Shown here piece after piece: positions 1 to 64,000 of a stretch of DNA of 64,000 nucleotides. The stretch is from Candidatus Spongiisociaceae bacterium. GTDB lineage: Bacteria > Actinomycetota > Acidimicrobiia > Spongiisociales > Spongiisociaceae. Each line of letters opens with the position of its first letter. Within the stretch, counting starts at the first letter, position 1. Under the pieces are notes generated by a model. That model was not told where the DNA came from, did not search any database, and saw only the letters and a program-made list of their open reading frames with translations. Made by a program: the position numbers and the translations under genes. The stretch covers positions 448,001 through 512,000 of the forward strand of contig OZ253564.1 in NCBI GenBank assembly GCA_965262915.1, written 5' to 3'.

Positions 1-77
1 GCAATGTTCCTCGATGTGCGGGTTCATGAGGTCTGCGAGTTCTCGCCGGCGCTGCGCCTCTGGAGTGGGCTTGTAGA

Positions 78-360
78 GCCTTCGACGTGGTGGGCCTCAA
101 GACCACGGCCGAGCAGGCGTTCGCCATGCTGCGCCCCGGGGGCACCGCCACCCTCATAGGCATGATTCCCCTCGGGGTCGAGATCTCTCTCCCGGGCGTC
201 GATTTCCTCGATGAGAAGACGGTCAAGGGCTCGAACGGGGGATGTCGACCCGGTCCCGGGTCGACATCCCCCGGTACCTCCACCTCTACCGCAGCGGACG
301 ATTCAAACTCGACGAACTGATCAGCCGTACACGTCCCCTCGAAGAGATCGGGGCTGGACG
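78..360 (+). pseudogene. Zn-dependent alcohol dehydrogenase, C-terminal fragment, frameshifted
   Basis: AFDVVGLKTTAEQAFAMLRPGGTATLIG...EKTVKGS continues in another frame as RVDIPRYLHLYRSGRFKLDELISRTRPLEEI, a typical MDR/ADH C-terminus. No intact N-terminus is visible. Confidence 0.6.
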
Positions 361-459
361 CCGAAGGCCGCCGCGAGGTCCACACGTTCAGGAAGAGACA
401 TTCCTCGCTCTTGCCCTCCCGGACCCGGTAACGGGCCGCCATTCCGCCCGTGGCGCCTC

Positions 460-658
460 CTGGTTGCGGAGGCGCCGGACCGGGTTGGAGGCGCGGGCGT
501 ACCCCGTCCCGGGGTGCAGGCGGGATCGGCTTGCGTACCGCCGTCTGCCGACTGGGCGCTGTGCAAGGAGAGCCCGCAAGAACATGATTCCCGTCCCCGG
601 TCGCGCCTCGAACCACGCCTGTCGTGGTCGTTACCAGGGGATCGTCGGGCCTGGTCAC
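460..658 (-). pseudogene. Type-B carboxylesterase N-terminal remnant
   Basis: GGAGG RBS (668-672) precedes GTG at 658. Across frames it reads PLVTTTTGVVRGATGDG..PVGRRRYA..PIPPAPRDGVR..PGPAPPQP, resembling a carboxylesterase N-terminus with several frameshifts. Confidence 0.5.
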
Positions 659-1003
659 GCGCCGGTTCCTCCAGGCTGGGCCGGCTGCTGGCGGGCTCGC
701 GGCCTGCATTCTCTCAAGAGGCTCCCTCGGAGAGTGCCCAACAATGACGGTGCTTGGCTCGTCGGTCCCCGACCCGGCATCCGCCGGTGGTCTACGGGCC
801 GCCCGAGGCTCCTCCGGCACCCTTCGTGAGGCCCGCGAGCCGCCGGTGACCCCGCACGCGGAGCGCTCCGGTGCCCGTCCCCGGTGAAGGTGCAGGGAGC
901 GGGCTTCAGGATGACCCACCGGCCCGGAGGTCGACCCTCCGGTCGGGTCCTCGACGCGCTTCCTATGCTGGGCTGATCCGGGAGCCGCCTAGGGAGTTGA
1001 TCC

Positions 1004-2668
1004 ATGTCAGATACGACGGGCCTTGTGGCCGGCTGGCCCAATATCGTCGTCATCCTCGCTGACGACCTCGGCTTCTCTGACCTCGGCTGCTACGGCTCCG
1101 AGATCGCCACGCCCGCGATCGATGCGCTCGGCTACGGTGGCCTGCGTTTCACCCAGATGTACAACTCTGCACGGTGTTGCCCGTCGCGAGCCGCCCTGCT
1201 GACCGGCCTGCACCCGCACCAAGCCGGCATCGGGCACATGACATACACCATGTCGGACACGGATCCCGCCTACCAGGGATTCCTCAACGACTCGTGCGTG
1301 ACCATCGCGGAGGTGCTCCGGGCGGCGGGCTACCGCACGCTCATGTCGGGCAAGTGGCATGTGGCGCGCCAACGACCCATGGCGGAGCGCGCCTCCTGGC
1401 CCGACGATCGCCCCGGCTACCCCCTGCCCACCGAGAGAGGCTTCGACGAGTTCTTCGGCACCATCGGTGGGGCCGGTTCGTACTACAAGCCCACCTACAT
1501 GATGCGAAACGACGATCTGCTCGAGCAGAACGAACTCGACTGGTATTACACGGATGTGATCACCGACCATGCCCTCGACATGGTGGCCGAGGCGACCGGC
1601 GACGGGGTGCCCTTCTTTCTCTACCTGGCCTATACCGCTCCGCACTGGCCGCTGCATGCCATCGAGGAGGACATCGCCCGGTACGAGAGCCGCTACCGGC
1701 AGGGATGGGATGCGCTCCGGACCGCTCGCCACGAGGAGCTGAAAGCCGGCGGCCTCGTCGATCCCCGGTGGCCGATCAGCCCCCGGGACCCGACCTCCTT
1801 TCCATGGGAGGAGTCGACGTACCCGGATTGGGAAGCCCATCGGATGGCGGTCTACGCCGCCCAGATCGATCGCATGGACCAAGGCGTTGCCAGGCTGGTT
1901 GCCGAACTGCGCAGGAGCGGCCAACTCGACAACACCATCATCTTCGTGCTCTCGGACAATGGCGGGGCCGCCGAGTTTCTCGCCGAGGACGGCCCCATGC
2001 GGCCCGGCTGGTTGGCTCATGACACCCCCGACGGACGGCCGATCCACTACGGGAACACGCCCGATCTGAGCCCCGGCGGACCGGAGACGTTCCAGAGCTA
2101 TGACATCTGCTGGGCGAATGCCTCGAACACGCCGTTTCGCCGGTTCAAGGGATGGGTACACGAAGGGGGGATCTCGACGCCCCTGATCGTTCACTGGCCG
2201 GGCGGTATTCCCTCGCCGGGGATCGTGCGCACCCCGGCCCACATCATCGACATCATGCCGACCTGCCTCGAGGTCGCAGGTGCGGACTATCCGACTCACT
2301 TCGGCCCCAACGACATTACCCCGTGCGAGGGTCGGAGCCTGGTACCCACCTTCACGCGTCACGATTGGCAGCGGCCGGGGTCGTTGTTCTTCGAGCACGA
2401 GGGCTACCGGGCAATACGGCGGAAATCGTGGAAGCTCGTGAGCGCCGACCTGAGGAGTTGGGAGCTGTACCGGATCGAGAACGATCGGACCGAGAGCACG
2501 GACCTCTCCGGGCGGGAGAGGCCCCGGGTCATCCGGATGGCGCGAGAATGGAACGAGTGGGCGAGCCGGGTCGGGGTCAGCTTCACGCTGCGCGAGGACC
2601 TCGCCCAGTTGTTCGAACTGGAACGGAGGGGGGTCGACCAGGGACGCGCCCGGCTACGGCGGGCGTGA
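1004..2668 (+). CDS. Arylsulfatase (formylglycine-dependent sulfatase)
   Basis: PNIVVILADDLGFSDLG; CCPSRAALLTG (CxPxR motif); GKWH; YTAPHWPLHA; SDNG; HEGGISTP. Confidence 0.93.
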   Translation: MSDTTGLVAGWPNIVVILADDLGFSDLGCYGSEIATPAIDALGYGGLRFTQMYNSARCCPSRAALLTGLHPHQAGIGHMTYTMSDTDPAYQGFLNDSCVTIAEVLRAAGYRTLMSGKWHVARQRPMAERASWPDDRPGYPLPTERGFDEFFGTIGGAGSYYKPTYMMRNDDLLEQNELDWYYTDVITDHALDMVAEATGDGVPFFLYLAYTAPHWPLHAIEEDIARYESRYRQGWDALRTARHEELKAGGLVDPRWPISPRDPTSFPWEESTYPDWEAHRMAVYAAQIDRMDQGVARLVAELRRSGQLDNTIIFVLSDNGGAAEFLAEDGPMRPGWLAHDTPDGRPIHYGNTPDLSPGGPETFQSYDICWANASNTPFRRFKGWVHEGGISTPLIVHWPGGIPSPGIVRTPAHIIDIMPTCLEVAGADYPTHFGPNDITPCEGRSLVPTFTRHDWQRPGSLFFEHEGYRAIRRKSWKLVSADLRSWELYRIENDRTESTDLSGRERPRVIRMAREWNEWASRVGVSFTLREDLAQLFELERRGVDQGRARLRRA

Positions 2669-2732
2669 GTACCGCTCCCCGCACGGCGCCCCGTGGCGAG
2701 GCGCCAGTTGTGGAGAATGAGAGGAGGCTCGG

Positions 2733-3089
2733 TTGCGCCGCGTGGTCAAGATCATGACCGAGGAGGAATGGGAGAACTCGTTGGGCTCGGGGAGGGTATT
2801 TGTGTCCTCGTCGGAGAACGACGTAAGGGACGGCTTCATTCATTGCGCGTCCGCAGAACAGGTGACGGGTTCGTTGACGAGGTGGTACTCGGATCAGGCG
2901 AAGGTGGTGATCGTCGAGATCGATGCCGACAGGTCGGCCGCCGACGTGAGGTGGGAGCCCAACGCAGAGGGAGAGCTCTGGCCCCACATCTACGGTTCGA
3001 TCACCCCGGAGGCCGTCGCCGGCGCCCGGATGGCCATACGGCAGGAGAATGGAACCTTCCGGCTCGGCGCAGACCTCCACGGCGGGTGA
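2733..3089 (+). CDS. DUF952 domain protein
   Basis: DGFIHCASAEQV and VRWE...LWPHIYGSI motifs; AGGAGG RBS upstream. Confidence 0.85.
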   Translation: MRRVVKIMTEEEWENSLGSGRVFVSSSENDVRDGFIHCASAEQVTGSLTRWYSDQAKVVIVEIDADRSAADVRWEPNAEGELWPHIYGSITPEAVAGARMAIRQENGTFRLGADLHGG

Positions 3090-3249
3090 CCGGTCCTGCC
3101 GGACCTCGGCCCGGCTTAGGAGAATGCTGAACAATGACGATTACTGTTGGCCTGTCGCTCGCTGACCAGGCATTTTATGGTTGAGCGACGGGCCCCTTGT
3201 GGATTGCTCAGCACTCCCCCAGACCCCGCCGCCGGAAAGGAGACGCACC

Positions 3250-5304
3250 GTGTGCTGTGACGTTCCGGATTTCGAACTGCCGGAATCCATCCAGGAGATG
3301 GTTGCGCAGTACCGGTTGCGGATCGGGGCACCGGTCGACCGGTGGGGCCTCGACGCCTGGGCGTCCCCCGCGGCGGCGACGGGTGAAGAACTCGCCGGAG
3401 ATGCACGATTCCGGCGGGCCGTCGGCGTCCGGCAGGCGAGTATGGCGGGCTCGGCGTCACTCGAGGATCTCTACGGACCCGACGCCGTCGGAGTCGTGGT
3501 CCGGGACGCGCTGGGGGGTCGGATCCCGCCCGGGCTCGGCGTCGTCACCGTTCTCGGGAACGCGGTCCGGCTCGATTCCGGGGCGCCCCGCTCACACCTC
3601 CCCGGTCGGCCGGCGCGGGCGTGGCTGATGGTCGACTCATCCGTCGGCAGGTCCGTGCCGGTTCGTGTCGGCAATAGCGAGCGGGTGGTACCACCGCGGG
3701 GAGCACTTCTCACCGAGGTCGCTCCCGGAACCCTGTCGTCGGTCGACGGGCATCCGGTCGCAGTGGAGAGCCTGTTCACTCGAAGCGAGCCGGCGGTACT
3801 GAGTTTGCGGGCGCTCGCGCTCTCCCGATGGTCGGTGGTCGACGAACGGGGCTGGGGCTGGTTCCCGCAGGGTTGCCTCGAGAAGTACGACTACCACGGG
3901 CGTCCCTTCTTCCATGCCGGCGAGGTCAACTTGCCGGTGCCGTCGGGCCGGCTTGAGGTCTCCGTGACCAGGGGTATCGGCTGGACCACCGAGCGGGAGA
4001 CGTTATCGGTGGAACCCGGCGAGCAGCGCACGGTCGAGATGGCGCCGGGCATACGCTTCGATCCGGGAGAGAAGGGCTGGTACGGCGCCGATCTTCACGT
4101 GCATATGAACTACGGAGGGAACCAGGTTTGCGAGCCGGCAGACGCGGCCCGTATGCAGGTGGGCGAGGGACTCGACTTCATGAGCCTGCTCGCCGCCAAC
4201 ATCTCCACGGCCCTGGTGTACGACCGGGAAGCGCTCGAGGCATGGCCGGAGCGGGACCTGCCGTGGTCCGGCGCCAAGTACAGGGCGAGGATGGGCGTGG
4301 AGTACCGCAACGACCTGCTCGGGCATTTCCACGTGACGGCGCCGGCAGGCCGGCCGGAGCGGTTCGCCAGCGGGCACGGGAACCGTCCGGATTGGCCACC
4401 GAACTCGGAAGTTGCCCGTGAGTACCGGGCCGCCGGAGCGACCGTCGGCTACTGCCACCCGGTATATCCCGAGAGCATCCCGTGGCAGCCCGGAGCGGTT
4501 CACCACGCCGATCCGCTCGATCGGGTCATGCGGAGGACCAACCCGCGCAACGTGGAGGCGAGGGAGATCGTCGCGGATGCCGCCCTCGGATTGGTCGACA
4601 GTCTCGATGTTGTCTCGAATGCGGACGACCGGGCCGGAGCGGTGCTGTATCGTCGGTTGCTGGGAACGGGGCTCCGGCTGGCGGCAACGGCAGGCACCGA
4701 CGCGATGCTCTCGGTACGCCACAGCGGTGTTCGGTCGAACCCTCCCGGCTGGTCACGGGTGTACGTGAGGGCAGGGGAGCACCTCGACGCCGACTCCCTC
4801 AAGGCGGCGATCCGGCGGTGCGAGACGATCGCCACGAACGGACCGTGGATCGAATTCGACGTCGGTGGCCGGGGCCCCGGATCGACGATCGCGGCGCGAC
4901 CGGGGGAGCGGCTCCCGGTGATCGTGCGGGCGGTGGGCCCCGGCGCCGACCGGCCCTCCCTCGTGACTGCCCATGGTCCGGTAGTCATGCTCGACAGCGG
5001 CGCCGGATGGACGGCCGAAGTCGAGATCCACGAGTCGACCTACCTGCTGGCAACGGTCGAAGGCGATCCGCATCCCGAAGTGCTCGCCCCGTTGCCGTTC
5101 GCGATCACCAGCCCGGTGTGGGTGGAGATCGACGGTAAGCCGGTGTGCGTCGAGGAGGATGTCAGGTGGTGCCTGCGCTGGCTGGACGAACTCGAGCGGG
5201 TCGTGGGAGAACACGGACGGTTCGAGGTGGCCGCCCAGCGTTCCGACCTGATACGAACCATCGATCAGGCGCGCTCCTCGTATCAGGCGAGGCTGGACGG
5301 CTGA
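3250..5304 (+). CDS. CehA/McbA-family metallohydrolase (PHP-like)
   Basis: GWYGADLHVHMNY, EYRNDLLGHF, YCHP, AGTDAMLS, ATNGP motifs. Start placed at GTG 3250 after an AGGAG RBS; the ORF is open from 3181. Confidence 0.72.
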   Translation: MCCDVPDFELPESIQEMVAQYRLRIGAPVDRWGLDAWASPAAATGEELAGDARFRRAVGVRQASMAGSASLEDLYGPDAVGVVVRDALGGRIPPGLGVVTVLGNAVRLDSGAPRSHLPGRPARAWLMVDSSVGRSVPVRVGNSERVVPPRGALLTEVAPGTLSSVDGHPVAVESLFTRSEPAVLSLRALALSRWSVVDERGWGWFPQGCLEKYDYHGRPFFHAGEVNLPVPSGRLEVSVTRGIGWTTERETLSVEPGEQRTVEMAPGIRFDPGEKGWYGADLHVHMNYGGNQVCEPADAARMQVGEGLDFMSLLAANISTALVYDREALEAWPERDLPWSGAKYRARMGVEYRNDLLGHFHVTAPAGRPERFASGHGNRPDWPPNSEVAREYRAAGATVGYCHPVYPESIPWQPGAVHHADPLDRVMRRTNPRNVEAREIVADAALGLVDSLDVVSNADDRAGAVLYRRLLGTGLRLAATAGTDAMLSVRHSGVRSNPPGWSRVYVRAGEHLDADSLKAAIRRCETIATNGPWIEFDVGGRGPGSTIAARPGERLPVIVRAVGPGADRPSLVTAHGPVVMLDSGAGWTAEVEIHESTYLLATVEGDPHPEVLAPLPFAITSPVWVEIDGKPVCVEEDVRWCLRWLDELERVVGEHGRFEVAAQRSDLIRTIDQARSSYQARLDG

Positions 5305-5461
5305 GAGGAGCGGCTGGATTCTCGCCGTGGGTGTGGATGCGCCGCACGCCGAACCGCTCCAGCTCCACGAGAGTACGCCGCAGGATGGCCGGCACCACCA
5401 AAACGTGCGCGACGCCGTACCCGTCCAGCATCTCCGCAAGGGCTCGAGCGCCGGTCATCAT
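5305..5461 (-). pseudogene. ThDP-binding enzyme N-terminal remnant
   Basis: MMTGARALAEMLDGYGVAHVLVVPAILRRTL..GVRRIHTHGE, truncated where it meets the convergent metallohydrolase stop codon. Confidence 0.6.
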
Positions 5462-5488
5462 GCTGGGGGACGTTAACGGTCGCGGCTC

Positions 5489-5787
5489 GTCCCTGGGATG
5501 GATCCGGTCAGGACGGTGCCAGCCCTTTCGGGTTGACCGCCGTGGGTGGCGTCTCGCCTGCCAGGGCGGCGAGCAGGTTGCGTACGGCCAGCTCCCGCAT
5601 CCGTCGCCGGGTCTGCGTGGTGGCGGTACCGATATGGGGCAAGCACACCACGTTGGGCAGGTCGAGGAGTGGTTGGCCGGGGGCGGGAGGTTCGGTCTTG
5701 AGGACATCGAGGGCGGCGCCAGCGATGGTGCCTGTTCTCAGGGTCTCGGTCAGCGTCCGCTGGTCGACCAGCTCGCCCTGGGCCGTT
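5489..5787 (-). repeat. Diverged ~300-bp direct-repeat copy of the 3' end of the 2-hydroxyacid dehydrogenase (partner 6863-7161)
   Basis: Collinear with 6863-7161. It encodes LVDQRTL..GAALDVL..EPP..LLDLPNVVCLPHIGTAT..LAPS* and shares ~20 bp downstream of the stop. Confidence 0.88.
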
Positions 5788-5804
5788 CCCCGGCTGTCGA
5801 GGTC

Positions 5805-5834
5805 AAAAAAGACCCGGCCCTAAGTGGGCCGGGT
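5805..5834 (-). terminator. Rho-independent terminator
   Basis: Perfect 9-bp GC-rich stem (5812-5820/5826-5834) with a 5-nt loop, followed on the minus strand by CTTTTTT. Confidence 0.8.
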
Positions 5835-5879
5835 GGGTAACCGCCCCTGATACAAGCGCATCAGGAGCTAAGCGCTTGT
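5805..5879 (-). ncRNA. Candidate ~75-nt structured small RNA downstream of the NYN gene
   Basis: Lies between an extended -10 and the terminator. Contains overlapping complementary pairs ACAAGCGC/GCGCUUGU and GCUCCUGAU/AUCAGGGGC. Confidence 0.4.
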
Positions 5880-5883
5880 GCCC

Positions 5884-5892
5884 AATATAACA
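5884..5892 (-). promoter_or_regulatory. Extended -10 promoter (TGnTATATT)
   Basis: Minus strand TGTTATATT in an AT-rich patch just downstream of the NYN stop codon. Confidence 0.45.
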
Positions 5893-5928
5893 CAAGTATT
5901 AGCCCGGGGACACGGAGGTGGCGTCGGG

Positions 5929-6666
5929 TTACCACCGTGGGAGACGCTGGTATGTTCCCACCGTTTCGGGAAGCTGACACGAGTGGAAATCATTGGCTGC
6001 CAACCGATACCACCAATGCCCGCCGACACCGTCATCGTGTCTGCCGCGAAGGTCCCCGGCCGTCGGGTTCGTGCTCGGGTTGACGACGCCCACCGGAACC
6101 CGTTGGCGGGCTAACCGTATCGGGAAGCGCAGGTCACTGTCATTCGAGATAACAATCGCAGCGTCCATTCGCCTGGTCAACACGTCGAACAGCAGATGGG
6201 AGGCTAGGTTCACGTCAGTCGCTTTCTCCTCCTCCCTTAGGTACGACACCATGAATCGGGCGTCGTGAACGGCCGCACCGGTACCGTCCTGCACCATCAC
6301 CGGCCATCGAGACGTGTGGACAACCGGCCGGCCGTTCCTGTCCCGCGTCGCCAACAGTCCGGTCTTCCAGCGAGCCGTGAACCTGCCCTTCTCAAGGTGA
6401 TCAAACGAGCGGTTAGCTTTCAATGCGGCCACATACACCTGCTGCCGTTGGTGCTCCGCAGGGTGGATATTCCCGTCTATGAACGCAGTGCAGTACACCA
6501 CACGCTGAAGCAGCGCACCTTGCTTCAGCCAGTCGGAACGGCGTGCTAGCAGCCGTTCGCTAAGTTGACGCAGGTCAAGCCACCGCCACCCTCGCGCAGC
6601 TCTACCGAAGTGGCTTCGACCTCCGTAGTACAGATTCAGACCATCGACGTACACGCCAACCTTCAT
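5929..6666 (-). CDS. NYN-domain (PIN-like, LabA/DUF88) ribonuclease
   Basis: MKVGVYVDGLNLYYG, EEKATDVNLASHLL, ISNDSDL catalytic Asp motifs; GGAG RBS; lower GC than its neighbours. Confidence 0.9.
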   Translation of the reverse strand: MKVGVYVDGLNLYYGGRSHFGRAARGWRWLDLRQLSERLLARRSDWLKQGALLQRVVYCTAFIDGNIHPAEHQRQQVYVAALKANRSFDHLEKGRFTARWKTGLLATRDRNGRPVVHTSRWPVMVQDGTGAAVHDARFMVSYLREEEKATDVNLASHLLFDVLTRRMDAAIVISNDSDLRFPIRLARQRVPVGVVNPSTNPTAGDLRGRHDDGVGGHWWYRLAANDFHSCQLPETVGTYQRLPRW

Positions 6667-6881
6667 GAACTCTCCTGACAGGGTGCGCTCGCCGCTCCCA
6701 TCGAGGAAGCAACCATACAGAGGCATAGGCTCCTCGGAGAGCAAACCCAACGGCCCCAGCCGGCCGAGCGGAAGGAGATCAGAGCATCGGCGAGAAAGGA
6801 CGTAACGCCAGACGTCGATCCCGCCAGCGTTTCACCGGCTAGCTGTGACAACCGGGGATGTTGTCCCTGGGATGGATCCGG

Positions 6882-7859
6882 TCAGGACGGTGCCAGCACT
6901 TTCGGGTTGACCACCGTGGGTGGCGTCTCGCCCGCCAGGACTGCGAGCAGGTTGCGTACGGCCAGCTCCCGCATCCGTCGCCGGGTCTGGGTGGTGGCGG
7001 TACCGATATGGGGCAAGCACACTACGTTGGGCAGGTCGAGGAGTGGTTCGCCGGGGCCGGGGGGTTCGGTCTCGAGGACGTCGAGGGCGGCGCCGGCGAT
7101 GGCGCCGCATCTCAGGGCCTCGGTCAGCGCCCGCTGGTCGACTAGCCCGCCCCGGGCGGTGTTGATGAGGTAGGCGGTGGGCTTCATGAATTGCAGCTCT
7201 TCCGTACCTATGAGATGCCGGGAGGCCTCGTTCAGGTCGGCGTGGAGCGTGACGAAGTCCGAGTGGCGGAGCAACTTGTCGAGAGGGCGGTACCGGCTGG
7301 CCGGTGCCTTCGGATGAGGGTCGGCGATCGCGTCGTACCACAACGTGCGCATCCCGAAGGTCTGCATGCGGCGGGTGACCTCCTGGCCGATACGGCCGAA
7401 CCCGACGACGCCGAGGGTCTTGCCATCGACATCGGTGCCGAGATCCGGCGGCGGCTCGCCCCGCGCCCATCCCCCCGACCGAGCGTACCGCTCGTTGTCG
7501 AACAGCCGTCTCGCCAGCGAGAAGATCATCATCATGGTGAGATCGGCCACCGCCGCGGTGAGAACGCCGGGGGTGTGGCAGACGACGACGCGCCGTCGTG
7601 TCGCCTCGGCCATGTCGATCGTGTCGTAGCCGACGCTGGCCGTGGACAGGACCCGCATCCGTGGCGCCGCCTCGAAGAACTGCTTGTCAACCGGCGTCAG
7701 GGGATTCAGGAGAACACCGTCGGCGTCACCGATTGCATCGAGTTGAGCGCTCCGAACGGCTGCCATGTCCGCGAAACGGACTTCGTGGCGTTCCTCGATC
7801 GCGGAGACGAGGTCTGATTCGAAGGCCGGGAAGATGCACACCGTGAGTCGCTCGACCAC
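6882..7859 (-). CDS. D-isomer-specific 2-hydroxyacid dehydrogenase (glyoxylate reductase/D-glycerate dehydrogenase-like)
   Basis: SVGYDTID, HTPGVLT, GVVGFGRIG, INTARG, LDVLETEP, PHIG motifs. Confidence 0.92.
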   Translation of the reverse strand: MVERLTVCIFPAFESDLVSAIEERHEVRFADMAAVRSAQLDAIGDADGVLLNPLTPVDKQFFEAAPRMRVLSTASVGYDTIDMAEATRRRVVVCHTPGVLTAAVADLTMMMIFSLARRLFDNERYARSGGWARGEPPPDLGTDVDGKTLGVVGFGRIGQEVTRRMQTFGMRTLWYDAIADPHPKAPASRYRPLDKLLRHSDFVTLHADLNEASRHLIGTEELQFMKPTAYLINTARGGLVDQRALTEALRCGAIAGAALDVLETEPPGPGEPLLDLPNVVCLPHIGTATTQTRRRMRELAVRNLLAVLAGETPPTVVNPKVLAPS

Positions 7860-7902
7860 GCGTCAAGCGCTCCTGGATGCGGGTAGGAAGCCCGGTCGAC
7901 TC

Positions 7903-9534
7903 TCAGAAGACCGGATAGGTGTACTCCTTGGCGGTTATGAACTCAAGCAATGCCGGCGTGCCCTCCCGCGTCTGGCAGATTCCGCGCCGGATGGCCGGGA
8001 CTATCTCCGAGGGCTCGGTGATCCGCTCGCCGTAGCCTCCGAACGCCTTGGCCATGTCTGCGTAGTTCCCCGAGATGTCTGTGCTGCCGTACTTCTCCTG
8101 GGCCACCTGCATTATGGGGATCTCGATCGCCATCGAGAAGTTGTTGAGGAGGATGGACAGGATGGGGATCCGTTCCCTCACCGCCGTCTCGAAGTCCATT
8201 CCGGTGAAGCCGATGGCTGCGTCGCCCCACACGTTGATGCAGAGCTTCTCGGGCCGGGCCAGCTTCGCTCCCATGGCCAGGCCCAATCCGTACCCCAGTT
8301 GCGTCGTCTTGCCCCACCCCAGGTAGCTGAGCGGTTCCCGGCTCACCCAGAACGGGGACATCTGGTCACGAGGACTGCCTGCGTCGTGGGTGACGATGGT
8401 CTCGGCCGGGTCGACCGTGTGCAACAGGTCCCAGATCACCCGGTACGGCGACAGCGGCTGCTCCTCGGAGGACAGCCTGGGCATCCAATCCGCGATCCAT
8501 CCCGCGTTGAGGTCACGGATCCGGCCGGTAATTCCTTGCCGTGCCTCTGCCTGGGGGAGGGCGCGACCCGCCAGTTCATCGAGCAGTGCCCGGAGCACGA
8601 GCTGCGCATCGCCCACAACGGGATGCTGGACTTCGAGATCCTTGTTCAGGTCGTCCGGGTCGAGGGTGGCATGGATGAAGGTCTTGCCCTCAGGCATCTC
8701 GAGGCCGAAGGCGGTGGTGGTGAAGCTGCACCCGATCCCGAAGATCACATCGGCGTCGTCCAGAAACCTGCGAACGGCGAGGGTTGTCGACCGTCCCGCC
8801 GAACCGAGGGCCAGCGGGTGCGCCTCGTCGAAGGCGCTCTTACCCCCCAAGCTGGTGGTTACCGGAGCCTTCAGTAGCTCCGCCAGCTCCCGCAATTCCG
8901 GCCAGGCCTTGGCGTAGTGAACCCCCTGTCCGGCGTATATCACCGGACTTCGCGCATTCGCCAGGATCTCCGCCGCGGCGGAAGCGTCTTCGGGGTCGGG
9001 GCCGACCCGGGTCGAGAAACTCGGCTGGTAGCGGAGTGGCTCGGGAACGTCCTGGCCGAACAAGTCGATGGGGACCTCGACCAGCACCGGGCGGGGACGC
9101 CCGTTGCGGAGTCGGGCGAAAGCCCGGCGCATCACCTCCGGAACTGCCTCGGCGACCGTCACCTGTTCCGACCACTTGGTGACGTGGTGGTAGTTGAGGG
9201 CGGAGTTGAAGTTGGGCGCCACCTGGGCGAGGCGTCGCGGGTAGCCGGCCGGCAAGACCAGGATCGGGACGGACTCACCGTAGGCCTGTGCTACCCCTCC
9301 GAAAGCATTCTCGGCGCCCGGTCCGTGCTGCATGGCAAACACGCCGATACGGTCGCCCGAGTTGACCCGGCTGTAGGCATCCGCCATATGCAGACCGATA
9401 CGTTCCTGGCGCACGACGATGGTGCGGATGTCCGCTTCGGCGCAGGCTTCGATGATCGGGTTGACGGGGTAGCTGACGAGGAACTCCACGCCCTCCCGTT
9501 TCAGGATCTCGGCGATGGCAGCGGCGACTTTCAT
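7903..9534 (-). CDS. Thiamine pyrophosphate-dependent enzyme (acetolactate synthase-like family)
   Basis: RQERIGLHMADA, QHGPGAEN, GDAA...NN ThDP-binding motif. Confidence 0.9.
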   Translation of the reverse strand: MKVAAAIAEILKREGVEFLVSYPVNPIIEACAEADIRTIVVRQERIGLHMADAYSRVNSGDRIGVFAMQHGPGAENAFGGVAQAYGESVPILVLPAGYPRRLAQVAPNFNSALNYHHVTKWSEQVTVAEAVPEVMRRAFARLRNGRPRPVLVEVPIDLFGQDVPEPLRYQPSFSTRVGPDPEDASAAAEILANARSPVIYAGQGVHYAKAWPELRELAELLKAPVTTSLGGKSAFDEAHPLALGSAGRSTTLAVRRFLDDADVIFGIGCSFTTTAFGLEMPEGKTFIHATLDPDDLNKDLEVQHPVVGDAQLVLRALLDELAGRALPQAEARQGITGRIRDLNAGWIADWMPRLSSEEQPLSPYRVIWDLLHTVDPAETIVTHDAGSPRDQMSPFWVSREPLSYLGWGKTTQLGYGLGLAMGAKLARPEKLCINVWGDAAIGFTGMDFETAVRERIPILSILLNNFSMAIEIPIMQVAQEKYGSTDISGNYADMAKAFGGYGERITEPSEIVPAIRRGICQTREGTPALLEFITAKEYTYPVF

Positions 9535-10212
9535 GAGTTGATCACCGGCTCACGACCGAAGGCCATGTCCCGGCGGGCCACCGCGCTGTTCCCGAGGGCT
9601 GGTGAGTCGTCCATATCCAGGAGAATCCCACTGCCCAGCGCAGATTCACCAGTTTCGTAACGGATGTAGATTCCCGCCTGGGACGCGTTCGGGGCGGCCA
9701 CTGACTCCTCCTGATCGGTCACAGAGACACGGCGCATCTCGTCGAGCTACCGCATCATGGCAGCCTACCCACCGGGTGAGGGCACCCCGATCTAGAGCCC
9801 GCAGAAGTGGTGGACCCCCAATTGGGAGAGTGCCGAGAAACCCCCCGTAGGCCCGACGGTCGATGACAAAATGCCAGGTCGGCGGACGGAGGGCCAACCA
9901 ATATCACCGTTCTTGAGCACCCTCTAACTGTCCGCCAACCGGCTACCGGGCCATACTCAAGGCATCGCGCCGCACCACGAAGTTGCTGCTGCTGACGATC
10001 ACTGAGATTTCCCAGTCTCGATCACCCCCAGTCTCGATCACCGAAACTTCACAGAGGGTTCTCGGGGGTCGTGCTAGAGCGGCCTGGGGTCAGGGTGCGA
10101 GGTCTCGGGCGCGGTGAAGCCGCCGGCGGGTGCAGCCGGTGTGGGAGTTCCCGGGCCCGGATGCCGTACTGGGTCACAGACAGGCTCCAACCCGGTGCGC
10201 GGGCGCAACTCT

Positions 10213-11364
10213 TCAGCGAAGCAGCGCGATGCCGAGGAGCGGCACGATGATGAACATTCCCACCACATAAGCCACGGCTAGCAAACGCCGCTCAACTGCC
10301 ACGCCGGCGAGGGCTTCAGCCCCACGGATGGGGATCTCCCGAAGGGCGGTGATCGGGTAGAGCAGCAGGATCCCGCCTATGTTGAACAGCGTGTGGACCA
10401 GCGCGATGGTGAGTGCCTCGGGCCGACTCGTCGCCAGGGCCGCCAGCAATGCCGTGATGGTGGTACCGACATTGGCGCCAAGGGTGACCGGGTAAGCGTT
10501 ACGCAGCGACAGAACCCCAGCGGCTGACAACGGGATCAGCAACGACGTGGTGATACTCGATGACTGCACCGAGACCGTGATCAGCAACCCCACCAGGAGG
10601 GCCACCATGCCGCTGCCTTTGCCGAGAGCCCTGTTCAGGGTCCGCTCCACGCGGTCGGCCACAAGACGGCGCATGTTCTTGGTTACGAACGCGAGCGCTA
10701 CCAACACGGTCACGATCCCACAGACGACGAGCAGCGTGCCGAGCGTGTTGCCGTCTGCCCCGAGGCTGTTCCACAGTTCCTCGAGCCAGCCGACCGGTTT
10801 TTTCACCAGCGCCTTGATCGGACTCTTCCATTCGGTGCCGGCCGAACCGACCAAGGGGTCGCTGATTCGTTCGGCCAGGCCCGAAATGACACCGGTAGCC
10901 AACTCCAGCGGCAACAGGATTGCGACGATCGCAACGTTGAAGAAATCGTGGACTGTCGCCGCTGCGAAGGCCCGCCTGAACTCGACAGACCGCCTCAAAT
11001 GGCCGAGTGATACGAGCGTATTGGTCACCGTCGTGCCGATGTTGGCGCCCATGACCATAGGTATGGCATCGTCGAAACCCAGCACACCGGAGGCCACAAG
11101 GCCGACTATGACCGAGGTGCTGGCCGACGACGACTGCACCAGCACGGTTCCGAGAAGCCCTACGAAGAGCCCTGCGAGCGGGTTACTAACGCTGGAGAAG
11201 AGGCTCTCCTGGATGTCGGCGCCCAGGAGTTTGATGCCGGACTCGAGTGACGAGACGCCGACAAGGAACAGATAGATCAGACCCGCCACGAGCCCGGCTC
11301 TCACCAGCGGCGCCATCAAGCGATCATCCGCCAAGGGATCATCCGCCGTCGTCGAGATCCTCAT
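10213..11364 (-). CDS. Na+/phosphate cotransporter family protein (NptA-like)
   Basis: Two QSSS...GANI/VGTT repeats; hydrophobic helices. Confidence 0.88.
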   Translation of the reverse strand: MRISTTADDPLADDRLMAPLVRAGLVAGLIYLFLVGVSSLESGIKLLGADIQESLFSSVSNPLAGLFVGLLGTVLVQSSSASTSVIVGLVASGVLGFDDAIPMVMGANIGTTVTNTLVSLGHLRRSVEFRRAFAAATVHDFFNVAIVAILLPLELATGVISGLAERISDPLVGSAGTEWKSPIKALVKKPVGWLEELWNSLGADGNTLGTLLVVCGIVTVLVALAFVTKNMRRLVADRVERTLNRALGKGSGMVALLVGLLITVSVQSSSITTSLLIPLSAAGVLSLRNAYPVTLGANVGTTITALLAALATSRPEALTIALVHTLFNIGGILLLYPITALREIPIRGAEALAGVAVERRLLAVAYVVGMFIIVPLLGIALLR

Positions 11365-11554
11365 CTGGTCGGGATCGTCCTAGGGCGTCGCCGGTCTATT
11401 GTCTTCGGCTGTCTTGTCGGTGCCTCTTGGTCGGGCTGCGCGTAGACGGGCCCGCCCTCGACCCGGCCGGCCTCGGGGGACCCTTCTCTGCTCAAGCCCA
11501 CGGAACCGAGACCCCAATGTGGCTCGGCGTTAGGACCATCCGCACCGCCCGGTC

Positions 11555-11820
11555 GCGACACCTGCCCGGCTAGCCAGAGGTGCTCGGCGAGGCAGAGACA
11601 CCTTGTCACTTGGCCAAGCGTTCAAGTGCTCGGTCTCGCTGTAGCAGTTTGAGGGCCTGCGAAGCGAGCTCTTTGTCTGTCCTGACGCGGTCGGTGGTGG
11701 CGCGTAGCGAGTGCACGATGAGCTAGTTTAGGCTTTCGTCTTGAAGGCGGGCACTGCTCGGGTGTCGTCGGTCAACCCATCGGGGAGGCCTCACGGGTGT
11801 CTGGTTGACCACGACCGCAT
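11555..11820 (-). pseudogene. Decayed RHH-antitoxin / Doc-like toxin pair
   Basis: LIVHSLRATTDRVRTDKELASQALKLLQRDRALERLAK* overlaps (GTGA at 11606-11609) MTRCLCLAEHLWLAGQVS, which resembles a Fic/Doc toxin N-terminus. Both are degenerate. Confidence 0.4.
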
Positions 11821-11834
11821 GACATCGAAGTCGA

Positions 11835-12165
11835 GGGCGAAGAAGGATTCGGCTACGGCGTTATCGTAAGCGTCGCCATTCCGTCCCATAGACCCTCGAC
11901 GCCGGCCTGGTGGCAGCAGGTCCGGAACGCGGGGACGCATGAGACGGGCCACCCGTTTGTGGCCCACACAGACACCGTCGGCTGCCGGCTCGGCATGGAC
12001 GCGGGGCGCGCCATAGGTGCCCCGTGACCGGCTGTGGATGTCCACAATCCGGTCCCGGAGTGCCTGGTCAGCCCCCTCACAGGCTGATGGACGGCGGCCA
12101 AGCCATGCGTAGTAGCCGCTGGGGGAGACACCCAGAAGCTCACTCATGCGCCGTACCGAATGAGA
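11835..12165 (-). mobile_element. IS3-family OrfB remnant with internal deletions
   Basis: SVRRMSELLGVSPSGYYAW, RGTYGAPRVHAE, VGHKRVARLMR, SMGRNGDAYDNAVAESFFA. Confidence 0.82.
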
Positions 12166-12900
12166 GGCGATGGTGTAGTGCGGGGGGGCGTTGGATCTCG
12201 CGGCTTCGACCAGATCCTTCCTTCCCAGCACCAGGCCGGTGCATGCAGGCCCTGACAAGCCCTTGCCGCCGCTGAATACGGTCAGATCGACGCCCATGTC
12301 GTAGAAACGCGACAAGCCGCCGGGATGTGGCAGTTCGGCCGCAGCATCGACAATGGTCGGGACCCCGTGCCGCCGGGCGATGTCGACTCCTGCGCGGATG
12401 AGGTCCTCCCCGTCCTGCAGGTCAATGAAGAAGAGAGCAGCCGTCTGTTCGGTTACGGCGGCCTCGATCTCCCGGGGAGACAGAGCCTGAGGCGTGCCCA
12501 CCGGTCGCAGCACTGCACCGGTGTAGCGGATGCCCTGATGGATATAGCTCGGGCCGGCCGGCGGGCGGAGCACCACCTCGTTGGGCATCCCCTCCGCGTC
12601 CGGCAAGCGGGCAATCCTCCTCGCATCGGTCCCCGTCAGGCAGGCTGCCGTCGCCAGCACGACCCCGCCCGCGGCGCCGGAACTGACGTGGGCCGCCTCG
12701 ACTCTGGCCAGGCGGGCGATGTCCAGCCCAACCTTCTGGCTCAGTTCCACCAGATCGACAAAGGAACGCCCCGCCTCCATCATGGCCTCGAACACCTCCG
12801 GAGCCATGAGCGACCCCCAGATGTTGGTATTGTTCCCGGCCGCATTGATCAGCTTCTCGACCCGTAGCCGGTCATAGATATCCATCGAGGTGTTCTTCAA
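12166..12900 (-). pseudogene. SelA-like PLP enzyme (DgaE-like), C-terminus replaced in frame by IS3 sequence
   Basis: LINAAGNNT, SSGAAGG, IVDAAAE, FSGGKGLSGP (PLP lysine). Homology stops at about aa 245. Confidence 0.8.
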
Positions 12901-13136
12901 GACTTGCGTTCCCGCTTCGTTTCTGACAAACGTACTCCTCCCCTTCTCTAGTCAGATCGCCTACTGTGGCAAGGGCGCCACGGAGCCTCCTTGCAAACAT
13001 CAGCCCTCCAAGCCGACATCGCCTCCCAGTGGGCACCCCGGTCGTCCTCGGGCCATTTCATCCCGCCCAGGACCGAACCCTGCCAGCAACGAAGCGTTCT
13101 TCGAAGTGCTCGCGAGTTCCGATGTGGGTCTGACAG

Positions 13137-14417
13137 TCAACGATCACGTCGCGCCGATCTCCGACGCCCGGCGACTTGTTGGTGACCCTGGGCGTCGCTC
13201 CGAGGATCCGCTCGTGGGTCGATCTTTTCGAGTCGGGTGAGAGCGGCAATAGCGATGATGGGACCCACTGCAAGGATCAGGAAGGCATAGCGCCAGCCCC
13301 AAGCCTCGGCGAGTGCCGGCACCATGCCGATCGTGATAAGGGGGACGAGGAATCCCACGGCGAGCTGGAGCGTGAGAGCGGTACCTCGTTTCGTCTTGTC
13401 GGCCGCTTCGGTGGTCATGACCGAGAACAGCGGCGAGTCGGCCACGACGGAGAAACCCCACACGACGAACAGGAACGTGACGACTACTGGCTGAGCGCCG
13501 AACACCAACGGCGATAGCAAGGCGGCCCCACCGGATACGACCAAGGCCAGTCTTGCGATCCGGATTCGCCCGCATCGATCGGACCAGAGTCCGGCCAACC
13601 AGGCGCCCAATGCCCCGATAGCGACAGCGGCGAACGCTACGGGCAAGGTCCACGCCTCCGGGTAGCCGCCAGACCGGGCCGAGGCGGCCAGGAAGACTCC
13701 GATCCAGGTCCACAGCCCGAACAGCTCCCAGTTGTGGCCGAAATACGCCAGGCTGATCAGCCGTACTCTCCGATTGCCGAAGAGTTGGCGGAGGTCGTGC
13801 CACGAGAACCGGACCGGGGGCGGATCGTAGGGGCCGTCGCCAACGAGCACCACCATGATGAGCGCGCCGAGAGCAGCGAGTCCGGACGAGGCGAGTACAA
13901 CCTGTTCCCAGGCCAGGTCCATGCCGGCCACCAGGAACGGAGTTGCGGCGCCGACGGTGAGTGCACCGATGAGCACCCCGGCCGCCGATCCCAGAGTGTC
14001 CCGAAACCACCCAGCCACCGCTTTGATAGCAGTCGGGTAGCCGCCGGCGAGACCGACACCGGTCAGAAACCGAAGCACCACCGCCCACCGGTACTGTCCG
14101 GGACCTAGGAGGACGAGCGCCGCGTTGGCGGAGAGAGCAACGACGGTCGCGATCGCGAACATCGCCCGGGTCGGCAGGAGATCGGGCCACCCGGTGATGA
14201 TCAGACCCACCGACCCGACTACGAACCCGACCATAACGGCCATCGTCAGACCACCAACCTGAGCAGTACTGAGGCCCCACTCCGCCTCCAACCGGGGGCC
14301 GATGGCAGCCGCTGACAGCCACAGGCTGAACAGCAGAAGCAGGCTGATCGAAATGGCGGTCAGGGCCAGTCTCTGCTCGACACTGACCCTCCGGCCACCT
14401 TCAGCCTTCGAAACCAT
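13137..14417 (-). CDS. MFS transporter
   Basis: About 12 hydrophobic segments; LRFLTGVGLAG; GLWSDRCGR motif. Confidence 0.9.
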   Translation of the reverse strand: MVSKAEGGRRVSVEQRLALTAISISLLLLFSLWLSAAAIGPRLEAEWGLSTAQVGGLTMAVMVGFVVGSVGLIITGWPDLLPTRAMFAIATVVALSANAALVLLGPGQYRWAVVLRFLTGVGLAGGYPTAIKAVAGWFRDTLGSAAGVLIGALTVGAATPFLVAGMDLAWEQVVLASSGLAALGALIMVVLVGDGPYDPPPVRFSWHDLRQLFGNRRVRLISLAYFGHNWELFGLWTWIGVFLAASARSGGYPEAWTLPVAFAAVAIGALGAWLAGLWSDRCGRIRIARLALVVSGGAALLSPLVFGAQPVVVTFLFVVWGFSVVADSPLFSVMTTEAADKTKRGTALTLQLAVGFLVPLITIGMVPALAEAWGWRYAFLILAVGPIIAIAALTRLEKIDPRADPRSDAQGHQQVAGRRRSARRDR

Positions 14418-14524
14418 ACTTGCCGTCTACGCCGGACGCCTGAAGGCTGACACCGGTTCCCGGATCACGACGAGGTATCGGTTTCCATAGCCAACTCGAG
14501 GTACTCCCGCATCATTCGCACTCG

Positions 14525-15071
14525 TACACCTCGGCTAGCAATTATGGCGCAACGCTACTCCGCTGAAAGGCAGAGAAGACCAGGGGTCTCCCTGAGATCC
14601 CATTGATCCTCGGGAAGCACCGCGGCCGCCATTCCCTGCCGAACCCTGATAAGCCCCGAGCTCTCCAGTTGCTGGATGGCTTCGCGCATCACGGTCTTGC
14701 TGACACCGAACCGCTCCACCAGCTCATCGGCAGGCGGTGGGGATCTGTCATTGAGTATTACCTCTGAAACCACGTCCAGGGCAACAGCCGCGGCGACTGG
14801 ATCGCGCATCTTGGTACGTGGTACCGCCTCTATCGGCCGGGTACTCAGGCTCACAGCTGCCAATCTGGCACCTGGGTCATGTACCCTCCGTTGGCAGTGC
14901 CTGTCACAGCGTATCAGTCATATGATCGTCTACAGTAAGGTCATATTGTCTTAATGTCACCGTGTTGTGCAGGTTCCACTCAATCTCAAGTGGAGCCCGT
15001 TCTCCCATGTCCATTATGATGCAGACCTGGATCGTTTGCTTGAGGCGCCGGAGCAAGCCATGGTTGTCGTG
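14525..15071. repeat. 547-bp apparently identical direct repeat, copy 1 (partner 23468-24014)
   Basis: Constant offset of 8943 bp; identical ORF translations in both copies. Confidence 0.92.
14555..14863 (-). pseudogene. GntR/FadR-family regulator, HTH fragment (copy 1)
   Basis: PPPADELVERFGVSKTVMREAIQQLESSGLIRVRQG winged-HTH; effector domain frameshifted and lost. Confidence 0.8.
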
Positions 15072-15458
15072 AAACACAGGTCTGCGGCGTTCGTCAGGCC
15101 GGACCTCTCACTGGCAGGTGGCATCACCAACATCAGGAAGATCGCTGCCATTGCCGAAGCAAACTACGTCGGCGTCATCCCACACAATCCGCTCTCCTGT
15201 GTGCAGACCGCTGCCTGTGTGCAGATCGACGCCGCTATACACAACGCCCCGGTTCAAGAGTATCCGCCGGACGATGCCGGCGGAACAAAAGCGGATCTGG
15301 TTGACCAACCCCTGACACGCGAGGGGGGTTACCTGCTGCTGCCCGACAGGCCGGGTATCGGCATCGAACTCAACGAAGAGGCCTTCTCGAAGTATCCACC
15401 CGTGTCCTACAACCGCCCGGCTCTGATCAATCCGGACGGAAGCCTGCGGGATTACTAG
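15066..15458 (+). pseudogene. Galactonate dehydratase-like (mandelate racemase family) C-terminal fragment
   Basis: FVRPDLSLAGGITNIRKIAAIAEA, PHNPLS, LPDRPGIGIELNE, DGSLRDY. The N-terminal two-thirds are replaced by the 547-bp repeat. Confidence 0.8.
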
Positions 15459-16286
15459 GGCGTGTTCACCTAAAGTTACACTGATGTGATATCATTACGA
15501 TATGACAATAACACAAGAACAATACCAACTCATAGTAGACGTGTTCCCGAAACCCCGCGGTACCGTCAAGGTATCCAACCTCCAAGCCCTCAACGGCATC
15601 CTGTACGTACTGGAGCACGGCTGCAAGTGGCGGGCGCTTCCCGAACGGTTCGGGAACTGGCACACCGTTTACATGCGGATGAGCCGCTGGGCGGCCAGCG
15701 GCGTCTTGGACCGGGTGTTCCAGCGTCTACAGCAGGAACAGCTCATCGACCTCGAAGTTCTGGGCCTGGACAGCACGTCGGTCAAGGTTCATCCCGACGG
15801 CTGTGGTGCTCTCCGAAAGCGGGGTCCCCAGGCCATCGGTCGCTCCCGGGGAGGGTTGAACACCAAGATCCACATGGTCGCGGCCAGCGCTTGTAGCGCC
15901 GTCTTATTCGCTCTTTCCCCAGGTCAGGACCATGATGCTCCCCATGGGCGGGAGCTCCTCAAAAAGATGGGCCCACGAAAAAAGGAGCAGGAAGGGGAGC
16001 AGCTAGAGCTGTTCCTGGTAGCGGACCGCGCCTATGAAGGGGACGAAACACGGCAACTGGCCGTCGCTCTGGGCTACACGCCGGTCATCCCACCCCGAAG
16101 CAACCGCCGCCACCCGTGGGACTACAACCGTCCGATATACAAGCGACGGAACGAGGTCGAACGGCTCTTCCGACGGCTCAAAGGCTACCGGCGTGTCTTC
16201 ACCCGCTACGACAAACTCGACGTGATGTTCCTAGCATTCATCACCCTCGCGCTCATACACGACACGCTCAGAAACGTGAACACGCC
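15459..16286 (+). mobile_element. IS5-family insertion sequence
   Basis: Terminal inverted repeats GGCGTGTTCAC/GTGAACACGCC flanked by CTAG at 15455-15458 and 16287-16290. Confidence 0.92.
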
Positions 16287-16290
16287 CTAG
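15502..16290 (+). CDS. IS5-family transposase
   Basis: GCKWRALPERFGNWHTVY, LDSTSVKVH, GRSRGGLNTKIH, ADRAY, YKRRNEVERLFRRLK. Confidence 0.95.
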   Translation: MTITQEQYQLIVDVFPKPRGTVKVSNLQALNGILYVLEHGCKWRALPERFGNWHTVYMRMSRWAASGVLDRVFQRLQQEQLIDLEVLGLDSTSVKVHPDGCGALRKRGPQAIGRSRGGLNTKIHMVAASACSAVLFALSPGQDHDAPHGRELLKKMGPRKKEQEGEQLELFLVADRAYEGDETRQLAVALGYTPVIPPRSNRRHPWDYNRPIYKRRNEVERLFRRLKGYRRVFTRYDKLDVMFLAFITLALIHDTLRNVNTP

Positions 16291-16297
16291 TGGTCTA

Positions 16298-17557
16298 TTG
16301 AACGCCGCTGCTGAGTTCACCGTCAACGGTCGCCACTACCGGGTCCCGGCTCGTCCCGTCGTCGTCATCTGCATCGACGGCGGCGCGGACGAGTACCTCA
16401 GCGCCGCGATGTGTCGTGGGCGTGTGCCTCATATCACCGCGATGTCGGCACGAGGCTACCGCGGCTTGGTGCGGGCGGCCCTGCCGACCTTTACCAACGT
16501 CAACAATGCCGCCATCTGCACGGGTTTGCCACCATCGAAGACGGGTATCTGCGGCAACTTCTTCATCGATCCGGACACCGGCAAGGAGGTGATGACGAAT
16601 TCGACGAAGTATCTGCGGGCGCCAACGATTCTCGCCGCGGCGGCCGAAGCAGGTCGCCGGGTGGCGTTCGTCACTGCCAAGGACAAGCTGCGGGCGTTTC
16701 TGTCGGATGGTTTGCGCGGGATCGCGTTCTCTTCGGAGAAGGCCGACGAAGCGCGATTGCTCACGCACGGGATCGAAGATGTCGAGTCGCTAGTCGGCGA
16801 GTCCAAACCATCGATCTACTCGGGAGCGGCGAGCGTATTCGCACTGCGTGCGGGTGTCGCGATGATCGCCGACGGCAAGGCCGACTTCCTGTACCTGTCG
16901 TTGACAGACTACCTTCAGCACAAGTTCTCCCCCGAGGAAGAGCCGGTCGTGGAGTTCTACGAGCAACTCGATCACGAGATCGGGCGCATGCTCGAACTGG
17001 GCGCCGTCGTCGGCGTCACAGCCGATCACGGCATGAACGCCAAGCACGATGGCGCGGGCCAACCGCAGGTTCTCTACCTGGAGACCGAACTCGTGGCCCG
17101 ATTCGGAGACGGTATCCGTGTCGTCTGTCCGATTACGGATCCATACGTTGTTCATCACGGGGCCTTGGGTGGCGCAGTGACGGTCTATCTACCGAACGGG
17201 CTGGATCGTGCAGCGGTCGTCGCCTGGATTGCCGACCTCGACGGTGTGTCCGAGGTGTATCCGCGCGAGGTCGCGGCCCGCAAACTCGAACTCGATCCAG
17301 AGCGCATCGGCGACATCTACGTTCTTGCCACCCGCGACGTGGTACTCGGTCGCACGCCGGCGGACCACGACCTCATCGGATTGGATCGGCCTTTGCGTTC
17401 CCACGGCGCTCGCTACGAAGAGATGGTGCCGATGGTCGTCTCGGAGCCGTTGTCGGCCGAATACCGGATGAAGGCGCTTGGCGATCCGCGCAACTTCGAC
17501 ATCTTCGATTTCGTCTGCAACGGCACCGACACGGTGGAAAGGGTGAGTTTGACGTAA
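16298..17557 (+). CDS. phnA: Phosphonoacetate hydrolase
   Basis: FTVNGRHY..PVVVICIDG, PTFTNVNNAAICTG, TDYLQHK, TADHGMNAKH, ITDPYVVHHGALG, LRSHG. Confidence 0.9.
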   Translation: MNAAAEFTVNGRHYRVPARPVVVICIDGGADEYLSAAMCRGRVPHITAMSARGYRGLVRAALPTFTNVNNAAICTGLPPSKTGICGNFFIDPDTGKEVMTNSTKYLRAPTILAAAAEAGRRVAFVTAKDKLRAFLSDGLRGIAFSSEKADEARLLTHGIEDVESLVGESKPSIYSGAASVFALRAGVAMIADGKADFLYLSLTDYLQHKFSPEEEPVVEFYEQLDHEIGRMLELGAVVGVTADHGMNAKHDGAGQPQVLYLETELVARFGDGIRVVCPITDPYVVHHGALGGAVTVYLPNGLDRAAVVAWIADLDGVSEVYPREVAARKLELDPERIGDIYVLATRDVVLGRTPADHDLIGLDRPLRSHGARYEEMVPMVVSEPLSAEYRMKALGDPRNFDIFDFVCNGTDTVERVSLT

Positions 17558-17741
17558 CAACTTCAGCGTGCAAGCGCGTGGGCGCGGAGCGAAGCGATCC
17601 GCTCGCCGACTGCCGGATCACCCTGAAGCTCCCCGAGGAGTGTTGGATGCTGCTCAAGGAGCGGGAGAGAGCAATCCTGGCTGCTGTCCTTCTACCGGAG
17701 CTGTCTCGACGATTCTGATGAGCCGGGGGGCGCTTCATCTC

Positions 17742-18059
17742 TCAGGTTGAACGGAACCGGCCTGTTCCTCGAAGTGCCCGCCACAGCCCGTCGACCTCCG
17801 GTTCGGGGTCCTCAGCGAGACGTTCCAAAACGGCGGGCAGGGCCCAGCGGCTTTTGGCTACCCCCGTCCGCACACTCGGATGGGGATCCCCCACGAGGTG
17901 GGCAACCAGCCCGGGAGGTGTCCAATGTCCGGAAGTTATCTGGACACGATGACCCGGATCCTCGGCGAGACGGTCCCGCACCTCCGGTGGTATGTCTTGG
18001 CTGCCCGCGACCCATGCCCGCAACTCGGCGTCCGGGTCCCCGGCCATACGGGTCGCCAC
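17742..18059 (-). CDS. Short HEAT/LRV-repeat protein, probably a remnant
   Basis: Repeated (L)AxDPxxxVR units: MAGDPDAELR, LAEDPGHRVQ, LVGDPHPSVR, LAEDPEPEV. Confidence 0.45.
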   Translation of the reverse strand: MATRMAGDPDAELRAWVAGSQDIPPEVRDRLAEDPGHRVQITSGHWTPPGLVAHLVGDPHPSVRTGVAKSRWALPAVLERLAEDPEPEVDGLWRALRGTGRFRST

Positions 18060-18567
18060 ATCAGCAGCCGACGTAGCCGAATCGTCGCCTGCCCATACTG
18101 CTTACGAGCCTCGGCTAGCTTCTTGCGGAGCTCACCCAAATCGTCGAAAAACGCAATCCCGAACTCATTCCCTGTCCCAACAACTGGTTCCCGTACAGGC
18201 GCCATCACGCCCAGCGGATGTTCATAACTGAACTATGCGTACGAACCAGCTGTGACATCCCCTAGGTACCGTTCTGACTAACTGTTGCCCCAGGACAATA
18301 GCCCTTTCTATGGACTCGTGAACACTCCGGTGTTACTTAAGGTGTTCCTATTGGACTATGAAGGAGAACGAACGGGAGGCCATCATGGTACCCCGGGGGA
18401 GCCTACTGGGGGTTCGTGCCCCCCTTGTCTGCTGGTTGAGACAAGTCCTTGGGTTTCGTGGGCCCGCCCTCGATGGTGTATTTGCCTATTCAGAGATATT
18501 GGCAGAGCATCTCTAGTAACAGCCGACCGTTACCCCGATTATGGGCTCATCGATGCTCCTATGGTTG

Positions 18568-19799
18568 TCAAGTCGGTGATGGGGCCGGTTGGTGGGTTAG
18601 GAGCCAGGTCTGGTATTGGCTGGCGAGTTGGTGGTTGTGGTCTCGGCCGCGTTCGAGTGCGGAGATGCGGCTGGGGTGGGTTCCGAGCTGTTGGGCGGCC
18701 TGGGTGACGGTGATGTTGGCGTGTTGACGTCGGCGGCGGAGCCGGGCGCAGTTCGGGGTTGGTGGCGGGTTGGTCAGCAGTCGGTAGATCTGTGGGGCGA
18801 TGTGCCGCTTGAGGCAGCGGATGATCTCTTTTCGGTTCTTTGCTTCCCCCTGGCGCCGTGCCACGTATTGGTTGGTGGCTGCGTCGTGGCGTATCCGGGT
18901 GGTAGCGCATCGGCCAGAGCGCGTTGTTGGCTTGGCGGTTACCTCCCCGGTTGAGACGATGCCGGATGGTCTGTCCCGATGATGCCTGGACGGGGCTGGC
19001 GCCACACAGCGCGGCGAAGGACCGTTCTGATTTCATACGCTGGGGGTTGTCGCCGGCTGCGACTAGCAGGGCGGCTGCTGTGTCAGGGCCCACACCTTTG
19101 GCGGCTAACAGAGCCGGGTTAGCCTCGGCGCAGAGGCGACGGATCTCGATCTTGAGTTCTGCGATTTCTGTGTCGAGGGCTTGGTATCGGCGGGCCAGGT
19201 AGCGTAGAGCCATCTTCGGCGTACGCGGTCGTGGTCTGTGCTTGGCGGGGACGCCAGCGGGCACAGACCCGAACCCGGGCCTTGAGCTTGAGACCTCTGA
19301 GCTGGCGTTTTACCTGTTCAGGTGCAGTAACGGCCACAGAATGGATCTGGTTAGCGGCCTGGGTGCGGGCCTTGGTAGCGGAGCGGCGGGCCATCAACAA
19401 CATCCGTATGCACTCAACGGGGCCGTCACCAGATTTGGGAACTGCGGTAGCTTGCCCCGAGGCCGCTGCCCGAGCTGCCGCCTCGGCGTCGACGCTGTCG
19501 GTCTTGCCGCCCCGCTGGCGGCGTAGCTGCCGGTTCGGCCGGTTCACTTCTACCACCTCGATGCCCGCCGCCATCAGATAGCGGGCTAGGCCGGCGCCGT
19601 AGCTGCCGGTGCCCTCCACTCCTACCCGGAGCAGGTGCCCGTGGGTTCCGAACCACCTGGTCATCTGCTCATATCCGACCGGATCAGCCCCGAACGGAGC
19701 GGTTCCCAGCACTCGACCGGCGTTGTCGACCACCGCCGCAACATGGGTATCACGATGGGTATCAACCCCACCGAACACAACCCGACCATCTTCTTCCAT
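18568..19799 (-). pseudogene. IS110 DEDD recombinase with C-terminal XRE-type HTH, two frameshifts
   Basis: GGVDTHRDTH, VGVEGTGSYG, KTDSVDAEAAA; GVGPDTAA, SPVQASSG (catalytic Ser), RGGNRQAN; LRRRRQHANITVTQAAQQLGTHPSRISALERG. Frames change near 19215 and 18912. Confidence 0.88.
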
Positions 19800-19829
19800 G
19801 ACGCCTTCCTCCTCTGTGGGATAGAATCA

Positions 19830-20020
19830 CTTCCTAATCCTCGGACCCGGAAGGCGGTTGGACAGACCACTCACGGTGGAGAACTCGAAGGCTCCTATTA
19901 GGTCACATCCGCCCCGGGTCAGGGGGTTACGCCCTAGGCCGGGAACAGGCCGACAGATCGATGAAAAGGCACAAGGCCAGATTTCAGTTGGGTCAGACCC
20001 GTCCCAGCCCAGGAACCTTC
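19830..20020 (-). ncRNA. Predicted IS110 bridge RNA
   Basis: Two loops in the non-coding end carry segments matching the target flanks (19980-19988, 19959-19965) and the element's own ends (19891-19898, 19868-19874). Boundaries approximate. Confidence 0.75.
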
Positions 20021-20036
20021 TAAGTATGAGTGGATT

Positions 20037-21338
20037 TCAGTGGGGAGTGACGGTGGCGAGGAGGTCCCAGTTGGGTTTCCCCGCGTAGAGGAGTGCCCGG
20101 ATTCGGTAGTTCGCGAAGTTGGGTAACCCGAACGCGATGCGTTTGATCCGCTTTATGAGGTTGTTGAGGGCTTCGGTGGGTCCGTTGGTTACCTTCGAGA
20201 TGTGCCAGTTGGTGATCTGGGGGGTCCAGCGGGCGATGGTACGTCCGAGCTTGTTGATCTCGGGTGGGCAGGATTCGTCCTGGAGGTCGTCTGCGAGCTG
20301 GAGGGTGTATTGGAGAGCGAGGGCGGGGCTGTCGATCTTGTAGATGCCTCTCACGGTTTCCTTCGCGTGCCAGGCTGTGCGCACTTCGCCGTGGGGGTCA
20401 CCAGCGTCGAGGAGTCCGCGCAGGCGGGTTTGGCCGCGGTCGCTGATCTTGTCGTGGGCGGCGGTGAGGAGGCGCCGTATCCCATAGAGTGGGTCTCCTT
20501 TCCGGCCTCTGTGTCCGAGGGTTTCGTTTTGGACTCTTCTGCGTACTTCGTCGAGACGCTGGTTGGCGAGGCGGCTGACACCGAACGGGTCCGCTACCCC
20601 GGGGGCGTGGGGCAGCACCCTGTCATACGCCTTCCGATACGAACCGGACATGACCCGACACCGCCCAGCGGATAGCCTCACACCATTCGGTGGGCTGCGC
20701 CCGGAACCAGGCTGCGGCGCTTTCTGCCGTTCTACCAGGGACTATGTCGATCAGCTGGTGGCCCCCAACGTCGACGACAGAGGTGCACCAGACTTTGGTG
20801 CGCCACCGGCCTTTCCGCCAGAACAACGCTTCTTGTCGATGCCCACAGCTCCGACCTCGCCTATCCGATCGGTGTCGGCTTCCAACAGGGCTTCGCCCCA
20901 GCGGACGACCTCGTTGTTCACCGTATGCCAATCACAACCCAACTCCGCGGCGACCTCGTCGACCGAACGGCCCCGCCCACCCACCTGGACGGTCACCCAC
21001 CGCGCCGCTCGGGATGTCAACAACGCCCGTTCGGGACCAATCGTGGGGTCTTGTTCGATGAACGACCTGAGCGCACAGTCCGGATTCGGACACGTCCAGC
21101 GCCGTTTCCTCCACCGCAGCCGCACAGGCCGACTGAACGCCGGTAAATCCACCAACACCACACTCCGATAGCCCTTCGACCACACCGACCCGCCACATGC
21201 CACACACAACGGGCGGGCCTTGCGGGACCCGATCACCACCTCAAGAGGTGCACCCTCGCCCGGGTCGTTGATCCCCACCAGATCAACCTCACCTAGGCCT
21301 ACCAACTTCTCGCACATGCGCGTAGGATCAGCTTCCAC
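20037..21338 (-). pseudogene. ISL3 transposase, frameshifted (copy A)
   Basis: Homologous to the intact 26782-28116 ORF but split into 20751-21338 and 20037-20681. Confidence 0.9.
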
Positions 21339-21864
21339 AGGGGTCCTCCTGCCTCGGATGTCATTACCAACACCCGATTATGGAGGACCCCTCCTCACTT
21401 CTGGTGGATTCCAACTCCCCCTGGCAGATCCCCTACTCCCCACTCATTTCCGAAGAGCCCGATTATGCAGGCGGTTCGGGTAGCCTCCACACCTGTGAAC
21501 CCCGTCGAATATCTCCAGTAAGACCGATACCGTGGTCGAAGTCTTGGCCCTCCCGCACCGTGTCCCCACCCTCGGGCCCAGCCGTCGCACAGTTCCTAGC
21601 CGCCAAACCCCTGTCCGCCAACGGGTCACGCGGACTCAAATCAGGGTCCCACGTCAGAACGAAGCGCCGCTCAGCTCCACGGACACGCTTCCCTGTCGTT
21701 GGTTGCGTTCTCACGGCACGACGAGGCTACTCATCCCTGGCTAACCGAGGCGGGTCGAGCCAATCGCTGGGAGGTTGTTGCGGCTTGGTCGTGCTTCAAC
21801 CGCTTCTCATAGGCGCCGAAGGCGCTTGGCGGCCCGCTCGACTATGACGCCACCTGTCTGCTGC

Positions 21865-23166
21865 TCACTCGAAGAGGGTGTGTGGCGGCCAGACTGCGAG
21901 GCACCATCTCGTTCCGCGATCGCCAGGCAGTGCGGGATAGTCGTCGGTGGCCCGTTCGCTCATCCGAAAGCAGAGGTCGCGAGGCTCGTTGGCAACGATT
22001 GCAAACCCCCGAATGTCGACTAAGCATGCTCGATCAAAGTTCATGGCCGTGATCTTGTAGTCGTCGATCCGGTACGCCCCGTAGATTTCCTTGGCACGCT
22101 TGGCTGCTTGTCCCTTGGACTCGCAGCCACGCAGTGCCTCCGGAATGAACGGCGTGATGAGTTCCCAACGCCCATGGCGCCACGCCTCAAGGAAGGCGGA
22201 GGCGGCAGCAGCGGCAGGATGGGATGCGAACTCCGGTGCAGCGGGATCGAGGGTCCATGGGACGAATTCGTCGCTGTGCTTCCGAAATCGACGGTTCCGG
22301 CTGAGCTGCTCAAGTGACTCTGTGAACGTCGGCCCTGGCTCCTCGGGGACGGCTGCCTTCTTCGTGGCCTGTGCCCAGTCGACCACTGAGTAGAGCAAGT
22401 TCCATGCCTTTGTGGCGACGACCACGTTGTCGAAGTTGACGACTGATCCGTGAACGATCCCATGGCGGTAGACATCGTGGACCTCTTCGTCGATGCGCTT
22501 CTTAATGGACTTGGTGAATGTCTTCATGACGTGGGTGAGGCCCATGTGATGGCCGACAATGCTGTCCCAAGCGGTCATGTCGTCTGGATCACGGGCGGCA
22601 AGCCCCTTCCGTGCGCCGGGATCCAAGTCGTTGACATAGCCGTCCATCACCGCGATGAGTTGAAGGACACAGCTGTTGAAGTGGCCCGCCTCGTAGTGCT
22701 CCAGGGCGCGCTCTACCTGATGCAGGCGCTCGCGGAGGCCGTCCTGAGAGCGGAACCCGATCATCCGCCACTTAGTCGTCTCGCTGTCGCGATACAGGTC
22801 GATCAAGCGGGATTCGGCGGCTTCAACGCTTGAGGTCTCGCTGAGCAGCGCTTCGATCTTGTCAAGGCTTAGGTAGTCGTGGAAGATCCAGTTGCGAGGG
22901 CCCAGCCGTTCGTAGAAGTCATCCACCAGCTCGGTCAACCGCAGCATCTTGCGCTCGATTTCGATTAGGTGCTTCCGTTGGTCCCTGGCGATCACCCGCG
23001 TGAGTAGCTTCATGCCCTGTAGCTGCGTCTCCATCTGTCGGAAGCTCGGGATGTCACGCGCCGAGCCGTAGGGCTTGGTCGGTGTTCGATTGAGGGTCCC
23101 GCGGTGGCCATAGAACGATTCTACCGAACAGATGTTCGCGCGCAAATAGGTGAGATTCAACGGCAA
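21865..23166 (-). CDS. Hypothetical protein with HEPN-like RxxxxH motif (start uncertain)
   Basis: Long ORF with a helical region ERALEHYEAGHFNSCVLQLIAVMDG and VYRHGIVHG. Confidence 0.6.
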   Translation of the reverse strand: MPLNLTYLRANICSVESFYGHRGTLNRTPTKPYGSARDIPSFRQMETQLQGMKLLTRVIARDQRKHLIEIERKMLRLTELVDDFYERLGPRNWIFHDYLSLDKIEALLSETSSVEAAESRLIDLYRDSETTKWRMIGFRSQDGLRERLHQVERALEHYEAGHFNSCVLQLIAVMDGYVNDLDPGARKGLAARDPDDMTAWDSIVGHHMGLTHVMKTFTKSIKKRIDEEVHDVYRHGIVHGSVVNFDNVVVATKAWNLLYSVVDWAQATKKAAVPEEPGPTFTESLEQLSRNRRFRKHSDEFVPWTLDPAAPEFASHPAAAAASAFLEAWRHGRWELITPFIPEALRGCESKGQAAKRAKEIYGAYRIDDYKITAMNFDRACLVDIRGFAIVANEPRDLCFRMSERATDDYPALPGDRGTRWCLAVWPPHTLFE

Positions 23167-23169
23167 GAT

Positions 23170-23806
23170 GCCTTGGGATTGCAGGCTCTTTGTGCATGGG
23201 CTGCCGCCTATTCGCGCGCGCTCTTAGCCTGAATCCACCGATTCATGTTCCGAAAACCAATCCTGACCACGGCGATCTCCGGGATCCACCACTCACAGGA
23301 AGTTGCTCCTCTTCTCAGGACCGAACTATCCTTACCAATAGCTATCGCCGCAGATCAGGAGGTATTTCCACCATATCTCCATGTCCGCTGCGCGCTCCCC
23401 ATCGGTGGATTCAGGCTTAGTCGGAGCGAGGCGCACGAGGTTCGGCTCCAGCAGCATTCGCACTTCATACACCTCGGCTAGCAATTATGGCGCAACGCTA
23501 CTCCGCTGAAAGGCAGAGAAGACCAGGGGTCTCCCTGAGATCCCATTGATCCTCGGGAAGCACCGCGGCCGCCATTCCCTGCCGAACCCTGATAAGCCCC
23601 GAGCTCTCCAGTTGCTGGATGGCTTCGCGCATCACGGTCTTGCTGACACCGAACCGCTCCACCAGCTCATCGGCAGGCGGTGGGGATCTGTCATTGAGTA
23701 TTACCTCTGAAACCACGTCCAGGGCAACAGCCGCGGCGACTGGATCGCGCATCTTGGTACGTGGTACCGCCTCTATCGGCCGGGTACTCAGGCTCACAGC
23801 TGCCAA
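23170..23806 (-). pseudogene. GntR/FadR-family regulator, decayed (copy 2, retains FCD traces)
   Basis: Same HTH as copy 1, then LAEVYEVRMLLEPNLVRLA (start of FCD) in a shifted frame with stops. Confidence 0.72.
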
Positions 23807-24014
23807 TCTGGCACCTGGGTCATGTACCCTCCGTTGGCAGTGCCTGTCACAGCGTATCAGTCATATGATCGTCTACAGTAAGGTCATATTGTCTTAATGT
23901 CACCGTGTTGTGCAGGTTCCACTCAATCTCAAGTGGAGCCCGTTCTCCCATGTCCATTATGATGCAGACCTGGATCGTTTGCTTGAGGCGCCGGAGCAAG
24001 CCATGGTTGTCGTG
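23468..24014. repeat. 547-bp direct repeat, copy 2
   Basis: Matches 14525-15071. Confidence 0.92.
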
Positions 24015-24169
24015 CTGAGTAGACGCGGTTAAATCCTCGCCTGGAAGCCTCGACTGGGATGGAAAGAGGTTAGATGAGTCGACCGAGGCCCTACGAACGA
24101 CATCTCTTCCGGCTGGGCTTGTTGGTGGTCGCCTCGACGTTCGTGACCACTCGCCTGAGTTAGCAGGTA

Positions 24170-25118
24170 TCACCGCAAAGAGGTATCGAAGTGGTCTGCT
24201 GTCATCCGGGCTACTGCTTCTACCCCGGGCCTCGTGTACACCGCCAAAGTACGAAGATCACGGTGGCTGCTCTTGGCCTGCAACATCACCGCGGAGGCTC
24301 CCGCCTCGGCCAGATGCGTCAACGACGAGTGGCACAGCTGGTGCAAAGTCCACCCACCGGAATGCCGGCGGAACTCCGCCGTGGCTGTCCGGTACGAGAG
24401 GCGTGCCTGGGGCCGGTCCGCTCATACAGATCACGGGCCGGTGGGACGGTGCGGGACCGCCACCGGGTCAAAAACAGGGGACCTTCCGTACGGTCAGCCA
24501 AATAGCGGCCCAACAGGTGGGTGGTAGGCGCCGCCCACACCACCATATCTGTGCTGCCACCCTTCGAGCGGATACGGGCCCGCCGTCTCGCCCGGTCCAA
24601 GTCCCCCACATCGAGGGCCAGCACTTCCGACGCTCGAGCGGCTGTTTCGTACAGCATCCGCCACAACGTCTTCTCCCGCAAAGGCACCGTCCGCCGGCGC
24701 ATAGGTCCTTGAGGTCCCCCACCGGGAGCGCCCGGGTGTTGTCCACCGACCGGCGGCGTGGCTCCACCCCGGCCAGCGGATCGCCGGCCAGGGGCCACCG
24801 CTCACCACACCAGGAGGCGAAAGCCCGCACCGCGGTGCGTCGGGTGTTCCACGTCGCCGCCGCACGCCCAGCCCACAACTCCTCGAAGACGGCCGCCACC
24901 CGGCCCGGGTAAAGGTCGGTGACCGGACAGTCACCACCCACCGCTTCGACGAGAGGATCGAGGGTCTGGCGGTAAGTACGACAAGTCGCCGCAGCCAGAT
25001 CACGGACGGCGAAGAACGCCTCCACCGCCCCCACCACAGACGGCACATGACACACCGGATGATCCGACTCCGAACCCGATGACGCCTTGGGTGGAGGGAA
25101 GTAGACGACACGGCCCAT
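24170..25118 (-). pseudogene. Tyrosine recombinase/integrase, frameshifted
   Basis: LWRMLYETAARASEVLALD (R), SKGG (K), TLHQLRHSSLTHL (HxxR), SSHRDLRTLAVY (H, Y) spread over three frames. Confidence 0.85.
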
Positions 25119-25663
25119 AGCCCCGAGTATCGCCCACCGGTGTGACACAGCCCGGTAAATGCCCCACAACCCCCAAGAAATGGGAGAACCCCGAACCTGC
25201 GGAGGTAGGGGGTTCCCATGGGGTGTGGGTACCCGGAACTCTAACCGACGGCGCCCGGCCCTGTCCACCCCTTGTCCCGGCGACCGTGTCCGAGGGCCGG
25301 ATCATGCGGTATTTCACATATTCCGCAGGGTTCACGCAGTTTCTGGTTTCGCGTGGTGCCTGGTCACAGTGTTTCGGGTGGTGCGGGTATTGCACATATC
25401 CGTCCCATACCTGCAACACTCCTGCCGGTGCTGTCAGTCTTTCAGCACAGGATGGGCTCTAGACCACCCTTACACAACGTTAAGTGGACCCGTTTAGAGG
25501 GAGTATCCTCTGTTTTGGGGTGTGCACCGCTATGATTGTCCCCGTTGTTCAGCCGTATTGTCAAAATATACAGCCTCAATGTCCCTACCATTACCATCAC
25601 CTCACTACGCATAGACGTGAGTGATAGACGCAACGTAACCGGCAACTGAAAGGAGCCTTTACG

Positions 25664-26683
25664 ATGAACAGAGCGATCATATTCATCATCTTTGCGGTGG
25701 TGACCCTCATCATATTCATCATGTACAGGGGTGCCAAGAAGGGAGCAAAGAACACCAGCAACCCAATATCGATGCAGCGTTCGTTCCAAGAGAGCGAACG
25801 GTATCTACGCATCGCCACCACCATAGGTGTAGTGATTACACTGGTGTTGGGGTTCATCTCCACCATCACCCTTATAGATGCCAATACAGCAGGCGTGGAG
25901 GTCCTATTTGGCAAGCCCAGGGCTACACATACGGAAGGGTTGCATTTCAAACATCCGTTGGCCAGTGTGACTCAGGTACCTGGCCTACAGCAGGAGACTA
26001 CATATAGCAACACTGTAGGTGAGGGTGATAAGGATGGCCCAGACGCTATTGAGGCCATCACCGCTGACAACGCTGTAGTGGACGTGGACGCCAGCATCTT
26101 GTGGTCACTAGATCTACAAGGTCAAGCACCCATATTTATCTACCGTGAATACAGAGAGCTGAGTCAGGTAAGGCAGCGTCTGATTAGACCTGTCACCCGG
26201 AATATAATCCGCAATTGCATAGCTAGGTATGCCTTTGAAGAGGCACGGACTAGCGACCGTGAGGCCATAAGTAATTGCTCACGAGCCGGCATCATCGCTG
26301 AAGTAGCCAACTTTGGTGTCATTGTGCGTGATGTCCAGATCCGCAATATGAGCGCAAGGTCTGCGGATTTGCAGGCTGGGATTGATCGCAAGCTGCAGGC
26401 TGAGCAGGCTGCCCGTGAGGCTGAGTTCCGGCGGGACCAGGCTGCCATTGACGCCGAGACTGCCCGTATACATGCCGAGGGTATAGCCAACGCTGAGATA
26501 GAACGGGCCAAGGGTATTGCCGAGGCGAACCGACTAGTGGACGAATCGCTCACACCCACGCTCCTCAGCTACCGTGGTCTGGAGTTCCTATCCAACGCTG
26601 GCAACACCACGTGGATCATAGGTGATAGAGTCACCATACCTGAGCTGGTCATTCCCGTAGGGGATGACATTACACAGCCGTAA
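25664..26683 (+). CDS. SPFH/prohibitin (band 7) membrane protein
   Basis: Two N-terminal TM segments, EGLHFKHP, VDVDASILW, VRDVQIRN, AE-rich coiled coil; lower GC than the host genes. Confidence 0.88.
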   Translation: MNRAIIFIIFAVVTLIIFIMYRGAKKGAKNTSNPISMQRSFQESERYLRIATTIGVVITLVLGFISTITLIDANTAGVEVLFGKPRATHTEGLHFKHPLASVTQVPGLQQETTYSNTVGEGDKDGPDAIEAITADNAVVDVDASILWSLDLQGQAPIFIYREYRELSQVRQRLIRPVTRNIIRNCIARYAFEEARTSDREAISNCSRAGIIAEVANFGVIVRDVQIRNMSARSADLQAGIDRKLQAEQAAREAEFRRDQAAIDAETARIHAEGIANAEIERAKGIAEANRLVDESLTPTLLSYRGLEFLSNAGNTTWIIGDRVTIPELVIPVGDDITQP

Positions 26684-26768
26684 CAAGCAAGCCTCCCTCC
26701 CGGACCCTAGAGATACGGCGGGCATTTACAGACGGAACCTCCATAGTACGGAAGCTCCATAGTAATGC

Positions 26769-28202
26769 GGCTCATCGGATTTCAGTGGGGAGTGACGGTG
26801 GCGAGGAGGTCCCAGTTGGGTTTCCCGGCGTAGAGAAGGGCGCGGATTCGGTAGTTCGCGAAGTTGCGGAACCCGAACGCGATGCGTTTGATCCGCTTTA
26901 TGAGGTTGTTGAGGGCTTCGGTGGGTCCGTTGGTTACCTTCGAGATGTGCCAGTTGGTGATCTGGGGGGTCCAGCGGGCGATGGTGCGACCGAGCTTGTT
27001 GATCTCGGGTGGGCAGGATTCGTGTTGGAGGTCGTCTGCGAGCTGGAGGGTGTATCGGAGAGCAAGGACCGGACTTTCGATCCCGTAGATGCCTCGTACC
27101 GTTTCCTTCGCGTGCCAGGCTGTGCGTACCTCCCCGTAGGGGTCACCGGCATCCAAAAGACCACGCAGCCGTGTTTGACCGCGGTCGCTGATCCTCTCGT
27201 GGGCGGCGGTGAGGAGGCGGCGTATCCGATACAGCGGGTCATCCTTGCGGCCTCGATGCCCGAGGGTTTCGTTCTGGGTGCGGCGTCGTACTTCGTCGAG
27301 TCGCTGGTTGGCGAGGCGGATGACGTGGAAGGGGTCTGCTACCTGGAGAGCGTTCGGGAGCACCCGGTTATACGCCTTCCGGTAAGGACCGGACATGTCC
27401 AACACCGCCCAGCGGATCCCGTCGAGCCACTCGGGGGGTTGGGATCGGAACCACGAAGCTGCGCTATCAGCCGTTCTACCAGGGACTATGTCGATCAGCT
27501 GGTGGCCTCCCACGTCGACGACAGAGGTGCACCAAACCTTGGTGCGCCACCGGCCTTTCCGCCAGAACAGCGTCTCGTCGATGCCCACAGCTTGGACCTC
27601 GCCTATCCGATCGGTGTCGGCCCCCAGGAGGGCTTCGCCCCAGCGGACGACCTCGTTGTTAACCGTATGCCAATCACAACCCAGCTCTGCGGCGACCTCG
27701 TCGACCGAACGGCCCCGCCCACCCACCTGGATGGTCACCCACCGGGCCGCTCGGGATGTCAACAACGCCCGTTGGGGACCAATCGTGGGGTCTTGTTCGA
27801 TGAACGATCTGATCTCACAGTCGGGGTTCGGGCACGTCCAGCGGCGTTTCCGCCACCGCAGCCGAACCGGACGGCCGAACGCCGGTAGATCCACCAACAC
27901 AACCGTTCTGTGACCCTTGGACCACACCGGGCCGCCACAGGACTCACACAACGGGCGGGGCTTGCGGGAACGGATCACCACCCCAAGCGGTGCACCCTCG
28001 CCCGAGTCGTTGATCCCTACCAGATCAACGTCGCCCAGGCCTACCAACAACTCGCACATGCGCGTAGGATCAGCTTCCACAGGGGTCCTCCTGCCTCGGA
28101 TGTCTTTTCTCAGCACCCGATTATGGAGGACCCCCCATCACTTCTGGTGGATTACCACTCCCCCTGGCAGATCCCCGACTCCCCACTCATTTCCGAAGAG
28201 CC
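26769..28202 (-). mobile_element. ISL3-family element, copy B (intact)
   Basis: IRs GGCTCATCGGA.../...TCCGAAGAGCC; 8-bp TSD AGTAATGC at 26761-26768 and 28203-28210. Confidence 0.95.
26782..28116 (-). CDS. ISL3-family transposase
   Basis: CESCG/CPNPDC Zn finger, GIDET, LDMSGPY, ADPFHV, TNGPTEALNNLIKRIKRIAFGFRNF. Confidence 0.95.
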   Translation of the reverse strand: MLRKDIRGRRTPVEADPTRMCELLVGLGDVDLVGINDSGEGAPLGVVIRSRKPRPLCESCGGPVWSKGHRTVVLVDLPAFGRPVRLRWRKRRWTCPNPDCEIRSFIEQDPTIGPQRALLTSRAARWVTIQVGGRGRSVDEVAAELGCDWHTVNNEVVRWGEALLGADTDRIGEVQAVGIDETLFWRKGRWRTKVWCTSVVDVGGHQLIDIVPGRTADSAASWFRSQPPEWLDGIRWAVLDMSGPYRKAYNRVLPNALQVADPFHVIRLANQRLDEVRRRTQNETLGHRGRKDDPLYRIRRLLTAAHERISDRGQTRLRGLLDAGDPYGEVRTAWHAKETVRGIYGIESPVLALRYTLQLADDLQHESCPPEINKLGRTIARWTPQITNWHISKVTNGPTEALNNLIKRIKRIAFGFRNFANYRIRALLYAGKPNWDLLATVTPH

Positions 28203-28260
28203 AGTAATGCGTCCTAGGTCATCTATTAGGTCTTTAGGTTGGAGACAGAAAGTGTGAAAA

Positions 28261-28300
28261 GCGAGTACGTGTGCGGGTTCAACTCCCGCAGGAGGCACCA
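28261..28300 (+). other. tRNA 3'-half remnant (Leu-like), possible att scar
   Basis: T-arm GCGGG-TTCAACT-CCCGC, acceptor 3' strand AGGAGGC, then ACCA; no 5' half upstream. Confidence 0.6.
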
Positions 28301-28551
28301 AGGGGTCTTCGCGTGTTATGGGCTGTTGAGTTCGCGGGTTATGGGTGTTGGTGGGGGTTCTGGCCTGTTTCAGGGGTCTTAGAGCCGGTTTCGGCGGTGT
28401 TCGGTGTGGTTGTGGCGCCGGTTATGGGTGCTGGTGGTTTTGGTGGCTGGTTCTGGACGCGTCTGGTTCGACGGGTGCGTTCCCGTCAAAGATGAGCGGT
28501 AGGGGGTTGGTTTATGGGGGTGCGCGGGTGGGGGCGCTAGCCTGCGGTTTC

Positions 28552-28773
28552 ATGCCCCGGTTCTTGAAGCCTGCGTTGAGAAATGTGTCTGAGAGAGACA
28601 TCCAGCGTGCGCTCGACGCCCCGATCTCTAAGGGGCCTATAACTACCCGCCACGGGAACCCTGGACTGTCCGTGAAGGGACTATCAGCGTCGTCGGGGCT
28701 GCCGATATACGTACTCGGGGAGTATGACCCGGACACAGGCGAACTGGTGGTGTACCACGCCCACTGGGCGTAA
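28552..28773 (+). CDS. Small protein resembling BrnT/RelE-fold toxins
   Basis: 73 aa: VSERDIQRALDAP...GLPIYVLGEYD..ELVVYHA. Confidence 0.45.
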   Translation: MPRFLKPALRNVSERDIQRALDAPISKGPITTRHGNPGLSVKGLSASSGLPIYVLGEYDPDTGELVVYHAHWA

Positions 28774-28802
28774 GGGGGAATCGGCTGGTCGGAACAGCGG
28801 CT

Positions 28803-29060
28803 CTAGAGGGCTGTGATCTTCACCTTGCGGTCTGTAGGCACCCCGTCGTATCCCGACGCGATCCAGATATCTTCGGGCAGGGTCGGGTCGGTGCGGACGA
28901 CGCGGCCGCCTTCATATATGTAACCGTCCGGTAGCTGGCTGATCAGGTAGTCGTCGTGCCTAGCGAAGATGTGGTCGTATGCGCCTGCGTCGGCTTCGTC
29001 GGCCTGACGGAGCAGCCGCGCTTCGAACTCTTCGCGGGTCTCAGTGCGGGTTACCATCAC
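28803..29060 (-). CDS. Hypothetical acidic protein with antitoxin-like N-terminus
   Basis: EARLLRQADEADAGAYD; AAGGTG RBS; convergent with the small toxin-like gene. Confidence 0.45.
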   Translation of the reverse strand: MMVTRTETREEFEARLLRQADEADAGAYDHIFARHDDYLISQLPDGYIYEGGRVVRTDPTLPEDIWIASGYDGVPTDRKVKITAL

Positions 29061-29220
29061 TGATCACCTTGCCACCGTCGGGGCCGCTTGTCAAGGACAG
29101 CCGAGGTCGCTAGTGCCTTTGCGAAGTCCAGCCGACGCCCAATGCCTCGATTGGTGTCCGGGGGGGGAATCCGAGTGAGCGACGAGGGCCAGGCCCGGTC
29201 GGTCGGGTATCATCACACCT

Positions 29221-29580
29221 ATGACTTCGCCCGCCCGTTCGGTGACCGTATCGCGGACCCGCTTGTTGAGCCGCCCGCCTGTGTCCATCCCCGACGACAT
29301 GGAAGACCGGACGCTGCCGAAAGCGTCCGGGGTTGTGACCCTACCCGGCCATGTGGCCTGGTCAGCGCCCCGCACATTCGACATGGACAACCAGCGCCAG
29401 CTGATAAGCATGTACCAGACGGTGATGACCGAGGGGTTAGACGACGACGTCCGCTACTACATCGACATCGACTTGCTAGTCGAATTGTGGGACGATCTGT
29501 GGCTGTCCCCCTATGTCCGCGAAGCATGGTCAGCGTGGCTGCACGACAGGGGACTGATCGACGACCCCGCTGGATGCTGA
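29221..29580 (+). CDS. Putative antitoxin partner of an AbiEii-type nucleotidyltransferase
   Basis: LPGHVAWS..FDMD..MYQTVMTEG..DDVRYYID..LLVELW..L.LSPYVREAW pattern; overlaps the toxin start. Confidence 0.65.
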   Translation: MTSPARSVTVSRTRLLSRPPVSIPDDMEDRTLPKASGVVTLPGHVAWSAPRTFDMDNQRQLISMYQTVMTEGLDDDVRYYIDIDLLVELWDDLWLSPYVREAWSAWLHDRGLIDDPAGC

Positions 29581-30188
29581 CCGAACTACAGGAACGGACC
29601 TGGCGGATACTCGCAGCGGTTCCCGAAGCAGACGGGTTCGCGTTAGCGGGAGGCTCAGCGCTGATCCTGACCGGTGTAGTCCAGCGCGGAAGCAACGACC
29701 TAGACGTGTTCGGGACGTACCCTGGGTCAGTCATCCCCTTCGCTGAAGCAGCCCAGCGAGGTCTGACCAGCGAAGGGCTGAACCCGACAGTGGAACTATG
29801 GGGAGAGGGGTTCGTCCGTATGCGAGTCACTGACGGTGCTGACACAACATGGGTGGATATCGCGATCGATGTCCGTCGGCACCCGACGGTTGCAGACCCG
29901 ACCGGACCGGTCCTGAACATCCGAGAGTTAGCAGCCGACAAGATGCTGGCGTTGGTAGGCCGCGTCGCGCCACGCGACTACATCGACGTGTGCGCTATCA
30001 CCCAGCGTCATCACATCAGCGACGTTATCGACTGGGCGTCCGACAAAGACACCGGATTCACCCTTTAGCAGATCAAGGACGCTCTGAAACGGTTCGCCAG
30101 TATCGACCGTGACAGCTTCGAGCTCGACACGGACAGCTACCAGCAGCTACAACGATGGGTAGCCAGCACCCTACAAAACCTGCCCTAG
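29574..30188 (+). pseudogene. AbiEii/AbiGii-family nucleotidyltransferase toxin with in-frame TAG at 30066-30068
   Basis: FALAGGSAL, RGSNDLDVF, ELAADKMLAL, RVAPRDYID; the reading frame continues 39 codons past the stop. Confidence 0.8.
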
Positions 30189-30192
30189 CCCG

Positions 30193-30706
30193 ATGATGGA
30201 ATTTGACGGGCTGTTCTTGCGCAACTGTTCGGGGAGGTGGATGATGAGGTCGCCGAACGGGTAGGAGAGCTTTTGCTGGTAGTCGGGGCACCGCCCTGAT
30301 CTTCGCGGGCATGCCTAGGGGGACGGAGGATGTTGATGTCCTTTCCCGCCTGTCTTCGAGGTCCCTGCTCAGAGCGATTCGCGTGGTTGGGGAGCGCCAC
30401 GAATTGCCTCACGACTGGATTAACGACAACATCGCGGGAATCTCCTTTCTCGATCTTTCCGTCTGCGATCTCCGCCTGGTGTGGTCAGGCCGCAATATCC
30501 AAGTATTCCGGCCGGATCTGTCCTACCTTCTCGCCCTGAAACTCAGGAGCGCCCGAGAGAAAGACAGGAGCGACGTACTGTGGCTGATGGGCAAGGTTGG
30601 CATCAGAACGAGAGAGGAACTGCTCAACCTGATCAGGCGGGCCTTCCCCGGTATGCCCATTCCCGAGTACATGGAAGGGTTCGTGGAAACTGTGGCTGAG
30701 GAATGA
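30193..30706 (+). pseudogene. DUF6036-like nucleotidyltransferase, N-terminal frameshifts
   Basis: LLLVVG(fs)ALIF..RGTEDVDV, LPHDWIND, YLLALKLRSAREKDRSD. Confidence 0.65.
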
Positions 30707-30966
30707 AGCGGTGCGAAGACTCACGGTGGAGAGAGGCTTGCCTCCGCGTGGACCAGGCTGCCTCTCTACTGGAGAATACCCGCAGAAGCGTTGACCCGAG
30801 AGTGTGGGAGGCCAGAGATCGCTGGGCAGAGGCTGCCCGGGCTTGGTTGAAGGGTACTGCAGGCCTCGATGGTGCCATCGAGGCCTCCATCGGGTTCGAG
30901 GAATCCGCTAGAACGGCAACATCGGGCACCGCTATCCCTGCCGAACATTTACCGGACTCGAGGTGA
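30703..30966 (+). CDS. Hypothetical protein
   Basis: 87-aa ORF coupled to the upstream gene by an ATGA overlap. Confidence 0.35.
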   Translation: MKRCEDSRWREACLRVDQAASLLENTRRSVDPRVWEARDRWAEAARAWLKGTAGLDGAIEASIGFEESARTATSGTAIPAEHLPDSR

Positions 30967-31335
30967 CGTCCTGCCCAGTTCGGAGGTGACGTCCTTCGCT
31001 GCCCCCGAACGAACTCCCTGGTGGGGGGTGGTCGCGAAGACCCCACCAAGAAAGGATGAGTATGACTCCTCCTAATGTCACTGACCTGGTCGCCCGTGTA
31101 GGGACGGCGAAAGTGCCGGCCGTATCTCTAGGGTGCCCGTAGATGATGGGCGGAGAGCCGGAAAACGGTACGCATGATGCCGCTACGTCGGGACGGTCCC
31201 CGGGGGTGTCGTTGGCGGTGGGGTCACCAGCCTCAGCCCGTAGTCACCGCCGTTCGTACCAGTAAACCGACCAGTGCGCTCGGAACCACAAAAGGCCTAT
31301 GATCTGGGGTTCTCAGGTGTACCCGTAAGTAATCG

Positions 31336-32775
31336 GGCTCATCGCGTTTCAGTGGGGAGTGACGGTCGCGAGTAGGTCCCAGTTGGGTTTCCCGGCGTAG
31401 AGAAGGGCGCGGATTCGGTAGTTCGCGAAGTTGGGTAACCCGAACGCTGCTCGTTTGATCCGTTTGATTAGGTTGTTGAGGGCTTCGGTGGCGTCTGTTG
31501 GTTACCTTCGAGATGTGCCAGTTGGTGATCTGGGGGGTCCAGCGGGCGATGGTGCGACCCAGCTTGTTGATCTCGGGTGGGCAGGATTCGTCCTGGAGGT
31601 CGTCTGCGAGCTGGAGGGTGTATCGGAGAGCAAGGACCGGACTCTCGATCCCGTAGATGCCCCGTACCGTTTCGGTTGCGTGCCAGGCTGTGCGTACCTC
31701 CCCGTGGGGGTCACCGGCATCGAGGAGGCCACGCAGCCGTGTTTGACCGCGGTCGCTGATCCTCTCATGCGCGGCGGTGAGGAGGCGGCGTATCCGATAC
31801 AGCGGGTCATCCTTGCGGCCTCTGTGTCCCAGGGTCTCGTTGGGGACCCTTCGTCGTAGGTCGTCGAGACGCTGGTTGGCTAGGCGGATGACACCGAACG
31901 GGTCCGCTACCTGCAGCGCGTGGGGCAGCACCCTGTCATACGCCTTCCGATACGAACCGGACATGACCCGACACCGCCCAGCGGATAGCCTCACACCATT
32001 CGGTGGGCTGCGCCCGGAACCAGGCTGCGGCGCTTTCTGCCGTTCTACCACCGACTATGTCGAACCGGCTGGTGGCCTCCCACGTCGACGACAGAGGTGC
32101 ACCAGACCTTGGTGCGCCACCGGCCTTTCCGCCAGAACAACGCTTCTTGTCGATGCCCACAGCTTGGACCTCGCCTATCCGGTCGGTGTCGGCCCCCAGG
32201 AGGGCTTCGCCCCAGCGGCCGACCTCGTTGTTCACCGTATGCCACCCACAACCAAGCTCTGCGGCGACCTCGTCGACCGGGCGACCCCGCCCACCCACCC
32301 CGATGGTCACCCACCTCGCCGCTCGGGATGTCAACAACGCCCGTTGGGGACCAATCGTGGGGTCTTGCTCGATGAACGATCTGAGCGCACAGTCGGTGTT
32401 CGGACATGTCCAACGGCGTTTCCGCCACCGCAGCCGAACCGGACGGCCGAACGCCGGTAAATCCACCAACACCACCGTCCGCTCACCCTTGGACCACACC
32501 GGGCCACCACAGGCCTCACAGGACGGGCGGGGCTTGCGAGACCCGATCACCACCCCAAGCGGTGCACCCTCGCCCGAGTCGTTGATCCCTACCAGGTCAA
32601 CGTCGCCTAGGCCTACCAACTTCTCGCACATGCGCGCAGGGATCAGCTTCCACAGGGGTCCTCCTGCCTCGGATGTCGCTTATCAACAGCCGATTATGGA
32701 GGACCCCTCCTCACTTCTGGTGGATTCCGATCCCCCCTGACAGATCCCCTACTCCCCACCCATTCGCGAAGAGCC
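31336..32775 (-). mobile_element. ISL3-family element, copy C (frameshifted transposase, non-matching flanks)
   Basis: Ends GGCTCATCGCG.../...CGCGAAGAGCC; flanks AGTAATCG and ACTTTACG differ. Confidence 0.92.
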
Positions 32776-33212
32776 ACTTTACGTGGGTATCCGCATCGCG
32801 GAGAACGAAGGATGGTTCAAGGGTTACGGTGACGGTACGCTGAGACTTGACGAGACGATTACCGCCGCCCAGATCGCCAAGGTCGTGGACCGGCTGTACC
32901 CGGATGGGGCGACGCGTGCGGAGGTGGCGAACTTCCTAGCCGCGGGCAGTATCGGTGTGTTGTAGAAAAACCTGGTGGTGGAGGTCAGCCAAGCCAACCG
33001 CACGGTTACCGTGTCGAACCTTGGTAGCTACCCGGCCGACCTGCACGGATACGAACTGTCATGGCAAGCAGATGGCGAGGACGAGCAGCGGGATTATATC
33101 TTCGAGGCGGTCACCATTTGAGCCGGGCGGTGTCCACACTGTCGGGGTTGACGCACCACCCGAAAGTGCCACCCTGAACAACCGGTACACACTCCAAATC
33201 GCAGCCAGTGGC
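32776..33212 (+). pseudogene. Surface protein remnant (SLH-like plus lamin-tail-like domain), 5' part
   Basis: GWFKGYGDGTLRLDETITAAQIA (SLH-like); VTVSNLGSYPADLHGYEL..DYIF..TI(fs)EPGGVHTV (LTD-like). Truncated by ISL3-C and interrupted by IS630. Confidence 0.55.
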
Positions 33213-33214
33213 TA

Positions 33215-34384
33215 GTGTCCTGATTCCTTAGTTTCTTTGCCATATGCTGCTAGAATATGCAGGTCAGTAGCAGTCAGTAGTGGGAGCAGCGTATGGAGAA
33301 GCAGCGGGGTCGTAAAGCAGTGGTTATCGAGCTGGATGAAGAGGAACGCCAGACGCTCGAGCGGTGGATACGGCGGCGTAGCACCGCACAAGGGTTAGCG
33401 ATGCGGTCTCGTATCGTGCTGGGAGCGGCCGAAGGCCGCACCAATGTGGACATCGCAGCGGAGGTGGGCTGCAGCGGGGTTACGGTCTCGAAGTGGCGGA
33501 ACCGTTTCGCCCGGCGCCGTCTCGACGGCCTCTACGACAATCCCCGCCCCGGGCCGCCCCGCCGCATCGACGACGCCAAGGTAGAAGAAGTGGTGGTCAA
33601 GACCCTCGAGGAAACACCGAGAGACGCGACGCACTGGTCGACCCGGTCCATGGCGAGGGCCGTCGGCCTGTCCCAGTCGTCGATCCTAAGAATATGGCGG
33701 GCGTTCGGTCTCAAGCCGCACCGGACCGAGCATTTCAAGATATCTCCCGACCCCCAGTTCGTGGAAAAGGTCCGCGACCTGGCGGGTTTGTACCTGAACC
33801 CGCCCGACGCGGCGGTGGTGCTGTGTGTGGACCACAAATCCCAGATACAGGCCCTCGACCGCACCGCGCCGATCCTGCCCCTGTTGCCCGGAACCCCCCA
33901 GCGGCGCACCCACGACTACCGCCGGTACGGCACCACCAACCTCCACGCCGCGCTCGACACGGCCACCGGCCGGGTCATCACCTCCATGACACGACGCAAC
34001 CGCACCCAAGAATTCCAGACGTTCCTAAACCTCATCAACCGCGAAGTCCCACCAGAACTCGACGTCCATGTCGTGTTGGACAACGCGTCGCCCCACAAAA
34101 CAGAGCCCATAGGGCGCTGGCTGCAACGCCATCCACGGTTCACGTTCCATTTCACACCCACCTACGCGTCGTGGATGAACCTCGTCGAGCGATGGTTCTC
34201 CGAACTCACCACCAAACAGATACGCCGAGGCACCCACCGATCCGTAGCCGAACTCACCGACGCCATCAACCAATGGACCCAACACTGGAACCAAAACCCC
34301 AAACCCTTCATCTGGCACAAAACCGCCGACCAAATCTTCGACAACCTCACCAACTATCTACAACGAATCCCCGAATCAGGACAC
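33215..34384 (+). mobile_element. IS630-family insertion sequence
   Basis: TIRs GTGTCCTGATTC/GAATCAGGACAC with TA duplication (33213-33214, 34385-34386). Confidence 0.93.
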
Positions 34385-34387
34385 TAG
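33293..34387 (+). CDS. IS630-family transposase
   Basis: HWSTRSMA, LCVDHKSQIQALDR, VVLDNASPHK, FTPTYASWMNLVERWF. Confidence 0.95.
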   Translation: MEKQRGRKAVVIELDEEERQTLERWIRRRSTAQGLAMRSRIVLGAAEGRTNVDIAAEVGCSGVTVSKWRNRFARRRLDGLYDNPRPGPPRRIDDAKVEEVVVKTLEETPRDATHWSTRSMARAVGLSQSSILRIWRAFGLKPHRTEHFKISPDPQFVEKVRDLAGLYLNPPDAAVVLCVDHKSQIQALDRTAPILPLLPGTPQRRTHDYRRYGTTNLHAALDTATGRVITSMTRRNRTQEFQTFLNLINREVPPELDVHVVLDNASPHKTEPIGRWLQRHPRFTFHFTPTYASWMNLVERWFSELTTKQIRRGTHRSVAELTDAINQWTQHWNQNPKPFIWHKTADQIFDNLTNYLQRIPESGH

Positions 34388-34781
34388 CCCATACCGCTGC
34401 TATCGCCGGATGGGCGGAATCCTCTACGTATTGATACGTCATACCGGGGTGTTCGAGCCGTCGCCCGCAGAAGTTCAATGCGCCACCTTGAACGGCACCA
34501 TCGAACTATCGACGACCGGGGGACGGGTGTGCGATCGTCACCCAAAGACAGCAGAAGGCGAGCTATTCGGCCCGGAGGACTTCGCCGTTGACGAATGGGC
34601 CGCCGTGCCGCAGGCGTCAGAGAAGGAGCGTCACTGCCGAGATACTGATGGCACCGTAGTGTGGTCAACCAACGGATCGAAGATATGCGACATACCGCCC
34701 ACAACTGGTCCTGGCCAGAACTTCGGAGCGGAGGACGGGGGCATCGTCGAAGGCTGGTTCGTCAATCCATACGGAGAATAG
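34387..34781 (+). pseudogene. 3' part of the IS630-interrupted surface protein, with two Cys-containing repeats
   Basis: CATLNGTIELSTTGGRVCD..P.T..G..FGPED and CRDTDGTVVWSTNGSKICD.PP.T..G.NFGAED. Confidence 0.5.
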
Positions 34782-34935
34782 ACCGCGTCTAGAAGCCCAA
34801 GACGGGGGCAGCACCCTTGCGGAGAACGCCACTAGCCAAACAAACCCCCGTCACCTCCCGGAGTCTCGCAGCGGAGGGTCCCCCGCTGCCGCCAGCGGTG
34901 AACAGCCAGGTAACCGGGCATGTCAGGCAGCGGCG

Positions 34936-34963
34936 GAGGGTTCAAGTCTCACTTCTGGTACCA
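34936..34963 (+). other. Degenerate tRNA 3'-end remnant
   Basis: GAGGG-TTCAAGT-CTCAC-TTCTGGT-ACCA: T-loop, acceptor strand and CCA, with one T-stem mismatch. Confidence 0.45.
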
Positions 34964-35189
34964 CACTCCACCGGGAAAGCACCCTAAATCAGCCTCCCGG
35001 AAACCAGCCAGCCCGGCGCCGAAACGCGACATTACCCCGAGTCAAGTTCAGGGGGACGCTGACTTCCTGGCGTTGGGCCGCACGAGTGTCCCCGTTTGAG
35101 TTTCTGGTTGGGCGGCTTGGGTGCAGCCCGACTGCTGAACGGCCTGATCCAGCCGGGCGAGGAAGAGCCGTTGGCATATCCGGGTTCGG

Positions 35190-35372
35190 TGTTTCTGGTG
35201 GGGCCGGTCTCGAGGGGGTCCGGCGGTCAAGCGAGAGCGCCAGGATCCGGGGGTCGGCGATGGCTCCGACGCCGTGTCCGACCCGGTCGGTGGCGAGTGC
35301 CTTGATGGACGCCCGGATATGGTCGGCGGCGTGAGGTTCCAGTGATTCCTCGGCGTGGGAACAGCTTCTGGG
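35190..35372 (-). pseudogene. Adenosine deaminase-family internal fragment
   Basis: HAEES..ADHIRASIKALATDRVGHGVGAIADPRILAL matches the HAGE...RIGHG..AIEDP segment. Confidence 0.55.
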
Positions 35373-35373
35373 T

Positions 35374-36786
35374 TTAGCGGGAGCGGATGCCGGCCCGGAC
35401 GCTGATCGCCGCGGATCGCTCGGCGGCGTCCCGGTACAAGGTGCGCTCCTCGGCGGCCGTGAGCCAGGTCATCTGCCTGTTTCTCATCACGATCCTACCG
35501 TCGATGATCACCGTGTCCACCTCGTTGCCGTAGGTCTGGAACACGATCGCCGAGGGTAGGTGGTGTGTAGGCGTCATCTGGGCGCGTCCGAGGTCGACGA
35601 GGATGATGTCGGCGCGCTTTCCGGCTTCGATCGAGCCGATCTCCTTGTCCATCCCCACCGCCCGAGCGCCGTTGATCGTCGCCATCTCCAGGACCTGCTC
35701 GGCTGTCAGGGCCGAAGGGTCGTCCGCCAATGCTCGGTGCACCAGGACCAGGGTCTTCATATCCGAGAGCAGGTTCACCGATCCGTTGCAGTTCACGTCG
35801 TCGGTGCCGACGGCGAGGGTCACTCCGGCCTGCAACAGCTCCGGAACCGGAGCCATCCCCATGGCCAGGAAGCAGTTCGACACCACCTGGGTGCAGCCCT
35901 TCACGTCGGCTGCCTTGAGGAGTTCGATGTCGCGCCGGCTCAGGCCGACACAATGCCCGGCCAGGAGACGGTGGTCGAGGTGTCCCCTGCTGTGCAGGTA
36001 CTCCGTGCTGCTCGGGCCGGAGGTCTCAGCTCCTGCGGGACCCTGCACGAGATGAAGGGTCCACATCGTGTTGTTGTCGCGGGCCATCCGCTGGCTGGCT
36101 CTCAGCATGCGCTCGGAGCAGATGGCCCCGACAGGCGAGGGCCATATCTGGATCCGGCCCTCCGATGATCCGTTGTAGGCCCTGATGAGGCGCTCGAGGT
36201 CCGCCAGCCACTGGTCGGTGGGACGCCAGTTGTCGGTATGGACGACCTGCGGTTCCTTCTCCTGGAGCGAGCGGATCAGCTCCCGAACCTGATCGGGCTG
36301 TTCATCGAACATCATCCGGGCCACCATCGCCCGGACACCGGCCTCGGAGTAGGAGTCGATTGCCTGTCCGAGCGCTTTCAGGGTGTTATCGGGCCAGGCG
36401 TCCTCGTTGTCGACGAAGCAGGTCATCCCGGACCGGATCGCCTCCACGCAATAGAGCCGGGCAGCCGTGCGGATGTCGCTCAACTCGTATGCGGCAAGAC
36501 CCGGATGCACGACGTTCGTCAGCCAATCCCACACCCGGCGCCCCTCGTTGGCCACATATCCGCGCAGGAGAATCTGCGGAACGTGGGTATGGCAGTTGAT
36601 CAGCCCGGGAAGCACCGCCATCCCCGAGGCGTCGATGATCTGGGAACCACGGGGTGGGCGGACCTCGGATGCCGGGCCGACCGCGGAGATGTGATGGTCC
36701 TCGATCACGACCACGCCGTCCTCGATAGTCCGGCGGTCCGGATCCATGGTGACCACGGTACCGCCGGCGATCGACTTCACCCCCAT
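35374..36786 (-). CDS. Amidohydrolase, AtzA/TriA (atrazine chlorohydrolase/melamine deaminase)-like
   Basis: HTHVPQILLRG, RLYCVEAIRSG, MWTLH, QVVSN, GTDDVNCN, IVFQTYGNEVDTV; GGAGG-type RBS before ATG 36786. Confidence 0.85.
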   Translation of the reverse strand: MGVKSIAGGTVVTMDPDRRTIEDGVVVIEDHHISAVGPASEVRPPRGSQIIDASGMAVLPGLINCHTHVPQILLRGYVANEGRRVWDWLTNVVHPGLAAYELSDIRTAARLYCVEAIRSGMTCFVDNEDAWPDNTLKALGQAIDSYSEAGVRAMVARMMFDEQPDQVRELIRSLQEKEPQVVHTDNWRPTDQWLADLERLIRAYNGSSEGRIQIWPSPVGAICSERMLRASQRMARDNNTMWTLHLVQGPAGAETSGPSSTEYLHSRGHLDHRLLAGHCVGLSRRDIELLKAADVKGCTQVVSNCFLAMGMAPVPELLQAGVTLAVGTDDVNCNGSVNLLSDMKTLVLVHRALADDPSALTAEQVLEMATINGARAVGMDKEIGSIEAGKRADIILVDLGRAQMTPTHHLPSAIVFQTYGNEVDTVIIDGRIVMRNRQMTWLTAAEERTLYRDAAERSAAISVRAGIRSR

Positions 36787-36793
36787 GGTGACC

Positions 36794-37231
36794 TCACCCG
36801 CCGGTGTCCCGGGCACCGAGCTCCTCGACGCGGTGGCGGACCAGCAGAAGGGAAGAGATCCGCCAAGCCCCGTCCACCTTGCGGTACTCCTCGTGGTAGT
36901 AGCCGTACCCTCTGGAACTGGTCTTCCCCGAAGTTGCCGGGTACTCGATGATGTCCACCATCGCCCAGATCCCCCGCGCCGTCGTTTCCGAAAGAATCTC
37001 GATGTCGGGCATCGAAACCCGGTGGAAGGATCGTCGGTCGGCAAAGTCCTCGGCGGAGCCGGCGAAGGTGTCCGCACCCCGTCCCTTCTTCCAACCCTGG
37101 AATTCGTAGATGATGTCGTCGGTGAAGAGGTTGCGGAGCTCATCTCGGCGGTTCAGATCGACAAAGCGACAGTAGCGTGCCTTGAGCCGTTTGATGTCTT
37201 CTATCGCTTGCAATTCCTCTATGGCATCCAT
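36794..37231 (-). CDS. SnoaL-like/NTF2-family protein (BaiE/LinA-like fold)
   Basis: IEDIKRLKARYCRFVD, H..SMPDIEILSETTARGIWAM.D, GYGYYHEEYRKVDGAWRI. Confidence 0.85.
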   Translation of the reverse strand: MDAIEELQAIEDIKRLKARYCRFVDLNRRDELRNLFTDDIIYEFQGWKKGRGADTFAGSAEDFADRRSFHRVSMPDIEILSETTARGIWAMVDIIEYPATSGKTSSRGYGYYHEEYRKVDGAWRISSLLLVRHRVEELGARDTGG

Positions 37232-37397
37232 CGTCTCCTCTGCCTCCGGGAGTGGACCTCGACCGGTACGAGAGTGCCCATCACTATAAGGCGGGGTACC
37301 CTTTGGAGGCCGGGAAGGGCAAGGCAGCCAGCACCGTCAAGCCGGGTCACCTGAGGGAACCACGGTGCCTCCCGGCCGCGAACAGAGGAGGAAGAAG

Positions 37398-39110
37398 ATG
37401 GTCCGGATGACCGCAAGCGAGGCCTTTGTCGAGACCCTTGCCGCCCAGGGAGTGACCGACATGTTCGGCATCGTCGGGTCGGCTTTCATGGAGGCCCTCG
37501 ACATCTTCGAGCCGGCCGGGATCAGGTTCTGGCCGGTCGCCCACGAGCAGAACGCCGCGCACATGGCCGACGGCTACAGCCGGGTTTCGAACAGGCACGG
37601 TGTCTGCATCGGCCAGAACGGCCCCGGCATCACCAACTTCGTTACGGCGATCGCCGCGGCCTTCTGGGCACATTCACCCGTCGTCGCTATCACCCCGCAG
37701 GCGGGTTCCATCGGGGAGGGCCTCGGCGGGTTCCAGGAGACGGATCAGATGCCGATCTTCTCGAAGATCACCAAGTACCAGGTCGAGGTCAAGAGGTATG
37801 AGCGCATCGCGGAGCTCACCCACCGGGCCTTCACGCTTGCGATGGCGGAGCGTGGGCCGGTACAGATCAACATCCCGCGCGACTACTTCTACGGCGAAGC
37901 GGACTACGAGATCAGGGAGCCAATGGTGATTGAGCGCTCGGCGGGCGGGTCGGCCAGCCTGGCCGCCGCTACCCGGTTGCTGGCCGAGGCTCGGTTCCCG
38001 GTGGTCATGGCAGGTGGGGGCCTAGTGATGGGCGGAGGCCAATCCGAGGCTGTAGCCGTGGCCGAGTTGCTGGGAGCGCCCACCATCTGTTCCTACCTCC
38101 ACAACGACGCGTTCCCGGCCGGCCACGACCTGGCCTGCGGGCCCATCGGATACCAGGGTTCGAAAGCCGCGATGCGGATCGTGGCACAGGCGGACGTGAT
38201 CCTGGCCCTAGGAACCCGGCTCGGACCCTTCGGCACCTTGCCTCAGTACGGCATCGAGTACTGGCCGGAGGACGCCCGTATCATCCAAGTCGACGCCGAC
38301 CACCGGTCGTTGGGCCTCGTCAGGCCGGCCGAGGTGGTCATCCACGGCGACGCCGGGGCTGCGGCCGCCGAGTTGAACAGACGCCTCCAGGGCGTCGAGC
38401 TCACCTCGGCAACAACCCGCGATGACCGAATGGCCCGTGTCAGGGCGGAGAAAGAGGCCTGGAGCAGGGAACTCGATTCCATCTCCTCGTCACAGGATGT
38501 GCCGATGGCGCCCCGGACCGCGCTGCGGGAGTTGGAACTCGCCATGCCGGCGAACGCAATGGTCACCACCGATATCGGGAACATCTGCTCGGTGGCCAAC
38601 TCGTACCTGAGCTTCGACCGGCCCAACAGCATGTTCGCGGCGATGATGTTCGGCAACTGCGGCTACGCCTTCCCCACGGCGATGGGAGCGAAGGTTGCTG
38701 CTCCCGAGCGGCCCGCCATCGCCTACGTCGGTGACGGCGCCTGGGGCATGAGCCTGGCCGAGGTCATGACCTGCGTCAGGGAGAACATCCCTGTGGTGGC
38801 CGCCGTGTTCAACAACCGCCAGTGGGGCGCCGAGAAGCGGAACCAGATCGACTTCTACGACGACCGCTACGTGGCCACCATGCTGGAGAACCCGAGCTTC
38901 GCGGCCATCGCCCGGGCCATGGGCGCCGAGGGCGTAGTGGTGGAGAAGCCGGGAGAGGTCGGCGATGCCCTGCGAGCGGCGGTCGACTCGGAGCGTCCCA
39001 CCGTGCTGGAGATCCAGGTCAGCCGGGAACTGGGCGAGCCCTTCCGCAGGGACGCCCTCCAGAAGCCGGTGCGGCTCCTGGAGAAATACGCCAAATACAG
39101 CGCCGAATAG
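37398..39110 (+). CDS. xsc: Sulfoacetaldehyde acetyltransferase
   Basis: MTASEAFVETL..GIVGSAFM, QNGPGITNFVTAIAAAFWAHSP, GYQGSKAAM, FGTLPQYG, QWGAEKRNQ, PFRRDAL.KPV. Confidence 0.92.
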   Translation: MVRMTASEAFVETLAAQGVTDMFGIVGSAFMEALDIFEPAGIRFWPVAHEQNAAHMADGYSRVSNRHGVCIGQNGPGITNFVTAIAAAFWAHSPVVAITPQAGSIGEGLGGFQETDQMPIFSKITKYQVEVKRYERIAELTHRAFTLAMAERGPVQINIPRDYFYGEADYEIREPMVIERSAGGSASLAAATRLLAEARFPVVMAGGGLVMGGGQSEAVAVAELLGAPTICSYLHNDAFPAGHDLACGPIGYQGSKAAMRIVAQADVILALGTRLGPFGTLPQYGIEYWPEDARIIQVDADHRSLGLVRPAEVVIHGDAGAAAAELNRRLQGVELTSATTRDDRMARVRAEKEAWSRELDSISSSQDVPMAPRTALRELELAMPANAMVTTDIGNICSVANSYLSFDRPNSMFAAMMFGNCGYAFPTAMGAKVAAPERPAIAYVGDGAWGMSLAEVMTCVRENIPVVAAVFNNRQWGAEKRNQIDFYDDRYVATMLENPSFAAIARAMGAEGVVVEKPGEVGDALRAAVDSERPTVLEIQVSRELGEPFRRDALQKPVRLLEKYAKYSAE

Positions 39111-39142
39111 TCGGGGTCGAGAGACCGGCAAGCGAGGACCTG

Positions 39143-39330
39143 ATGGATGCGGATCTGGAGGCCGCATACCATGAGATAGCGTCCGACGAAGCACGGGAGT
39201 CCGAGGCTCTGGAATAGTCCGAGGGATTGATCGGTGACGTGGCCGATGAACCGCGGTGACGTCCGGTGGGTAGCCTTCGATCCTGCGGTCGGGCGTGAGA
39301 TCCGCATAGACACACCCGGCTGCCATGCGC
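39143..39330 (+). pseudogene. Antitoxin plus PemK/MazF toxin remnant
   Basis: DLEAAYHEIASDEARESEALE*SEGLIGDV overlaps MNRGDVRWVAFDPAVGREIR (ATG 39246), which is then truncated. Confidence 0.65.
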
Positions 39331-39539
39331 AGCTACGCCGCCGAATCGGGTGTTGAATCGCGCCCAGGTGGCGCACATCCGCAACCCCGCTGGGACTGCA
39401 CACCCGAGGCGATACGTTGTATAGTGATTGTTGAAGATGCAAGCGAACGGGGCAGCGCCGATGACTTCTGTTTCTCCGGTCGACACGGACGAGGAGAGCC
39501 TCACGCTGGCTGATCTAGACGCATCCGTGGGGATGAATC

Positions 39540-39755
39540 CCGATAGGACCGGTGACTTCGCGGCCGGCCGGACGCATTTCCACACGAGCAGCGAGGAGTT
39601 TCTTGCATGTCCGGAGTCACAGACAGACCACTAACCAGACCGGAATGCCGACCCATGAGGAGTCTGCTGCGTTCTTGTACGATGTTCGGCATCTGACACG
39701 GGAGCAGCGGAGTCGCTTCCTCACAGCGCGATGCGGGGACCACAGCATTCTGTAA
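39540..39755 (+). pseudogene. Second TA remnant (antitoxin C-terminus plus RelE-like toxin N-terminus)
   Basis: DFAAGRTHFHTSSEEFLA followed by MPTHEESAAFLYDVRHLTREQRSRFL (ATG 39645). Confidence 0.45.
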
Positions 39756-39873
39756 GGGATCAAAGTATCATCCGGCCCGGTTGCGGTCTTTTCGTGAAGT
39801 CCGACGGTAATGTTCATACCCACCGGGGGTGTCCGCCGAGGCGACACCACCACTCCGGTACGGAGGAAGCGTC

Positions 39874-41454
39874 TTGCAATACGGTTTCGTGATCGACCAG
39901 ACCGCCTGCATCGGCTGTCACGCCTGCACTGTTGCTTGCAAGACCGAGCACGACGTTCCTCTGGGCGTTGACCGCACCTGGGTCAAGTACATCGAGCAGG
40001 GAACGTGGCCCGACACCACGCGGTCATTCTCGGTCATGCGGTGCAACCACTGCACCGACGCCCCGTGCGTCTCGATCTGTCCCACCGGCGCGCTCTTCCG
40101 ACGACCCGACGGCATAGTCGACTTCGACACGAGCCTGTGCATCGGCTGCAAGAGCTGCATGCAGGCCTGCCCGTACGACGCTCTCTACATCGATCCCCAC
40201 GACCACACCGCCCAGAAGTGCAACTACTGCGTACATAGGGTCGAGGTGGGGCTCGAGCCGGCCTGCGTGGTGGTGTGTCCCGAAGGCGCCATCATCTCGG
40301 GTGATCTCGACGACCCGACCACGCCCATTTCCCAAATGGTGACCAGAGAACGGTTGAGCCAGCGGTCTCCCGAGCAAGGAACCAGGCCGAACCTGTGGTA
40401 CAAGGGGGTGGACGAGGCCGCTATCGACCCGTTGGGCGCCGTCAACCCGGGCGACGGGGGTATCTGGCGTGACCCGGCGCCGTCGTTCATGACCATCGAC
40501 CTCACGCCATCCGCAGTCAAGGGAGGCAACGGGAACAAGAAGAAACCACCGTCCCCACGCCGCCCGCGGAACGACGCCCCTCCGCGGGTCGTCTACAACA
40601 CCGACCACCCGATGCCGTGGGGATGGCGGGTGTCGAGCTACTTTCTCACCAAAGGGATCTCTGCCGGGATCGTCATGGTGCTGGCGCTGTCACTCCTCTC
40701 GGGTGCCGACGCCCACACAGCGTTTGCTCGCTGGGGGGCTCCCCTCATAGCCGGGGCCTTCCTCGCCCTCACCGGAGTACTGTTGGTAGCCGACCTCAAG
40801 CGGCCCGACCGGTTCTACTACCTATTGACGAAGGGCCACACCGGCTCGTGGCTGGTCAAGGGCGCCTGGATCCTCGCTGTCCAAGCGGCAATACTCGGTC
40901 TCTGGTTCGTGTTCGGCGTCGCCGGCGCCGGCTTCGTGCCGGTGTTCATCTGGGCGGCCGCGGTGGTCGGTCTGGGCGTTGCCGGCTACACCGCCTTCCT
41001 GTTCGGCCAGGCCGAGGGACGAGACCTCTGGCAGAGTCCGACGCTGCTCTGGCATATGCTGGCGGGGGCGTTAGCGGTGGGCGGCGGTGCGGGGCTGCTG
41101 GCCGTCCCGGTGTTCGAGTTGGGAATGTCATCCCAGCGGACCTTTGCGTGGGCTCTCGTAGGCGGCACGGCGTTGCTGGCTGTTATCGGAGCGGTCGATC
41201 TCGTCTCGCGGCATCCGACGCGCAACCACGCCGCGGCTATGCACCACCTGACCAAGGGCGCCAATGCGAGAGAGTGGTGGCTGGGGGGCCAGGTGGTCGG
41301 GGTGGTGGCGCCTCTGGTGCTCGGAGTGGTCTTCCTGGCCGGTACGGGCGTCCCCCTCTGGGTGGCTGAATTGGGAGGCCTGGCGGCCCTGGTCGGCATT
41401 TGGTTCGCCGACGACGCGTTCGTCAGGGCGGGCCAGAGCGTGCCCCTATCGTGA
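39874..41454 (+). CDS. Fused four-cluster Fe-S protein and NrfD/PsrC membrane anchor
   Basis: CIGCHACTVAC, CNHCTDAPCVSICP, CIGCKSCMQACPY, KCNYC...PACVVVCP; then WGWRVSSY, ADLKRPDRF and TM helices. Confidence 0.9.
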   Translation: MQYGFVIDQTACIGCHACTVACKTEHDVPLGVDRTWVKYIEQGTWPDTTRSFSVMRCNHCTDAPCVSICPTGALFRRPDGIVDFDTSLCIGCKSCMQACPYDALYIDPHDHTAQKCNYCVHRVEVGLEPACVVVCPEGAIISGDLDDPTTPISQMVTRERLSQRSPEQGTRPNLWYKGVDEAAIDPLGAVNPGDGGIWRDPAPSFMTIDLTPSAVKGGNGNKKKPPSPRRPRNDAPPRVVYNTDHPMPWGWRVSSYFLTKGISAGIVMVLALSLLSGADAHTAFARWGAPLIAGAFLALTGVLLVADLKRPDRFYYLLTKGHTGSWLVKGAWILAVQAAILGLWFVFGVAGAGFVPVFIWAAAVVGLGVAGYTAFLFGQAEGRDLWQSPTLLWHMLAGALAVGGGAGLLAVPVFELGMSSQRTFAWALVGGTALLAVIGAVDLVSRHPTRNHAAAMHHLTKGANAREWWLGGQVVGVVAPLVLGVVFLAGTGVPLWVAELGGLAALVGIWFADDAFVRAGQSVPLS

Positions 41455-41476
41455 GCGGGATACGAGGAGCGGGAAC

Positions 41477-44221
41477 ATGACCAGGCCTCCGGACCGGCCC
41501 GCATCGGACCGCCTGCCGCGGCTGGTCCCCGGGACAGGTCTCGTCTCGTTCCCACCCACCGAGTTGTGGGAAGACTGGGAGGAGTACGACGCCAAGGCAT
41601 GGCCCGAGAGGGTCAAGCGCCGCTACCGCCTGGTGCCCACCACCTGCTTCAACTGCGAGGCCGGATGCGGCCTGCTGGCCTACGTCGACAAGGACAGCGG
41701 CCGGGTACGCCGGTTCGAGGGCAACCCGGAGCATCCCGGATCGAGGGGTCGCAACTGTGCCAAGGGCCCGGCGACCCTCAACCAGATGTACGACCCGGAG
41801 CGGATCCTCCACCCGCTACGCAGGGCGGGACCGCGCGGCGAAGGCAAGTGGGAGCGGGTCTCCTGGGAGGACGCTCTCCAGGACATTGCAGCGCGGATCA
41901 GAGGGGCGCTGATCGAGGATCGCCACGACGAGATCATCTACCACGTGGGAAGGCCCGGGGAAGACGGCTTCATCGACCGCATCCTGCGGTCGTGGGGGGT
42001 GGACGGACACAACAGCCATACCAACATCTGCTCGTCCGGGGCCCGCACCGGGTACGCCATGTGGATGGGCTTCGACCGGCCCTCCGCGGACTTCGCCAAC
42101 GCCCGGTTCATCCTGCTGCTGTCCGCCCAACTCGAATCCGGTCACTACTTCAACCCCCACGCCCAGCGCATCATCGAGGCCAAGCAATCCGGGGCGAAGT
42201 TGGCCACCATCGACCCGCGCCTCTCCAATACCGCATCCATGTCCGACTACTGGCTCTCTCCCTGGCCCGGCACCGAAGCAGCCATGCTGCTGGCCATTGC
42301 GAGCCGGCTTCTGGAATGGGACGCCGTCGACCACGAGTTCATGCGTCGGTGGGTCAACTGGGAGGCCTCGCTCGCTGCTCGGGCGCCGGAGCGGCCCCGC
42401 ACCTACGAGAGCTTCGTCGAGCTGCTGCGCGAGACGTATGCCCGCTACACGATCGACTACGCGGTCGAGGAGACCGGGGTCGACCGCGACCGGATCGAAG
42501 CCGTGGCCCACGGCATCGCGGAGGCTGGACACCGCTTCGCGTCGCACACTTGGCGGGCCGCCGGATCGGGAAACCTGGGAGGCTGGCAGGTCGCCCGGTG
42601 CCTGTTCTTCCTGCATGTGCTGACCGGATCGGTGGGTACGGAGGGGGGCACATCCCCGAGCGCCTGGGACAAGTTCAAGCCCGACCACTGGAACATGCCC
42701 CCTCCTGCCAACCGGTGGAACGAGCTGATCTGGCCGGCCGAGTTCCCCCTCAGCCACTTCGAGATGAGCTACCTGCTCCCCCACTTTCTCAAGGAAGGAC
42801 GGGGTCGCCTCGAGGTCTACTTCACCCGTGTCTACAACCCGGTCTGGACCAACCCCGACGGTTTCACCTGGCTCGAGGTCCTCACCGACGAGGACCGGGT
42901 CGGCCTCCATGTGGCACTCACGCCCACATGGTCGGAGACGGCTTGGTTCGCCGATTACGTCCTGCCCATGGGTGTCGGCTCCGAGCGTCACGACACCCTC
43001 TCCTACGAGACCCACGCGGCGCGCTGGCTCGGCTTCCGCCAGCCGGTACTGCGGGTGTCCGGCGAGCGGGACGGTCACCGGTACGAGCGCACCTACGAGG
43101 CCAACCCGGGCGAGGTATGGGAGGAGAACGAATTCTGGATCGACCTGTCGTGGCGGATCGATCCGGACGGATCCCTAGGGATACGCCATTGGTATGAGTC
43201 GCCCAACGATCCCTCCCGCCCGGTGAGTGTCGACGAGTACTACGGGTGGATGTTCGACAACTCGGTTCCCGGTCTCCCGGAGCGGGCCGAGCAGGAAGGC
43301 CTCACTCCGCTCGACTACATGCGCAAGTACGGGGCCTTCGAGATCGATCGGGATCGCTACCGGATCAACGAAGCCACCGTTCCGTCCGATCAGCCCGGTG
43401 TGGACATCGACGGACAGCGCATGAGCGGTTTCGTCTCCCCGTCCCGTCTCCTCGAGTGGCACTCCGATACGCTCGAGGCTTGGAACTGGGCGGATGCGGC
43501 CATACCCACCTACCTGAAGTCCCACGTGTACTGGAGGGACCTGGATCTGCAGGGCGACGAACGCATACTGCTTCCGATCTTCCGGCTGCCGACGCTGATC
43601 CATACCCGCTCGGGCAACGCCAAGTATCTGTACGAGATAAGCCACGGCCATCCGCTGTGGATGAACCCGCGTGACGCCGACCAGCTCGGGTTCGCCACCG
43701 GCGACTTGGTGCGCATCACGACCGACATCGGCTATTTGGTAATGCGCGCCTGGCGGACCGAGGGCATCAGACCCGGAGTGGTGGCGGCCTCCCACCACAT
43801 GGGCCGGTGGCGGCTCGATCCCAAAGTCGGAAACGAGCGGTGGTCCTCGGCTCTGGTGAATGTCGAGCGGCACAACGGTGGCTGGCTACTCCGTCACAAG
43901 ACCGGTATCGAACCGTTCCGATCCGACGATCCCGACAGCGAGCGGATCTGGTGGCGGGACCCGGGCGTCCACCAGAACCTCGCCTTCCCGGTACATCCCG
44001 ACCCGGTGTCGGGTATGCACGCATGGCACCAGCGGGTTCGCCTGGGCGGGGCAAGCCCCGACGACCGCTACGGGGATGTTTTCGTGGATACCGCCAGATC
44101 ACACGAGATTTACCGGGAGTGGATGGGCCGGACACGTCCCGGGCCGGGACCCGGAGGTCTGCGGCGGCCGCGCTGGCTAGCCAGGCCACTCCCGCCGGTC
44201 CCGGATGCCTACGAGGTCTGA
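41477..44221 (+). CDS. Molybdopterin (bis-MGD) oxidoreductase catalytic subunit, no Tat signal
   Basis: TTCFNCEAGCG...RNCAKG FS0 cluster, NSHTNICSS (Cys ligand), ADYVLP, IHTRS, LWMNPRDA, EGIRPGVV; GAGGAG RBS. Confidence 0.9.
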   Translation: MTRPPDRPASDRLPRLVPGTGLVSFPPTELWEDWEEYDAKAWPERVKRRYRLVPTTCFNCEAGCGLLAYVDKDSGRVRRFEGNPEHPGSRGRNCAKGPATLNQMYDPERILHPLRRAGPRGEGKWERVSWEDALQDIAARIRGALIEDRHDEIIYHVGRPGEDGFIDRILRSWGVDGHNSHTNICSSGARTGYAMWMGFDRPSADFANARFILLLSAQLESGHYFNPHAQRIIEAKQSGAKLATIDPRLSNTASMSDYWLSPWPGTEAAMLLAIASRLLEWDAVDHEFMRRWVNWEASLAARAPERPRTYESFVELLRETYARYTIDYAVEETGVDRDRIEAVAHGIAEAGHRFASHTWRAAGSGNLGGWQVARCLFFLHVLTGSVGTEGGTSPSAWDKFKPDHWNMPPPANRWNELIWPAEFPLSHFEMSYLLPHFLKEGRGRLEVYFTRVYNPVWTNPDGFTWLEVLTDEDRVGLHVALTPTWSETAWFADYVLPMGVGSERHDTLSYETHAARWLGFRQPVLRVSGERDGHRYERTYEANPGEVWEENEFWIDLSWRIDPDGSLGIRHWYESPNDPSRPVSVDEYYGWMFDNSVPGLPERAEQEGLTPLDYMRKYGAFEIDRDRYRINEATVPSDQPGVDIDGQRMSGFVSPSRLLEWHSDTLEAWNWADAAIPTYLKSHVYWRDLDLQGDERILLPIFRLPTLIHTRSGNAKYLYEISHGHPLWMNPRDADQLGFATGDLVRITTDIGYLVMRAWRTEGIRPGVVAASHHMGRWRLDPKVGNERWSSALVNVERHNGGWLLRHKTGIEPFRSDDPDSERIWWRDPGVHQNLAFPVHPDPVSGMHAWHQRVRLGGASPDDRYGDVFVDTARSHEIYREWMGRTRPGPGPGGLRRPRWLARPLPPVPDAYEV

Positions 44222-44927
44222 CGGGAGCAGCCCGGCCACCATTGCGGCCGACAACGAAGCTGCCGCCTGGGAGAGGGTCGTAACCCTGGTCGAAAGCGGG
44301 TTCCCGGCCGGAGGACCCACCGAGGCGTCCGTGGTCCGGTTCCACGATCCGAGCGCCGACCTCGAAGCAAGAGCTGCCCGATGGGGATTCACTCCGGTCA
44401 CGGGCTGTCTGGACGAGGTGGCCAGGTTCGCCGGAGGGTTAGCCCTCGCCGAGGCACGGGCCCGGCGCGACGGCCAGGCCGACATCGCGCTCGCCGCCTA
44501 CGTAGAACGCCGGCGCTTGGTGGGTGATCGTCTGGTTCATTGGGCCGTTCCGTGGCTCCTGGCGGCATCCGCCCAACCCGGCGACGACGCCGGAACCGCC
44601 GCCAGGTTGTTGCTCGAAGTGGCCGATCGGCTTCACCCCGTACCCGCAACAGGGGCGGTGGAAGGCCTGTACCCGCCTGGTGAGGACTCCTACGGTCCCG
44701 TGGACCCGCCGGTTCCCATCGACCAGCTCCTCACTTCGGTGTGGTCGGGTCAGGCAGCGGGCGATACGAGAGGGTGTGTGGACCGGGGTCCCGACGACTT
44801 CGCGGCTGCCGCGCTCATCTGGCGGCGTCTGGCAGCCGACCATCCGGGCACCGCCCAACTGTGGCTCGATCTGGCAGCCCGCGCCGAGCGAAGCGCGCAA
44901 CTTCTGCGATGCGAACCCAAGCCGTGA
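44205..44927 (+). CDS. TorD/DmsD-like maturation chaperone, divergent
   Basis: Last gene of the molybdoenzyme operon; RRRLVGDRLVHWAVPWL resembles the TorD-family FLxxHLxxW motif. Confidence 0.55.
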   Translation: MPTRSDGSSPATIAADNEAAAWERVVTLVESGFPAGGPTEASVVRFHDPSADLEARAARWGFTPVTGCLDEVARFAGGLALAEARARRDGQADIALAAYVERRRLVGDRLVHWAVPWLLAASAQPGDDAGTAARLLLEVADRLHPVPATGAVEGLYPPGEDSYGPVDPPVPIDQLLTSVWSGQAAGDTRGCVDRGPDDFAAAALIWRRLAADHPGTAQLWLDLAARAERSAQLLRCEPKP

Positions 44928-44997
44928 GGCCGCCTCTCGGCGCACCGGCGGAATCCCAATGGCGACCCGCCGTTAGCGGCTCTCCCCTTGCCGGCGG

Positions 44998-45993
44998 TCA
45001 GTCGTTCGGGGGATAGGGGCCCACCGCCGCCTCACCACCAGGCGCCGCCGCTGGAAACGTCGGGAGGGCTTCCGCCAACGCGACCCAGTCCTTGTCGGCT
45101 ACCGGCTGGGTTGCGGAGGCGATGTCTTCCGCCACATCCGAGGGCCGCCGCGGTCCGATGAGGGTCGTGGCGATGCGCTCTTCGCGCAGGCAGAACTGCA
45201 ACGCCAGCGCCCGTAGGTCCACGCGTCGGTCTCCTGCCCATTCCCAGATCCGGCGAGCTCGTGCGATGTCCCGAGCCCTCAGCTTCCACATGCCGGTTGC
45301 GGCCCGGATGGCCACTATCTCCTCGGGATCGATACCTGAAAGGAGTCCAGCCAGGAACGGTGAGGCGTTGATGAATCCGAGGCCCCGCTCCGCTGCCAAC
45401 TCGATCAGGTGCTCGGATGATGTACGCATCAGGTTGTAGTCGTAAGGACTCTGGATCACGTCGAACCGCCCCGATTCGATCGCGATCCGCTGGTATTGGT
45501 GGTTCTGCACTCCGAGGCCGATAGCCCCCACCTTGCCCTCCGACTTGAGTTTCTCGAGGGCCGCTACGGCGCCGCCCGCCTCCAAGACGGCATCCATGTC
45601 GTGAGGGTCATGGACCAGGGCGATGTCGATGTGTTCGGTTCCGATGACTTCCAGGCTCTGCTCGATGATCCATGCGGCGGTCCCGCCGGTCATGTCTCCC
45701 GGTCGAGCCGGATGGCTCCCCACCTTGGTGGCCAGCACCACCCGGTCGCGCCACCCGTCGCGAAGGGCGATGCCGACCCGCCGGTCGCTGTCGCCGCCAC
45801 GATACCCCGGCGCCGTATCGATGTAGTTCAGGCCGGACCGGAGGGCGGTTCGGAGGGTGGCCACGGCGAGCTCGTCGACGGCTTCCGGATCCGTGACCTC
45901 CGGGTGGGCCCCCAAAGAGCCCGTGCCGATCCCGATCGGCGAGACACGGATACCGGTCCGCCCGAGAGCCCGCTTCCGTAGCAGTTCCGTCAT
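44998..45993 (-). CDS. Aldo/keto reductase
   Basis: LGRTGIRVSPIGIG, IDTAPGY, LATKVG, VHDP, ALQFCL. Confidence 0.9.
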   Translation of the reverse strand: MTELLRKRALGRTGIRVSPIGIGTGSLGAHPEVTDPEAVDELAVATLRTALRSGLNYIDTAPGYRGGDSDRRVGIALRDGWRDRVVLATKVGSHPARPGDMTGGTAAWIIEQSLEVIGTEHIDIALVHDPHDMDAVLEAGGAVAALEKLKSEGKVGAIGLGVQNHQYQRIAIESGRFDVIQSPYDYNLMRTSSEHLIELAAERGLGFINASPFLAGLLSGIDPEEIVAIRAATGMWKLRARDIARARRIWEWAGDRRVDLRALALQFCLREERIATTLIGPRRPSDVAEDIASATQPVADKDWVALAEALPTFPAAAPGGEAAVGPYPPND

Positions 45994-46025
45994 GCAAGTA
46001 CCTCCCCGGGCGCCGGAAGAACAGA

Positions 46026-47057
46026 CTAGGAAGATGGGTCCAACGTAGGGAAGTCGCCAGTGGTCTGAGCCAGCCACTGGCGGATGCCGGCCTCCGCCGT
46101 TGACTTGAGCGACTCGGACGCTGTGCTGTGGGTGATCGAGGCTTCGGCGATGGCGGCAATCCGCTGGTCGGAAAACTCGAAGGCGTCGCGAGCCAGTTCG
46201 TACTCGCTGAGAAGCGAGCACCCGAATAGGAGCGGGTCATCGGCGTTGAGGCTGACCCGTACCCCATTGTCGACCAGGATGGGCAGAGGGTGTACCTCCA
46301 GGCTCTCTGTGGCGCCGACCGCAACGTTGCTGGTCGGGCATACGTCGAGGCAGACGTTGCGGTCGACGAGCCGTTGTAGCAATGCATCGTCTCCGGCCGC
46401 GGCGATGCCGTGCTGGATTCGCGCCACCTCGAACCCGAGGGCGGCGGCCACCTGGTTGGGACGGCTGGACTCGCCCGCATGGGGGGTGAGCGCCAAGCCG
46501 GCTCCGGAGGCGATTGCAAACGCCTCGGCGAAGTCTTCGACGGGGTAGGCCAGCTCGTCGTTGACCAGGCCGAACGCGCCGATGACATCAGGGTCCCCAC
46601 GGGCGGCCAGGCGCGCCTGGCGGACTGCGTCGGTGGGACCCAGATCACGATCCGCGGGCACGATCAGTCTTCCCCCGATGCCGATTCTCGACCTCGCGCT
46701 CCGGAGGGCGTCGGTCACGATCTCGAGGACCAACTCGCCAGGCCCGATCACCTCCGTGAAGCTGTCGAGGTACAACGTCGGCTCCACCCACACGGCGCCG
46801 TCGAGCGCGGCGTCCTCGACCACCTCGAAGACCAGCCGGCTGAGGTGATCGGCATTGCGAATCGCCCGGTTGGCCAGCGCATAGGCCGTTTGGAAGTGGT
46901 TGAAGTCGACGAAACGGTCCGGTAGAGCCATCGGTGTCCCGTTCTCGTCGTTCAGCGCGGCGAGGGTCTCCGGCCGCATCGAACCCACCATGTGGAGATG
47001 CAGGTGGGCCTTCGGCAATTCTCGGAGGCTCCTGCGCGCCGGTCCGGGTTGGGCCAT
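46026..47057 (-). CDS. add: Adenosine deaminase-family protein
   Basis: LPKAHLHLH, HAGE, RIQHG, LDVCPTSN, LNADDP. Confidence 0.85.
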   Translation of the reverse strand: MAQPGPARRSLRELPKAHLHLHMVGSMRPETLAALNDENGTPMALPDRFVDFNHFQTAYALANRAIRNADHLSRLVFEVVEDAALDGAVWVEPTLYLDSFTEVIGPGELVLEIVTDALRSARSRIGIGGRLIVPADRDLGPTDAVRQARLAARGDPDVIGAFGLVNDELAYPVEDFAEAFAIASGAGLALTPHAGESSRPNQVAAALGFEVARIQHGIAAAGDDALLQRLVDRNVCLDVCPTSNVAVGATESLEVHPLPILVDNGVRVSLNADDPLLFGCSLLSEYELARDAFEFSDQRIAAIAEASITHSTASESLKSTAEAGIRQWLAQTTGDFPTLDPSS

Positions 47058-47092
47058 AATTGGGGAACAGCCTAAATGGACGGGTGTTGTAT

Positions 47093-48151
47093 ATGGTCTC
47101 AGGAAGGTCGCTCCGGGCTTCCGCCGGTCGATGGCGACTGACGAGGCAGTCGGGTTCGGATTCGAGCCTGGGAGGCACCTTCAAGCGATGGCGTAGGCGG
47201 CGTTCCTCCCGCACTGCTTCGCTGGGCACCGCCATCCTCTTCTTGTTGCCCGCCTTGCTGGTAATCGGGGTATTCCACCTCTACGGGACCGGTCGCAACA
47301 TCTACCTCTCGCTCACCGACTGGACCCTGGCGGGCGCCGAGTTCGTGGGCCTGGTGAACTACATCGACCTGGTACAGAATGGGGACTTCTGGAACTCGGT
47401 GAAGGTGAGCTTCTTCTTCGGCTTCGTGGTGCCGGCTACGGTCATCGTCGCCATACCGGTCGCCTACCTTCTCCACTACGTGATCCGCAAGAGCTACCTC
47501 TACCGGCTCCTGCTGTTCGTCCCCTTCATCGTTCCCACCGTCGCCACGAGCCTTGTCTGGGGACTCGTATTCGCCCCGAGTCCGACCGGAGTCCTGAACG
47601 CGTCGCTCCTGCCCTTCGGCGTGAGGCGCCAGTCGTATATTCTCGACTCGACCGGTGTTGTCGAATGGGTTGCGGGTTGGTTCGGTGCGACCGTTCCCGG
47701 TTGGGCGGAAGGTCCGAGCATCGCCATGGCGATCCTCCTGCTGGTCAGGTTCTGGCAGATGCTCGGGTTCACCGTTCTGATCCTGTACGCCGGCATGACC
47801 CGTATCGACCCGGACCTCCTGGACGCGGCACGCGTGGACGGCGCCAGCGAGCCGAAGATCCTGCGACGGGTGGTGGTTCCGGTGCTCTCTCCGACGATCC
47901 TGTTCGTAGTGGTCGTCTCCTTGGTGTTCGCTCTGCGCGAGTTCAACACCATCTTCGTCCTGACCCAGGGGGGTCCGGCCCGCACGACCGAAACCCTGTC
48001 GATGCTCATGTACCGGCAGTTCTGGGGTGACAACCTGTTCGCGGTGGGAGCCGCCACGGCCACGGCCCTCTTCCTGATCATCCTCCTGGTCACCTGGCTC
48101 CAGTTCCGGTTGAGCCGGCGATGGGTCCACTACACCGCGGGGACAGTGTGA
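47093..48151 (+). CDS. Carbohydrate ABC transporter permease (start uncertain)
   Basis: FVGLVNY, DAARVDGA EAA loop, TQGGP. Confidence 0.88.
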   Translation: MVSGRSLRASAGRWRLTRQSGSDSSLGGTFKRWRRRRSSRTASLGTAILFLLPALLVIGVFHLYGTGRNIYLSLTDWTLAGAEFVGLVNYIDLVQNGDFWNSVKVSFFFGFVVPATVIVAIPVAYLLHYVIRKSYLYRLLLFVPFIVPTVATSLVWGLVFAPSPTGVLNASLLPFGVRRQSYILDSTGVVEWVAGWFGATVPGWAEGPSIAMAILLLVRFWQMLGFTVLILYAGMTRIDPDLLDAARVDGASEPKILRRVVVPVLSPTILFVVVVSLVFALREFNTIFVLTQGGPARTTETLSMLMYRQFWGDNLFAVGAATATALFLIILLVTWLQFRLSRRWVHYTAGTV

Positions 48152-48978
48152 TGGCTGCCGGCCACTCTTCCCAGACCAGAATGTTCGCCCACATGGTCCT
48201 GGTCGTGCTCTGTACCTTCGCCCTGGCGCCTCTCTACTGGATGGTGACCACCTCCCTCAAGCCCCTGGACGAGGCCTTGCTGGTACCCCCTACGATCATT
48301 CCCGAAACGGCGTCCATCACGACCTATATCGAGATCTTCCTCGAAACGATGATGGCGCGCTGGATACTGAACTCCCTGTTCGTAGCGGTTCTCTCGGCAA
48401 GCGGCAACGTGCTGTTCGGAGCGCTGGCGGGATACGCCCTGGTACGGATCCGATTCCGGGGACGCAAAGTGATCCTGATGCTGGTCCTGGCCAGCTTCAT
48501 GATCCCCTTCGAGGCCACCTTCATCGCCAACTACGTGCTCATCAACGATCTCGGCTGGTACAACACCTACACGGCCTTGATCGTGCCCTGGATGGCCGGA
48601 GCGTTCGCGGTGTTCATGTTCCGCCAGGAATTCCTCGGGATCTCCGATGACCTGTTCGACTCGGCCTACGTGGACGGCAGTTCGGAGATCCGAGCATTCT
48701 GGTCGATCGGCCTTCCCCTGGTACGGGCGGCAGCGGTGACCGTCTTTCTGATCACGTTCATCTGGTCCTGGAACGCGCTCCTGTGGCCTCTCTTCGTAAC
48801 CGCGGATGCGGAGTTGCGCGTTGTGCAACTCGGGCTGGTTTCCTTCCAGACGGAGGGTGCCGTATTCATCAACATGCTGATGGCAGCGGCCGTCATCGGC
48901 ATCCTTCCCGTGGGTATCCTGTTCTTGGTAGGTCAGAGATTCGTCATAGAGGGTGTTACCCAGGGAGGTATCAAGTAG
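48151..48978 (+). CDS. Carbohydrate ABC transporter permease
   Basis: DSAYVDGS EAA loop, SWNALLWP, QRFVIEGV. Confidence 0.9.
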   Translation: MAAGHSSQTRMFAHMVLVVLCTFALAPLYWMVTTSLKPLDEALLVPPTIIPETASITTYIEIFLETMMARWILNSLFVAVLSASGNVLFGALAGYALVRIRFRGRKVILMLVLASFMIPFEATFIANYVLINDLGWYNTYTALIVPWMAGAFAVFMFRQEFLGISDDLFDSAYVDGSSEIRAFWSIGLPLVRAAAVTVFLITFIWSWNALLWPLFVTADAELRVVQLGLVSFQTEGAVFINMLMAAAVIGILPVGILFLVGQRFVIEGVTQGGIK

Positions 48979-49039
48979 CCCGGGTAGGCGGCGTTTCGCG
49001 GACCGGCGATGTGAGCAGTGAATAGACGAGGGAGCAGGT

Positions 49040-50575
49040 ATGAAAGATAGATCTTCCCGACCAAAGGGCATGACCCTCGGGGTGTTGTTGGTGGTTATGG
49101 CCCTGATCGCCGCAGCTTGCGGCGACGACGAGCCGGCTGCCACCACAGCCGCCCCGGCTGCGACGACTGCGGCGCCCGCCACGACCGAGGCGGCTATGGA
49201 GGAAACGGAGACGACCGAGGCGGCTCCTGCCACGACCGAGGCGGCTATGGAGGAAACGGAGACGACCGAGGCGGCTCCTGCCACCACCGAGGCGATGGAG
49301 GAAACGACCACCACCCTCGCGCAGCTCGAGCCCGCCACCATCCAGTTCTGGCACGTCTACAGCGGGCCGCTGGAAGAGGCGATGAACGAACTCGTGGCCA
49401 GGTTCGAGGCCAAGTATCCCCAGATAGACGTGGAGGCCCAGTTCACCGGGGGCTACTACCCGACCTCCCAGAAGATCGCGGGCGCCATCGAGGCCGACGA
49501 CCTCCCGAACCTGACGGTCGCCTTCGAGGACGGGGCGGTCAACTGGGGACGTGCCGGCGTCCTGCTCGACCTGACCGACTACGTGAGCGATCCGGCAATC
49601 GGGGTTGACGTGGCCGACTTCCTGCCGGTGGAGATCGCCAGGAACACCTACCTGTCCGAGGGTGGGCGGATGCTCAGCTTCCCGTGGACGGTGGCGATCG
49701 CGGTGATGTTCCACAACCTGGACATGCTGAACGGCCTGGGTTTCGACGGTCCGGCCGAGACCTGGGACGAGTTCCTTGCCCAGTGCGAGGTGATCCTCAC
49801 CGAACTGAACAAGAGCTGTTACTCGATACAGGTCGACGCCTCCATGTGGAATGCCACGGGCTTCACCTACGGAGGTTTCCCGACCATTGACGTCGAGGCG
49901 CGGGCCACCAGGTACGGTGAAGAGCCGTGGACCAAGGCTCTGGACCTCTTCGCGACCGTCATCGAAAAGGGTTACGGGTTCCCGACAGTGGGCCGGGCCG
50001 ACGAGGCGACAGCCAACCTGAGCGACTTCGCCTCCCAGCAGGTCGCCTACATAATGACCTCCAGCCGCTGGGTTCCTTTCGTAGAGGAGGGAGTAGCCGG
50101 CGCCTTCAACTGGAGCGTGGGAGCTATCCCGCAGGAGTTCGAGGGCGCCGATCCGGTGACGGTTCTGTTCGGTCCCAACGCGGTAGCGTTCAACACCACC
50201 GAGGCCGAGAACCTGGCCACGTGGGAGTTCATCAAGTTCCTGTCGAGCCCGGATAGCCAGGCCTACTGGGCGGCCACGTCTGGCAACCTGCCCAGCAGGT
50301 TGAGCGTTGGTGACTCGGCCGAGTACTCGGCCTTCCTGGAGACCTCGCCGCCGATGGCGGCTGCTTGGGAGATCCTTCCCTACGCTCTTTCGGAGTTGCC
50401 GATGACCGACGAGGGCAACCTGGGCCCGCCCCCGTTCTCCTTCCGAATTCTCCAGCAGGACGTGCAGGCGGAACTCCTCACCGGCAATATGAGCCGCGAG
50501 GAGGCACAGCGCAAGCTCGTCGAGGATGGCGCGACCCTGCTCGGCGAGTACTACGCGAGACTGTTCGATTCGTAA
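49040..50575 (+). CDS. ABC transporter solute-binding lipoprotein (family 1, UgpB-like)
   Basis: Lipobox LIAAAC; T/A/E-rich linker; IQFWH, PAETWDE, TWEFIKFL, SGNLPSR. Confidence 0.88.
   Translation: MKDRSSRPKGMTLGVLLVVMALIAAACGDDEPAATTAAPAATTAAPATTEAAMEETETTEAAPATTEAAMEETETTEAAPATTEAMEETTTTLAQLEPATIQFWHVYSGPLEEAMNELVARFEAKYPQIDVEAQFTGGYYPTSQKIAGAIEADDLPNLTVAFEDGAVNWGRAGVLLDLTDYVSDPAIGVDVADFLPVEIARNTYLSEGGRMLSFPWTVAIAVMFHNLDMLNGLGFDGPAETWDEFLAQCEVILTELNKSCYSIQVDASMWNATGFTYGGFPTIDVEARATRYGEEPWTKALDLFATVIEKGYGFPTVGRADEATANLSDFASQQVAYIMTSSRWVPFVEEGVAGAFNWSVGAIPQEFEGADPVTVLFGPNAVAFNTTEAENLATWEFIKFLSSPDSQAYWAATSGNLPSRLSVGDSAEYSAFLETSPPMAAAWEILPYALSELPMTDEGNLGPPPFSFRILQQDVQAELLTGNMSREEAQRKLVEDGATLLGEYYARLFDS
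49178..49310 (+). repeat. 51-bp coding tandem repeat (ATTEAAMEETETTEAAP)
   Basis: Two identical units (49178-49228, 49229-49279) plus a degenerate third. Confidence 0.9.
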
Positions 50576-50717
50576 GCACCGGAGCGCGCTTACGATCTGA
50601 CCCTGACCATGCCTGGTGCCGGTTGCCGAGAAGTAGGCGACCGGCACCGGCGCGGTTGGGGACATACAAACCGGCTGGAAGCTTGCCGGGACACAACCTC
50701 ACGCGGAGGTAACCGAC

Positions 50718-51530
50718 TTGAGACGACAAGCCATCCTGGAAGGTCTCCACCGGCGGATTGCCACGGGCAAGGCGGTACTGGCAGCAGGCTGCAGCGCCGG
50801 GATCATCGCCCGATCGGCCGAAGAGGCAGGAACCGACCTGATCGTCGTCTACAGCACAGGGAAGTCGCGGCTGATGGGGCTACCGACGTGGCGGTTCGGC
50901 GACTCCAACCTGGGCACTCTGGAGATGGCCGCTGAAATTCTCAACGTGGTGAAGTCAACGCCGGTGATCGGCGGCGTCGAGGCCAACGACCCGACTCGTA
51001 AGGACCTCGACGCCCTCCTCGACCGGTTCCAGGCCGCCGGATTCGATGGAGTGATCAACTTTCCGACGCTCACGAACATGCCGGATCAGCGCCGGAGAGC
51101 GGAGATGGTCGGCTACGGCTTCGACCGTGAGGTTGATGCCATCAGCCTGGCCCGTTCTCGCGATCTCTTCACCATGGCCTACGTGGCCAGCGCGGAGGAT
51201 GCAGCCGCAATGGCAGCCGCGGGAGCGGACGTGATCGTCACCCATTCCGGTCCGACCACCGGTGGCACCGTCGGCTACGAGGACGACCGCTCCGTCGAGT
51301 CAGTGTGCCGGCAGGCTCAGGCCCTCATCGACGCCGCAGTGGCGGAGAACCCTGATGTGATCCCGCTTCTGCACGGGGGAAGGCTGGCAACGCCCGCAGA
51401 GGTGCGGAAGGCGCTGGTTCTGACGAGTGCCGTCGGCTTCGTCGGGGCGTCGAGCATCGAACGGATTCCCGTGGAACGAGCGATCCGGGCCGTGGTACGC
51501 GAGTTCAGAGATCTGCCCGCGGCGGAGTAG
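50718..51530 (+). CDS. Phosphoenolpyruvate hydrolase-family TIM-barrel protein
   Basis: GCSAGIIARSAE.AG.DLIVVY, GVINFPT, AGADVIVTHSGPT.GG, LHGG, GASSIERIPVE. Confidence 0.85.
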   Translation: MRRQAILEGLHRRIATGKAVLAAGCSAGIIARSAEEAGTDLIVVYSTGKSRLMGLPTWRFGDSNLGTLEMAAEILNVVKSTPVIGGVEANDPTRKDLDALLDRFQAAGFDGVINFPTLTNMPDQRRRAEMVGYGFDREVDAISLARSRDLFTMAYVASAEDAAAMAAAGADVIVTHSGPTTGGTVGYEDDRSVESVCRQAQALIDAAVAENPDVIPLLHGGRLATPAEVRKALVLTSAVGFVGASSIERIPVERAIRAVVREFRDLPAAE

Positions 51531-52278
51531 GGACAGAGAAGCAGAGCAGACGCTCAATCGTCGAGTCGGCGCTGGACAGGCGCTCTCACAGCGTTCAACG
51601 TGACCCGGACGCGGGCCGGGTGACCGCGGAACGGGAATGGTCTTCGTAGCGCGTCGAGATCGGCGACAGGGAGTCGCGTCCCACGTCCATGCCGCTCATC
51701 GCGAGGAACTCGAGTACAGGCGGGAAGTGCAGCCAGTCCCCGGTCCGGTCGTCGACGAGACCGAGAACGCGAAAAATGCCGAACCGGACCCCTCCGCCGG
51801 GCCCGCCCCCAACCGCCACCTCCTCGGTTCCCGAACGCGTCCCGCCATCCCCTACGAGGGGTCGGCTCCGACGACCTGATCCCTGCCCCGGTCCGGTCGG
51901 TACCGGAAAACAGACCGGTGGTGTTTACGGCTACTTACCAGTATGCAAGAGGACTGTGACATGTCAACCCCCTTGTGGCGGCGCGGTCGGTCCCCTCGGG
52001 GATGCTGTGAGTGGGTGGGCATGCCGATCGTGGGACGACGCCGGTCCTGGAACACAGCGAACCAATGACTCGGAACACCGGGGATCTGCATACCGTAAGC
52101 GTCTCCACGGGGGAAGCCCTCCATGCCCGAGGATATTCGTGGAGCAATGCACCTGGCCAGGGTGACGGTAGTGGTGGGAAGTCGAGTATCGACCAGATCC
52201 CGTTCGAGCGGGCGTCCGCCACACGGTACGATCACTCGGGGCTCTGCTCACCGGTAGCAGGAAGAGGAGGAGATAGGT

Positions 52279-53139
52279 ATGCGAGTCGTCGTCACCGGGG
52301 GTGCCGGGCGTTCCGGAAGCAAGATTGCCGATCATCTCCGTGATCGCGGCGCCGAGGTGCTGACTGTCGATATCGTTCCTGCCAGAACGGGTGACGCAGG
52401 GTCGCAGATCGGATCCCATCTCATCGCCGACCTCGAGGACCTGGGCCAGACGGTGGAAGCTCTGCGGGGAGCGGACGCGGTCCTGCATCTGGCCGCGGTA
52501 TGGGCCCAGGGAGTAAGACCCCCCACCGTGACCTTCGACACCAACGTGCGGACCACGTTCAACGTGTTCGAAGCCGCCGCGCTGGCCGGTGCCCGGCGTG
52601 TTGTATGGGCGTCCACCCAGTCGGTGGTCGGCACGCCTTGGACCGATGACAACCTCCCCGGATACCTCCCCGTCGACGAAGTCCATTCAGCCCGTCCCCG
52701 CATGACCTATGCGCTGTCGAAGCATGTGGGCGAGCAGATCGCCCCGTACTTCGCCAAGATCCGGGGACTGGAGGTCCTAGGTCTGAGGTTCGCCTGGATG
52801 ATCCACGAGGACGGATGGGGCGTCGTTCCGCAGTGGCAGAAGAACCCGTTGTCCCGTCGCTTCAACGCCTTCGTCTACGTCGACGTGCGCGATGTTGCGG
52901 CCGCGTGTGCCTCCGCGCTCGAGAGGCCGGTCACCGGAGCGCATGTCCTCAACATCGGCTCCGCCGACACGTGCATGGATATTCCCTCCTCGGAGTTGGC
53001 CGATCTCGCTTTCGGGGGCGTTCCGCTTCGGCGACCGCTCGACGGGTACGAGACGCTTGTGTCCATTCGAGCAGCGAGGGAACTCATCGGGTACCGACCC
53101 CGATACTCGTGGCGTGATCATCTTCGGTCCGCTCCCTAG
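52279..53139 (+). CDS. NAD-dependent epimerase/dehydratase (extended SDR)
   Basis: VVVTGGAGRSG, HLAA, YALSK, YVDVRDVA. Confidence 0.9.
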   Translation: MRVVVTGGAGRSGSKIADHLRDRGAEVLTVDIVPARTGDAGSQIGSHLIADLEDLGQTVEALRGADAVLHLAAVWAQGVRPPTVTFDTNVRTTFNVFEAAALAGARRVVWASTQSVVGTPWTDDNLPGYLPVDEVHSARPRMTYALSKHVGEQIAPYFAKIRGLEVLGLRFAWMIHEDGWGVVPQWQKNPLSRRFNAFVYVDVRDVAAACASALERPVTGAHVLNIGSADTCMDIPSSELADLAFGGVPLRRPLDGYETLVSIRAARELIGYRPRYSWRDHLRSAP

Positions 53140-53316
53140 CTCGGGTCCGCCCACCGGCGCCGCGAGTACCGCTGAGCCGGTGGGCGCTGAGTGGATGGGG
53201 GCTACAGGCTCATCCACTGGATGCGCTACCGGATTCAGGCCCCCCTTCCAATGGGCCACGCTCCGGGACTCCGGCACGAGATCACCGAATACCAAGCCAG
53301 CGACAAGGAGGTGCTG

Positions 53317-53667
53317 ATGGCTGAGATCTGCAAGATCATGTCCCAGGAAGAGTGGGATGGTTCGTTGGCCGTCGGCAGGATCTACGTGGCGGTCACCGAG
53401 GCCGACCTGCGAGACGGTTTCATCCATTGCTCCTCGAGCGAGCAGGTGCCTGGCACGCTCGACAAGTGGTACAAGGACTACGAGCGGGTGATCGTGGTCA
53501 CTATCGATCCGGCCCCTCTCACCAGCGAGGTCAAGTGGGAACCGAATGCGGTGGGGGTGCTCTTCCCGCACATCTACGGACCCATAGTTCCCGAGGCGGT
53601 CGCCGAGGCGGTCGCGTTGGAACGTGATGGGTCGGGCCGGTTTCAACCGACCGGAGAGGAGATCTGA
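53317..53667 (+). CDS. DUF952 domain protein (paralog of 2733-3089)
   Basis: DLRDGFIHCSSSEQV, VKWE, LFPHIYGPI; AAGGAGG RBS. Confidence 0.88.
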   Translation: MAEICKIMSQEEWDGSLAVGRIYVAVTEADLRDGFIHCSSSEQVPGTLDKWYKDYERVIVVTIDPAPLTSEVKWEPNAVGVLFPHIYGPIVPEAVAEAVALERDGSGRFQPTGEEI

Positions 53668-53669
53668 GC

Positions 53670-53993
53670 ATGTTCTACGAGTATCGGCGGTACGAGGTGG
53701 TCCACGGGCGGATGGAGGAACTCAAGACGCGCTTCGCGGAGTCCACCATCCCCATGTGGAAGGAGTCGGGGATCGAACCCGTCGCCTTCTTCGAGCCCCG
53801 CATCGGCGATCCCAACGTCCTCCATTACCTTCTGAAGTGGGAGGATCTGGGGCGCCGGGAGGAGATCTGGGAGGCCTTCAGGGTGAAGCCCGAGTGGGTG
53901 GCCGACCGGGTCAAGAGCGAGGAGAACGGGCCGCTCCTCAACGGCATGACCAACGAGATCTGGGTTCCGACGGACTTCTCGCCCCTGCAGTGA
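53670..53993 (+). CDS. NIPSNAP family protein
   Basis: MFYEYRRYEVVHGRM, LHYLLKWED, PTDFSPLQ. Confidence 0.88.
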   Translation: MFYEYRRYEVVHGRMEELKTRFAESTIPMWKESGIEPVAFFEPRIGDPNVLHYLLKWEDLGRREEIWEAFRVKPEWVADRVKSEENGPLLNGMTNEIWVPTDFSPLQ

Positions 53994-55204
53994 CCGGGCC
54001 CCTGATCGCGCTCGTAGGTACCCTCGACACCAAAGGGGACGAGTACGGCTACCTGCGCGAGTGCGTGGAGAGCGCCGGTGGGAGGGTTCTGCTCATCGAC
54101 GCCGGCGTGCGCGATGCGCCCAGCATCGAGCCGGACATCACCCGTGACGAGATAGCAGAGGCAGCGGGCTGCCGTCTCGAAGACCTAGTGGCGGCCGGTG
54201 ACCGGGGCCGGGCGCTCGAAGCCATGGGCAGGGGAGCGGGGATAGTTGTATCCGGGCTAGTCGATAGAGGGGAATGCGCCGGTGCGCTCTGTGCCGGGGG
54301 CTCGGGAGGTACGGCGGTGGCCGTCGCTACCTTCCGAGCCCTGCCGTTCGGCTTCCCGAAGCTGATCGTCTCTACCCAGGTGGCCTCCGCGGCCGGATTG
54401 CTGGCGGGTGGTTCCGATGTGATGCTGATGTCGCCGGTGTCGGACATCGCCGGGCTCAATCGGGTAACGAGAACCGTCCTGTCCAACGCCGCGGCGGGGA
54501 TCGTGGGAGCTGCGCGATCCGCCGCCTCGGTCCCAACGGGAGGGGAGCTCGTCTTCGCGACGATGCTCGGGCTCACGACGGCCGGCGTGACCATGGCCGC
54601 CCGCCGGATGCAGGAAGCCGGCTACGAGGTAGTGACGTTCCACGCCACCGGGGAAGGCGGGCGGGCGATGGAAGGAATGCTTGGACCGATGGAGACGAGC
54701 GGCATGCTCGACCTGACCACGGTGGAGATAGCCGACGAGATCGTCGGCGGTGTCAAGTCGGCAGGATCAGACCGGCTGAGAGGGGCGGGACGGCTCGGGG
54801 TGCCCCAGGTCGTCTCCACCGGCGGCACCGACATGGTCCGCTTCGGACCGAAGGACTCGGTTCCGGAGCGGTTCAGTGATCGAACCTTCCACTCCCACAG
54901 CGACATCGTTACCCTGATGCGCACCACGCCGGAGGAGTGTTACCGCATAGGTTCCACCATCGGATCGCGCCTTTCGGAGTCGACCGGTCCGACGGCGTTG
55001 CTGGTTCCGGTCCGGGGGTCGTCCGAGTTGGCTGTACAAGGAGGCGCGTTTCATGATGCGGAGGCCGACGACGCTCTGATACAGGGAATCCTGAACTCGA
55101 CAGCCGCTTCAGGGGTCGATGTCGTACTCCAGGACACCCAGATAAACGATCCGCGTTTCGCAGCCGCGGCCTCTGGTCGGCTGCTGACCATGCTGGGAGG
55201 GTGA
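53990..55204 (+). CDS. Tm-1-like ATP-binding domain protein (UPF0261)
   Basis: VGTLDTKGDE, GGSGGT, LPFGFPKLIVST, FHATGEGGRAME, TLMRTT. Confidence 0.9.
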   Translation: MTGPLIALVGTLDTKGDEYGYLRECVESAGGRVLLIDAGVRDAPSIEPDITRDEIAEAAGCRLEDLVAAGDRGRALEAMGRGAGIVVSGLVDRGECAGALCAGGSGGTAVAVATFRALPFGFPKLIVSTQVASAAGLLAGGSDVMLMSPVSDIAGLNRVTRTVLSNAAAGIVGAARSAASVPTGGELVFATMLGLTTAGVTMAARRMQEAGYEVVTFHATGEGGRAMEGMLGPMETSGMLDLTTVEIADEIVGGVKSAGSDRLRGAGRLGVPQVVSTGGTDMVRFGPKDSVPERFSDRTFHSHSDIVTLMRTTPEECYRIGSTIGSRLSESTGPTALLVPVRGSSELAVQGGAFHDAEADDALIQGILNSTAASGVDVVLQDTQINDPRFAAAASGRLLTMLGG

Positions 55205-55244
55205 GGGTTGTCCGGTAACGACATCGCGGGGAGAAGAACGCCGG

Positions 55245-55451
55245 GAGCCATACCAGATCGACGAGGATCGTACCGAGAGCAACGACTTGGCCCATCAGGA
55301 GAAGCAGCGAGCCAGGCGGATGGCCAGGGAATGGAACGACTGGGCCGTCCCGGTGGGCATGAACTTCGACCTGCGCGAGGACCTGCAGCAACTGTTCGCA
55401 CTGGAACGCTGCGGGGTCGACCAGGGACGCGCCAGGCTGTGTAGAGCGTGA
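55245..55451 (+). pseudogene. Arylsulfatase C-terminal remnant (paralog of 2462-2668)
   Basis: EPYQIDEDRTESNDL..RMAREWNDWA..LREDLQQLFALERCGVDQGRARLCRA* is collinear and gap-free with the end of the 1004-2668 sulfatase. Confidence 0.85.
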
Positions 55452-56293
55452 GTGGCCAAGTGCGGATCGGCGCTTCCATATTCTTCACGGCCGATTCGAT
55501 CCAGCCCGCCGAGTTGGGCGTCGAGCTCGAAGCGCGCGGTTTCGAGTCCCTGTGGCTGCCCGAGCATTCCCACATACCGGTGGTCCAGCAGCAGGAACTC
55601 GGAGACCGCCGGTTGCCCGAGAAGTACGAGATCCTCTACGACGCCTTTACCTCCCTGGCCGCGGTCGCCTCCACCACGAGCACGATCCTGCTCGGCACCG
55701 GGATTACTCTTCTCGGTATCCGGGACCCGCTCTGGACGGCCAAGGCCACCGCTACCCTCGACCGCCTCTCGGGTGGCCGGTTCCTGTTCGGCATCGGGTA
55801 CGGATGGCTCAGGAGGGAGTACGAAAGTCACGGCATCCCGTTCAGCCGGCGGCGAGAGATCACAAGGGAGAAGCTCCGGATGGTCAAGTCGCTGTGGACC
55901 ACCGAGACGACCGAGTTCTCGGGGGACCACATGCACCTGTTGCCCAGCCGCCAAGGACCCAAACCCCTCCAGCAACCCCATCCTCCGGTTCATATCGGAG
56001 CAGCGCTGGGTCCGGGGACCAAAGCCGACCTTGCGTCACTGGCCGACGGGTGGATACCCCTCGGGATGTACCGGGTCACCTCCGCTGAGATCGCCGAGGT
56101 GCAAGCCGCCGCGGCCGCCAACGGAAGAGACCCGCTGGAGATCAGCGTGTACCTCGACTACACGGAAGCCCATCGGATCGATGAGATGGCTGCGCTCGGA
56201 TGCGACCGGGTGGTCGTCTGCCTGCCCACCGCTCCCCGGACAGAGGTGCTGGAGTACGTCGAGCAGATCGCCGAAGCCTGGATCGCCCGCTAG
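55448..56293 (+). CDS. LLM-class F420-dependent oxidoreductase (Rv2161c-like)
   Basis: GFESLWLPEHSHIP, LGTGI, LDRLSGGRFLFGIGYGW, PKPLQQPHPPVHIG. Confidence 0.88.
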   Translation: MSGQVRIGASIFFTADSIQPAELGVELEARGFESLWLPEHSHIPVVQQQELGDRRLPEKYEILYDAFTSLAAVASTTSTILLGTGITLLGIRDPLWTAKATATLDRLSGGRFLFGIGYGWLRREYESHGIPFSRRREITREKLRMVKSLWTTETTEFSGDHMHLLPSRQGPKPLQQPHPPVHIGAALGPGTKADLASLADGWIPLGMYRVTSAEIAEVQAAAAANGRDPLEISVYLDYTEAHRIDEMAALGCDRVVVCLPTAPRTEVLEYVEQIAEAWIAR

Positions 56294-56339
56294 CCGGCCT
56301 GCCGGAAGCGGCCGCCGGCGGTGTATTATCGGGCTCTCC

Positions 56340-56414
56340 GGGCCCATAGCTCAGGTTGGTTAGAGCGCATCCCTGATAAGGATGAGGTCCCTGGTTCAAA
56401 TCCAGGTGGGCCCA
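56340..56414 (+). tRNA. tRNA-Ile(GAT)
   Basis: Acceptor GGGCCCA/TGGGCCC, anticodon arm CATCC-CTGATAA-GGATG, T-arm CCTGG-TTCAAAT-CCAGG; -10-like TATTAT upstream. Confidence 0.97.
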
Positions 56415-56590
56415 CCGGTTGCGAACCGTTTCACACCGGTTCTTACGGTCCTAAACCCCCAGGGCAACGAGCATTTTTCGCCTGAGCCGTCTCCTCATCC
56501 TCGTTGTCGCCCCGTCGCTAGACTACCCGCCTTGTTTCTGGTAGTTTCAGCGTAGTGTGGGACATAAAGTGGGATAGAAAAGAGAGGGAT

Positions 56591-57721
56591 GTGCCAAGAT
56601 TGACAGCCGCGTTCGTGCGCGGAGTGAGCAAACCGGGCAAGTACGGCGACCAGCACGGCCTAATACTTCGGGTTCAGCCATCCGGGTCGAAACAGTGGAT
56701 ATGGCGAGGAACCGTCAACGGTCGCAGACGCGACCTCGGCTTGGGTGGCTACCCCTATGTCAGTCTCGCGGAAGCACGCGCCGAAGCGTTCGACTACCGC
56801 AAGACCGCCCGGAAGGGCGGCGACCCGGTCGCTCTCCGATCCGGCGGGATACCGACCTTCACACGGGCCGCTGAGACCGTCATCGCTATGCACGCAACGA
56901 AGTGGAAAAGCCCCGGAACCGAAGAGTCATGGCGTGCGACCCTCGGGACGTACGTTCTACCCGCTATCGGATCGAGATCGGTTGACGCAGTCACATCCGC
57001 TGACGTGATGGCCTGCCTCGCTCCGATCTGGACCGCCAAACAAGAGACTGCCAGGAAGACCCGCCAACGGATCAGCGCGATCATGAAATGGGCGATCGCT
57101 CAGGGCTACAGGCAGGATAACCCCGCCGGCGACGCTGTGCTTGCGGCTCTCCCGAAACAGACCGTCGGACGGAAGCATTTCCGAGCCCTTCCGCACCGCG
57201 ATGTCTCGGCCGCTGTCGCCACGGTTCGGGCATCCCACCTGTATCCGACGGTCCGCCTGGCGTTCGAGTTTCTCGTACTCACCGCCGTCCGATCAGCGGA
57301 AGCGCTGGGTGCTCGCTGGTCAGAAATCAACCACGAAACCCGGACATGGGTCGTTCCCGCCGAACGCACAAAACCCGGTCGCGAACACAGGGTTCCTCTC
57401 TCGGGTCCCGCTTTTGAAGTGCTGGCCGCGGCCCGCCGCTACTCGGACGGCAGCCCGCTGGTATTCCCCCGCCAGACCGGAGGAGAGATTCCCCGCTGGA
57501 TGCTCAGCAAGCTACCCGCAAGGGTCGGCATCGACACCACCGTCCACGGAATGAGAAGCTCGTTCCGGGACTGGTGCGGCGAGACCGGCGTTGCCCGTGA
57601 AGTCGCCGAGGCATGCCTGTCGCATCGGGTCGGCAACGCCGCCGAACAGGCCTACGCCCGCAGTGACCTGCTGGAACGCCGCCGCGAACTCATGGAATCC
57701 TGGGCAGAGTACGTTGGCTAG
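56591..57721 (+). CDS. P4-type tyrosine integrase with arm-binding domain
   Basis: GKYGDQHGLILRVQPSGSKQW, LGGYPYVSLAEAR, LTAVRSAE, HRVPL, VHGMRSSFRDW, LSH, AYARSD. Confidence 0.95.
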   Translation: MPRLTAAFVRGVSKPGKYGDQHGLILRVQPSGSKQWIWRGTVNGRRRDLGLGGYPYVSLAEARAEAFDYRKTARKGGDPVALRSGGIPTFTRAAETVIAMHATKWKSPGTEESWRATLGTYVLPAIGSRSVDAVTSADVMACLAPIWTAKQETARKTRQRISAIMKWAIAQGYRQDNPAGDAVLAALPKQTVGRKHFRALPHRDVSAAVATVRASHLYPTVRLAFEFLVLTAVRSAEALGARWSEINHETRTWVVPAERTKPGREHRVPLSGPAFEVLAAARRYSDGSPLVFPRQTGGEIPRWMLSKLPARVGIDTTVHGMRSSFRDWCGETGVAREVAEACLSHRVGNAAEQAYARSDLLERRRELMESWAEYVG

Positions 57722-57985
57722 CCGGATCAGGCAGGAATGCAGTACCGCCTCCGTAGGAGCATCGCCCCGCATTGCCACCGCTTGGCGGGTCCGGCCGAGC
57801 CGATGTTCAGCTCTGCCGGTCATCGGCTGGACGGGTCCCTTCAGAGCGTCGAGTAGCTGGCCGGTTTCGCCGACGTCATAGTGCGGTCGTTCACACCGTG
57901 CCAGTTGCGCCGGTAGTGAAGCTGGCACCCAACCGCGGCCACAATAGGCCCGGTCGCATCCGGATTCCGAACACGTCCTACCCAT
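57718..57985 (-). pseudogene. Phage-type Cys/His-finger HNH endonuclease remnant
   Basis: CSESGCDRAYCGRGW(fs)CQLHYRRNWHG ... AEHRL ... VLHSC. Confidence 0.45.
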
Positions 57986-58345
57986 CGGCCATCAACCCCG
58001 ACACGGCTAGAGCTTCGGTCACGTCCATTCCCCCGGCGGCCATCGCCAGCTCTTACGGTCCAAGATCGCACGGCGGGCAAAGGCCCACCTATGGCGTTTA
58101 AGACCGCGTAAACTCCCAGCTAGGTCACTACTTTTGTCTGGTACATCCCACATTTGCTACCACAGATCAGCGGTTGCCGCCGGCGGCGCCGCCACGTGAC
58201 CTCCCCCCACGGTGCCCGCAGGCCACCAGTCCCACCGGGTCGGGTCGCTCCCCTGCCGACAAAGCCAATGCCTCGCTGCTGCGGCGATCGCTGGGGCAAG
58301 ATCGTGCGCGTCGGTTACCCGGCGCCATCCGTCAACGACGTCGAG

Positions 58346-59194
58346 TCATGCCGGCCAGTGCGACCCTCGACATGCGGCCGTGCACCATCTCTGCCAGGCG
58401 GCTACGGCGAGGCGGGGCCGCCAAGCGCCGCCGTACCGGTCGAGGTCGAAGGCGCCGCGGCCTCGGCGATGAATCCGCGCCCGGCCCCCGTGGCGGGGGT
58501 GCTCCACTCCACGGTCGACGTCCTCAGCGGCGAACCCCGATACCCGCTGGGGGCCGGTCACTACCGGGTACAGCACCCGGCCGAAATGCCGGGCGAAGGG
58601 ACGGCTGGGGCCTGGGCGGGCAACGCCGGCGGCTACCATGTCGGGCTCGGACACGCTCACCAGGTGGTCTGGTATCACCGTGGGGTCGGTGGGTGCCCAG
58701 CCGATGTGGAAGGCCCTCACGTCGTCGCTGCTGTAGGCATGGGCCCGTCTCAGGTAGGCCCCCGCCGCCGCCCCCGAATCGTCGCTTACCAGCAGCTGGT
58801 GGCAGTACGCCGCGGCTTGCCAGCGGACAGTGTCGAGGCGCTGCGCACGGGTGGGGCGTGACATCGACGGGCCCAGGTCGACACCGTCGCGGCGGGCGAG
58901 TAGATCGAGCGATTCGTGGAAGCCGACTCCGTGGGTTTGCTGCACCCATGTCAGCGCGTCCCCCGACGCGCCGCAGCCGAAGCAGTGGTAGAGCCCCCGC
59001 TCGCTGTCCACCGACATCGCCGGAGTGTCGGTGTTGGGGTGGAACGGGCACATGGCCATAACCGACGCGGCGGAGCCGGCCCGCTTGATGTGGGTGACTT
59101 CCTCGACGAGGTCCACAAGGTCGGTAGCTTGATGGGGTTTGTACACCACCGGGCCGGGCGCGACCGTACGACTAACCGTGCGGATAGCCCCCAA
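58346..59194 (-). CDS. DnaG-like CHC2 zinc-finger primase N-terminus; Toprim part degenerate
   Basis: CPFHPNTDTPAMSV...YHCFGCGASGD, AYLRR, FHIGWAP, FGRVLYPV...GFA. Start uncertain. Confidence 0.75.
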   Translation of the reverse strand: MGAIRTVSRTVAPGPVVYKPHQATDLVDLVEEVTHIKRAGSAASVMAMCPFHPNTDTPAMSVDSERGLYHCFGCGASGDALTWVQQTHGVGFHESLDLLARRDGVDLGPSMSRPTRAQRLDTVRWQAAAYCHQLLVSDDSGAAAGAYLRRAHAYSSDDVRAFHIGWAPTDPTVIPDHLVSVSEPDMVAAGVARPGPSRPFARHFGRVLYPVVTGPQRVSGFAAEDVDRGVEHPRHGGRARIHRRGRGAFDLDRYGGAWRPRLAVAAWQRWCTAACRGSHWPA

Positions 59195-59597
59195 ACCGTG
59201 CGACTAACCGTGCGTCTGTCTCTGACCTGGGGTTTCGCGGACGCCGCCTGGGGGATGTGAGTCCCTGCTGCGGGTGGCTACTCGGCGCAGCCGACCTACC
59301 GGCAAGCGGTGTTCCTCGAGGAGTACGAAGCACCCGTGTGTGGTTGGGCGGGGAGAGAACGGTGAAACAGCCGGGCAGCTTCCACCGGTCCACACGCCCA
59401 GGCTGCCTCCCTTACGGCGAGGGGATCCGGTCGACGTAGGAGCTGGCCGAGATATGACGCATGGGACGGCTCCAGGGGTACCGCCCGCGTGGGTGACAGG
59501 GGTACCCCCCGGGCCGCCCGCGCTGGCCAAACCGTGCGTTTACATCCCCAAACCGTGCGACTAACTGTGCGTCTGTCTCTGACGTGGGGTTTCGCGG
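59163..59597. repeat. Iteron-like repeats: 52-bp direct repeat (59189-59240, 59546-59597) built from AACCGTGCG units
   Basis: CCCCAAACCGTGCGACTAACYGTGCGTCTGTCTCTGACSTGGGGTTTCGCGG twice, plus extra ACCGTRCG units at 59163, 59175 and 59531. Confidence 0.8.
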
Positions 59598-60226
59598 GGC
59601 AGCGACCCCGGCTCCCCGGCCGGGCCGACGGGGCGTGTCACCTCCCCGCCCTCGGCGGGGTTACCGGGGTACCCCTGGGCGGGAAGCCGCAGAAGCCGGG
59701 CTCCTCCTCGTCGCGGTAGCGGGTAACGGGGGGATTTGGGGGTCTGGGTGGGCGGGTGTCGGCGTGTTGGGGCCGGGTCTGGGGCGGGGCGGGCCCGGTT
59801 TGCCCAGACCCGGAAGGGCCGGCTACTTGCCTCGGGAGGACGGGTGTGGGTCTGGGTGGGCTGTGTGCCGGGGCGGTTATTCGTGGGCTGACCTGGGGGT
59901 TTGGGGGTCTGGTCGGGGTTGGTGGCGGGGTGTACGGCGATAGGTGTGTGTGTGGTCGGGTTGGTGGTTCGGGTGTCGGGTGTTCGGGCTGGGTGGGGTG
60001 TGTACCGGGGTATCGGTGGTTGTGGATAAGTGGGGGTACTTGGGTATCCCTGGGGTTGGGTGCGGGGAGGGTGTTTCGGGGCTGTTTGTGCGAGGCACGT
60101 TTGCATTGAAATGCGGTACCCCAGTACCCCCCTTCCGGGGATACCGTCGGATCCCTGGGGGGTACCGTTGTACCTTCCGGGTGGGCGCGCTGTCGCGAAC
60201 GCGGGCATGGTCCACGATGCCGGGCC

Positions 60227-63200
60227 ATGTCGGTTTCGATTTACAAAGTCGGTGTCGAACACGTCGCCTACTACATGGGCTGTCGGGGGAAGGGCGGCCA
60301 CGGTGCGGGGACGGTCGGCGGTGGTGGGGACCACGAGCCGTCGGGGGCTTCCCCGGTCGTCGGCGTGTCGGGTATGCCTTCCGGCGGGGGACCGGCTGGC
60401 GGCGCCGGGCCGTCGTCGGGGGCTGGAGGCGTCGAGGGCGGAGGTGCTGGCGGTGGGGGCGTCCCGCTGGTCGGCTATTACACGGGCAGGGACGGGGAGT
60501 TGGCGGGCCGGTGGGCGGCGGGGGGGTCTATGGGTGTGGCGGTGGGTGCGCCGGTGACTCCCACACAGTTGACGGCGTCGCTTTCCGCGGTGGATCCTGG
60601 GTCGGGGGAGCGGTTGGGTAGGCGTTACACGCCGGGCGGAACCTACGTCGACAACTTGGGGGTGACCCGCCGGCGGCGTAAGTTCTCCGCTTATGACGTG
60701 GTGTACGCCCCACCGAAATCGGTCAGCGCGGCGTGGGCGCTGGCCGACCCGGCGACCCGCAAAGAGATCGAGACGGCGTGGGATCGTAGCGTCGGGGCGG
60801 TGGTCGGCTTCGTCCAGGCCGAAGCGGTAGCGTCGAGGTCTGGAACGAACGGGGTCCGCCGGGAGGAAGTACCGGCGGGGGCGACCGTCGCACGGTTCGA
60901 TCATTGGACTTCCCGAGCCGCCGACCCCCATGTCCACGCTCACCTGTTGGTGCATAACCGGGTGCGATGCGAGGATGGCAAGTGGCGCACTCTCGACGGG
61001 CGGCTCCTGTACCACAACGCTGCTGCGGCGTCTGCTGTGGGCGCTGCGGTGCTCCGCGCTGAGCTGTCCCGGCGGCTGGGGTGGAGTTGGGACCGGGTGG
61101 GGGACAGTTGGCATGCTGAGGTGGCGGGCGCCCCCCGCCGTCTCATCGCGGAGTGGTCCACCCGTCGGCGGCAGATCGACCGAGCCGCGCAGGCCAAGAT
61201 CCGCCGCTTCGAGGCCGACCGGCAGCGTGAACCCACCCCGACGGAACGGGCCGAGCTGTGGGCGCGGGCACAACGCAGCACCCGCCCTTCCAAACAGGAC
61301 GACCCCGACCCCCACACCCGCTGGCATCGGGAAGCCGAAGCCCTCGGCATCGACCCCACGCACCTGACCGCGTCGTTGCGGACGGCCCGGCGGCGGGAAC
61401 CCGACGACTACGACCGGGCCGAGCTGGTGCTCTCCCGTAGCAGCCAGACGGTTCCCACCCCGGTGGCCGACGCGGTTGTCGCACAATTGGAACAACTCGG
61501 GCAGGCATCCCGGGGCCTGGGCCGCCCTGACATTCTCCGCACGCTGTGGGCCACCCTCAACGCAGGGGCCGCCCTGGGCGGCCAGAACATCGACGTGGAA
61601 GCCGAGCTGGGCCGCCTCGCCGCCGAACTGTGGGAACGGGCGACCAGCCGTTTGGTGGAACGCGACGGCCGCTGGTACTCGGCCGGTCTGGCCTCAGCTG
61701 AGGTGGCTGCGGTGTCGTGGCTGGCTTCCGACGCCCCCCCAGCTGCCGCCGCCGCCGAAGCGGACACCGACGGGCTCGGCGGCGACCAGGCCGCCGCGGT
61801 GGACACCATCCTCAACTCGGCCACCCAGGGTGTGGTGGTGCTCGGGCCGGCGGGGGCCGGCAAGACCGAGATGCTGGGCCGGGTGGCTGCAGCGGTCGGA
61901 GCGGACCGGGTGCTTGCTGTGGCTCCCACCGCCGAAGCCGCCGCCAATCTCGGTGCTGCTCTGGGTGTGGTGGGCGAAACCGCCGCCCGGGCGGCCCTGT
62001 CCGACGATCAGGTGCCCCGAGGTGGGTGGGTCATCGTCGACGAAGCCGGCCAGCTCGACACCCGCACCCTCGCCGCTCTAGCCGGTCGGGCTGCTGCCGC
62101 CGACGCTCGTATGATCCTGGTGGGGGACACCGCACAGCAGGGACCGGTCGGGGCGGGTGGCGTGTTCCAGGCCCTCGCTGACCGGCCCGATCTGGTTCCC
62201 GCCGCTGTGCTGTCCGAACTGTGGCGTTTCTGTGACCGTGACGAGGCCCGCGCCACCGTCGGGTTACGCTCCGGCGATGTCGACGCGCTGGCCTACCACA
62301 CCGAACGGGGCCGGGTGCATGACAGCACCGAAGCGGAGCTGCCAGCCGTCGCGGCCGGCTGGTGGGCGGCCCGCCGTGACCAGGACACCATCATCACCGC
62401 CCCCACCCTGCGTCTCGTAGCCGACATCAACTCGGCGATCGCCGCACGACGCCACACCGATGGGGAGACCGGCGAAGCGGTGCTGGGCGAGGGTGACACC
62501 ACCATCCGGGTGGGTGACATCGTGGCAACCCGACGCAACAACCGCCGGGTCGTCGCGTCCGACGGCGGGTGGATCCGCAACGGCGACCGCTGGGTGATCA
62601 CCGGTACCACCCCCGACGGCCAGATCACCGCACGACGCCTTGACCGCTCCGCCACCGTGACACTCCCCGGCGGCTACGCCGACGAACACGTCCAGTTGGG
62701 TTACGCCACCACCCAGACACGCGTCCAGTCCCTCACCGTCGACGCGGCGCTGTGTGCTGTCACCCACGCGTCCCGCCGTGACCAGCTCTACGTCGGGATG
62801 ACCCGAGGCCGGGGGGAGAACCACCTGCTGGTAGTCACCGACCAGCCACACTACGACGAGGACACACCCCCCGACCATCTACCACCCGACCACATCATCG
62901 CCACCGTCATGGGCCGAGGCGGCTCCCATCCTCTCTCCGTCCCGGCCGGCGCTGTCACCGTCACCCCGGAAGTGGCCGCCGCCCACCTCCGCAGAATATC
63001 GGACACCCCCCACCAGGCTCCCCTTCCCGACCTGCCCAACGTCGACACCCGCCGGATACTCGCCCACGGAACGACCGCACAGACAGGCGGGGTGGGGGCC
63101 GAAGCCGTGATCGGCGGAGCGATCGGAGCGTGGCTCGACGCTGAACTCGCCGCCGACGCCGAAGCCGACGAAGCCGCACGGGCGTGGGAGGACGCCATAT

Positions 63201-64000
63201 TCGACCACATCGAAAGCGGCGGCAACGTCGAGGATCTGATCTCGTCTGGTACAGACCCCCACAGCTGGCTCCCCGACGACTACGACGCCGGATACGACAG
63301 CCTCCCACCGGGCGGCCTGGACGACTACGACCCCGATTCCGACCTGGCGGCGGCTCCGCCCGAGGAGGAACAGCCGACCGTTCTGGGGCGGGCGCAGATC
63401 GAAGCGGTGATCGAGCGGGTGATCGACCGGTGGGGAGCCGACCACTTCGAGCCTTACCTGGCCCTGGCCGACGGCTGGGCGGACACACCGCCGCCCGATC
63501 CCCGCAACGACCCCGGCCCCCTCGTCGACCTCGCGGCCCTCTACCAACAAGCCCGCCACGCCGGAGACGACCACCTCGCCGGGCGGGCGGCGGCGCTCAT
63601 GGCCGCAGTGGCCGACCCCACCCTGCGCGACACCCTCACCCCCCACACCAGCCACCAGCTCACCCACGCCGACCGGCGCTGGGCCAAAGCAGTCCGCGCC
63701 CACCTCCGGGCGTGGCGGGCGGAAAGATGGGCGCCGGTCCTAGACGCTCTTGACGTCACCCGCAGCCAGCTCCGTGCCCGCATCCCCCAAGGCGGAGCCG
63801 TCACCGCGGAGGTGGCCGCCGCCGCCGACCGCACACACTGGCACCAGGCTATAGCGGCCTGGCTCGACGACGGAGCCGCTGCCCCACGCCTCGCGGCTGT
63901 CTGGCACACCGCTAACCGGAGCACCGCCCAGACCCTCGCCGGTATCCGCCCCCCAACCGCACCCGGCAGAAACGCCAACACCGGACCGCCCTGGCGGAAC
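60227..64000 (+). CDS. MobF (TrwC-like) relaxase-helicase, runs off the window end
   Basis: Translated by hand in frame from ATG 60227: MSVSIYKVG..AYY...GYYTG..GELAGRW, YDVVYAPPKSVS, HWTSRAADPHVHAHLLV (HUH), W.TLDG, WSTRR, GPAGAGKT, VDEAGQ, LVGD..Q, LGYATT, LYVGMTRGR. Confidence 0.9.
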   Translation, partial: MSVSIYKVGVEHVAYYMGCRGKGGHGAGTVGGGGDHEPSGASPVVGVSGMPSGGGPAGGAGPSSGAGGVEGGGAGGGGVPLVGYYTGRDGELAGRWAAGGSMGVAVGAPVTPTQLTASLSAVDPGSGERLGRRYTPGGTYVDNLGVTRRRRKFSAYDVVYAPPKSVSAAWALADPATRKEIETAWDRSVGAVVGFVQAEAVASRSGTNGVRREEVPAGATVARFDHWTSRAADPHVHAHLLVHNRVRCEDGKWRTLDGRLLYHNAAAASAVGAAVLRAELSRRLGWSWDRVGDSWHAEVAGAPRRLIAEWSTRRRQIDRAAQAKIRRFEADRQREPTPTERAELWARAQRSTRPSKQDDPDPHTRWHREAEALGIDPTHLTASLRTARRREPDDYDRAELVLSRSSQTVPTPVADAVVAQLEQLGQASRGLGRPDILRTLWATLNAGAALGGQNIDVEAELGRLAAELWERATSRLVERDGRWYSAGLASAEVAAVSWLASDAPPAAAAAEADTDGLGGDQAAAVDTILNSATQGVVVLGPAGAGKTEMLGRVAAAVGADRVLAVAPTAEAAANLGAALGVVGETAARAALSDDQVPRGGWVIVDEAGQLDTRTLAALAGRAAAADARMILVGDTAQQGPVGAGGVFQALADRPDLVPAAVLSELWRFCDRDEARATVGLRSGDVDALAYHTERGRVHDSTEAELPAVAAGWWAARRDQDTIITAPTLRLVADINSAIAARRHTDGETGEAVLGEGDTTIRVGDIVATRRNNRRVVASDGGWIRNGDRWVITGTTPDGQITARRLDRSATVTLPGGYADEHVQLGYATTQTRVQSLTVDAALCAVTHASRRDQLYVGMTRGRGENHLLVVTDQPHYDEDTPPDHLPPDHIIATVMGRGGSHPLSVPAGAVTVTPEVAAAHLRRISDTPHQAPLPDLPNVDTRRILAHGTTAQTGGVGAEAVIGGAIGAWLDAELAADAEADEAARAWEDAIFDHIESGGNVEDLISSGTDPHSWLPDDYDAGYDSLPPGGLDDYDPDSDLAAAPPEEEQPTVLGRAQIEAVIERVIDRWGADHFEPYLALADGWADTPPPDPRNDPGPLVDLAALYQQARHAGDDHLAGRAAALMAAVADPTLRDTLTPHTSHQLTHADRRWAKAVRAHLRAWRAERWAPVLDALDVTRSQLRARIPQGGAVTAEVAAAADRTHWHQAIAAWLDDGAAAPRLAAVWHTANRSTAQTLAGIRPPTAPGRNANTGPPWRN

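Follow-up and report, generated by a model that had tools for sequence, protein, structure and literature searches.

In a 64,000-nucleotide stretch of the genome of Candidatus Spongiisociaceae bacterium (contig OZ253564.1, positions 448,001 to 512,000, forward strand; hereafter the window), an ISL3-family insertion sequence is split, within one of its terminal repeats, by a second insertion sequence that belongs to the IS110 group of the IS110 family and whose insertion into that repeat is, with a probability that we put at about 0.9, guided by a bridge RNA. Both bridge RNAs (2024) and IS110-family targeting of the repeats of other transposable elements (IS1383/IS1384, IS4321/IS5075) are known from the literature. 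The data set is unusually informative, though the mechanism is not new: it comprises 17 copies with one target code in one 5-Mb genome, in which one mobile element can be seen preying on another.

Alignment with two further ISL3 copies in the window, copies B and C, delimits a minus-strand IS110-family element of 1479 nt, at 18553-20031, with its left end (ACTCATA...) at 20031, its right end (...GGAGCAT) at 18553, and a frameshifted recombinase gene. Of the ISL3 terminal repeat, the outermost 9 bp, GGCTCATCG, lie on the plus strand at 18544-18552, and the inner piece of the repeat, (G)GATTTCAGTGGGG, begins at 20032/20033; a single base is common to both junctions (18552 and 20032, the two copies of the core), G on the plus strand and C in the sense of the element. 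Comparison with the empty site gives a 1-nt overlap, and a single C stands on both sides in all eight flank classes of the genome, with no multi-base target duplication. Terminal inverted repeats are absent from the IS110 ends (ACTCATA.../...GGAGCAT in 25 copies). The rest of the interrupted ISL3 element, copy A, occupies 20032-21459 on the minus strand, with its transposase in two ORFs (20037-20681 and 20751-21338) oriented like the inserted IS110. The IS110 has entered the ISL3 repeat at a distance of 9 bp from the repeat's tip, 4 nt past the ISL3 transposase stop codon, and the orientation is constant. An 8-bp ISL3 target-site duplication, CGATTATG, flanks the whole composite on the plus strand (18536-18543 on the left and 21460-21467 on the right; read directly and by alignment).

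The host is an ISL3-family element: copies A and B encode a transposase with a Pfam DDE_Tnp_ISL3 domain, a zinc ribbon and an HTH, the terminal inverted repeats are GGCTCATCGGATTTCAGTGGGG / GGCTCTTCGGAAATGAGTGGGG, and the 8-bp target-site duplications are CGATTATG and AGTAATGC. Copy B has an intact transposase ORF of 444 aa, the stop codon of which is 4 nt from the predicted insertion point, and carries an empty perfect target (26769-26790, plus strand; 22 nt, no mismatches). Copy C carries a variant repeat (31336-31357, plus strand; ...CGCGTTTC...) with two mismatches, at left-guide positions 8-9, adjoining the core. The 22-nt target had no match in the shuffled window. The initial annotation had described a 1480-bp IS110 splitting an ISL3 end, a duplication bracketing the composite, and an intact ISL3 end in copy B; alignment with copies B and C reproduces the first (1479 nt of insert plus the shared base), and the other two are found at the coordinates just given.

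Ahead of its recombinase gene, the element has a non-coding end of 232 nt, from the left end (20031) to the ATG (19799); its right end is short. By analogy with IS621, the 5' non-coding end would encode a bridge RNA of approximately 165-180 nt, and the four guide strings proposed in the initial annotation are all present on the minus strand, in two stem and internal-loop modules that have the order and polarity of IS621; the same annotation had claimed the target-loop/donor-loop architecture of IS110 bridge RNAs. The target-binding module (19937-20009; RNAalifold) consists of a stem around an internal loop and a small cap hairpin. Its left guide, ACTGAAATC (19980-19988), reproduces the 9 nt that lie directly left of the core C in the ISL3 repeat, and its right guide, TTCATCG (19959-19965), is complementary to CGATGA(G) on the right-hand side of the junction, with a G-U pair at the last position; the two guides of the target loop are thus predicted to read both strands of the ISL3 repeat, flanking the single C. 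The donor-binding module (19851-19915) has an outer stem (GGCGG.AU.GAC / GUC.CA.CCGCC) around two guides that would read the element's own joined ends: a left donor guide, ATAGGAGC (19891-19898), identical to the element's right end, and a right donor guide, GTGAGTG (19868-19874), complementary to the core C plus ACTCA(T) of the left end. The left donor guide covaries with the element end, reading GTAGGAGC in c18/c19 and ATAGAAGC in a relative. The register of the left target guide shifts by 1 nt: in seven classes the guide has the core C as its last base, and in four it stops just short of that base. The left donor guide ends 2 nt short of the core, and the simple IS621 rule predicts neither this gap nor the 1-nt register shift.

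The evidence for the fold comes from the family. In the target module, 93.8% of cells are paired, as against 34-50% in slid controls, six pairs are changed on both sides, and none of 500 shuffles reached the pairing score. Of 20 family members, 18 have minimum-free-energy folds that close the donor stem; in the MAFFT alignments, 1-nt shifts kept RNAalifold from recovering this outer stem. Folded as a single sequence, the 232-nt end does no better than its shuffles (z -1.75; 10 of 200 reach an equally good fold). A minimum-free-energy fold of the whole end that pairs its 5' end with the left donor guide was regarded as spurious. The scaffold, GGGTCTGAC, nine nucleotides, TGGC, and then GCCTTN, six nucleotides and ATCTGTCGGCC, is kept across 25 aligned copies. 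The two ISL3-targeting lineages share about 95% identity over positions 1-181 (181/190 positions, summed over rows), versus 78.7% for the coding sequence. An Rfam scan of 18000-22000 at E <= 1 gave no matches, a result with no bearing on function should this lineage lie outside every bridge-RNA model.

The guides covary with the flanks, as expected for an RNA-guided element. Across 11 guide/site classes, guides match their own flanks at 13-15 of 15 positions, whereas pairs of guides and flanks that do not belong together (116 pairs) match at a mean of 6.68 of 15. The genome contains 17 loops with ACTGAAATC/CGATGA, and 16 of the 17 lie at the same position of the ISL3 repeat; the expectation that copies with the same guides would all lie in ISL3 repeats thus holds for these 16 and fails for one copy, c2, at a site that its own guides do not match. 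The guide reading predicts insertion only in the perfect ISL3 repeat and in the CGAAGAGCC variant, and not in the ACGC variant or in the other end repeat. Occupancy of the natural sites is as follows: 16 left junctions are occupied and 12 + 3 matching sites are empty (the 12 empty perfect targets include the site in copy B), none of nine repeats of the ACGC variant (the type of copy C, with its two mismatches adjoining the crossover) is occupied, and none of 33 copies of the other ISL3 end repeat is occupied. The unoccupied perfect target that the initial annotation saw in copy B is therefore one of 12, and its suggestion that the substitutions in copy C escape targeting agrees with the occupancy of that type. 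Among decayed ISL3 copies, the contrast persists: the IS110 occupies 11 of the 14 that have a matching repeat and none of the five that have the variant. Judged from these natural sites, two core-adjacent mismatches appear to suffice for protection. Covariation of guides and flanks, together with the 16 of 17 copies in ISL3 repeats, supports the proposal that the element is an RNA-guided parasite of ISL3 ends.

The insertions were repeated. Eight IS110 copies are 99.3-100% identical, implying a recent burst, and their ISL3 hosts are just 85-98% identical; IS110 identity and host identity are uncorrelated (r 0.06). Near-identical IS110 elements in diverged ISL3 hosts show that the insertions were independent. 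A second lineage includes three identical copies. Comparison of copies and sites shows a family that has spread many times in this genome by what appears to be guided insertion. Each insertion divides an ISL3 repeat and probably immobilises that ISL3 copy; the transposase is decayed in 11 of 14 occupied ISL3 copies versus 3 of 17 empty matching copies.

The recombinase of the window copy is encoded on the minus strand in two frames, an N-terminal part with a DEDD RuvC-like domain (DEDD_Tnp_IS110, PF01548; 19119-19799) and a C-terminal part with a Transposase_20 domain (PF02371; 18539-19264), with Pfam scores of 84.3 and 58.5 bits. The frameshift is one additional C at window position 19219 relative to three sister copies. 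An intact sister copy scores 87.7 and 71.9 bits across the full profiles, and its 409-aa protein matches the solved recombinases ISCro4 (9t56, E 3e-14) and IS621 (8wt6, E 5e-11). Three parts of the ISCro4 alignment have identical residues at putative catalytic positions of the DEDD/serine recombinase (D, E, D, D and the conserved serine): vgvEgtgsy contributes the E, ktDsvDa the D..D and assGq the SG, and the first D is not covered by the aligned stretch. In the C-terminal extension there is an extra match to HTH_31/HTH_3, at residues 351-386.

Since its recombinase is broken, the window copy would be movable only with help in trans, from intact sister copies. The recombinase genes of the close sisters c3, c4 and c7 are broken as well, and this raises the possibility that the copies are relics: that past RNA-guided insertion was real and the family is now inactive in this genome. 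The same reading would accommodate the 12 perfect targets that are still empty and the absence of a circle junction from the contigs of four sequencing runs. It is nevertheless unlikely, because 10 of 13 copies examined retain a full-length ORF (366-436 aa) that has the family C-terminus and ends within the element, because the eight nearly identical copies imply a recent burst, and because another lineage has three identical copies.

A different possibility is that the site is chosen mainly by protein-DNA recognition, for example by the C-terminal HTH, with RNA complementarity secondary or regulatory. The HTH_31/HTH_3 match at residues 351-386, for which the 328-residue chain of IS621 in the PDB has no room beyond the aligned region, would provide a candidate reader; the 1-nt slack of the left guide hints at a determinant of the cut besides left-guide pairing; and a 2026 preprint reports a second layer of specificity in ISPpu10. 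However, closely similar C-terminal extensions go with at least eight different targets, and the targets follow 15 variable RNA positions within an otherwise invariant scaffold, so that a protein reader would need to change in step with the targets. We consider it very unlikely that protein recognition is the main determinant. In a further alternative, a single chance insertion produced an ancestral composite that was later copied whole, through ISL3 transposition or duplication, so that the common position of its descendants would be uninformative on targeting. This history would account for the exactly identical junctions of all composites and for the target-site duplication that surrounds the entire composite in the window, but is scarcely credible given the lack of correlation between IS110 and host identities (r 0.06), a pair of hosts 98.2% identical that carry IS110s just 80.9% identical, a split repeat that retains only 9 bp at its outer end, and guide/flank covariation in ten other classes that is independent of any such history.

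For guided insertion by a bridge RNA, the ends of the element suggest a source of the RNA. The right end contains TTGACA (18566-18571, minus strand), which would become a -35 box only once the ends are joined in a circle, and the left end contains CATACT (20023-20028, minus strand), a -10 box 17 nt away across the junction. Joining of the ends through the shared C reproduces, in silico, the TTGACA, 17-nt spacer and CATACT reported in the initial annotation; other lineages have CATAAT at the left end and TTGACA or TTGCAA at the right end. In the proposed mechanism, this junction promoter would transcribe the bridge RNA from the excised circle; once loaded with it, the DEDD/serine recombinase would join the circle to its target by recombination at the common C. 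When the element is integrated, transcription that continues out of the ISL3 transposase gene is a further possible source of the RNA; a search of the minus strand in this integrated form revealed no sigma-70-like site. Contigs from RNA libraries (two runs of one study) cover 19854-20090, possibly through DNA carry-over, and since they run into ISL3 they do not show a start at the circle junction. Parts of the coding sequence have no RNA-library contigs over them, a gap that is uninformative.

Among known systems, the element is closest to the bridge-RNA elements of the IS110 group, IS621 included (Durrant et al., 2024, PMC11208160; Hiraizumi et al., 2024, PMC11208158). Shared features are a DEDD plus PF02371 recombinase, a left end with a long non-coding stretch ahead of the gene, a target loop that precedes the donor loop, a left guide of nine bases that has the top-strand sequence with a right guide complementary to that strand, a promoter rebuilt across the circle junction (here predicted), and repeated sequences as targets. 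Relative to IS621, the target here is an ISL3 terminal repeat rather than a REP sequence, the visible core common to donor and target is one base (C) rather than a CT dinucleotide, the right guide has 6-7 nt rather than four, the recombinase has 409 aa with a C-terminal HTH, and the left-guide register varies by 1 nt. The separate 5' stem-loop of IS621 is missing from the ISL3-targeting lineages and present in sister lineages c18-c22. Intact HTH-bearing recombinases, a single-base core and a flexible left-guide register are all testable features.

Specificity of an IS110-family element for the terminal repeat of another insertion sequence has a precedent in Pseudomonas putida H, where the inverted repeats of IS1384 are the integration site of IS1383 (Muller, Lauf & Hermann, 2001; as cited in PMC11208160). 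The two cases, compared by description only, differ in the host element, which there is of the IS5 family according to a table in PMC5141477 and here is ISL3, and in the organism, which there is a proteobacterium; that table also rules out an assignment of IS1384 to the ISL3 family. In the IS1111 group, the sites chosen by IS4321 and IS5075 are terminal repeats of Tn21-family transposons (Partridge & Hall, 2003; as cited in PMC11208160); both are likewise DEDD-recombinase elements that occupy one position and orientation in the end repeat of another transposon. According to Siddiquee et al. (2024, PMC11187229), a seekRNA from the non-coding region of IS1111/IS110 elements picks the site. IS1111-group elements have subterminal inverted repeats and a downstream non-coding region, whereas the element here has no such repeats and an upstream non-coding region, which places it in the IS110 group.

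The scaffold extends beyond this genome. A covariance-model search of 29 genomes of the family found it in 12 genomes, in two of seven genera, and ISL3-type guides occurred in none of the 27 loci examined from relatives. Where both flanks of relatives were available, the left guide matched at 7 or more of 9 positions in 8 of 11 loci and the right guide at 5 or more of 6 in all 11; two relatives, L063 and L074, match at only 3 of 9 left-guide positions, and their left ends may be misplaced. A scan of genome contigs for the exact 19-nt junction gave three loci, and the same ISL3::IS110 composite is present twice in another Acidimicrobiia genome. A Pseudomonas record returned by the junction scan was rejected as a chance match without IS110 features.

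Besides the ISL3 code, the genome holds at least seven further target codes on the same scaffold, and in sister lineages the donor guides are kept and the target guides differ, so the genome shows target loops diverging with donor loops fixed. A broader interpretation, which we offer tentatively and at rather worse than even odds, is that the genus may hold a cross-guided guild of IS110 lineages, with at least eight target codes in one genome and a single donor code, in which the ISL3-targeting lineages act as hyperparasites that immobilise ISL3, with ISL3 subfamilies escaping by substitutions adjacent to the crossover. Under that interpretation, one donor code kept by all would allow the bridge RNA of any lineage to mobilise any circle. 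A search of the genome for 20-bp left-end plus right-end footprints found none. Dozens of natural targets with 0, 1, 2 or 3+ mismatches and readable occupancy provide a view of specificity in vivo.

Copy c2 (G000:C1:3663633-3665109) is 99% identical to the window copy. The idea that its site is a donor look-alike, a half match, was discarded: the donor match, by eye, is about 5/9 + 2/6, which is at chance level. The site agrees with the copy's own guides at 5/9 + 2/6 positions, compared with 8/9 + 5/6 for those of lineage c20-22. By these matches, c2 appears to have been placed by the guides of a sister lineage and, if so, is a natural record of cross-guiding between lineages.

We established the structure of the composite by reading positions 18300-21700 of the window and by aligning the ends of its three ISL3 copies. 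Copy A is bracketed by an 8 bp ISL3 target-site duplication, CGATTATG (18536-18543 and 21460-21467), and its terminal repeat, GGCTCATCG|GATTTCAGTGGGG, is split behind base nine by an IS110 element (18553-20031), with one and the same base at both junctions (18552 and 20032; G on the plus strand, C in element sense). ISL3 domains are present in the ORFs on either side of the insert. Within the insert, DEDD_Tnp_IS110 and Transposase_20 lie in different frames; the break between them is an additional C at 19219 that the sister IS110 copies c2, c3, and c4 lack. The repeat is uninterrupted in copy B (26769-26790) and has two substitutions in copy C (31336-31357); the ISL3 repeat target finds no match in shuffles of the window. 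The initial annotation had described an IS110 nested in an ISL3 terminal repeat inside an ISL3 duplication, an unoccupied, perfect target in copy B, and four guide strings in the non-coding end; the sequence and the end alignment bear out the nesting, the copy B target is as described, and direct reading finds all four strings in place.

The other ISL3 repeat of the composite (21438-21459; CCCCACTCATTTCCGAAGAGCC on the plus strand) includes CACTCAT, which equals the shared C, or core, followed by bases 1-6 of the IS110 left end, and is the heptamer read by the right donor guide. That repeat is without IS110 in 33 of 33 cases, and the occurrence of CACTCAT in it may be a coincidence.

Aligned over their first ~300 nt, 25 IS110 copies show a non-coding end that consists of an invariant scaffold and two variable boxes: the first of nine bases, with GACYCN on one side and TGGC on the other, the second of six to seven bases, from GCCTTN to ATCTGTCGG. 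RNAalifold places the boxes face to face across an internal loop with a long closing stem and a small hairpin cap. In a 16-sequence alignment, this target module comprises 19 pairs, formed in 93.8% of cells and changed on both sides in six pairs; neither the observed pairing nor the covariation score was reached by any of 500 shuffles, and pairing falls to 34-50% when partners are slid by 1-3 columns. A second, donor module, which contains ATAGGAGC and GTGAGTG, has the same GAC/GUC closure; the minimum-free-energy fold includes its outer stem in 18 of 20 sequences, and the RNAalifold results on the alignments lack it. The whole end, folded as one, does no better than shuffles, and has no match in Rfam. 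Joining the element ends through the shared C creates TTGACA, 17 nt, CATACT, as initially proposed; on the element strand, no sigma-70-like site is present before the ends are joined, in the integrated copy. In IS621, the target loop precedes the donor loop, the left guide has the very sequence of the top strand, and the right guide is its complement (PMC11208160); alignments and folds show the same loop order and guide polarity here, in agreement with the bridge-RNA architecture first proposed.

To compare guides with insertion sites we scored the two boxes of each lineage against every lineage's flanks. Over 11 guide/site classes, of which the element's own genome provides eight and relatives provide three, the guides of a class agree with its own flanks at 13-15 of 15 positions, versus a mean of 6.68 and a maximum of 13 for the 116 non-own pairs, and donor guides shift along with differing element ends (GTAGGAGC in copies c18 and c19, ATAGAAGC in a relative). 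Guides therefore covary with targets, as expected from the initial reading. The registers differ in detail: the left guide, nine bases long, has the shared C as its last base in seven classes and stops one base earlier in four, among them the ISL3 class (window 19980-19988); right guides start at the core without exception; and the left donor guide ends 2 nt short of it. In one relative, a single left guide is used at CGCGAAAAC| and also at CGCGAAAAAC|.

In its own genome, G000, where the window spans C1:448001-512000, the element belongs to a family with 43 matching places by DNA search (45 HSPs by blastn). Both ends read ACTCATA...GGAGCAT, with C flanking each side, in 25 of 26 near-full copies. 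Fifteen of these copies, and a sixteenth for which only the left junction is present, sit at one identical position of the ISL3 repeat, CCCCACTGAAATC-C / C-GA[T/A]GAGCC; they form two lineages with a mutual identity of 80.5%. A full-length ORF (366-436 aa) ending within the element is present in 10 of 13 copies examined (c2, c5, c6, c9, c11, c14, c20, c23, c24, and c25), the recombinase of the ISL3-targeting lineages being 409 aa long; c3, c4, and c7 have a frameshift, as does the window copy. The intact recombinase matches the solved transposases ISCro4 and IS621. It has a C-terminal extension (window about 18640-18750, minus strand; the intact form of the protein is at L002:1520-2746, the c2 locus) in which residues 351-386 match HTH_31 (31.3 bits against a cutoff of 27) and HTH_3 (26.8 bits against a cutoff of 23); the extension falls outside the ISCro4-aligned region in one alignment, and the IS621 match also stops at residue 346.

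Among 35 modules parsed in this genome, 17 have the target-guide pair of the window copy (the ISL3 code), 16 of them within ISL3 repeats. The expectation that insertions with this guide pair all lie in ISL3 repeats holds with one exception, c2 (G000:C1:3663633-3665109, outside the window). This copy shares 99% identity with the window copy and encodes an intact recombinase of 409 aa, but is not in any ISL3. The c2 flanks match its own guides at 5/9 and 2/6 positions, versus 8/9 and 5/6 for the guides of lineage c20-22, the top score among the 116 non-own pairs. Because donor guides and ends are common to the lineages, it is plausible that c2 insertion was guided in trans by RNA of the sister lineage c20-22. 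Separately, at loci L051 (G000:C1:541743-543605) and L046 (G000:C1:2007616-2009543), the right flank of the c25-type copy contains the left target of the c18-type lineage, GGTGAAATC, and resembles the c18 insertion site over about 50 nt, so that the two lineages aim at adjacent positions of one repeated sequence.

Across 14 IS110 copies, pairwise identity does not correlate with that of the adjoining 500 nt of ISL3 (r 0.06). In one lineage, eight copies are 99.3-100% alike but lie in hosts that are 85-98% alike, and two hosts that are 98.2% identical carry IS110s that are 80.9% identical. By these comparisons, the composites arose by separate insertions rather than by the copying of a single composite. 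The two ISL3-targeting lineages have identical guides; their identity is 95.9% in the target module, 90.8% in the donor module, 78.7% in the coding sequence, and 64.7% in the stretch from RNA to start codon.

Genome-wide, there are 16 left and 20 right occupied junctions, and 12 perfect empty targets plus three with CGAAGAGCC. None of nine ACGC-type repeats (the copy C variant) is occupied, and none of 33 other ISL3 ends, which match the guides at 6/9 and 5/6 positions. Among 38 near-full ISL3 copies classed (two as 'other'), the transposase is intact in 14 of 17 with an empty matching repeat, in three of 14 that are occupied (broken in 11), and in none of five with an empty ACGC repeat. In decayed ISL3 copies, 11 of 14 matching repeats are occupied versus 0 of 5 variant repeats (one-sided exact test ~0.005 by hand calculation, a test that overstates the case, since the copies are related). 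These results support the proposal that the copy C substitutions escape insertion. The link between occupation and decay, for which occupied copy A (20037-21338) and copy B (26782-28116) provide a contrast within the window, may reflect decay after immobilisation, or age alone.

In a search of 29 genomes of the family with a covariance model of the target module, the scaffold is present in 12 genomes, belonging to two of seven genera. None of the conclusions drawn here relies on the unpublished genome G028. Relatives yield 21 distinct module/flank combinations; in the 11 having both flanks, the left match is at least 7/9 in eight and the right match at least 5/6 in all. At loci L063 and L074 the left match is only 3/9, and the left-end motif match is imperfect. 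The ISL3 code is absent from every locus fetched from relatives; another Acidimicrobiia genome has the exact left junction twice, one per lineage.

Taken together, sequence comparison supports RNA-guided IS110 insertion into ISL3 repeats, in line with the initial suggestion of an RNA-guided parasite of ISL3 ends. Bridge RNAs of IS110 elements (PMC11208160) and seekRNAs of IS1111/IS110 elements (PMC11187229) were published in 2024. Among IS110-family elements, IS1383 is reported to target repeats of IS1384, listed as IS5 family (table in PMC5141477), and IS4321/IS5075 are reported to target Tn21-family transposon repeats (both cited in PMC11208160); these resemble the present case in having another transposable element's repeat as target. 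Literature titles and abstract openings gave no ISL3 repeat as IS110 target, so the ISL3 target seems to be a new instance of a kind already known. The copies provide a natural data set on specificity, guide evolution, and the parasitising of one insertion sequence by another.

Two metatranscriptome runs of one study yield contigs over 19854-20090 that span the RNA region and extend into ISL3; they fit read-through from the ISL3 transposase gene, but may be of DNA origin. No circle junction was seen in four sequencing runs. In one contig of a metagenome run, X2, a single other base separates 18561 from 20022, giving an ISL3 repeat that holds only ~20 bp, the two IS110 tips; this footprint, with no counterpart in the element's own genome, may result from an internal deletion, or be a by-product of excision, in another strain. 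Elsewhere in the window, 14522-14821 and 23465-23764 are 100% identical stretches of at least 300 nt (repeat family D5), presumably another repeated element; a nearby 433-aa ORF (21865-23166) has no Pfam match. A 51-nt unit is repeated in tandem, with partial copies, at 49169-49318, inside an apparent coding region in which Thr, Glu, and Ala codons are abundant.
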